Shown here in pieces: positions 1-37,234 of a stretch of DNA of 37,234 bases (positions are counted from its first letter, which is position 1; each line of letters opens with the position of its first letter). The stretch is from a virus (Duplodnaviria > Caudoviricetes), in the IMG/VR virus record IMGVR_UViG_3300042262_000164, positions 1-37,234 of that record; one strand, 5' to 3'. The position numbers and the translations under genes were made by a program. Below the pieces are notes generated by a model. The model saw nothing but the letters and a program-made list of their open reading frames with translations. It was not told where the DNA came from and ran no database searches.

Positions 1-2938
1 CTTCAAGATGGATGAGTTTCCGGAGAGTAAAAATCTGAAGCGCTTTTCTATAACTTTCCTCTGCGCTTGTGAATTGGCGCCGCTCTGACGCGATTCTTCC
101 GAGAAGGAAGAAATTTTGTGCAGAGAACACGTCTTTTGCAGATTGATCAGAAACGGGGGCTAGGAATCGGAGCGCTGCCTCAGAACTCTTCTGTGCCGCA
201 TCGAGTTGGTTGAGCAGCATTAGTCGTTGGCTGGCGTCACCGATTAGGCCGACCATCTCGAGACGCCGTTCGTCGTCGAGTGTCTCGGGCGGATAGGTTT
301 CGAGCGCCGCGATGACCTTGCGCACGAGGCGCTCTCCAGCCGCATTTTGTCGCGTTTCCGTATAGTGCTGCAGTATCGGCGCAACGAAATTTAGGATTCT
401 CTCATGTAATACGAGTGCCTGGTCGAGGGCGGTGGAGAAGGTCTCGAGTTCGATCGCGGTGAGTAGGCGGCCGAGCCTGCGTTGATCGGCGTTGGCTTCG
501 TTCATGAGACGGATGATGTGGTCTCCGAAGCCCCACATATAACGCCGAAATGCGCGATGGATTGCTTCGCGGATCTCGGCGCGCTCGGTAGCGGTGAGGC
601 GGCGCTCGAGGAACCAGGGCAGGATCGGTTGTGGCGCGAGATAGTCCGCCGCCGCCGCGCCGGGATCCGGATGCGGCTGGACGAGCCCCCACGTCGCCGC
701 CGCAGAAAAAGCCTCCCCCCAGGCATCGGTGGGCAGGTCGGCCAGCAGCGGCTCATTCGCCAGTTCCTCGACGTAGCGGTCGAAGAACGGCCCTCGAACT
801 GCGGCCTTGAAGGGGGCGAGGCACTCTAGCAGGCGCCGGGTGCCGGGGTCGAGATTGGCGTGGGAATACTCGACGCAGGCGAGGATGCTCTCGGTGCGCT
901 CGGTGCCCGCGGCGTCGAGATCAGCCGCGCCTTCCGAGAGCGCCGCCAGTACATCTTCCGGGCTTTGCTGCGCGAGGTTCGGCAGCACTACCTCAAGCGC
1001 CAGCGGATGGCCGGCGAGCAACCGCGTCAGCCGCCTCATCGCATCCGAGCCTATATTGGCCGCGAGCCCCGCGCGCGCGAGAATTCGTTCTGTCAGATCC
1101 GAAGCCGCCTCTGCGTCGAGCCCGCGTAGCGGGTAGGACCGCCCCTCGATCGCGGACGCGAGCCAGGGCACTGGCCCGCGTGAACCGAGCAGCACCAGGC
1201 TCGCCCCGCCGACGAGACGTGCGAGGAAGGTCGCAATCTCCGCCCGCCGCGGTTCTGAGAGCTGATTACGGATCGCGAAGGCCTCGGCGGTCACCGACTC
1301 AAGATTGTCGAGAATCAGCAGTCGACGCCGCCGGCGCAGCGCCTGAGCGATCTTCTCACCTTGCGCCAGTGCCGAAAGGATAGCGAAACGCTTCGCCTCC
1401 TGCGGCGGCAGCACCTGATCCGCCAGCTCGGCTAGGATCGCCTCAAGTGTCCAGGCCTGCGCGTCGTAGCCGAAGTAGTCCGCGCCCTCGATCCAGCCGG
1501 TGCGTTCCCACCATGCTGCTAGATGCTTGAGTAGCGCGGTCTTGCCGGTACCGCCGCCACCGTGGATCAGCAGCAGCTCGCGTTCCTGAAGCCGCCGCTC
1601 GATCTCGAGAATGTCGAGGTCGCGGCCGAGGAAGCCTCCCGTCGCGGTGCGCGGCTCGGCCGCCCCCAGGCGCGCCTGGCGCTCAAGCCAGATCTCCTCC
1701 TCCTCGGGATACATCCGCCGGGGCTCGAGCTTCGAGTCCTCGCGCTGGTAGAGCACCGGCAGGATCCAGTCCTTGAGCTGGATCTGCTGATTGAAATAGG
1801 CGCGCCGCCCGGTCTCATTGGCCAGCTCCAGCCGCGCTCGGCGCAGCGCCTCGCCGAGCGGCGTCGGCTCGAGCAGTGCGCGATAGAGCACCGGCATCAT
1901 CCTGGCCGCCGCGCTCACCGTGATCGAATAGCTCATCGCCACCACGTTGCGCGCGCCCGCGTCCAGCAACCGCGCTCCAAGGCTGGTCTCGCGCTCGCCC
2001 CCGGTCTGCTTGCCCGACTGGCAGGCATTCAGGATCGCGATCGGAACGCGGTACTTTGCGAGCAGCGCCGCAACCTCCTCCGCCGAGGCGAGGTCATGGC
2101 GCGGATCCTCCGGGCGCAGCGGGCGCTTCTCCGGCTCGAAGACCAAAAAGCCGTCCTTGCCGTCGAAGGCGGCGATCTGCTGCTCGCGCCCGTAGCGCAT
2201 GCTGAGCTGGTCCAGCGGCGTGCCTTCGCCGCGGATCGCCGCCTCTACCTCGGCATGGCTCAGTAGCGCGCCGTGCAGGTCGAAATGCACCACGTGGTAG
2301 GGCCGGTCCTTGCGATCCTCCAGCCGTTTGGCGAGCGCGGGATAGGTGCCGGGGCGTAGCAGGTCGATCTCGACTGATAGCCCGGCGTCGCCGAGCGCCT
2401 CGATCAACGGCCGCGAGATCGTGCGATAGCCGACATCCTTCGCCCCGCCCGGCCGTGCCGTGACCACCAGCACCCGGATCGTCGGCGCCGCGCGGTCGAA
2501 CTCGGCGAGGTCGATCCCTGCCTTGCGCGAGGCGCGCGACAGCGAGGCCTCGGTCGCCAGCGGGCCCCGATCAGGGTCGCGCAGCGTCTCCCAGTGAAGC
2601 GCCTGAAACGCCGGCGAGCCCGCGATCTCAACCCGGCGCGGACCCGGCCCGCTCCGCCACCGCTCATAGGCCAATCGGGCGGAGGTAGCCGCGAACAACT
2701 GCTGGAACAGCGCATCGCCATAATCCACGATGCCGCGCTCCGCCGAGGCCGCTTTCGCCCCGCCCAGCATCGGCAGCTTCAGCCAGTCCTCGAAATACCA
2801 TTCGAGCGCCGCCTCCCGGCCGTCGTTCTCCGCTCCAAACGGATCGCGGATCTCGACCGGACCGAACTGGACTCCTCCGATCTCCAGGCTAGCTGAAAAC
2901 ACTCCGCCTACGCAGGCAAGCTCCCGTACCGCGATCAT
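1..2938 (-). CDS. CHAT (caspase-like) protease + STAND/NB-ARC-like NTPase + TPR protein, paralog B (3' end beyond window)
   Basis: Not in the ORF track because it has no stop in the window. Manual translation from ATG 2938 (GAGGA RBS upstream) gives MIAVRELACVGGVFSASLEIGG..., CHAT dyad VVHFDLHG / ILNACQSG, FLGRDLDI, Walker A GGGGTGKT, Walker B LLILDNLE, GHPLAL, and TPR-like LLGRIASERRQFTSAEESYRKALQIF at the edge; frame open to base 2. Confidence 0.9.
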   Translation of the reverse strand, partial: MIAVRELACVGGVFSASLEIGGVQFGPVEIRDPFGAENDGREAALEWYFEDWLKLPMLGGAKAASAERGIVDYGDALFQQLFAATSARLAYERWRSGPGPRRVEIAGSPAFQALHWETLRDPDRGPLATEASLSRASRKAGIDLAEFDRAAPTIRVLVVTARPGGAKDVGYRTISRPLIEALGDAGLSVEIDLLRPGTYPALAKRLEDRKDRPYHVVHFDLHGALLSHAEVEAAIRGEGTPLDQLSMRYGREQQIAAFDGKDGFLVFEPEKRPLRPEDPRHDLASAEEVAALLAKYRVPIAILNACQSGKQTGGERETSLGARLLDAGARNVVAMSYSITVSAAARMMPVLYRALLEPTPLGEALRRARLELANETGRRAYFNQQIQLKDWILPVLYQREDSKLEPRRMYPEEEEIWLERQARLGAAEPRTATGGFLGRDLDILEIERRLQERELLLIHGGGGTGKTALLKHLAAWWERTGWIEGADYFGYDAQAWTLEAILAELADQVLPPQEAKRFAILSALAQGEKIAQALRRRRRLLILDNLESVTAEAFAIRNQLSEPRRAEIATFLARLVGGASLVLLGSRGPVPWLASAIEGRSYPLRGLDAEAASDLTERILARAGLAANIGSDAMRRLTRLLAGHPLALEVVLPNLAQQSPEDVLAALSEGAADLDAAGTERTESILACVEYSHANLDPGTRRLLECLAPFKAAVRGPFFDRYVEELANEPLLADLPTDAWGEAFSAAATWGLVQPHPDPGAAAADYLAPQPILPWFLERRLTATERAEIREAIHRAFRRYMWGFGDHIIRLMNEANADQRRLGRLLTAIELETFSTALDQALVLHERILNFVAPILQHYTETRQNAAGERLVRKVIAALETYPPETLDDERRLEMVGLIGDASQRLMLLNQLDAAQKSSEAALRFLAPVSDQSAKDVFSAQNFFLLGRIASERRQFTSAEESYRKALQIFTLRKLIHLE

Positions 2939-2966
2939 CAACCCAGATCCTCAAATCAACGAAATC

Positions 2967-3284
2967 TCAAGGACGCTCCACTCTCAGCTTCAGTTGGCCG
3001 CCATGCCCGTCCTCAACGACGATGTTGAAGGGAGCCTGCGGCTTCGGCCCCCCGCCGAACAGCTTCTTGAGCCCGGCGATGATAAGGTCCTTACCGACAC
3101 CGCTGGCAACACCGATGACGATCGCGGTCCCAATTGAGACTGGATCGATCGGGAAGCTCTGTCCCGCGCCTGGGGCCATCGCGTTGCCCCGCCGGAAAAG
3201 TTCTGGATCCGCATTCCATTTCGCGCAGAGCGTATCCGCATCGCCCAATCCCTCGGCGATCGATACAATGACCAGGTCCGACAT
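2967..3284 (-). CDS. Small (105 aa) hydrophobic-helix protein, candidate protease partner/substrate (EACC1/Trypco/Pepco-like position and size)
   Basis: ATG at 3284 with GGAGG RBS; central apolar Gly-rich segment DPVSIGTAIVIGVASGVGKDLIIAGLKKLF; stop is 28 bp upstream of the paralog B start. Confidence 0.7.
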   Translation of the reverse strand: MSDLVIVSIAEGLGDADTLCAKWNADPELFRRGNAMAPGAGQSFPIDPVSIGTAIVIGVASGVGKDLIIAGLKKLFGGGPKPQAPFNIVVEDGHGGQLKLRVERP

Positions 3285-3299
3285 GTCCGACTCTCCCTC

Positions 3300-3486
3300 C
3301 GTTTCGCCGCCTTTGTGTCGCCGAGCATCGGCAGCTTCAGCTAGTACCATTCGAGCACCGCTTCGCTTCCACCGCCCTCGGCCGAACAGATCGTTGACCC
3401 TTACGGCACCGAACTGGCCCCCATCAATCTCTACGCTCGCGGGAAAAAAGCCCGTCCACGCATGAAACCTCCCGGATCAGGATCAC
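3300..3486 (-). pseudogene. Degenerate 5' remnant of a third CHAT-STAND paralog
   Basis: Aligns by eye to 6285-6467 and 2755-2938; reads MILIREVSCVDGLFS / ASVEIDGGQFGAVRVNDLFG / AEGGGSEAVLEWY*LKLPMLG with two frameshifts, a 9-nt deletion and a TAG; its GTG overlaps the TGA of paralog A. Confidence 0.85.
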
Positions 3487-6467
3487 TTTTTATCCTCCAA
3501 GGCCCTAATTATGGAATTAAGTTCATACGATGACAAATCCACGTCGTGATCTGGATTCTGATCGCGAGAATTTGCGTAACCACGGCGTATCTGTGGGCGA
3601 CTTGTTCGATTTGCTCCGGTGCTAAAGTTCTCTCTAATCGATAGAACGATGCCGTCTGCTATGTATTTCGGGAAAATGTCAATGGATTCTACAACTCGAA
3701 CCATGATGTCGCATACTCTCTGTAGAGTATCCAACTCATTTGTAATGTAGAAATAGGATGCTAAATAGTCTAAAACATGAATTATAGAGATTCTGAAAGA
3801 TATATTGCTTTCAATTATGTTTACATTTTGAATGTTCCCATATACGAAGTTTACAAATTCATTTATAATTAATGGATCCTGTGAAATGTGGTAAATTGCA
3901 CAGTCGAATATATGATGCATCTCGCGGCCATCTCGAATGCATTCACATACAGAATAACGTATTGTGTCGAACTCCGTCAGCAGCCTAATTCTTGCGAGAT
4001 GCCTGTCTATCTCGTGACCTGATTCAATAAGTTTTAAGATATCCCTGCAAGAACACTCCATGGAGCACAAGAACGCTCGCTTGATGGACGCTCTTTGTTC
4101 ATGAGGCAAGCTATCGTATTTTGCATTTATGAACCAAATGGCTGATTTACTTAATTTTGAATATCCTATATTTTTAGAAGACGTTAAACTATTGAGAGCA
4201 TATCTCTCCATGAGGCGGTCTTCATTTAGAATTTTCTTCCACCCCTCTGTCGAGAGGCTAGACAGTTCCGGCTGCTTCGCCAGTTCTCCTGCATATTGCT
4301 CGAGCATGGGCGCGTATATCGCCGCTTTGAACGGAGCGAGGCATTCGAGCAGGTGCTTGATGTCAGGGTCGAGATGGGCGTGGGTGAATTCGACGCAGGC
4401 GAGGATACTCGCGGTGTGCTCAGTTTCTTCCGAGTCGGGATCAGCCGCGTTCTCTGAGAGCGCCGCCAACACTTCCTCAGCGTTCTGCCGGGCTAGGTTC
4501 GACAGCACCACCTCAAGCGCCAACGGATGGCCGGAGAGCAGCTGCGTCAGCTGCTTCATCGCATTCGAGCTTATGTCAGGGGCGAGCCCCGCTCGCGCGA
4601 GGATCCGCGCCGCCAGCTCCGAAGCCGCCTCTGCGTCGAGCCCGCGCAGCGGGTAGTCCGCACCTTGGGTCGCGGCCGAGAGCCAGGGCACCGGCCCGCG
4701 CGACCCGAGAAGCACCAGGGTCGCGCCGCCCGCCAAGCGCGCGAGGAAGTCGGCGATCTCCTCCCGCCGCGCCTCAGGTAGCTCGTTGCGAATCGCGAAG
4801 GCCTCGGGGGTGACGGATTCGAGATTGTCGAGGATCAGCAGTCGACGCTGCTCATGCCTGCGCAGCGCCTCGACGATCTTCTGGCCCTGCGCCGACGCCG
4901 AGAGTTGCGCGAAACCCTTCCTGCCGGGCTCGTCAAGGACCCTCCCCGCTAGCTCGGCCAGTATCGCCTCGAGTGTCCAGGCCCGCGCGTCATAGCCGAA
5001 GTAATCCGATCCTTCGATCCAGCCGGTGCGTTCCCACCAGGCCGCCAGATGCTTGAGTAGCGTGGTCTTGCCGGTGCCTCCACTACCGTGGATCAGCAGC
5101 AGGTTGCGCTCGCCGAGTCGCCGCTCGATCTCGAGGATGTCGAGGTCGCGGCCGAGGAAGGATCCGGTCGCGGTTGGCGGCTCGCCCGCCCGCATGCGCG
5201 CTTGGCGCTCGAGCCAGGCCTCCTCCTCGTCGGGATGCATCGGCCGGGGCGCGAGCTCGGCCTCCTCGCGCTGATAGAGAACCGGCAGAACCCAGTCCTG
5301 AAGCTGGATCTGCTGGTTGAAATGGGCGCGCCGCCCGGTTTCGTTCGCAAGCTTCAACCGCGCCCGACGCAGCGCCTCGCCGAGCGGCAGCGGTTTGAGC
5401 AGCGCGTCATAGAGCACCGGCATCAATTTGGCCGCCGCGCTCACCGTGATCGAATGGCTCATTGCCACTACATTGCGCGCGCCCGCGTCCAGTAGCCGTG
5501 CGCCGAGGCTGGTCTCGCGTTCGCCGCCCGACTGCTTGCCCGACTGACAGGCGTTCAGGATCGCGATCGGAACGCGGTGCTTCGCGAGAAGGCTTCCCAC
5601 CTCGGTCGCCGAGGCGAAATCATGGCGCGGATCCTCCGGGCGCACAGGGCGCTTGTCTGGCTCGAAGACTAGAAAGCCAACTTTGCCTTCGAAGGCGGCG
5701 ATCTGATGCTCGCGCCCATAGCGCATGGTGAGCTGGACTGGCTTAGTTCCTTCGCCCCGCATTGCCGCCTCCACCTCTGAGTGACTCAGCAGCGCGCCGT
5801 GCAGGTCGAAATGCACTACTTGATACGGCCGGTCCTTGCTGCCGTCCAGGCGCTTGTCCAGCGCGGCATAGGTGCCAGGGCGAAGCAAGTCCACCTCGAC
5901 CCGCAGTCCAGCGTCGCCGAGCGCTTCGATCAGCGGCCGAGAGATGGTGCGATAGCCGACCTCCTTCGCGCCGCCCGGCCGCGCCGTGACTACCAGCACC
6001 CGGATCGTCGGCGCCTCGCGATCAAACTCGGCTAGGTCGATCCCCGCCTCGCGTGAGGCGCGCGACAGGGATGCCTCGGTCGCCAGCGCCCGGCCCCGAT
6101 CGGGATCGCGCAGTGCCTCCCAACGCAGCGCTTGGAACGCCGGCGAGCCGGCAATCTCGATCTGGCGCGGCCCGGCGCGCGCTAGCCAACGTTCATAGGC
6201 CAATCGGGTGCGGGTGGCCGCGAACAACTGTTGGAACAGCACATCGCCATATTCGGCGATGCTGCGCGCCGCCGTCTCCGCCTTCCTGCTGTTGAGCATC
6301 GGCAGCTTGAGCCAGTCCTCGAAATACCATTCGAGCACCGACTCCCGCTCATCGCCCTCGGCCCCGAACGGATCGCTGATCGTGACGGGGCCGAACTGGC
6401 CGCCATCAATCTCTAAGCTCGCTGAAAATGCCCCGTTCGCGCATGAAAGCTCCCGAACAAGGATCAT
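3483..6467 (-). CDS. CHAT protease + STAND NTPase + divergent helical C-terminus, paralog A (about 994 aa)
   Basis: ORF 3483..6539; start moved to ATG 6467 (MILVRELSC) by alignment with paralog B. Motifs VVHFDLHG, ILNACQSG, GSGGTGKTT, LLILDNLE, GHPLAL. Confidence 0.9.
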   Translation of the reverse strand: MILVRELSCANGAFSASLEIDGGQFGPVTISDPFGAEGDERESVLEWYFEDWLKLPMLNSRKAETAARSIAEYGDVLFQQLFAATRTRLAYERWLARAGPRQIEIAGSPAFQALRWEALRDPDRGRALATEASLSRASREAGIDLAEFDREAPTIRVLVVTARPGGAKEVGYRTISRPLIEALGDAGLRVEVDLLRPGTYAALDKRLDGSKDRPYQVVHFDLHGALLSHSEVEAAMRGEGTKPVQLTMRYGREHQIAAFEGKVGFLVFEPDKRPVRPEDPRHDFASATEVGSLLAKHRVPIAILNACQSGKQSGGERETSLGARLLDAGARNVVAMSHSITVSAAAKLMPVLYDALLKPLPLGEALRRARLKLANETGRRAHFNQQIQLQDWVLPVLYQREEAELAPRPMHPDEEEAWLERQARMRAGEPPTATGSFLGRDLDILEIERRLGERNLLLIHGSGGTGKTTLLKHLAAWWERTGWIEGSDYFGYDARAWTLEAILAELAGRVLDEPGRKGFAQLSASAQGQKIVEALRRHEQRRLLILDNLESVTPEAFAIRNELPEARREEIADFLARLAGGATLVLLGSRGPVPWLSAATQGADYPLRGLDAEAASELAARILARAGLAPDISSNAMKQLTQLLSGHPLALEVVLSNLARQNAEEVLAALSENAADPDSEETEHTASILACVEFTHAHLDPDIKHLLECLAPFKAAIYAPMLEQYAGELAKQPELSSLSTEGWKKILNEDRLMERYALNSLTSSKNIGYSKLSKSAIWFINAKYDSLPHEQRASIKRAFLCSMECSCRDILKLIESGHEIDRHLARIRLLTEFDTIRYSVCECIRDGREMHHIFDCAIYHISQDPLIINEFVNFVYGNIQNVNIIESNISFRISIIHVLDYLASYFYITNELDTLQRVCDIMVRVVESIDIFPKYIADGIVLSIRENFSTGANRTSRPQIRRGYANSRDQNPDHDVDLSSYELNSIIRALEDKK

Positions 6468-6811
6468 CAGGCAGACCTTCGAGTCATTCTTACTGAAATA
6501 GACGAGGGTAACTTTCGGCGCGGACGTACGCGGTTTCAAGCGAATTTAGCGGCGCATGGCTACAAATCGGGCGACAGAGAGAGGTTGGCCAGCCGGCGAC
6601 TCTTGCCAAGGCTGACGCTTCGCTGCCCAACTTGCGCAGCGGCGAGGGCTAATGACAATGGGCAAGAGGCCTCGGGAGAAGATCGCAGGATTGGCCCGAC
6701 GCCCACTTGTGGGTTGCAACGGCTCCCGGAGCATTCCAACGGCGAAATTTTACTTCCTACCCTCGCCCATAGGCTTGGCGCGTTTCCAAGGAAAAAACGT
6801 TGACGCAGGTG

Positions 6812-7552
6812 TTACACGAGAGCAAGGGAGCTCCAGGTGTGCGGCCCTACAATGCCATCCACCTGCAAGCACGCGCGCTTCTGGAAGTCGCGCACTGCCC
6901 TATCCGTATCCCACCCAAAGCAGCCATCCACGGCTATCGCGAGCGCCTCTTGCAGTCTTCGCACAGCGGGACCGCTGTCGCCCCAGCGCAGTACGACTGC
7001 CGATGGACCGCCGCAGCGGCGCTGGTGCGCAGCCTCGATTCGCGCCGCGTAGCCCGCGACATTGGCGCCGCCGTTGTACCGCGCGGCGAAGCCGCGCCAG
7101 TCCCCCGCCCGAAGCGGCGCCGCCAGCCCCCAGCTCCGGATTAGCGCGACTAAGGCCCCGACCTGCGCGCCCTCGTCGTCAGCCATCGCCTCGACCATCG
7201 CCGAGGTGGAGGCGTAGCCCGCCGCGCCGGCGTTGAAGCCCATGATCTGAGGCCCACCCCAGCTCGTCGCGCGGAGCGCGTCATCGTGATCCACCGCGAA
7301 TGCGGCCGCGAACTTCGCCTCGCGCGCCCCCGCCGAGAGCAGCGCGCTGCTCCGCCAGGTCCCGTCCGGCCTGCGGAGCTTGTGCGGCTCGAAGCGCCGC
7401 TCGAGCGAGCCGTCGGCGCGGAACGGACCGCCGGAGCATTCGACGTCCCAGACCGCGCGGATCGCCGCGACCGGACAGGCGAGCGCCTCGGCTGCGCGCG
7501 CGAAATCCTCCGGCCCCGCGCGCCGCGCGGCACCGATCCAATGGCATGTCAT
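6812..7552 (-). CDS. Endolysin: N-acetylmuramidase (DUF3380-like) + C-terminal peptidoglycan-binding domain
   Basis: AIRAVWDVE, FEPH, ATSWGGPQIMGFN, FAARYNG; C-terminal LRWGDSGPAVRRLQ...VDGCFG..T..AVRDFQ...VDGIVGPHTW. Confidence 0.88.
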   Translation of the reverse strand: MTCHWIGAARRAGPEDFARAAEALACPVAAIRAVWDVECSGGPFRADGSLERRFEPHKLRRPDGTWRSSALLSAGAREAKFAAAFAVDHDDALRATSWGGPQIMGFNAGAAGYASTSAMVEAMADDEGAQVGALVALIRSWGLAAPLRAGDWRGFAARYNGGANVAGYAARIEAAHQRRCGGPSAVVLRWGDSGPAVRRLQEALAIAVDGCFGWDTDRAVRDFQKRACLQVDGIVGPHTWSSLALV

Positions 7553-7646
7553 GATGAAACTCCAGGAGAGAGGTCCGCCGGATGCGGGCCGGATGATCAG
7601 GTCAGGGAAGGAGAGCGGCGCGAGCCCCGGCCGCTCGCGCGTGCGC

Positions 7647-8384
7647 TCAAGGCGCGGCGCAGGTCAGAAAGTGCGCCGCGATCCGCACCGCGCCGGCGGC
7701 AAAGGCGCCGCCGGCCGCTGTCAGCACCACGGGCGTATCGGCGTAGACCGCGGTCGGCCCGATGACGCCGACATTGGTCGACCCCGCCGCGATCCCGAGC
7801 AGGCTCCCGAACTTCGTCGCCTCGCCGGCGATGCCGCAGGAGAAAGACGTCGCGCCGGCGATCGCGGTCGCCACCCGCGTGGTGACGCCGAGCAGGATCG
7901 CCCGGTTGGGGATGGTGATCGACGAGGCGACCGAGGCGCCGGAGAGCCCGGAGATTAGCTGCTCGCGCACCGCCATGCCGGTGGTGAATCCGGCCGGGCC
8001 CTTGGCGACCTCGACCTCGGCGCCTTGGGCGATGAACCCCATCGCGCTCACGAGGTCGGTCCAGGCCGAGCCGGTCCAGACCAGCGCCAGCGACTCGGCC
8101 TCGACCCAGCAGATCCAGCCGGCGCGCGGGAGCAGCCGCACCCAAGTCCCGTCGGACAGCATCGCGACGCTGCCGTCCCAGCCTGCCCAGAACCCCGTCG
8201 CTCCGGTCGCTACGAGGTAGCGCGCGCCATCCGGCGGACTGGCCGGTGGCGCCACGCGGTCCCGATCGACGACCGCGAGCTGGACCAGCCCGTCGAGCAG
8301 CCGCAGCGCCTCGTTGTGGGTGACGTGCTTTTGCGCCTGCGACGCCGCGAGGTAGGGCAGGAGAAGATGGGTCGAGGTTGCCAT
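7647..8384 (-). CDS. DUF2793-family tail-associated protein
   Basis: N-terminus LLLPYLAASQAQKHVTHNEALRLLDGLVQL typical of DUF2793; follows the megatron-like gene. Confidence 0.85.
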   Translation of the reverse strand: MATSTHLLLPYLAASQAQKHVTHNEALRLLDGLVQLAVVDRDRVAPPASPPDGARYLVATGATGFWAGWDGSVAMLSDGTWVRLLPRAGWICWVEAESLALVWTGSAWTDLVSAMGFIAQGAEVEVAKGPAGFTTGMAVREQLISGLSGASVASSITIPNRAILLGVTTRVATAIAGATSFSCGIAGEATKFGSLLGIAAGSTNVGVIGPTAVYADTPVVLTAAGGAFAAGAVRIAAHFLTCAAP

Positions 8385-8393
8385 GGGAGCCTC

Positions 8394-11300
8394 TCAGAAG
8401 ATCAGGGTTTCTCGAGTGGGGGCGCCGCGCCCGGCGACGGGCGCGATTTCGAAGATGGCGACATTGAGCCGATCGCCGGGCCCAAGCGGCGCGCCCCAGT
8501 CCGCGATCTGGTCGGCGCCGGTGTAGGTGACGCGGGTCGTTGTGGCGGAGAGAGTCCGCCGCACGGCGGCGCCGTCAAAGATATCGACCTCGTAGGCCTC
8601 GGCCTCCTCGCCGAGCGGGACCTCGCCCCGGCCCCAGACATCGGCGGCGGGATCGCGCGACCGCCGGATCCAGTCGATGACGAGGTCGCCGACCGCGCGG
8701 CCGCGCCGCCAGGGCTGCGCCACATGAACCCCGGCGAAGGGCTCCGCGCCCACGCCATTCGGCGTGAATGCGACCTGGGCGTAGGAGGCATGGCCGACGC
8801 CCTTGCTGACTGGGCCAACGCGCCAGAAGGCGGGAGCGCCGACCGCCTCGGCTGCGATCGGCAGCGCGGTCAGCGCCGCGTCGAGCACGACGACCCGGGC
8901 ACCGGAGGCGACCACAGAGGCCATCGCTCCCTCGGTGCCGCGCTGGCCGCGCAGCAGCCGGGTCAGCCGGTAGCGACCCGCTGCGATCAGATCCACGGTG
9001 CCCGCCTGGACGATCTCCCAGGCGCCGGGCGCGGTCTCGAGCGCGAGCGCGTTGCCACCGGCGAAGAGCGCGGTGTCGGTGATGCTGGTAAGCTCCCCCC
9101 AGCCGAGGTCCAGATACAGCGCGTTGGCGCGGTCGAACCGGTGCACCGGGCCGCCATGGAGGTCGAAGGCCAGCGTGCCGATCCGGGCCCTGCGGCCGAG
9201 CGTCGTCAGCAGCTCGAATCCCTCGTTGGGATCCTCGCTCCGATAGACCGCGAGTCGCCCCGGCCAGGGATCGGAACCCGCCGCGAGCAGCGGACGGTAG
9301 GGTGTGCTCGTCTCTGTGAGCACCGGCAGGTCGAGGAAGACCAGCGTTGGCGCGGGAAACAGCACCGGCCGCGTGAGCTTTGCGCCGCGCGTTGCGAGCG
9401 GCGGCAGATCGTACGCGGCGCGGTCCTGGCGGATTGCCTCGATCCGTCGGGCGGCGCCGTCGGTGATCCGGCTGAGCCGCAGCTCGAGGGCGCGGCCGTC
9501 GTGGTCTAGCGCCACGACATCGGTCGGATCGAGCGCAAGGCGCGAGGGGGGCAGGGTGAAGCTCGCACTCTCGCGACCAGCCCAGGCTTCGGCGAGCGCG
9601 CGGCGGCAGCGACGATCGGCCTCCTCGGGGGAGACCACGATCGGAAACGTCTCGCTGGCGATCCGCGCCGAGTCGACGGTGGCGCGGCGCGCCTCGACCA
9701 CCACGGCGTCGTATTCCTCGTCGTCGCGGGCGAGCTGCCACTTCAAGGCTTGCGAGAGCTCGCTCTCCTGGCCGCGCACCAGCTCGAGCACCTCGGCGGT
9801 CTCGCCGGCGCGGACCAGCTCGTCCGGGGTGATGCGGAGCGCCGGCGCTTGCCCGCGCGAGACGAAACGGAGCACGCCTTCGGACTCGCAGGCGTCGAAT
9901 CCGAAATGCCGCGCCAGCATCGCGATCGAGGTTCGCGGCGACTCGATGCCGGTGATGACGTAGCCGCGCGCGGCGCCTTTGAGATCGGTGACGTCGAGTC
10001 GCGCGTCGGGCAACCCGGCCTCAACGCAGAGTTTTCGAACCAGCGCGCGCAGCGAGGCAGCGCCTAGGCGCCCGGTCAGCCAATGGCCGAGCCGCCAGTT
10101 GCCGCCATCGGACCAGACCTCGGTCAGCACTGGGAAATGCGGATACGGGCGCGCGTCCCAGGACCAGACCGCGCTCTCTCCGAGGTCGAGCATGCGGCCG
10201 CCGTAAACCGGCGAAACCGGGTTGCGGTCCGGATCGTCCCAGTACCCAAGCACCGCCTCCAGATAGGCCCGCTGGATCGCATCGTCGCGCCAGCCGCGCG
10301 AGAAATACGGCACGAAGCTCTCGGACGACTTCGGGTCGACGAAGACGTTCGGCTGGTTGGTGCCCCGGTCGATCGCGGGACAACCCAGCTCGGTGAAGCG
10401 GATCGGCTTCGAGCGCGGCAGCCAGGGCGTGGGCGCGCCAGCTTCGACGCCGCCCGGCCGGTCGAAATGCGGGTTCGACCACCAGGCGACCAGATCCTTG
10501 GAGCGAAACACCCAAGGCTTGCCGTGCGCGCCGTCGGTGATCGGCTTCCGGATTTGCGCGGCGCGGTCCGAGGCCGAGGCATAGTACCAGTCGAAACCCT
10601 CGCCGCCGGCGACATTGCTCCGCAGGTAATCGGCGTCGTAGATCGAGCGCGCGCCGGCCTGGGCGTCGAGATGATTGGGACCGTCGCGCCAGTCTGAGAG
10701 CGGCATGTAGTTGTCGATGCCAACGAAGGTGATGTTGGGATCCGCCCAGAGCGGATCGAGATGGAAGTGGACGTCGCCCGAGCCGTCGTCGGGGTGGTGT
10801 CCGAAATACTCCGACCAGTCGGCGGCGTAGCTGATCGCGGTGTCCGGCCCGAAAATGCCGCGGGCATCCGCCGCGAGCGCGGACAGCGCGGCCACGGCGG
10901 GATAGGTCGCGTCGTCCGAGCGCAGCGTGGTAATGCCGCGCAGTTCGGAGCCAATCAGGAAGGCATCGACGCCGCCGGCCGCCGCGCAGAGATGCGCATA
11001 GTGCAGGATCATCCGCGCGTAGCCGGCATCGGCGCCGCCGGTCCAGGCGACGCGCTCGCCCATGACGTCGAAGTCCGACGGCGTTGCCGCGCCGAAGAAG
11101 GCGGCGACTTGGGTCGCGGCCACCGGCGTTTGGTCGACCGACCCAGCGTAGCCTGGTGCCGGCGAGCCGGTGATCCGGCCGCGCCAGGGAAAGGCAGGTT
11201 GGCCGATCGCGGCGGCATGGTCGGAATACGGATCCGGCAGCGTGTTCCCGGCCGGCACGTCCATCAGCACGAACGGATAAAAGGTGACGCGGAAACCCCT

Positions 11301-12341
11301 GCGCCGCAGCTCGCGGATGGTCTGGATCACCGAGGTATCCGAGGGCGTGCCGCCATAGACCGGGTTGTCGTCGACGCGGGAAATCAGCCAGGCCTCGGCG
11401 CGGGACAGGCCGCTCACCTCCCAGCTTACCGGCGCGGTGTCCCGGGTGGATTGCTCGACCCCCGGCAAGATCGCGCAATGGCCAGCGCGGAGATCGGTGC
11501 CGAACCAGCTTACCACCAACGACACGCTCTCGACCTGTGGGGCCAAGGCCTCGAGCTGGTCGAGCGAGATCAGCAGGTCGGCCCGATCCTCGGCGGCGTT
11601 GGCGTTGACGGCGCCGCTCTCCGACCGGACGAGCTGGGTGGCATAGGCGAATTCGCCGGTGGCCGGGATCAGCGTCACTGCCCGGACCATGCCCTCGGCG
11701 GTGTCCGGGTCGGCGATTGGTGCGAAGACCTCGAAAGTGAGCTGCGGCAGCCGGTTGCCGAACTCGCCGAGCGGCAGATCCTCGAACACAGCGTAGGCGG
11801 TGCCGCGATAGGCCGGGGTGGCGTCCGCGCCCATCGCGGCGACGATCGCCGGATCGGGTTCCTGGTCCTCGGAGCCCGGATACCAGCGCCAGGTGAACGC
11901 GGTGGTGTCGAGCGGCGCGCCATCGGCCCAGACCCGGCCGATGCCGGTGATTGGTCCGTCGCATACGGCGATCGCGAAGGACGCCGAATAGGCGTATTCC
12001 GTCGTCGTGACCCGGCCGCCGCCGCCCTTGCCGCCTTGCGTGGCCTCGCGCGTCTCCTCGCAGAAATCCGTCGCCCAGACGATGTTGCCACCGAACCGCG
12101 CGGTGCCGTGGACGCGCGGGATCACCGCGCCCTCGGTCGCCGAGGTGATCCGGGTCGCGTCGAGGCGCGCGCCCTCGTAGCGCTGCCCCGGCTGGAGCGA
12201 TGCGATCACCCAGGAATCGACCAGGCCGCCGAGGGTCGAGCCGATCATGCCGCCGAGGCTCGCGGCCGAAAGCCCGAGCAGCGAGCCGCCGACGGCGCCG
12301 CCAAGCGCGGTGCCGGCGGCGCCGAGAAGAAGTGTCGCCAT
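8394..12341 (-). CDS. GTA-like baseplate multidomain / host-specificity protein (RcGTA g15 megatron-like)
   Basis: 1315 aa; PAYRGTAYAVFEDLPL.EFGNRLPQ, TIM-barrel motifs YAADWSEYFG, GIDNYMPLSDWRDG, NWRLGHWL, LLRGQRGTE. Confidence 0.92.
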   Translation of the reverse strand: MATLLLGAAGTALGGAVGGSLLGLSAASLGGMIGSTLGGLVDSWVIASLQPGQRYEGARLDATRITSATEGAVIPRVHGTARFGGNIVWATDFCEETREATQGGKGGGGRVTTTEYAYSASFAIAVCDGPITGIGRVWADGAPLDTTAFTWRWYPGSEDQEPDPAIVAAMGADATPAYRGTAYAVFEDLPLGEFGNRLPQLTFEVFAPIADPDTAEGMVRAVTLIPATGEFAYATQLVRSESGAVNANAAEDRADLLISLDQLEALAPQVESVSLVVSWFGTDLRAGHCAILPGVEQSTRDTAPVSWEVSGLSRAEAWLISRVDDNPVYGGTPSDTSVIQTIRELRRRGFRVTFYPFVLMDVPAGNTLPDPYSDHAAAIGQPAFPWRGRITGSPAPGYAGSVDQTPVAATQVAAFFGAATPSDFDVMGERVAWTGGADAGYARMILHYAHLCAAAGGVDAFLIGSELRGITTLRSDDATYPAVAALSALAADARGIFGPDTAISYAADWSEYFGHHPDDGSGDVHFHLDPLWADPNITFVGIDNYMPLSDWRDGPNHLDAQAGARSIYDADYLRSNVAGGEGFDWYYASASDRAAQIRKPITDGAHGKPWVFRSKDLVAWWSNPHFDRPGGVEAGAPTPWLPRSKPIRFTELGCPAIDRGTNQPNVFVDPKSSESFVPYFSRGWRDDAIQRAYLEAVLGYWDDPDRNPVSPVYGGRMLDLGESAVWSWDARPYPHFPVLTEVWSDGGNWRLGHWLTGRLGAASLRALVRKLCVEAGLPDARLDVTDLKGAARGYVITGIESPRTSIAMLARHFGFDACESEGVLRFVSRGQAPALRITPDELVRAGETAEVLELVRGQESELSQALKWQLARDDEEYDAVVVEARRATVDSARIASETFPIVVSPEEADRRCRRALAEAWAGRESASFTLPPSRLALDPTDVVALDHDGRALELRLSRITDGAARRIEAIRQDRAAYDLPPLATRGAKLTRPVLFPAPTLVFLDLPVLTETSTPYRPLLAAGSDPWPGRLAVYRSEDPNEGFELLTTLGRRARIGTLAFDLHGGPVHRFDRANALYLDLGWGELTSITDTALFAGGNALALETAPGAWEIVQAGTVDLIAAGRYRLTRLLRGQRGTEGAMASVVASGARVVVLDAALTALPIAAEAVGAPAFWRVGPVSKGVGHASYAQVAFTPNGVGAEPFAGVHVAQPWRRGRAVGDLVIDWIRRSRDPAADVWGRGEVPLGEEAEAYEVDIFDGAAVRRTLSATTTRVTYTGADQIADWGAPLGPGDRLNVAIFEIAPVAGRGAPTRETLIF

Positions 12342-12345
12342 AGGG

Positions 12346-12816
12346 TCAGCCTGTGGATTGGGGATAGAGAAAGGCGAAGGCGAGGCGCCGGCGCCAGGCC
12401 AGCGTCAGAGCCTGCTCGATGACGCCGAGCCGTTCGCAGGCATGGATGAAAGATGTCGCGCTGGTGAGGATCCCGACATGCCGGGCGACGCCGCCCTCGC
12501 GCAGCCGGAACAGCACCACAGCACCTGGCTGGAGCTCGGCCAGCGGGATCTCGAGCATCCGGGCGCGGGCGCCTTCGGCCAGCACCTCGCGCGCGCCAAT
12601 CTCGCCCCAGCCTCGGCCATAGGGCGGCACGTTACCGGGCTCGGGCCCGACCACGGCGCGCCAGACGCCACGCGCGAGGCCGAGGCAATCGCAGCCGACC
12701 CCGCGTACGCTCGCCTGGTCATGATAGGGCGTGCCGAGCCAGGAGCGCGCGGCGGCGACGACCAGTGCGGGATCGGCGGGGATGGCACCATACCCATTCA
12801 CCGATCCGAGTGTCAT
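12346..12816 (-). CDS. NlpC/P60 cell-wall peptidase (RcGTA g14-like)
   Basis: ARSWLGTPYHDQAS..GVGCDCLGL, HVGI, FIHA; ATGA overlap with the upstream gene. Confidence 0.9.
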   Translation of the reverse strand: MTLGSVNGYGAIPADPALVVAAARSWLGTPYHDQASVRGVGCDCLGLARGVWRAVVGPEPGNVPPYGRGWGEIGAREVLAEGARARMLEIPLAELQPGAVVLFRLREGGVARHVGILTSATSFIHACERLGVIEQALTLAWRRRLAFAFLYPQSTG

Positions 12817-13694
12817 AGCGGCTCACCGCTATTGGCGGCGCCCGGCTTCGCATAGCGCAGCACGGTGTCCTGGCCTGGGATATGCGGAAAGCCGCGGAAG
12901 TTCGCGATGTTGGCGAACTTCGAAGCGCAGGTCGCGGCGGTCTTGTCGCAGCCGGCGAAGAGGGTGAAGGCGTCGCCAGCGGCGATCCCGCGTACCGGCG
13001 CCTCGAGCAGCGTCAGCGTGACGACGACATCCTTCGCATGGAGCATCACCTCGGCTACGCGGCCGGCGTTGGCGCCGGCGGTCCAAGTGAGGAGGCCGTT
13101 CGCGAACCAGCCTTCGGCGAAGGCGCCGAGGCCCCCGGTGATGAAGGCGCGATCGCCGAGGGTGTCGATGACCGCGCCGGCGCCGGCGTAGGCGGGCGTC
13201 GCGAGGTCGACGCGACAGCGGTCGTCGCCGAGTGCGCGGTCGCAGGCGTACTGGAACGAGCGGCCGACCGGCTGGTCGAGCAGGTGAGAAAGCGAGCGCA
13301 TCTCGGCGGTGAAGGCGGTCCGGCCCCGGCGGATCTCGCCGATGACGCCGCGCCGCATCAGCACGCGCTCATCCGTATCGCGCCAGTTGACGCGCCAGAC
13401 CTCGACCTCGGCCCCGTCGTAGCACCCGTCGATGATGTCGGTCTCGGTGATGCGGTCGGACGACAGCACGCCTTCGGCATCCTGCGCGTCGACGCCGAGA
13501 TCGGAACCGGCGCGGATCTCCGAGGCGGTGAAGCCGCCGGAGGGTTCGAAGTCGGTGCCGGCGAAGGCGAGCGTGCGGTCGTGGTCGGTGAAGCCGAGGG
13601 AGACGCCGTCGCGCCGGATGAGCTTCCAGCACCAGCAGAGCGTGGTCGCGCCGCTCTCAAGATGCGCGGCGAGGCCGGGCGGGAGCGTCTTCAT
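12813..13694 (-). CDS. DUF2163 baseplate hub protein (RcGTA g13-like)
   Basis: True start MKTLPPGLAAHLESGATTLCWCW at 13694 (ATGA overlap); GFTDHDR, GCDK...C..KFAN..NFRGFPHIPG. Confidence 0.9.
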   Translation of the reverse strand: MKTLPPGLAAHLESGATTLCWCWKLIRRDGVSLGFTDHDRTLAFAGTDFEPSGGFTASEIRAGSDLGVDAQDAEGVLSSDRITETDIIDGCYDGAEVEVWRVNWRDTDERVLMRRGVIGEIRRGRTAFTAEMRSLSHLLDQPVGRSFQYACDRALGDDRCRVDLATPAYAGAGAVIDTLGDRAFITGGLGAFAEGWFANGLLTWTAGANAGRVAEVMLHAKDVVVTLTLLEAPVRGIAAGDAFTLFAGCDKTAATCASKFANIANFRGFPHIPGQDTVLRYAKPGAANSGEPL

Positions 13695-14317
13695 CGCCGC
13701 ACCTCTATGAGCGGGATGGAGCTGATCGAGCCGAGCCGCTCGATATTGAGCGTCACGTCGAGCTGGTCGGTGTCGAACCGGACCGGCACGTCGAACTGGA
13801 AGCCGGCGGTGATCGCGACGCCGGGGGCGGGGGCGGCGTCGAAGGTGACGATGCCGGTCGCGACCTCGAGGCTCCAGCCGGTGAGCTGCTCGACGCCTTC
13901 GACCGCGATCCGCGTCGTGCCCGAGACGGGCTTCTGGATGGTCCGCGTCCAGCTGTGTGGGCCGGAGCGGTAGTATTTGACGAGCTGGAAGGTCGCGATC
14001 GCGCCGTCCCCGAGCCCAAGCGGCTGGTCGGTCGGCTCGGTCACCGCCAGCGGCGCGCCGGATTTGTAGTCGGCCCAGTCCTTGAAGCGGAAGCCGTGCA
14101 GCTGGCCGCCGCGCGCCTCGAAGAAGGCGACGACGCGGGCGAGATCGTCGGCGTCGCGGATGCCGTAGGCGACGTCGTAGACCCGGCGCGAATTCGCCCA
14201 AGGTGAATTGCGCTCCTCGTCGCCCGAGGAGAGCTCGACGATCTCGGTGAGCCGCCTCGGCCCGCCGCGCGCACCCCGGCTGATGTTGTCCGGAAACCGA
14301 ATCTCGTGGAATGCCAT
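13691..14317 (-). CDS. DUF2460 distal tail protein (RcGTA g12-like)
   Basis: MAFHEIRFP...GGP, FFEARGGQLHGFRFKDWADY, FDVPVRFDTD. Confidence 0.92.
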   Translation of the reverse strand: MAFHEIRFPDNISRGARGGPRRLTEIVELSSGDEERNSPWANSRRVYDVAYGIRDADDLARVVAFFEARGGQLHGFRFKDWADYKSGAPLAVTEPTDQPLGLGDGAIATFQLVKYYRSGPHSWTRTIQKPVSGTTRIAVEGVEQLTGWSLEVATGIVTFDAAPAPGVAITAGFQFDVPVRFDTDQLDVTLNIERLGSISSIPLIEVRR

Positions 14318-16395
14318 CAGATGCCCCTTCGTCCCATGGCGATCGCGCGCGAAAGATCCGCGGCGATCTGCGTGCGCGACTGGCGGAAACTCCGCGCGTC
14401 ACGTACGCCGTTGAAGTTGATGACCGTCGGGCCGGTCCCGAAGCGGCCGGCCTCGTAGTCGCTGGTCTCGCGCGGGTTCAGCACCCGCTCGCCGCGTCGC
14501 AGGATCGCCGCGTATTCATCGGCCCGGAGCGCGCCCATGCCGTCGTGCAGCCGAGGCGCGGTGACGAACGCCGCCGCGCTGACCAGGCGCATGGGGCCGG
14601 ACCCAGCTGGCCCGCCCGCGTGTTGCACGAAGGCGGACTGGAGCGCTGTGCCGAAGGATCCGCTGAGCGCGCCTTGAAGCGCGTTGGTGAGCGGCCCCAT
14701 CAGGTAGGCGCGCATACCGATCCGGGCGAAGTCGCCGAGGATCGATGTGGCGAGGCTCGCAATGTCGAGCTTCCCCGTGGTCACGAAATCACCCAGCGCG
14801 TCCTCGGCCGAGCGAAAGGCGCCGACCAGCGCGTCGCCGATCTGGGTTCCGAGATCCGTGGCGTCCTCGGCGGCGTTGGCGAGCGCCGCCTTGATCGCAT
14901 CGAGCAGCCCGAGCGCCTCGTCTTCCTTGGACTCGGCGGACGCCCCTGGCGAACCGCCGGAGCCACCGCCACCGGCGGCACCACCACCGGTGCCCGACGC
15001 GTCCCCGGCCGTGCGGCGCGCGGCGTTCGCCTGCGCACGTTCGGAGATCGCGCCGAAGAGCTCCCCCATCGGGTCGGCGTTCCAGATCTCCGCCGCGCGG
15101 GCGCCGAAGCCGGACCAGTCGCCGCGCGCCCCGGCGAGCGCCGCGCCGCTGGTCCCGGCGGCGTCGCTGCTCCGGGCATTGAGACCCGCCAGCGCGCTGG
15201 TTATGCCCTCGGGCGCGGCGAGATCGGTGCCGAAGACCGCGTTGAGGCCCGAGGCCACGCCACCGAGGAAGCTCTCGACGCCGGACATCATGCCGGCGAG
15301 CGCCCAGAACACGATGCTCCGCGCGCCTTCCCAAGCCGCCTCGAACAGCTTCGGGATCGCCTCGACGGCGGTGCCGATTGCCAGCACCGAGACCCGGATC
15401 GCGTTGATCAGCGTATTACCGAGCCGCGCGACCCCGGCGGTGACCGCGTCCCAGGCCGCCGCGAACCAGGGCGCGATGGCGTCGATCGCGGGCTTTATCC
15501 AGGTGGCGATCCCCTCGGCGGCGAGCTGCCAGACCGCGAGCGCGGTATCGCCAAAGGTGACGGTGGTGCGCGCCGTCTCGTTGATCTCGTGCGTCATGCC
15601 GGCGATCGCGGCGGTGCCGGCGACGATCGCCGCCGTGACCAGCGGGTAGCGCGCGGCCACGCTCCCGACCATCTGGCCGACCTGCTTGAGCGCCGCGCCG
15701 GCGCCGCCTTGGCCATTTCCGTAGATCTGCGCGATCTGCGTGCCCTGCTGGACGAGCACCAGGAACGGGTTCTGGCCCGAGGCGAGCGAGACGCCGACGT
15801 CGTTGATTTGATAGCCGAGCTGGACCATCTGGAACCGCGCGCGCCCGGTGCTCTTCTCGAGGGCCTCGTAGTCTCGACCGCGACCTTTCAGCGCGCCGAT
15901 CTCGGCGAGCGAGGCCTGGCGCAGGCGGGACAGCGCCGCCGAGTACTCCGTGGCCGAGATCGCGCCGGCGGCGTGCGCTTGGCGCAGCTCGCCGAGTTCG
16001 GCGCGATAGGTCGAGATCGCGGCGTAGATCGGATTGTACTTGGCTCGGGTCGCGTCGAGCGCCCGGCCATAGGCTTCGATATCCTCGCGCGAGCGCGCGA
16101 CGCCGCGTGAGACACCGGTCGCGGCGTCGACCCGCGCGAGCACCGACGCGCCGGTGCCGCCGACCGCGCGCAGGCTGTTCGCCGCCTCCGCCGCGCGGGC
16201 CGAAAGCGTCGTCAGCCGCGCCATCAGCGCCTCGGCGGCGGAATCGGTCGCGGCGAGACCGCGGCTCGCCGCCGGCGCGCCACCCTCGATCACCGACAGC
16301 GCGCGCTTGCCCTCGGTGCCGATCGCGCGCAGCTCGGCCTTCAAGCGGTCGCCACCCACGGCGGCGACGCGGAGCGATACCTTGCGCTCAGACAT
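14317..16395 (-). CDS. Tail tape measure protein (about 692 aa)
   Basis: Ala/Gly-rich; QINDVGVSLASGQNPFLVLVQQGTQI lambda-type TMP motif; ATG 16395 preceded by GGAGG. Confidence 0.9.
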   Translation of the reverse strand: MSERKVSLRVAAVGGDRLKAELRAIGTEGKRALSVIEGGAPAASRGLAATDSAAEALMARLTTLSARAAEAANSLRAVGGTGASVLARVDAATGVSRGVARSREDIEAYGRALDATRAKYNPIYAAISTYRAELGELRQAHAAGAISATEYSAALSRLRQASLAEIGALKGRGRDYEALEKSTGRARFQMVQLGYQINDVGVSLASGQNPFLVLVQQGTQIAQIYGNGQGGAGAALKQVGQMVGSVAARYPLVTAAIVAGTAAIAGMTHEINETARTTVTFGDTALAVWQLAAEGIATWIKPAIDAIAPWFAAAWDAVTAGVARLGNTLINAIRVSVLAIGTAVEAIPKLFEAAWEGARSIVFWALAGMMSGVESFLGGVASGLNAVFGTDLAAPEGITSALAGLNARSSDAAGTSGAALAGARGDWSGFGARAAEIWNADPMGELFGAISERAQANAARRTAGDASGTGGGAAGGGGSGGSPGASAESKEDEALGLLDAIKAALANAAEDATDLGTQIGDALVGAFRSAEDALGDFVTTGKLDIASLATSILGDFARIGMRAYLMGPLTNALQGALSGSFGTALQSAFVQHAGGPAGSGPMRLVSAAAFVTAPRLHDGMGALRADEYAAILRRGERVLNPRETSDYEAGRFGTGPTVINFNGVRDARSFRQSRTQIAADLSRAIAMGRRGI

Positions 16396-16412
16396 GACGC
16401 CTCCAATCGCAC

Positions 16413-16738
16413 TCACTCATGGCGGCGCGCCTCCAGCTGTTCGTTGATGCGTCGGATCGCGACCGCCTCGATCGCGGGGATCAGTTCGGCGACGACGAAG
16501 CTGTTCAGGCCGCGCGCCCGGGCGAGGGCGAGCGCGGCGCCGAGGTCCCAGCCGAGCACGGAGCCGAAGCCGCCGCGCAGCTGGCCGGTCATCGCGCAGG
16601 CGAGATCCCAAGCCTCGGCGCCGTCTAGCGTTCGGGGCTGGTGGATTCGCGCGGGGCACGCTTCGCAGGGCCCCGGGCAGGCCGCGCAATAGTCCGCGCC
16701 GCCGCCGAAGTGCCAGTCGGCGAGGGCGCGGAGGCGTT
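16413..16738 (-). CDS. Tail assembly chaperone T segment reached by -1 frameshift
   Basis: Open -1 frame RLRALADWHFGGGADYCAACPGPCEACP...GWDLGAALALA...INEQLEARRHE* from the slippery site to TGA at 16413. Confidence 0.8.
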
Positions 16739-17089
16739 TTTTTCGTCTGCCAGCAGCAGGCCGGCGGCGACATGTTCGAGCTGGAAGGCCTGGAACACCG
16801 GGAAGACCTCGAGCGCGGCGGCGATCGTCTCCGGCGTGACCAGAGCCGGCGCGCCAGCTTCGTCGGCGACACCCTCCCAGTCGAGGATGGTGAGCGCGCC
16901 GATCTCCTTCGCCATCGTGAGCGAGACCTCGGTCTCGGACGGCGCGCCGCCGTCGGCGTAGAGCCCGCGCACCGCCTCGGAGTCGCGCGCGAGCCCCATC
17001 ACAGTCGAGGAGCAGGGCGCGACGCGGAAGCGCACGCCGGGCACGATGTCGAGCCAGCGTGGCGCGGCCTTCAGGTTCAATCGCAGCAT
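16625..17089 (-). CDS. Tail assembly chaperone G
   Basis: Lies between tail tube and TMP; ILDWEGV motif; contains in-frame GAA AAA AAC. Confidence 0.8.
   Translation of the reverse strand: MLRLNLKAAPRWLDIVPGVRFRVAPCSSTVMGLARDSEAVRGLYADGGAPSETEVSLTMAKEIGALTILDWEGVADEAGAPALVTPETIAAALEVFPVFQAFQLEHVAAGLLLADEKNASAPSPTGTSAAARTIARPARGPAKRAPRESTSPER
16736..16744 (-). other. Programmed -1 ribosomal frameshift site (A AAA AAC)
   Basis: Plus strand gtttttttc = minus GAA AAA AAC in the G frame; X XXY YYZ pattern at the canonical G/T position. Confidence 0.82.
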
Positions 17090-17103
17090 CAGGGATCTCC
17101 AGA

Positions 17104-18072
17104 TTAGGGGATGGCGTAGGAGGCGAGGTCGTTGACGAGGGTCACGGTGGCCATCCGCGCGGGTGCCTCCGGCATGACCGCTGCGGCGCTGGCGGCCTGC
17201 CAGGCGAAAGAGGCCTGGACGCCGGCCGGGCCTTCAAGCGACACCTTCGGCTTCGGCAGGTAGACCGCGTGCGCGACGAGCGAGAACCGCGGACCGGCGT
17301 CGAGCGCGTAGGAGAATTCGAGCTCGCAGGGCTCGCCTGCGACCGCCTGGTCGATCAGGGTGGTGTCGGCGAAGCGGACGTTGATCGTGCCGCTCAGGGC
17401 CGCGACCGAGGGGTCAGCGCCGTCGATCTTGCCATCGTCGCGAATGGTCTCGATGCGGTCGAGGTTGTTGGCATAGGTGACCTCGGCCGAGGTGATGTTG
17501 CCGAGCCGCGTCCCGTTGCGCCGCACCGCGCCGTTGAAGGCGCCGAAGCGCCGGAGCGCCATCTCCGCCGGTGCTCCGACTGCGCTGACGGACGCCGTGG
17601 TCTCGCCCTGGGCGATCACGTTGACCGTCGCGGTGATCAGCCCGGAGCGGTTCATCGTCCAGGCGATCGAGTTGGCGACGCAGCCGGTGTTGAGCCCGTA
17701 CCAGGGCAAGTCGGGCATGCCGATCTCGGCCGAGAAGCTCGGCAGCGTCCAGGCGCCAGAGCGGAACTCGTGGCTGAAATCATCGCCGACCGCCGTGGTG
17801 ACCGGAGGGCCGAACAGCGCGGTCAGCCAGATGCCGAGAAAGCGCGCGTCGATCGGCACCACGATGTCGCCCTCGGCAGTGACCGCGTCCCGGACGGGGG
17901 CAAGCGGGTCGCGGCCGTAGCCGAGCAGGTCGGAAGCGATGAGCGGTTGTTCGGCACCGAGACCGGAGCCGACGAAGGGCATGCGCCAGAATTGCCCGGG
18001 GGCCGGCGGGACGCCGTAGACGGGCTCGAAGCCGAGCGCCATCCGCGCCCGCGCGCCTTGTGCGCGTGCCAT
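17104..18072 (-). CDS. Phage tail tube protein
   Basis: MARAQGARA.MALGFE..YG..P, LLGYGRDP; position after the terminator-like gene. Confidence 0.85.
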   Translation of the reverse strand: MARAQGARARMALGFEPVYGVPPAPGQFWRMPFVGSGLGAEQPLIASDLLGYGRDPLAPVRDAVTAEGDIVVPIDARFLGIWLTALFGPPVTTAVGDDFSHEFRSGAWTLPSFSAEIGMPDLPWYGLNTGCVANSIAWTMNRSGLITATVNVIAQGETTASVSAVGAPAEMALRRFGAFNGAVRRNGTRLGNITSAEVTYANNLDRIETIRDDGKIDGADPSVAALSGTINVRFADTTLIDQAVAGEPCELEFSYALDAGPRFSLVAHAVYLPKPKVSLEGPAGVQASFAWQAASAAAVMPEAPARMATVTLVNDLASYAIP

Positions 18073-18129
18073 GGGAGACTCCTTGTTGAGTTGAGGGATT
18101 GGGCCCAGTCAAAGAACGCGAAGCGGGAG

Positions 18130-18567
18130 CTACGCGAGCGGGTCAGGCGCGTCGTAGGCGAGCAGGATCGGGATGACCCCGGCCTTCACGCCCGGGATGC
18201 CCTCGGCGGAAAGCTCGACTGGAGCCGGGCTTTCGCCGAGCACATGATCGACCGCGCCGCCGAGCGTGCGGTCCTGCGCGAGCGCCGCGCCGACGGCGAG
18301 CTTGATCGCATCGAAGCGCGCGTCGCGGAGTTCGGCGGTGGCGAGATCGACGTAGACCTCGGCCTCGGCGCGATGCTCGTAAGCCCAGGTCGCGGGCGAA
18401 TGCAGGAACTCGGGCTCGCCCGGCTCGCCGTCGCGCAGGATCAGGAGGCCACCCGCCGGGATCTCGAGCGGCACCGCCTCGTTGCGGACGACCGCGACGC
18501 CCGGGAGATGCGCCGCGAGCGTGGCGAACAGAGCGCGCAGCGCCTGCTCGGATCGGCTCTCCGGCAT
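18130..18567 (-). CDS. Putative tail terminator/completion protein
   Basis: Start ATG 18567 (TGATG overlap); LILRDGEPGEP, YEHRAE, DRTLGG; synteny. Confidence 0.7.
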   Translation of the reverse strand: MPESRSEQALRALFATLAAHLPGVAVVRNEAVPLEIPAGGLLILRDGEPGEPEFLHSPATWAYEHRAEAEVYVDLATAELRDARFDAIKLAVGAALAQDRTLGGAVDHVLGESPAPVELSAEGIPGVKAGVIPILLAYDAPDPLA

Positions 18568-19247
18568 CAGGCGCCCTCCTGGTTCCAATGCGCGAGGATC
18601 GCCCGCGCAAGGTTTTCCGAGGCGCCGCGCGCGGACCGATCGAGATCGAGCCGCTTGCGGAGCCTCGCGCGCGGCAGCATCAGGAACACCGGAACGGTGG
18701 CGGCGCCGGTCAGCATGCCGTCCTTGCGCCGCCGCCCACGCTTCTGGAGCGCCGAGCCGTCCTTATTGAGCCGCGCGTCATCGGCGACGAGCAGCGACGG
18801 GCGGCCGCGCCGGAAGACGAAGCGCAGCCGGATCCCGGTGCGTTGCTCCCAGATGCCGGGCGTGAGCCGTCCGCGCCGTCCATTGCCCGCGACCGGTCCG
18901 GCGGCGGGCAGCGGGATCGCGAGCCAGAAGCCGAGCTGGCTCCGGATCAGCGCGCCGCGATCGAAGGCATCGATCACATCGGCGGCGCTCGCGGTCGGCT
19001 TGCGGTTCGGCTGGGCGTAGACCAGCGCGGCGGCGCCGAGCGACTTGCCACCGGCCGGATAGCCCCGGAGCCGGACCGCGTTCGCCAGCCGCCGCCCGAG
19101 CCCGGCGCTGGTCACCGCGCCGCGCCAGGCCGTTTTCACCGATGCGCCGACCTCTCGGACGCCGGCGGTGACCGCCGCCTCGGCGGCGCGGATCTCCGTC
19201 TCGGCGATCTCGGCGAGCGACCCATCGATCTCGACGATGAGCCTCAC
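18567..19247 (-). CDS. DUF6441-like neck/tail-completion protein
   Basis: Basic; AGLGRRLAN, GFWLAIP, LRFVFRRGRPSLLVAD; synteny. Confidence 0.72.
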   Translation of the reverse strand: MRLIVEIDGSLAEIAETEIRAAEAAVTAGVREVGASVKTAWRGAVTSAGLGRRLANAVRLRGYPAGGKSLGAAALVYAQPNRKPTASAADVIDAFDRGALIRSQLGFWLAIPLPAAGPVAGNGRRGRLTPGIWEQRTGIRLRFVFRRGRPSLLVADDARLNKDGSALQKRGRRRKDGMLTGAATVPVFLMLPRARLRKRLDLDRSARGASENLARAILAHWNQEGA

Positions 19248-19561
19248 CGGACCCGCGCCTCGGCGCGCCAGGTGAGCGCGAGATCGTCACGCTTCGGCGC
19301 GCCCGTCACCTCGAGCACCGCGCCGTCTTCGAGCGCGAACGTGTCGCCCCGCGCCAGCGTCGGCGCCTCCGCGACGCGCACGTCGATCAGCACCGCGCCG
19401 ACGACGAGGCGGGTCTCGCGCCAGTCCAGGTCGCGATCCGGCTCGGCCGTGAGGATCCGCACCGCGACGCCGGCGCCGGAACCGCTGGCGCGCCACACCG
19501 CGTCGCGCGCGAGGTTTGGATCCTGGAACAGCAAGTCGTTGGCATCGACAAATGCGGACAT
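19244..19561 (-). CDS. Head-tail joining (head closure) protein
   Basis: 105 aa directly after the capsid gene; LFQDPNLARDA.W, beta-rich. Confidence 0.75.
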   Translation of the reverse strand: MSAFVDANDLLFQDPNLARDAVWRASGSGAGVAVRILTAEPDRDLDWRETRLVVGAVLIDVRVAEAPTLARGDTFALEDGAVLEVTGAPKRDDLALTWRAEARVR

Positions 19562-19570
19562 CGGCGGACC

Positions 19571-20593
19571 TCAGTTCGAGGATATCAGGCGGATCGCGAG
19601 GCGCGGCCGCTTGTTGACCGGCAGGATGTTGGATTCGGTCATTAGGTCGATCCAGCGGCCCTTCGGCTCGGTCATCTGCCGGGCGTAGATCGGCTGACCG
19701 AGGGTGTTCGCGGTCTCGAGCAGGTTCGCCGGGGCGCCATAGGTCCGGAATGTGTCCATGGTGCCGAGCGGGAAGGCGATGCCTTCGCCGGCCGGGATCA
19801 GCCGCTCGGTGGTGCCGCCGAACAACGTCACCGCGCCCCGGTATTCCTCGAATAGGATGCCCGAGAACGGGAAGGCACGGCGCATGTCCTCGCGGAGCGG
19901 ATTGCCGTTCGCCGAGGTAAAGTACTTGTAGGCCTCCTCGACCTTCGGGTGGGCGATGAGCTTGTCGAAGAACTCGGGGCTGACCAGCGCGAGCACGCTC
20001 GTCGCACTTTCGCCCTTCAGCTCGTCCTCGATGTCGCGGGTGACCTCGCGGCATTTGCCCTGGACGTTGGTGGCGGCGGTGCCGAACACGAAGTCGACGC
20101 TGATCTGGGCGAGGCCGAACTCGGTGAAATAGTTGTAGAGCGTCGCCCCGGCGCCGTCCTTGACGATGCCCCGGAGCGCGTTCACCTCCATGTATTCCCG
20201 CGTCTGGGCGTGCTTGCGCCGCATCAGCGTGAGCTTGCGGGTCATCACAGCCGCCAGCGTGTCGGGCTCGTTCGATCCGAGCGCCGGCTGGCCCTGGATG
20301 TCGCCGGCGGTGATCGCGTCGTCATGCGGCACATGCGGAAGGGCGAAGGAGCGCAGCGAGCGGCGCTCGCGGCCGCCGACGGTCGACGGCGCGCCCCAGG
20401 GCACCGAGGGGAGCAGCGAAAGCACGCCCTCGAACTGCTCGATGATCACCGAGCGCTGGGTGACGCCCTCGAACTCGAAGAGCCCAAGCTGGCCGAGCCG
20501 GGTGTAGAGATTGGGAAGGATGTTGATCGCCTCGGTCATCTCGGCGAGCGAATACCCGCCCGCGTCGAACGGATTGCGAATGACGCCGGTCAT
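19571..20593 (-). CDS. Major capsid protein (lambda gpE family)
   Basis: MTEAINILPN, TREY...NALRG, ESNILPVNKRP. Confidence 0.92.
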   Translation of the reverse strand: MTGVIRNPFDAGGYSLAEMTEAINILPNLYTRLGQLGLFEFEGVTQRSVIIEQFEGVLSLLPSVPWGAPSTVGGRERRSLRSFALPHVPHDDAITAGDIQGQPALGSNEPDTLAAVMTRKLTLMRRKHAQTREYMEVNALRGIVKDGAGATLYNYFTEFGLAQISVDFVFGTAATNVQGKCREVTRDIEDELKGESATSVLALVSPEFFDKLIAHPKVEEAYKYFTSANGNPLREDMRRAFPFSGILFEEYRGAVTLFGGTTERLIPAGEGIAFPLGTMDTFRTYGAPANLLETANTLGQPIYARQMTEPKGRWIDLMTESNILPVNKRPRLAIRLISSN

Positions 20594-20639
20594 TGTCTGC
20601 TCCTGGAATAGGGGATGGGGCGCGGCCTTGGCCGCTGGG

Positions 20640-21029
20640 TCAGGCGGTGGCGCGGGCCACGATGCCGAGCGTGGTGAGCTGGGCGATCTTCGTGGCCCGC
20701 GCAGGCGCCGTGACGACGCTGGCGTGGTAGACGAGCGCGTCCGTCGCGACGATCGCCGGGCCGCGCTTCACCACCACGCCGGCGCGGTCTCCGGATGTGG
20801 CGTCGACCGCGTCGATCAGCACGGCAGCCGCCTCCTCGGCGCCCACGAGGCCCGCGGTCTCCGCCGCCGGGGAGAGCGCGTATTTGCCGGTGGCGGTGAT
20901 CTGGCCGAGCACGGAGCCGAGGTCGTAGTCGGCGCCCGCGAGCAGCGTGACGACCTCGCGGGTATAGTTCTTGTCGAGGTCGAACTTCAGCAGGTCGCCC
21001 TCGGTTGGTCCCTTCAGCAGGGGTGCCAT
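20640..21029 (-). CDS. Head decoration protein (lambda gpD-like)
   Basis: GDLLKFD...YTREVVTL..G....GSVLG, RGPAIV, AQL..LGIVAR; between protease and capsid. Confidence 0.88.
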   Translation of the reverse strand: MAPLLKGPTEGDLLKFDLDKNYTREVVTLLAGADYDLGSVLGQITATGKYALSPAAETAGLVGAEEAAAVLIDAVDATSGDRAGVVVKRGPAIVATDALVYHASVVTAPARATKIAQLTTLGIVARATA

Positions 21030-21057
21030 GGTTCAGTCCTTTCGGAGGATGGGAAGA

Positions 21058-21444
21058 TCAGCGCCGCGCGGCGGCGGATTTGCGCGCGGCGGCGACGATG
21101 GGGCTTTCCGCCGCGACGCGGACCGGGTGGGCGGTGCTAACGGCGGCCTCCTCCGAGCGCGCCGCGAGGCGCGACATGACGCTGGCGCGCAGCGCATCCG
21201 CCGAGGTGCCATTCCGGATCGCTCCCGCCAGGTCGATGGTGACGCCGAGCGCGCTCGCCTGCGCCGCCACCTCGGCCAGCGCCGTCGCCTGCGCGACCGG
21301 GATGGTCGCCGCCCCGCTCGCGGCTTCGCTCGCCGCGAGCGGGGGCGGCGGCGTGTCCTCGCGCTGTTCTTCCGCAGTAGGGGTGGGGGCTGGCGGCTCG
21401 ATGTCCGGCGCCGGCTCGGCGTCGGAACTGGTCTGGCTCGACAT
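21058..21444 (-). CDS. Putative nested in-frame scaffolding protein (lambda Nu3-like)
   Basis: Internal ATG (MSSQTSSDAE) preceded by AAGGAG at 6-nt spacing; acidic/Pro-rich then helical. Confidence 0.6.
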   Translation of the reverse strand: MSSQTSSDAEPAPDIEPPAPTPTAEEQREDTPPPPLAASEAASGAATIPVAQATALAEVAAQASALGVTIDLAGAIRNGTSADALRASVMSRLAARSEEAAVSTAHPVRVAAESPIVAAARKSAAARR

Positions 21445-22413
21445 TGTCGTCTCCTTTTCTTTGGCGCCGGCCGGAGCGCCGTTGCTGGTGATCGTCGCGC
21501 GGCCGTTGACCTCCGCCACGAAGGCGGCGAAGGCCGCGCGCGGATCGGCGACCTCGTCGGCGAGCCCGGCCGCGACCGCCTCCGCGCCACCGAGGCAGGC
21601 CGCCTCGGTCGCAAGCGCCGCGCGCGCGGTGAGGCGCTCGCCCCGGCCGGCGGCGACGGTCTCGGCGAAGATCGCGCGCAAGGTGTCAACCCGGGCCTGC
21701 CAATCGGCGCGAACCTCATCTGGTAGCGGGCCATAGGGATGGCCATCGGTCTTGCGCGCGCCGGACTGGATCAGCGTCACCGCGATCCCATCCATCTCGA
21801 GCGCCGCGCCGTAATCGACATGCATGGTCAAGACGCCGATCGAGCCGACCTCGCCGGTGCGCGGCAGGATGATCCGATCTGCCTGCGATGCGATCGCATA
21901 GCCGCCCGAAAGCGCGCTCTCGGCGACGAAGGCCTGGATCGGCTTCTCGGCCCGCGCGGCGCGGATCTGGTCGGCGAGATCGAAGCAACCCGCCGCCTCG
22001 CCGCCGAAGCTGTCGATCTCCAGCGCGATGCCGAGCACGCTCGCATCGGTCCGCGCCGCGTCGATCGCCTCGCGCAGCCGCTCGTAGGAAGTGACGCCGG
22101 AGCCTTCGAGCCACGACCCGCGATGCACCAGCGAGCCAGTGACCTCGATCAGCGCCACGCCGTCGATCACCGGATAGAGCCGGTCGCCGCGCGCGAGGCG
22201 CCGCCGGCCGGACCCGCCGTCGATCACCGAGACGCGCGGGCCGGTGCGCGCCGCCCGCGCGATGCGCTCCTCAGGCGCCTCGCTGGCGGGCAGAACGAGC
22301 CTACCGCCGAGCACCCGCGCGCCGAGGCCGGCGAGGAAGGCCTGCGCCTTCGAAGGATCGAACAGCAGTGGCGTGTTGAACGCGCGCTGCGCGATCCGAA
22401 GATGAGCGCTCAT
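21058..22413 (-). CDS. S49 family prohead protease (lambda gpC-like) with C-terminal scaffold
   Basis: LEIDSFGGE, ALSGGYAIASQA, GEVGSIGV, KTDGHP. Confidence 0.9.
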   Translation of the reverse strand: MSAHLRIAQRAFNTPLLFDPSKAQAFLAGLGARVLGGRLVLPASEAPEERIARAARTGPRVSVIDGGSGRRRLARGDRLYPVIDGVALIEVTGSLVHRGSWLEGSGVTSYERLREAIDAARTDASVLGIALEIDSFGGEAAGCFDLADQIRAARAEKPIQAFVAESALSGGYAIASQADRIILPRTGEVGSIGVLTMHVDYGAALEMDGIAVTLIQSGARKTDGHPYGPLPDEVRADWQARVDTLRAIFAETVAAGRGERLTARAALATEAACLGGAEAVAAGLADEVADPRAAFAAFVAEVNGRATITSNGAPAGAKEKETTMSSQTSSDAEPAPDIEPPAPTPTAEEQREDTPPPPLAASEAASGAATIPVAQATALAEVAAQASALGVTIDLAGAIRNGTSADALRASVMSRLAARSEEAAVSTAHPVRVAAESPIVAAARKSAAARR

Positions 22414-23948
22414 GCCGCCTCGCTTTCGGGAGGCGCGTCCTCCCGGGTGTCTTCTCTGCTCTGGTCGTCCTCGGACGCCGCGCCTTCTCCCTCTAATGAC
22501 GCGGCGTCCTCACGACCTCCCGCCGGCGCGGCGCCGGCGGACCCGCGCGCGAACGCCAGGCCGAGCCGCTTCTCGCGCGCCCGGTCAGCGGCGATCTGGT
22601 TGTCGGTCTCCTCGGCGTCGTAGCCGCGCTCCGAGATCGCCTGGGAACGCGACTTCAGCCCGGCCTCGATCTGCAGGATCTCGGCGTTGATGTCCTTCTG
22701 CGGATCGACCCAGTCCCAGCGCGGCGGCAGCCAGGCGCAGGCGAGGTATTCGCGCCGCCGCCGCGCGTAGCCGGGCAGGGAGATCGCGCCCGAGAGCACC
22801 GCGAGGTCGAGGAACCGCTGCCAGACCGGCCGGCAGAACTGGAACACCAGGACACTGTGCTGGAAGGCGGTGACGCGGCGGCGAAACTCCATCAGCATCA
22901 GCCGCGCGTTCGAGAAGTTGGCCTTGTTGATGTCGCCGGTGACGAAGGCATAGGGGATGCCCAGCGCCGCGCAGACCTGCAGCAGCGTGCGGTATTGGAA
23001 CGGCTCATAGGTCGAGCCCGAGTCCGCCGGATCGGTCACCTTCACATCCTCGCCGTCCTCGAGGCGCAGGATCGCCCCGGGCGAGAGCTGCAGCATGTCC
23101 TCCTCGAGCGAGCCCGCGCCCTCCGCCGGCTCCTTCGGCGCCATGTCATCGCCGAGCGACGAGGTGACGAAGAGCGCGTAGAGCGCCGCGACCTTCTTCC
23201 GGTCCAGCTCGGCGTCGTCGTACTGATCGAGCAGGAACATCTTCACGATCGCCGCCGAGAACCGCGACACGCCCCGGATCTGCCCCGGCTCGGCCGCGTC
23301 GATCAGATGCACGACCTCCTCGGCTGGCACTCGCGTCGTCTCGCCGGCTGCCCCGGCGCCCGACGACACATCGGAAGGATGCCTCCGCCAGAAGTGATAG
23401 GCGACGCGCCGGCCGAGCGCGTCGAACTCGATGCCCTGGCGGATCTCACCCGCGCCCAGCGCCTCGGTCTTCTCCATCGACAGCATCTCCGAGGGCAGCA
23501 CCTGGAGCTGCAGCGGCACCGCGAACCCGTCGCCCGGCCGGCGGAAGCGAAACCGGACGAAACACTCGCCGGCGATGAAGAGCTCGCGGGCGATCCGGCG
23601 CTGGATGCCGTAGAAGTCGGTGAGCCCCTCGGCATCGGCTTCGTCGGTCCAGTCGAGCCAGAGACGCTGCAGCTTCTCCTTGGTGCGCGCCGCCTTGATC
23701 AGCGATTGCGGCTTGATCCCGTCGCCGACGGCGTTCGCCGCCCAGCTCTCGACCGCGTTCGCGGCATAGCCGTTGTTGCGCACGAGAAAGCGCGCCCGCG
23801 CCCGCATTTCGGGCCCGGCCTGGCCGAGCAGCACGTTTAAATGCGCGCGCGATGGCGCGAAGCCACGCAGACGCCGGTGCCCGGCGGCGCCCTCGAAGCC
23901 GCCGAGCCAAGCCCCGACGCGGCGGCGGAAAGTCGTGAGCCCGCCCAT
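22410..23948 (-). CDS. Portal protein (lambda family)
   Basis: Start MGGLTTFRRR at 23948; RARARFLVRNNGYA, QIRGVS, NFSNAR, WDWVDPQKD. Confidence 0.92.
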   Translation of the reverse strand: MGGLTTFRRRVGAWLGGFEGAAGHRRLRGFAPSRAHLNVLLGQAGPEMRARARFLVRNNGYAANAVESWAANAVGDGIKPQSLIKAARTKEKLQRLWLDWTDEADAEGLTDFYGIQRRIARELFIAGECFVRFRFRRPGDGFAVPLQLQVLPSEMLSMEKTEALGAGEIRQGIEFDALGRRVAYHFWRRHPSDVSSGAGAAGETTRVPAEEVVHLIDAAEPGQIRGVSRFSAAIVKMFLLDQYDDAELDRKKVAALYALFVTSSLGDDMAPKEPAEGAGSLEEDMLQLSPGAILRLEDGEDVKVTDPADSGSTYEPFQYRTLLQVCAALGIPYAFVTGDINKANFSNARLMLMEFRRRVTAFQHSVLVFQFCRPVWQRFLDLAVLSGAISLPGYARRRREYLACAWLPPRWDWVDPQKDINAEILQIEAGLKSRSQAISERGYDAEETDNQIAADRAREKRLGLAFARGSAGAAPAGGREDAASLEGEGAASEDDQSREDTREDAPPESEAA

Positions 23949-23949
23949 C

Positions 23950-24177
23950 TCAGAGGTCTCGCACCGCGTAGGGGCGGAGCACGCGGCTGCGGCGCCGGCC
24001 GGAAGCCGCCGCCTCGGCATCGGCGATCTGCTTCTCCAGCGCGCTGATCGCCGCGGCGAATTCCGCGTCCGTCCCATAGCGTACGCGCCGGCCGTCGGAG
24101 AACTGCACCTCGCGCGTGCCGGCGTAGCGCGCGGCCCGGAGCTTGCCGAGCCGCGCCGTCATTTCTTGATACGTCAT
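23950..24177 (-). CDS. Head-tail adaptor (lambda gpW-like)
   Basis: 75 aa between terL and portal; GTREVQFSDGRRVRY. Confidence 0.8.
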   Translation of the reverse strand: MTYQEMTARLGKLRAARYAGTREVQFSDGRRVRYGTDAEFAAAISALEKQIADAEAAASGRRRSRVLRPYAVRDL

Positions 24178-24180
24178 GGA

Positions 24181-26157
24181 TCACCCCACATAGGCCGACG
24201 CGTAGGAGCGTCGGCGTCGCGTCCCCGGCACCACCGGACGTCCGGCGGGCCGCGTCTTGGCATCTGCTTCGTCTTCGGGCGGCCGGAGCTGGTCCTCGAG
24301 CGCCGCCCAGCGCGCGTCGTCCCAGCGGTCCATACCCATCAGCCAGGCGGCCGCGCGGGCGTAGACCCGGTTGTCGAGCGCCTCGTTGCGCTCGCGCGTC
24401 TTGTGCCATTCGAGCCGCGAGAAGCCCTTGCGGTCACGCTGGGTCATCAGCTGCTCGGAGGTGAGCTGGCGTACCCATTCCGAACTCGTCCCAAGTGGCA
24501 AATGGATGTAGCCCGGCGGATAGCCGGATCCCGCCGCCTGCTCCTCGTCGGTCGGCGGGTTAAGCCGCGCCCAGCGGTAGGTCTCGGACTTGAAGACCGC
24601 GCCCGACACCTTCCAGAGCCGCACGCCACGCCGGAGCTTCTTCCCGCCGATCGAGACCTCGACATAGGTCGGCCCATCGACCGGGGTCGAGCGGTCGAAG
24701 CCGGACACACCCTTGATCGCCACCACCTGGCCCTGGCCCATCGCGCGAACCCAGGCGTAGACCTCGTTGGTGAACTCGCCGTCGCCGGTGTCGACGCAGA
24801 CCCGCGCGAGCGACATCGGCACGCCGGAGGCATGTGGCCAGGTCCGGCCGAGCAGCGCGCTGGCCGCCGCCCAGACCTCCGGCTCGCCCGGGCGGCCGTC
24901 GAGCACGATGTGCTCCACGAGCCAGGATTCGAGCCCGCGCCCCCAGGCCCAGATATCGGCCTCGATCCGGTCACGCTGCACGTCGATCCCGGCGGTCAGG
25001 ATCAGCCCACCCTCCGGCACGCTGCCGTAAGCGAAGGGCTCGCGGCGCTCGTAGAGCCGCTGCCAGTCCGGCGCCTCGCCCTTCACCTGCCAGGTCTCGC
25101 CGAGCACGGTGTTGCGGAAGGTCTTCAGCTCCGCGTCGTCACCCTGGACCTGCTCCCATTTGCGCGCCATCTCGGCCCAGGACAGCCAGCCGAGCGGCGA
25201 GTAGAGCCCGTTGATGTGGTAGCCGACCACGCCGCGCCGGCGCGCCTCCTCGATCTTCTCCGCCGGCGCGGTGGCGATCCAGCGCGCGCCGTTCGCCTCC
25301 GCCATAAAGGCGGTCTTGTGCCGCTCCTCGAAGAATCCTTCGCAGTGCAGGCAGAGATAGGCGGCGGTCTCTGGTTCGCCCCTGGTCCAGCGCAGGCGTT
25401 CGAACTCGAGATGCTGGAGCGCGCCGCAGAGCGGGCAGGGCACGTGGTAGCGCTGCTGGTCCGAGGCCTCGAACTCGCGCTCGATCCGCGACATCCCCTT
25501 GATCGTCGGCGTCGAGGCCAGGAACAGTTTCTTGCGGTGGCCGAACGAGATCGTCCGTGCCTCGGCGAGCGAGATCGGATCGCCTTCCTCGTCGACGTCG
25601 CCCGGATAGGCGTCGACCTCATCGAGGAACACCATGCGCGCCGGCATCGAGCGCAGGCCAACCGCGCTGTTCGCGCCCGCGAGGATCAATTGCCCGCCCT
25701 GGAACCGCTTCGACAGGATCGTGTTGCCCGAATCCCGAGACCGCGACGGCATGATCAGTTCGCGCAGCACCGGGCTGTCCTCGAACAGCGGATCGAGCCG
25801 CTGCTGCGACAGCCGCTTCGCCATGTCGACGGTGGGCTGCACCGCGAGGATCGGCGACGGCACCCGGTGCACGCAGTAGCCGATCCAGTTGTTGCCGACC
25901 TCGGTGGCACCCACCTGGGCCGACTTCATGAACACGACGCGCGAGGCCGGATGGCTCGGCGAGAGCGCGTCCATGATCGCCCGCATGTAAGGCGTCCGGG
26001 CGGTCCGATACGGACCCGCCTCGGACGCCGCCCGTGACGACAGGAGGCGATGCCGATCGGCCCATTCCGAGACCGTCAGCGACGGATCGGGTGCGAGGCC
26101 GCGCAGCCAGGCGCGGCGGATCTCGTTCGCGCCCTCGAAGCTCTCGGATACCGTCAC
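24181..26157 (-). CDS. terL: Terminase large subunit (lambda gpA family)
   Basis: GTG 26157 overlaps the terS stop; TVSEWAD, RTPY, KSAQVGAT, FLDEVD, ASTPT, GIDVQ, RNEALD. Confidence 0.93.
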   Translation of the reverse strand: MTVSESFEGANEIRRAWLRGLAPDPSLTVSEWADRHRLLSSRAASEAGPYRTARTPYMRAIMDALSPSHPASRVVFMKSAQVGATEVGNNWIGYCVHRVPSPILAVQPTVDMAKRLSQQRLDPLFEDSPVLRELIMPSRSRDSGNTILSKRFQGGQLILAGANSAVGLRSMPARMVFLDEVDAYPGDVDEEGDPISLAEARTISFGHRKKLFLASTPTIKGMSRIEREFEASDQQRYHVPCPLCGALQHLEFERLRWTRGEPETAAYLCLHCEGFFEERHKTAFMAEANGARWIATAPAEKIEEARRRGVVGYHINGLYSPLGWLSWAEMARKWEQVQGDDAELKTFRNTVLGETWQVKGEAPDWQRLYERREPFAYGSVPEGGLILTAGIDVQRDRIEADIWAWGRGLESWLVEHIVLDGRPGEPEVWAAASALLGRTWPHASGVPMSLARVCVDTGDGEFTNEVYAWVRAMGQGQVVAIKGVSGFDRSTPVDGPTYVEVSIGGKKLRRGVRLWKVSGAVFKSETYRWARLNPPTDEEQAAGSGYPPGYIHLPLGTSSEWVRQLTSEQLMTQRDRKGFSRLEWHKTRERNEALDNRVYARAAAWLMGMDRWDDARWAALEDQLRPPEDEADAKTRPAGRPVVPGTRRRRSYASAYVG

Positions 26158-26774
26158 CGCAACTCGATCCGGATCTCGGCCATCTCCATCAGATGCGCGC
26201 GCAGGTACTTGTCGAGCACCACCTCGACCTTGTGCGCGTCGACCCCGAGGTCGGCCGCCATGTTCGCAGCTACCCGGGGCGGCCAGTTCAGCCAGGCGTC
26301 GCGCTCCCGCCGCGCGAGGTCGAACACCGTCGCGACCGCGCGGGCGCGATCGACCAGCTCGCCCTTCATCTTCTGGAGCCGCACCTTCGAGGTCTGCGCC
26401 TTCAGCACCTCGTTTGCCATCCGCGCCTTCAGGAACGACATCTCGCCGCCATCGGCGCCGGGCATGTCGGGTGCCGGCCGTTCGCCGGCCTCGGTCAGCG
26501 TGTCGTTCACCGCCTCGATCGCCGCCTTCGGCACCGGCCGCATCTCGGTGGCCTTGGCACGCGCCGTCGCCTCGGCCGAGGCGGCCTGCGCGCTGCGCGC
26601 GTGCTGGCCGCGCTGCTTCGCCGGGTCGGTCTGCGACACCCATTCGAGATCGGCGCGGACGGGATCGATGGTCCCGTCCTCCTCCGGCGTGATCCGGCCC
26701 GAGGCGATCGCCTTGCGCACGGCGCTTTCGCTCACGCCGCGGTATTCGGCGTACTTCCGGCGCGAGAGGCCCAT
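26154..26774 (-). CDS. terS: Terminase small subunit (Nu1-like)
   Basis: MGLSRRKYAEYRGVSESAVRKAI winged-HTH start, KMKGELVDR; immediately upstream of terL. Confidence 0.82.
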   Translation of the reverse strand: MGLSRRKYAEYRGVSESAVRKAIASGRITPEEDGTIDPVRADLEWVSQTDPAKQRGQHARSAQAASAEATARAKATEMRPVPKAAIEAVNDTLTEAGERPAPDMPGADGGEMSFLKARMANEVLKAQTSKVRLQKMKGELVDRARAVATVFDLARRERDAWLNWPPRVAANMAADLGVDAHKVEVVLDKYLRAHLMEMAEIRIELR

Positions 26775-26921
26775 GGGGGATACCTTGTGTTCGGGGGTTG
26801 GTTGGCAGCCGACAGGCCAGAATTCTTCTTGCCCCAAGATGTTGAACCGATGCCGCGCCTATGGACTTCTCGTCGTTCACTGGGACAATTGCCCCAAAAA
26901 TTCTACTATCGGGGGATCATT

Positions 26922-28085
26922 GTGGGACTTCGCTACCGCCAGTCATTTCAGCTCTTCCCCGGGGTCCGGATCAACATCAGCAATAGCGGCATCAGCACCT
27001 CCCTCGGGGTGCCGGGTGCCACGGTAAACCTCAGTGCCCGGGGCGTGGCGTCGACCGTCGGCATTCCCGGGACCGGGCTTTCCTATTCCGCTCGTTTGCC
27101 CACTGCCTTCGTCCCGCCGCCGGTCCATCCACGCCAGGAGCCCACCTTCCTTCCAGAGCCGAAACTTTCTCGACCGGACCAGCCAAACATCTGGATCCCA
27201 CAGCCCGGCATGCGCGCCATTGCCAGCAATTCTGTGGAATCCCTGACGAGTGAGTCTCTCCTTGATCTTCGCGACATGCTCGTCGCCGCTCGGCGCCAGC
27301 GAACGGAGGTCGATTGCGACCTCTGTGACGCGCGGCAGCTTCTGTCTGGCCGACAGCAGGAACTCGAACGACGACGGGGAAGCCTCTTCCGCTGGTTTTA
27401 CAAGAAGCGAATCGGAGCCCTTGAGGCCGAGGTCCCGACGATCGCGGCGGAGGTAGATCGCCTCGCTGGCTGGTCCACACAGACGGTCATTAAATTGGAT
27501 TTCGAGGGGACCGAACCGGCTCGAGCAGCCTACGCCGTGCTCGTTCGAGCGTTCTCAGCGCTAACCTCTTCGAGCAAGCAGTGGGACCTGACATCCGACC
27601 GCGATACCGATCGCGTAAGGGAGCGTACCGTCGCCAACCGGTCGATCGAACGCCATCCCATCCGCGTAGAGTTTGCCAGGAGCGACCTGGTCGAATTCGA
27701 CGGGCAGGCAATGCGGTTCGAAAACCACAACGGTGAGGACATCTACCTCTACCCCGGAATCGCCCTGATGCCCCGCGCCGACGGCGCCTTTGCCCTCATC
27801 GACATTCGCGAGATCGACCTCGAAGCAGACGGCATACGGTTTCACGAGGACGAGGGAGTCCCGCCTGACGCCGAAGTTCTCGGCAACACGTGGGCCAAGG
27901 CAAACAAGGACGGCTCGCCCGACAGGCGCTTCGCCGACAACTACGCGATCCCGATCTGCGCCTACGGTCTGGTCGCCTTTCGCTCGTCCGGGGGCATCCG
28001 AGAGGAGTATATGTTTTCGAACTGGCGTGCCACGGAAGCGTTCGCCATGGCATTCGTCTCCTACCAGGAGGCCTTGAGGCAGTAG
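26922..28085 (+). CDS. DUF4236-domain protein (about 387 aa), moron
   Basis: GTG 26922 gives MGLRYRQSFQLFPGVRINISNSGISTSLG...TVGIPGTGLSY; coiled coil; C-terminal WAKANKDGSPDRRFADN. Confidence 0.8.
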   Translation: MGLRYRQSFQLFPGVRINISNSGISTSLGVPGATVNLSARGVASTVGIPGTGLSYSARLPTAFVPPPVHPRQEPTFLPEPKLSRPDQPNIWIPQPGMRAIASNSVESLTSESLLDLRDMLVAARRQRTEVDCDLCDARQLLSGRQQELERRRGSLFRWFYKKRIGALEAEVPTIAAEVDRLAGWSTQTVIKLDFEGTEPARAAYAVLVRAFSALTSSSKQWDLTSDRDTDRVRERTVANRSIERHPIRVEFARSDLVEFDGQAMRFENHNGEDIYLYPGIALMPRADGAFALIDIREIDLEADGIRFHEDEGVPPDAEVLGNTWAKANKDGSPDRRFADNYAIPICAYGLVAFRSSGGIREEYMFSNWRATEAFAMAFVSYQEALRQ

Positions 28086-28200
28086 GTTATTGCCATGTTT
28101 ATTCTTTTTGACCAAGAAATACCTACGGTCTGATGAGTAGTTATCGTTTATTTTTTCTCGCGCCTCCGAATTATATCCGGATAAACTAGGAAGAAAACAG

Positions 28201-29034
28201 ATGAATCTTTCTCCAGAACAGATTCAAGGGTATTATCTCCTGTCGGTGGCAGGTGGGTTCATCCTCTATGTGCTCGCGGGGGCGATACCTCCTTCCGGTG
28301 CGGGCATTTCTCGGATGGGGTACTTTGTGCGGGCCGGCGCTTTGGCGCTCGGCTCAACAATTGCCATTATGCTTGCGACTGCGACGCTTCGAACGTTCGC
28401 GCCTTTCGCGCCGCCGTCCCTTCAGGTGGTAACGACCCTCGCTATCGGCCTAGCGAGTGGAGCGTACGCGGGGCTTATGGCCCTTGGTCGGTCTGTAGAT
28501 AGCGGTGGGAGAAGGGCATTCGCGGTCTTTGGTCTCATTCCTTTTGCCAACCTTTGGTTGGCCTTCGCAGCGCCGATTCCCGATCCGGCAAGGCCGCCAT
28601 ATATGCCGAAAAGCGCGTTCCTGCGTTTCTTGGTTGGGTTCCTCTGCCTCTTCATCGGAAGCGCAGCTTCGGGTGGCCTAAGCGCATGGATGGAAACCGG
28701 GCAAGGGTCTACCGCTTTGCTTGAACGAGAGATTGCTTCGATCAACGCTTCGCTGCCAAGAAAATTAGACGAAATTACAACACTTGTGGCGGTTCGGCAC
28801 TACGGATCCGAGAAGAAATTAGTATATGAAAATAGTATTGTTTTATCAGATGGGGCAGTAATAGACTCTGATATACTAAAAAGAAATAACGTTCCCGTTC
28901 TGTGCTCTGACCAAGGTGTGTTGTCTCTTCTTAAGAGTGGCTACCTGTTGGAATATCGCTACGATCTCGTAGATGGCGGATTGGCTGGCGGATTGGCTGG
29001 CGGGTTCACTGTTTCTAGATCTGACTGCCCATGA
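28201..29034 (+). CDS. Multi-pass membrane protein with a C-terminal periplasmic two-Cys domain
   Basis: About 5 hydrophobic segments (DUF805-like GRSVDSG...LIPFANLWL), then LPRKLDEITTL...C...G..LEYRY...DC. Confidence 0.7.
   Translation: MNLSPEQIQGYYLLSVAGGFILYVLAGAIPPSGAGISRMGYFVRAGALALGSTIAIMLATATLRTFAPFAPPSLQVVTTLAIGLASGAYAGLMALGRSVDSGGRRAFAVFGLIPFANLWLAFAAPIPDPARPPYMPKSAFLRFLVGFLCLFIGSAASGGLSAWMETGQGSTALLEREIASINASLPRKLDEITTLVAVRHYGSEKKLVYENSIVLSDGAVIDSDILKRNNVPVLCSDQGVLSLLKSGYLLEYRYDLVDGGLAGGLAGGFTVSRSDCP
28974..29003 (+). repeat. 12-bp tandem repeat x2.5 (tggcggattggc)
   Basis: tggcggattggc tggcggattggc tggcgg, encoding GGLAGGLAGG. Confidence 0.85.
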
Positions 29035-29420
29035 TGCCACGGCTACTCCATCTCTTCCTCCTTCTCCTGCCTGGAGCCCCCTGCTTCGCCCTCACTGCCG
29101 CCGAGAGCCGTGAGATCGCAGCGGAGGTTGAGGCATTGAAGGCGGAACTGCCGCAGCGGATCGACAAGTCGACCACGATGGTCGCGGCTACCTACGAGCC
29201 CGCGCTGGCATTGCTTACCTATTGGGCCAACGTCGAGTTGCGGGTTCCGCCGGAGACGCTGGCGGCGGTCCTTCGCAGAACTCAGCCGCCCCGGACATGC
29301 GTCAACCTGCGCGATATGTTTGAAGCCGGCCTCTCGATGACTTGGGTATACACCGCGACCGACGGCCGGGAGATTGGCACGATATATCTCACGAAGGCCA
29401 ACTGCGAGCAGTGGTGGTAG
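29031..29420 (+). CDS. Secreted small protein with a domain similar to the C-terminus of the upstream gene
   Basis: Signal-peptide-like N-terminus; LPQRIDKSTTM...C...G....WVY...DG...C; ATGA overlap. Confidence 0.7.
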   Translation: MMPRLLHLFLLLLPGAPCFALTAAESREIAAEVEALKAELPQRIDKSTTMVAATYEPALALLTYWANVELRVPPETLAAVLRRTQPPRTCVNLRDMFEAGLSMTWVYTATDGREIGTIYLTKANCEQWW

Positions 29421-29485
29421 TCCCGAGAGCGTAATCGCACTGTTCTACCGGATAAGTGGGCTCCTTATTGGCGCTGTGTCTCCGT

Positions 29486-30217
29486 CTAATCCCTCAGCAT
29501 CCGCCGGAACTCCTCCGGCGACACGCTAACGTCCTCGAGCCGAGACGGTCCGGCTCGGGGGCGTCTGGGACGCATCCTATCGGGTCCACGAGCTTGTGCG
29601 TCCCCGCCGTCCCGCGCAGCAGCGAAGCGGTCATAGACCGCCCGGATGATCGCCCGATTGTCGAGGCTTCGCCCGCTCTCCTCCCAGAGCGCGTCGAACC
29701 AGTCGGTGTAGAAGCCCGCGACCTTCTCGCAGACATCGATGTCGAACTGCTCTGTGCGCAGGTTCTTGTTGAGGTTCATGCTTGAGCGCATGACGGCCGC
29801 GCCGCGCGCGCCTGAGACGATCACCACCTTCGCGTGCACCGAAAGGCAGCGGAACGCGTCGACGCCGAGGGCCTCGATCAGCGGGCCGGCGAATTTGGGC
29901 GATTTCTCGAAGGTGCCGCGATCGAGCAGCATGCGGACCGATCGGATCCGACCCGCGATCCGGATCTCCCGCGCCCGCCGCGCGTCGTAGAGCCCGGTGG
30001 TCCAGGTCGAGATCCGGACATCTGCGGGGCCGAGTTCGTCGACCATGTGCTCCATCGCGTCGATCGCTGAGAACTGGCCGGCGGTGAGCCCGGTCACCCG
30101 CGTGTCGGGCTCGAGCGGCCCGATCACCTCCATCGCGGTTCCAGTCCGATGGATCACGCGCCGGACTTCGCCAGTCCGGAAGCGCAGCGCGCGCGGGCGT
30201 TCCGTCACGCGGGGCAT
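29486..30217 (-). CDS. Phospholipase D-like (single HxK) domain protein, possible nuclease
   Basis: SVHAKVVIV...RSSMNLNKN resembles HxK(x4)D...GSxN; preceded by VRISTW and VRMLLD strands. Confidence 0.62.
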   Translation of the reverse strand: MPRVTERPRALRFRTGEVRRVIHRTGTAMEVIGPLEPDTRVTGLTAGQFSAIDAMEHMVDELGPADVRISTWTTGLYDARRAREIRIAGRIRSVRMLLDRGTFEKSPKFAGPLIEALGVDAFRCLSVHAKVVIVSGARGAAVMRSSMNLNKNLRTEQFDIDVCEKVAGFYTDWFDALWEESGRSLDNRAIIRAVYDRFAAARDGGDAQARGPDRMRPRRPRAGPSRLEDVSVSPEEFRRMLRD

Positions 30218-31575
30218 GTGGCCTCCTTCACCTCTGCGAAGGTCGCCCCATCGCGCGCCCGCGTCGCCTCGAGTCCGGTAAAGGCCTGCCAGCGCTCAAC
30301 GATCACGTCGGCGAACTTCTCGTCGAGTTCCATCATTCGCGAGACCCGGCCCGCCTTGTGGCAGGCGATCAGCGTCGAGCCGGATCCTCCGAAGAGGTCC
30401 AGCACCCGCGCGCCACGCTCGGTGCTGTTCTCGAGCATGCCGAGGATCAGCCCGACCGGCTTCATCGTCGGATGCTCGGCGCTCCGCGCCGGCTTCTCGT
30501 GCCGGATCACGCTCCCCTCGAAGGCCTCGAGCGAGAGGTTCTCGCCGCGCACGACGATCACCTGGCCGCCGACATCGATCTGCACCGTGCCGTCGGCCGC
30601 GACGCGGACCGGCGCGCCCGCGCCTTCGAACACCGTGGTCTTGTTCCGACCGCCGAACCAGCTGTGCGCGGCGCCGGGCTTCCAGCCGTAGAGGATTGGT
30701 TCGTGCCGCCACTGGTAGTCCGAGCGCCCGAGCACCAGCGACGGCTTGACCCAGACCAGGCAGCCGGAGAGCTTCAGCCCGGCGTCGCGGAAGGCGGCGC
30801 GAAAATTCAACCCCTCGGTATCGGCATGCGCGACATAGATCGGCGCGCCGGGCCTCATGACCGCGAAGGCGGCCGAGAAGGCCTCGCAGAGGAAGCGGCG
30901 GAACTCCGGGGCCTCCATGTTGTCGTTGCGGATCTTCCCAGCCGTGCCCTCGTAGTCGACGTTATAGGGCGGGTCGGTCCAGACCGCGTCGATCGGAACA
31001 CCATGGCAGAGCGCCTCGACCTCGCCGCGCGAGGTGGAATCGCCGCACATCAACCGGTGCGGTCCCAAGATCCAGACATCGCCGCGCCGGCTGACCGGCT
31101 GCGCCTCGGGTGGCTCCGGCACAAAATCCGGATCGCCCAGCGCCGGAGGCGGCGTGTCCTCGAGATCGACATCGGCGAGCAGCGCTTCAAGCTCCCCGTC
31201 GTCAAAGCCCAGCAGCTCCAGGTCGAACGCCTCGAGGCGCAGCGCCGCGAGTTCGCGGCGGAGCAGGGTCTCATCCCAACCGGCATTCTCGGCGATGCGG
31301 TTGTCGGCGATCACCAGTGCCCGGCGCTGCGCCTCGGTGAGATGCTCGAGCACGATCACCGGTACCGCTGGCAGCTCGAGCCGGCGCGCGGCCATCAACC
31401 GGCCGTGGCCGGCGATGACGCCGAAGTCGCGGTCGACCAGGATCGGGTTGGTGAAGCCGAACTCGACGATGCTCGCCGCGATCTGCGCGACCTGCTCGTC
31501 GGAATGCGTGCGGGCATTGCGCGCATAGGGCGCCAGCCGGTCCGGCGGCACCATGTCGATCCGAGGCTCAGCCAC
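30205..31575 (-). CDS. ParB-like N-domain + N6/N4 DNA methyltransferase (beta order)
   Basis: PYARNARTH, FGFTNPILVD, IAGHGR, ADNR; TDPPY, HPTMKP, LDLFGGSGST. Confidence 0.92.
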   Translation of the reverse strand: MAEPRIDMVPPDRLAPYARNARTHSDEQVAQIAASIVEFGFTNPILVDRDFGVIAGHGRLMAARRLELPAVPVIVLEHLTEAQRRALVIADNRIAENAGWDETLLRRELAALRLEAFDLELLGFDDGELEALLADVDLEDTPPPALGDPDFVPEPPEAQPVSRRGDVWILGPHRLMCGDSTSRGEVEALCHGVPIDAVWTDPPYNVDYEGTAGKIRNDNMEAPEFRRFLCEAFSAAFAVMRPGAPIYVAHADTEGLNFRAAFRDAGLKLSGCLVWVKPSLVLGRSDYQWRHEPILYGWKPGAAHSWFGGRNKTTVFEGAGAPVRVAADGTVQIDVGGQVIVVRGENLSLEAFEGSVIRHEKPARSAEHPTMKPVGLILGMLENSTERGARVLDLFGGSGSTLIACHKAGRVSRMMELDEKFADVIVERWQAFTGLEATRARDGATFAEVKEATCPA

Positions 31576-31627
31576 GCGCGTCTCCCGCTGCGATGAAGGA
31601 AGCCGCGCGGTGCGCGCGGGACTGTTG

Positions 31628-31723
31628 TCAGAGATGCCGCGCGATCAGCGCGAGCAGGATCACCACCGCGACGCCGAGCGGCAGCCGCTCCTCGCGCGCG
31701 ATACGACGCAGAAGCTCAAGCAT
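31628..31723 (-). CDS. Possible 31-aa single-TM peptide
   Basis: MLELLRRIAREERLPLGVAVVILLALIARHL*; ATG overlaps the end of the holin-like gene. Confidence 0.35.
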   Translation of the reverse strand: MLELLRRIAREERLPLGVAVVILLALIARHL

Positions 31724-32090
31724 CCGGCTGACCTCCGCGCCGGCGCAGCCAGGCCTCGAGCCCTGCCGTTCCGACCTTCGCCACGCCCATGCCGCAGAGG
31801 CCTGCCGCGAAGGCCGCCGAGGTCGCCGCGTCGGGTCCGAGATCGCCGAGCCAGCGCTGCAGTACGACGAGCATCGGGCCAGTGGTGTACTTGGCGAAGA
31901 TCGCGCCGGTGACGACGGCGATGCCGCCGTCGAGCACGCGGCGCCGCTCGGTCAGGATCCAGCGAACGAAGCCGCCGGCGGCGCCGGCGACGATGGCGCG
32001 GCCGCCCTCGCCGGCGATCCAGGCGGCGATCAGCCCGCCGTAGTAGATCAGATGATCAAGGAGGCTCGGTTCGGTCTCGGGTGGCTGCAC
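31716..32090 (-). CDS. Holin-like membrane protein
   Basis: GTG 32090 with GGAGG RBS (alternative ATG 32165); about 3 hydrophobic segments, AGAAGGFVRW, basic tail WLRRR. Confidence 0.55.
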   Translation of the reverse strand: MQPPETEPSLLDHLIYYGGLIAAWIAGEGGRAIVAGAAGGFVRWILTERRRVLDGGIAVVTGAIFAKYTTGPMLVVLQRWLGDLGPDAATSAAFAAGLCGMGVAKVGTAGLEAWLRRRGGQPDA

Positions 32091-32161
32091 CTTGTCCTCC
32101 GCGTCTGATGTCTTCGCCAAGCGGTCCGTCGAACGCAGGCTCGGCTCGAGCCGAGTGCCTG

Positions 32162-33667
32162 TCATGCCTCCGCCGCGCCGACGCGATGGACGATGACGGC
32201 GCCGAGGCGGATACCCATGCCGGCGTCGTTGCTGGCGGCGAACTGGACGCCGAGCTCCGCGACGGGGGTCTCCGCGAAGGTCGTGAGCCGATGACCGCGC
32301 CGACGCGCGAGATGCGCGGCCGGCGCCTCGAAGCCCGCGCCGTAGCCGAACTCGATCGGATTGCCGAAGCCCGCGACCGCCGGCAGCGGCGATCCGCCGG
32401 AGGTGCTTTGCACCAGCCGCGCCGCCCAGCTCGCCGCCGTCTGATCCAGCACGTCGAAGGCGAGCAAGTAGCGCCCGGGCGCGTCCACTACGAAATCCTG
32501 TCCCGCCGCTTTCCATTCCGAGCCATCTGCGGCGGAGATCACGAGCGCCCCATCCTCGGCCGCAAGCAAGGCGCCGTTCGTCGCCGCCCAGCCCGACGTC
32601 CCGCTGGCGAAGTCGCCGTTCGCCACCACGCTCGGGCGAGGGTTGGCGCCGAGCCAGTGTTCGTAGATCGCCCAAAAGATCAGCCGAGCGGCGATGTCGC
32701 AGCCCAGCGCGTTGAGGTGCAGCCCGTCGGCGGTGAGCGACGGCGCCGGGCAGTCCGCCGCCTCGGCCGCGCCATCGGCCGTGTCACCGATGATGCCCGC
32801 GAAGACCGCCTCCGACCGAGTATCGACGAAGAGCACCGTCGCGCCATTGGCGAGCGCTGCGAGGCCGGCGTTGATCGCAGCGATCCGGTCATAGGTCGCG
32901 GAGCCGCTGCCCTCGGTCTCATCGTTGCGGTTGTGGACCGAGACCAGGATCAGCACCTGGCCCGGCAGAAGCGCCGCGACGGCGCCGGCCGCGTCGGCGA
33001 TCACTGCCGCCGGATCGGTAGTGTTGTTGCGTCCGGCCCAGAAGACCGAATAGGCCCGGCTCGTCGAACGGGTCGCCCAGCGGGCCAGCGCCTGCGCCGA
33101 GGTCTCGCCCGAGACGGCGTGGCTGGTGACTTCGCCCGGCAGGCCGGCCGCCGCGAGGTAACGCGCCAGGGTCGGGCGGAGCGCGGTGTAGGCGCTCTCG
33201 GCGCCGCCGCCGCTCGAGCCCTCGGCGAAGCTGTCGCCGTAGAGCGCGACGCCGGCGAGCAGCTCGATCTCCGCGCCGCCGAGGCCGGGCGACTGATCGC
33301 AGGCGACGATGCCGAGCGCGCGAAGCTGCGCGAGCTTGCCCGCGATCGCGACCTCGTCCGAGACGCTCGAGTGGAACGCCAGGGCGCGGCGCCCGATCAG
33401 CACCGGCCCGCGCGTAATGGCGCTGGCATCGCGATCGCCGGCTGTCGCGTCGACCTGGGCGGTCAGCACGGCGGCGGCGATTTCGGAGCCGTCCAAGCCG
33501 GTGGCGGGCGAGAGCGTGTAGCTCTCAGTGGCGGCGATCCGGCCGAGGACCGAGCCCGCCGGGTAATCGCGACCGCCGACGAGCCTAACGCGGGCATGCG
33601 CCACGTTCGGCATGCGGTCCCATTTCACCAGGTCGCTCTCGCGCTGGGGTTCGTGCAAGACGGGCAT
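32162..33667 (-). CDS. Head decoration domain + SGNH/GDSL hydrolase + CBM-like fusion (about 501 aa)
   Basis: N-terminal about 122 aa align to 20640..21029 (GSVLG, VDAT.GDR, RGP, K.AQL..LGIVA); SGNH blocks GDSF, SGETS, GRNN, DGLH; C-terminal VANGDFASGTSGW. Confidence 0.82.
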   Translation of the reverse strand: MPVLHEPQRESDLVKWDRMPNVAHARVRLVGGRDYPAGSVLGRIAATESYTLSPATGLDGSEIAAAVLTAQVDATAGDRDASAITRGPVLIGRRALAFHSSVSDEVAIAGKLAQLRALGIVACDQSPGLGGAEIELLAGVALYGDSFAEGSSGGGAESAYTALRPTLARYLAAAGLPGEVTSHAVSGETSAQALARWATRSTSRAYSVFWAGRNNTTDPAAVIADAAGAVAALLPGQVLILVSVHNRNDETEGSGSATYDRIAAINAGLAALANGATVLFVDTRSEAVFAGIIGDTADGAAEAADCPAPSLTADGLHLNALGCDIAARLIFWAIYEHWLGANPRPSVVANGDFASGTSGWAATNGALLAAEDGALVISAADGSEWKAAGQDFVVDAPGRYLLAFDVLDQTAASWAARLVQSTSGGSPLPAVAGFGNPIEFGYGAGFEAPAAHLARRRGHRLTTFAETPVAELGVQFAASNDAGMGIRLGAVIVHRVGAAEA

Positions 33668-33811
33668 GGTCTGCTTTCGGTGGATGGAGCCGCGAGGGCT
33701 CCGTTGGAACGAGGGCAAGACCCTCGCGAATGGGGCATGCGCACCGCGCACCCCAAGATGCGCACCCGAGCCCGAACCCAGAAATTTTCTCTGACACTGG
33801 CGCTTCGCCGG

Positions 33812-33851
33812 GCCCGCGCCACCCGTATAGGGTTCGCCGCCGGGAGGACCC
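33812..33851 (-). other. Candidate cos packaging site (cosQ-like GGGTCCT then cosN-like TACG/GGTGGCG)
   Basis: Minus strand GGGTCCTcccggcggcgaaccctaTACGGGTGGCGCGGGC resembles lambda GGGTCCT...TTACGGGGCGGCGACCT; gpA-type terminase present. Confidence 0.55.
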
Positions 33852-34139
33852 GCGCGGGGATGGAAGGGCGTCGGCCGTCCCCGAAGTTCGGGGTGGGCAG
33901 AGTCCCGGGGGCGTCACCCCCGAGACCTCGACCCGACCATACCGGAGAACATGCCCGGAAATGTTGCATCCGTCGCGTCCAAAGTAACGCGAGCGGTGCC
34001 CACTCGCGCCGCGCTGGAATGGCGCCGGACGACCGCGCTTGCCGGTCGCTGCGGCTGGTCCGGATTTACAACGCGCGCGCGTGCGAGGCGGCGCGGGGCA
34101 AGAAGACGCCGCGCGCGCGGCGTCGAGCAGAGGTCGGGT

Positions 34140-34200
34140 AGACCATTTTGTAAACCTAACAAATTGAAATTGCTTATATAAAACGCGGATCGGCTTGTCG
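34140..34200. promoter_or_regulatory. AT-rich patch in divergent intergenic region, probable promoter(s)
   Basis: ttttgtaaacctaacaaattgaaattgcttatataaaac within about 70% GC DNA, upstream of both 34274(+) and the minus-strand late genes; no exact -35/-10 assigned. Confidence 0.4.
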
Positions 34201-34273
34201 CGTGCCGCCAAGTGCGCGATGATCTGGGAAAGCGGGCGCGCCGAGCGCCCGCGAGGATCAGGATCTCAACGCG

Positions 34274-34636
34274 ATGACCAACAGCCTTCCCACCCGCAAC
34301 CCAGAATGGGGCTTCTGGGGCACGGTCGAGAGGACCGGTCTTTCCGCCAAGTGGCTCTGGGAGCTTGCCAGCGCGAACATCGCCGAGGCGACCGGCGCGG
34401 GCCCGGAGGGCGTCCGCGACTTCCTCGACAGCCAGCACGGCCGGCATTTCGCCGACGCGGTCTGGAGCGAGGTCGGTGCGAGCGCCGGGCAGGACGATAC
34501 GGAGCGCGCCGTCGCCCACGTGGTCCAGGTCTGGCAGGGATGGCGAGTCGGCCGGCGGGCCAGCCGGGAGCATGGGATCCCGGCCGACCTGCCTTACCTC
34601 ACCGGCTGGGTCTCGCTCTTCGACCAGGCCGCGTGA
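34274..34636 (+). CDS. Conserved prophage hypothetical protein
   Basis: TRNPEWGFWGT...VRDFLDSQHGRHFAD motif that I recall from proteobacterial prophages; function unknown. Confidence 0.72.
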   Translation: MTNSLPTRNPEWGFWGTVERTGLSAKWLWELASANIAEATGAGPEGVRDFLDSQHGRHFADAVWSEVGASAGQDDTERAVAHVVQVWQGWRVGRRASREHGIPADLPYLTGWVSLFDQAA

Positions 34637-35075
34637 AGCGCGCGACGCCAGGCTTCGGTTCATCGCGCCCGGCGGGCCATTCCGCCGGCCTTGGCGCCTC
34701 GGCGGCGTTGAGCTTGCTCGCGATGGTTTGCAGCGCGGCGACCCAGCGCCGCCAAGCGGTCTGCCGCGCAACGCCGGCCCGGACGCAGATCTGGCGCCAG
34801 GGCACGCGCTCGGCTTTGAGCCAGATGATCCGCGCGTCTTCGCCCTCGACCAGCCGCAGCCAGTCGATGCATTCCTCCATCTTCGAGATCGCCTTGGCAC
34901 TCGGCAGAACCCGCATCGGCCGCGCGTTTTCGGTGTCGTGCGCCTCCAGCGCGTCGCGCGCCACCTCGGGCCAGGACGAGCCGTAGCCGCGCGCGCCGCG
35001 CGCGACCCGCACATGGCGCAGTGTGTAGGCCGCGTCCTCGAACCGGGACTCGACCTCCGAAGCCGTGATCCGCAT
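34599..35075 (-). CDS. DUF6362-like HTH protein, putative late-gene regulator
   Basis: Start ATG 35075 (TGATG); RFEDAAYTL, PSAKAISKMEE...WL, W..IC...G..R.TAWRRW; occupies the lambda Q position. Confidence 0.75.
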   Translation of the reverse strand: MRITASEVESRFEDAAYTLRHVRVARGARGYGSSWPEVARDALEAHDTENARPMRVLPSAKAISKMEECIDWLRLVEGEDARIIWLKAERVPWRQICVRAGVARQTAWRRWVAALQTIASKLNAAEAPRPAEWPAGRDEPKPGVARFTRPGRRARPSR

Positions 35076-35590
35076 CAGCTCTCCTCCGCCACGAGTTCGG
35101 CCGGGTCCGTCGCCGGGGCGAGCAGCCGCGCGACCATCGTTGCGAGGTTCCGCCGCGCCGCGAGGATCGGATCGGCGATCGCCAGCAGGTGGCCGGGCGT
35201 TGGCGCGAAAGCGTTCGCGCCGCGCCGCCAGCCGGAGCAGGCCGCGTCGACGATGTCCTCGGGCAGATGACCGAGGTCGCGCAGCCAGTCCGCCGCGACC
35301 GAGGCGGCGGCCCGCTCCGGGCGCGTCGGGGCGGGGTAGTGCCACATCAGCGCCTCGACCAGGCCGCCGACCGCCTCGGGCTTCGCCGGGACGAGCGCGC
35401 GCTTGAGATCCGCCGCCATCTCAGCCAGGATCGCCGCCTGGGTCTCGTTCGGTCGGGTCCGACCCGGGCGCCAGCTCTCGGCGATCAAGCGCCGCGACAG
35501 CCGCAGCCCAGGCTTCCCGAGGTATTCCGGCAACGGCTCGGCGACGCTTGGCAGGGGCTCGGGGCGGCGTTCGTCCATCGGTTCGTTCAT
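35075..35590 (-). CDS. Putative replication accessory / helicase-loader-like protein
   Basis: Follows the initiator; DWLRDLGHLPEDIVDAAC..WRR...FAPTPGHL resembles loader-type motif; start uncertain. Confidence 0.55.
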   Translation of the reverse strand: MNEPMDERRPEPLPSVAEPLPEYLGKPGLRLSRRLIAESWRPGRTRPNETQAAILAEMAADLKRALVPAKPEAVGGLVEALMWHYPAPTRPERAAASVAADWLRDLGHLPEDIVDAACSGWRRGANAFAPTPGHLLAIADPILAARRNLATMVARLLAPATDPAELVAEES

Positions 35591-36101
35591 CGCAATTCTC
35601 GCTCTCCGCGATCCCGCCAACCGACAAGGGGGTAGGGGGATAAGGTTCTCTTCCAGGTTCAATTCCAGGTTTATGTCCAGCCTGCCGGACGCTGTGAGTC
35701 TCGCGGGCAGGACAGGGTGGGTCCGGCTGGCCGGACATGGAGAGCCGCCCGCGTTCCGGACATGGCGGCCGGGAGTCCGGTACGTGCCCGCCCGCCGCGC
35801 CCGGCGTCGCCGGGGGCTCGAAGGGGCCCTTCAGAGCCAGCTGGTAGAAGGTCGACCGCTTCAACCGCGTCTCCCGGTCGACGCGCCGAATCCGCCGGAT
35901 CAGGCCCCGCGCCTCGAGCAGTCCGAGGTGCGTGTTCAGCGCCGATCGGCTGATCTCGCAGACTTCGGCAAGCCTGACCTGTGACGGGTCGCAGCGCCCG
36001 GTGCGGGCGTTATGCACATCGGCGAGCGCCCAGAGCACGACCCGGGTTGTGGGACGGAGCCCTCGCTGTGCGATGGCCCAGTCTGTTGCGAGATGACTCA
36101 T
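35421..36101 (-). CDS. HTH (HTH_36-like) replication initiator
   Basis: ATG 36101 (ATGA overlap); VVLWALADVHN...CDPSQVRLAEVCEISRSALNTHLGLLEARGLI; Pro-rich linker, EPGREP. Confidence 0.8.
   Translation of the reverse strand: MSHLATDWAIAQRGLRPTTRVVLWALADVHNARTGRCDPSQVRLAEVCEISRSALNTHLGLLEARGLIRRIRRVDRETRLKRSTFYQLALKGPFEPPATPGAAGGHVPDSRPPCPERGRLSMSGQPDPPCPARETHSVRQAGHKPGIEPGREPYPPTPLSVGGIAESENCDERTDGRTPPRAPAKRRRAVAGIPREAWAAAVAALDRRELAPGSDPTERDPGGDPG
35641..35790. repeat. Iteron-like repeats, putative phage origin inside the initiator gene
   Basis: ccggacgctg 35685, caggacaggg 35708, ccggacatgg 35731, ccggacatgg 35756, ccggtacgtg 35777; adjacent AT-richer stretch with ttccaggtt x2. Confidence 0.6.
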
Positions 36102-36322
36102 CGCTTCTCTCGCGACCGGAGCCAGTCTCGCACCGACTCGCGGCGATAGAGCACGCGCATGCCGAGCTTGATCGAGGGCGGTCCGATCCGCAGCGCCGTC
36201 CAGCGCCGCAGCGTGTCGACTGAGATCCTCAGCTCCGTCGCCAGCGCCTTCTGCGTGAGCCACTCCGATAGCACCGCCGCGTCCGCCGGGTCGCCCTCCG
36301 CTGCCTGTTCCTGCTCGATCAT
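36098..36322 (-). CDS. Excisionase/AlpA-like HTH DNA-binding protein
   Basis: WLTQKALATELRISVDTLRRW....GPPSIKLGMRVLYRRESVRDWL. Confidence 0.85.
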   Translation of the reverse strand: MIEQEQAAEGDPADAAVLSEWLTQKALATELRISVDTLRRWTALRIGPPSIKLGMRVLYRRESVRDWLRSREKR

Positions 36323-36627
36323 TCAGATACTCCCACTCGTCGTCCCGACCGCCGGGACGTTTCCTGCCGGGAGAGAACACCATGCCGCCCGAAGGCGCGT
36401 AGGCGGCGAGAGGCGGCGAGAGGCGGCAGGTCGCGAGGGCCGCCCGCCTACGCGGGACAAATATCGTGAGGCGAGCAAAATTGCTCTCGTGCAACCTGAG
36501 GTGATGTGGCAAAGGTGCCCGGCATTACCTGCCGACCTGATTCATTTGTGACCGAAACAAGCATCATTGCGCGAGAAACGCGGCGGGAACGCGTGAGGAA
36601 ACAGCCTGGACTAATGGAGTGCATATC

Positions 36628-37224
36628 ATGGCCCTGCCTCGTCGATTTCTGTGGTCGATCACCGAGACAGCCGTGCGCTGGAATTGCCTACCTGCCGACA
36701 TCATCGATTGGTGCCTGTCTGACCAGCTCGAGATCACCACGGCCGTATCCTGGGTGCTGACGGAAGCGGGCGAGTCGTCTGGATTGATGATGGTTCCGCC
36801 CGAGACCTTCGTTCGCATGTTTCGCCGCGATGGTACCGGTCCTCGGAGCGCCACGGTCCGCTGGCTTCGTCGGCGCGGCCAGGAACAATGTTGGCAGCGC
36901 ATCCTCGAGCCCGCGGATGGACTGACGCTCGAAGCCGCCGATCTTGTGCTCACCAGCGACGCGGTCGACCGGTTCGAGGAACAGCACGAACTCGGGCAGC
37001 GGCCGCGCAATCACCAGGGCGGCGCCTCGAAATGGGATTGGGAAGGGTTCTACGCGGCGTTGATCCTACGCGTGCACGAGCATGGCCTGCCTGATCAGCA
37101 AACGGACCTGGTGAATGACATGCTCAGCTGGTTCGAGCAGCGCTCGGAGACCGGTGAGGCGCCCGACGTCAGCACGATCCGCAAGAAGGTCGCCGCGATC
37201 TGGCGCGAGTTGCGCGCCGCCTGA
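36628..37224 (+). CDS. Hypothetical prophage protein, possibly regulatory
   Basis: ATG 36628 with GGAG RBS; SITETAVRWNC..ADI N-terminus and KWDWEGF...PDVSTIRKKV C-terminus; divergent from the excisionase-like gene. Confidence 0.7.
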   Translation: MALPRRFLWSITETAVRWNCLPADIIDWCLSDQLEITTAVSWVLTEAGESSGLMMVPPETFVRMFRRDGTGPRSATVRWLRRRGQEQCWQRILEPADGLTLEAADLVLTSDAVDRFEEQHELGQRPRNHQGGASKWDWEGFYAALILRVHEHGLPDQQTDLVNDMLSWFEQRSETGEAPDVSTIRKKVAAIWRELRAA

Positions 37225-37234
37225 TCAGGCGGCG

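What the first reader, a model, noticed from the sequence alone, without database searches (positions are those of the whole stretch)
1..6467. Candidate protease-activated defence system: tandem CHAT-STAND-TPR receptors plus a small hydrophobic partner
Seen: two co-oriented genes of about 1000 aa or more, each with an intact caspase-like His/Cys dyad (HFDLHG, NACQSG), a STAND P-loop (GxGGTGKT, LLILDNLE, GHPLAL) and a helical/TPR tail, flanking a 105-aa gene. Established: STAND NTPases with repeat sensors act as NLR-like receptors (Avs, bacterial NACHT), and CHAT proteases activate co-encoded substrates (bacterial gasdermins, Csx29/Csx30). Inference: sensing of a phage protein oligomerises the NTPase, activates CHAT and cleaves the small protein into a toxic effector, with two receptors sharing one effector. 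I do not recognise this layout as a named system.
Basis: partly seen in the sequence, partly recalled or inferred. Interest (0 to 1): 0.85.

Follow-up and report, generated by a model that had tools for sequence, protein, structure and literature searches.

The report
Phage-borne protease sensor with pore partner
A bacterial virus sequence carries two copies of a gene joining a caspase-like protease to an immune-receptor-like switch, plus a small partner gene that travels with such genes in many microbes, and the complete copy likely cuts that partner into a membrane-damaging piece that would kill a cell invaded by a rival virus, an untested variant of a recently proven defence design.

Summary
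The three genes and the named motifs are real, with two corrections. Gene B is cut by the record end (full length 1267 aa, with TPRs). Gene A has no TPR array: its last 249 aa are an AT-rich, extremely diverged but open copy of the helical region before the TPRs. A frameshifted third 5' copy lies between A and the small gene.

The 105-aa protein matches no Pfam, PADLOC or NCBIfam model. It belongs to an unnamed family (615 clusters) found beside this CHAT-STAND-TPR clade in 31 of 80 genome loci, 28 of them directly upstream. In cyanobacteria an unrelated small hydrophobic protein lies nearby instead (17 of 80; never both).

The partner has the size, predicted element order, loop aspartate and hydrophobic segment of EACC1, which a caspase-Avs protein cleaves into a pore (Evans 2025). 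It has no detectable sequence homology to EACC1, and the protease is CHAT, not the tested caspase. Best reading: an EACC1-like abortive defence pair (small gene plus B) beside a duplicated, sensor-less paralogue (A). Cleavage, toxicity and defence are all inferred. 'Two receptors sharing one effector' is weakly supported. The nearest relative with flanking DNA lacks the small gene.

The parts
1..2938 (-). Gene B: CHAT protease (about aa 73-391; H222, C306), STAND NTPase (K466, D544, GHPL 643), winged-helix/helical region, first TPR. Cut by the record end; full length 1267 aa with a TPR array.
2967..3284 (-). Small partner gene, 105 aa, EACC1-like layout: N-terminal alpha/beta part, loop with D47-P48, glycine-rich hydrophobic segment (about 49-72), C-terminal beta-hairpin. 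Divergent member of an unnamed family linked to CHAT-STAND-TPR genes.
   Evidence: GGAG-rich ribosome site upstream
3304..3486 (-). Frameshifted remnant of a third 5' end of the CHAT-STAND gene (76% identical to A, 69% to B). Its GTG start overlaps the stop of gene A. It explains the 127-aa ORF call for the small gene, whose extra 22 residues lie in the remnant.
3483..6467 (-). Gene A, 994 aa: CHAT (H223, C307) plus STAND (K467, D547, GHPL 646), no TPR array. Sister paralogue of B; core under purifying selection (dN 0.14, dS 0.56).
3486..4232 (-). Tail of gene A (aa 746-994): 38% GC, open frame (0 stops against 16.8 expected), weakly homologous to the family's winged-helix/helical region, the most diverged of 183 compared.
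3508..3536 (-). Sigma-70-like consensus match (TTGTCA-17-CATAAT, 10 of 12) inside the end of gene A, placed to drive the small gene and gene B. Not above chance (2 found, 1.1 +/- 1.0 expected); a lead only.
6812..7552 (-). Context: phage endolysin (muramidase plus peptidoglycan-binding domain), last gene of a head-tail-lysis module upstream of the locus.

Best explanation
The small gene and gene B likely form a two-gene abortive anti-phage module: the TPR arm of B would bind a protein of an invading phage, the STAND domain would oligomerise and switch on the CHAT protease, and the protease would cut the 105-aa partner in its loop near D47, freeing a hydrophobic C-terminal half predicted to damage the membrane as cleaved EACC1 does. 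Shown here: intact catalytic and Walker motifs, conserved pairing of the two gene families, the partner's EACC1-like layout, and a place in the variable slot behind a phage endolysin. Inferred by analogy only: the phage trigger, the cleavage, the pore and the protection. Gene A is a duplicate of B that kept protease and NTPase under selection but lost the TPR array; it most likely is not a second ordinary receptor, and may be a helper, a receptor with a short altered sensor, or a copy on its way out.
For: Linkage: profile hits in 31 of 80 genome loci (28 directly upstream, 2 directly downstream, 1 fragment) from Chloroflexota, Methanotrichaceae, Thermodesulfobacteriota, Bacteroidota and others; 9 of 33 close metagenome loci and 0 of 47 distant CHAT-STAND loci. 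The window protein is a member: a profile built without it finds it at E 8.9e-5 among 10,546 ORF pieces. Layout: predicted elements E2-9 H16-32 E33-36 loop E53-60 H65-77 E87-92 E97-103 against E3-11 H15-32 E37-41 loop E53-59 H60-76 E81-85 E91-96 for the tested EACC1; acidic residue at position 47 in 84% of 142 members, EACC1 is cut at D49; 19-residue hydropathy 1.78 against 1.71. Catalytic His motif in 193 of 193 and Cys motif in 178 of 193 homologues. Two orphan copies of the small gene have lost the hydrophobic segment. Strong PADLOC neighbours at 5 of 26 sampled loci, no control. The slot behind the endolysin in related phages is variable and holds defence-type genes in some.
Against: No sequence homology to EACC1: 0 of 142 members hit PF19953; profile comparison with the tested EACC1 clade gives 0.3% (shallow 9-row template). 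The best fold matches of the two models differ. The tested protease is a different caspase-like type with no profile match to this CHAT-STAND family. The nearest relative with flanking DNA (Thalassobaculum, 65%) has no small gene near it or detected in its genome. 8 of 39 non-cyanobacterial loci with enough flank lack it, and 21 of 37 cyanobacterial loci show neither partner. Of 4 new loci found from the small gene's side, only 2 lie beside a CHAT-STAND gene. D-P is also a common helix cap, and a bond before proline is a poor protease site (own knowledge). 17 of 26 sampled loci had no PADLOC neighbour at all.
Confidence: 0.6

Rival explanations
1. The small protein is a membrane anchor, sensor or inhibitor that binds the CHAT-STAND protein, not a latent toxin; the protease acts on itself or on a host protein.
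For: Many homologues have no partner nearby, so the large protein may work alone. Kaur et al. proposed a sensor role for EACC1 (PMC7159879). Evans et al. describe a caspase that defends without a partner.
Against: For EACC1 the later experiments showed cleavage and membrane leakage. Two unrelated partner families share an aspartate-proline motif before a hydrophobic segment and replace each other, which fits exchangeable substrates.
Confidence: 0.17
2. The pair is a proteolytic signalling or developmental switch unrelated to phage defence, like HetF or DdvA-type CHAT proteins.
For: The family is common in filamentous Chloroflexota and cyanobacteria. Weak HetF hit through the CHAT domain (22 bits against a cut-off of 1200). 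Most sampled loci have no defence neighbour. STAND clades include non-defence members (10.64898/2026.01.04.697583).
Against: Patchy spread across bacteria and archaea; here it lies beside a phage lysis gene; no sigma factor or regulator recurs among neighbours, the only recurring ones being the two small proteins.
Confidence: 0.13
3. On gene A only: it is a working second component, either a receptor with a short altered sensor or a sensor-less helper that co-oligomerises with B, so that two proteases feed one effector.
For: Core under purifying selection (dN/dS about 0.25), all motifs intact, 249-codon AT-rich tail without a stop (0 of 5000 shuffles). One other locus has two such genes behind one small gene (L061/L103).
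Against: No TPR array; tail at 16% identity to the family consensus against a median of 61%; a dead third copy lies beside it, so copies do decay here; no small gene remnant upstream of A; no relative of the tail found in plasmids.
Confidence: 0.35
4. On location only: the locus is host DNA just outside the prophage end, not phage cargo.
For: Related phages have integrases or resolvases within a few kb behind the endolysin. No close homologue in 50,697 phage records; one distant one in viral contigs. An identical viral record stops at window 6494.
Against: One contig joins locus and tail genes; no loose ends at 6494; only 270 bases separate endolysin and gene A; no tRNA or integrase seen in the window.
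Confidence: 0.3

Closest known systems
EACC1 with caspase-Avs12 (Evans et al., 10.1101/2025.11.14.688446; system defined by Kaur et al., PMC7159879)
   Same: Small 5' gene with one glycine-rich hydrophobic segment and alpha+beta ends, followed by a gene with an N-terminal caspase-superfamily protease, STAND NTPase and helical sensor. Same size, same predicted order of elements, aspartate at the matching loop position (D47 against D49).
   Different: No sequence match to PF19953 or to the tested EACC1 clade; no C-terminal helix; protease is CHAT with its cysteine at 306, not the tested caspase with it at 152; no profile match between the large proteins; duplicated sensor-less paralogue; a different partner family in cyanobacteria.
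Avs/AVAST antiviral STAND receptors (Lee et al., 10.64898/2026.01.04.697583)
   Same: Effector-STAND-TPR order.
   Different: No PADLOC or NCBIfam Avs match beyond the P-loop (Avs4 13.7 bits against 1500). The main text searched has no 'CHAT'. Their clade tables could not be read, so this clade may be listed there.
CHAT-NB-ARC/NACHT-TPR bacterial NLR-like proteins (Dyrka et al., 10.1101/2020.01.06.895854)
   Same: CHAT is noted as a frequent N-terminal domain of NLR-like proteins in multicellular bacteria, so the large protein's architecture is known.
   Different: The passages read name no small partner or substrate and no test.
Csx29/Csx30 (type III-E CRISPR) and bacterial gasdermin-protease pairs (details recalled; listed in the introduction of Evans et al.)
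   Same: A caspase-like or CHAT protease cuts a co-encoded protein.
   Different: No CRISPR link, no gasdermin or Csx30 match; activation here would be through STAND.

Membership tests
EACC1 two-gene system | 5' small gene directly before the protease gene | tested here: met
   28 bases before gene B; 28 of 80 genome loci have a homologue directly upstream
EACC1 two-gene system | Single hydrophobic segment with small residues, alpha+beta extensions on both sides | tested here: met
   Hydropathy 1.78; G58, A60, G62, G64; model. The monomer models show part of the segment as a strand in both proteins.
EACC1 two-gene system | Sequence membership of the EACC1 family (PF19953) | tested here: not met
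   0 of 142 members at E 0.1; profile comparison 0.3%. Caveat: the tested EACC1 scores only 27.4 bits against a cut-off of 23.6, so the model is narrow.
EACC1 two-gene system | Same fold as EACC1 | tested here: inconclusive
   Same element order; no direct superposition tool; top library matches differ and are near background
EACC1 two-gene system | N-terminal caspase-superfamily protease with intact His/Cys | tested here: met
   CHAT E 1e-22, H222/C306; a different branch from the tested protease
EACC1 two-gene system | Cleavage frees a toxic, membrane-permeabilising C-terminal fragment | not testable with these tools
   Needs bench work
Avs/AVAST | Effector-STAND-repeat sensor architecture | tested here: met
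   Met for B; A lacks the repeats
Avs/AVAST | Match to a named Avs type | tested here: inconclusive
   None in PADLOC 2023 or NCBIfam 2026; tables for the newer types unreadable
Avs/AVAST | Activation by a phage protein | not testable with these tools
   Needs a co-expression screen

The most novel reading that the evidence does not exclude
A widespread, undescribed CHAT-NLR family that swaps between at least two unrelated small membrane-active substrates sharing an aspartate-proline-hydrophobic-helix motif, each a new protease-released pore former independent of EACC1; in this phage it has duplicated into a sensor (B) and a sensor-less helper (A), a bacterial parallel of paired plant NLRs.
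Probability: 0.15. Interest if true: 0.85.

Novelty: new variant of a known kind. Interest (0 to 1): 0.55.

Why it matters
It offers a concrete candidate substrate for a large, untested family of CHAT-STAND-TPR proteins (at least 862 relatives), and points to two small-protein families that no scanned library holds. If cleavage and toxicity hold, the EACC1 design extends to CHAT proteases and to effectors missed by current profiles, in bacteria and methanogenic archaea. The three-gene locus is small enough to test directly, including whether a sensor-less paralogue helps, harms or does nothing.

Tried and rejected
Complex prediction of the CHAT domain of B with the partner: no answer (0.26 and 0.19, mark 0.32); not used either way.

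Fold searches of the partner model: no Foldseek match at E 0.001 in PDB or BFVD; best wide match Z 8.7, rmsd 2.7, 86 aligned, to a ribosomal protein (eL22, name recalled), near background.

Word-index search with the partner found only itself. Atlas gave unnamed clusters at 0.92-0.93 and an EACC1-bearing cluster at 0.88 (35% of members), a lead only. Searches for EACC1 members in two broad genome samples gave only marginal hits (6 of 151, 7 of 301).

The match of A's tail to alignment A1 (96.9%) is circular, since A1 contains gene A; one search is the clean test. A diversity-generating retroelement was rejected: no reverse transcriptase among 37 scanned ORFs. The 'other letters' are gene B laid on gene A. 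No recombination joint between A and B was listed. No RNA holder listed. DNA beyond the record end was not obtained.

Motif test in the distant clade: 5 of 37 loci, three of them near-identical, against 20 of 679 control windows; not convincing. No homologue in the phage collection. Earlier findings by sequence and by the first word search: nothing.

Full report
Setting. The window is a single 37,234-base virus record. PHROG matches show terminase, portal, head protease, major head, tape measure, tail and endolysin genes (37 ORFs scanned), with a GTA-type tail protein. The three genes lie directly behind the endolysin, on the same strand, at the end of the record. In 18 related viral loci examined (of 80 fetched) this slot is variable; of 33 ORFs scanned from it, some are methylases, integrases or resolvases, and some match SoFic, PDC-S11 and BrxL. 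None of the 80 has a CHAT-STAND gene. Whether the locus is inside the prophage is open.

Observation. B is incomplete here; P0005 gives the whole 1267-aa protein with TPRs. A and B are 81% identical in DNA over 2.15 kb and are sisters at 100% support, next to Thalassobaculum and a Rhodobacteraceae genome (82 rows, L007 left out, quick method). Over residues 1-745 dN is 0.14 and dS 0.56. After residue 745 gene A falls to 38% GC and 17% identity with B. This tail is coding (0 stops; 16.8 expected; 0 of 5000 shuffles) and weakly homologous to the family's winged-helix/helical region (8.0 bits against a profile without A or B; best of 500 shuffles 2.1). It is the most diverged of 183 compared (16% against a median of 61%) and ends about where TPRs begin. 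A frameshifted third 5' copy lies at 3304-3486.

The large protein family. At least 862 relatives were scored. PADLOC and NCBIfam give only P-loop-level or CHAT-level hits. Among 193 homologues of 700 aa or more, the His motif is in 193, the Cys motif in 178, Walker A in 184 and Walker B in 180. Solved-structure matches listed were to TPR regions only (best 60 of 102 shown).

The small protein. It has no library match. In the best 80 of 349 genome loci, a related small gene lies directly upstream in 28, directly downstream in 2, and as a fragment in 1. By record title, 0 of 37 cyanobacterial loci have it. Of 43 others 31 have it, 4 have under 300 bases of flank, and 8 lack it, including the nearest relative. 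A profile from 30 of these, without the window protein, finds the window protein at E 8.9e-5 among 10,546 pieces. The family has 615 clusters at E 0.001. The window protein keeps W23, N24, L11, D47, P48, K73 and G93, and lacks P9 and D70. In the best 80 of 516 metagenome loci, 9 of 33 close ones carry the family (two are the same sequence, one is on the other strand, one downstream) and 0 of 47 distant ones. From the small gene's side, 7 of 351 genomes of one phylum had it; 3 repeat earlier loci, and of 4 new ones 2 lie beside a CHAT-STAND gene and 2 are related orphans whose hydrophobic segment has decayed.

A second partner. An unrelated 140-150-aa protein with a C-terminal hydrophobic hairpin lies near the large gene in 17 of 80 genome loci (16 cyanobacterial by title) and 9 of 33 close metagenome loci, never with the first family. 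It has no Pfam match and 1-3 matches in each of 5 genomes checked, 5 of the 8 beside CHAT-STAND-TPR sequence. The two labels fall on either side of a 100% branch; kin share labels, so this shows clustering, not co-evolution. An acidic residue-proline motif before a hydrophobic stretch is in 94 of 142 members of the first family and 16 of 17 of the second.

Comparison with EACC1. Evans et al. (10.1101/2025.11.14.688446; parts 1-4 of 6 of the text, passages, and one row of Table S1 of PMC12642450 seen) show that a caspase-Avs12 protein cuts EACC1 near D49, that the C-terminal half is toxic and that cleaved protein leaks liposomes; 'CHAT' does not occur in their text. The same protein was fetched as L108/P0275. 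Its model (pLDDT 84) and the window protein's (pLDDT 70) have the same order and spacing of elements, with a low-confidence loop at 41-50 in both. Sequence tests fail: 0 of 142 against PF19953, 0.1-0.7% in profile comparisons. So it likely works like EACC1 but is not filed as EACC1.

Mechanism. Shown: motifs, pairing, layout, setting. From established knowledge of STAND receptors: ligand binding to TPRs drives oligomerisation and activates the N-terminal effector (Lee et al., passages and section 4 seen). Inferred: a phage trigger, cleavage near D47, membrane damage, death of the infected cell. Defence context is modest: of 26 loci sampled (122 nearest ORFs), 5 had strong PADLOC neighbours (Hma, ThsB, HEC-01, MkoC, PDC-S70), 4 partial or generic ones, 17 none; no control was run. 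Confidence 0.6.

Novelty. Eight paper searches listed no paper whose title or abstract start describes this CHAT clade with either partner. Kaur 2020 (passages, section 33, supplement search), Kaur 2021 (passages) and Dyrka 2020 (passages) cover the general architectures. The library lacks most subscription papers. The supplements of Lee et al. and the figure file of Evans et al. could not be read and may list this clade. Verdict: new variant of a known kind, interest 0.55.

Noticed in passing
L060:10366-10812 (-), L041:10294-10746 (-), L025:10849-11268 (+) and 14 more genome loci: Unnamed 140-150-aa cyanobacterial protein with a C-terminal hydrophobic hairpin, found beside CHAT-STAND-TPR genes wherever the window-type partner is missing; a candidate second effector.
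   Followed up: partly
L168:7227-7553, L160:5041-5388, L158:1536-1913, L159:238-618: Further small proteins with an acidic residue-proline motif and hydrophobic helix near distant CHAT-STAND genes; L168 has an EACC1-like layout; no Pfam match.
   Followed up: partly
L106:5617-5952 (-), L107:2847-3206 (+): Orphan copies of the small gene beside a PAS histidine kinase, with the hydrophobic segment decayed.
   Followed up: partly
L061 / L103: One small gene followed by two overlapping CHAT-STAND genes in a Ktedonobacteraceae genome, the only other tandem seen.
   Followed up: no
window 27561-29420: Low-GC stretch (52% at 28001-29000) with ORFs 27561-28115 (-), 28201-29034 (+), 29031-29420 (+) lacking PHROG matches, the first two also lacking Pfam and PADLOC matches; possibly a second accessory slot.
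   Followed up: partly
window 32162-33751 (-): ORF with a head-decoration-like N-terminus and a lipase/tail-fibre-like part, far from the structural genes.
   Followed up: no
window 1-600: Third-position GC of gene B also drops (0.8 to 0.4-0.5) towards the TPR region, less sharply than in gene A.
   Followed up: no
L083, L084, L087: EACC1-scoring small ORFs directly upstream of a gene resembling ADP-ribosylglycohydrolase (label from my reading of the sequence, not scanned) instead of a protease.
   Followed up: no
L216:12900-17135 (+): 1412-aa ORF behind the endolysin of a related phage with no Pfam or PADLOC match.
   Followed up: no
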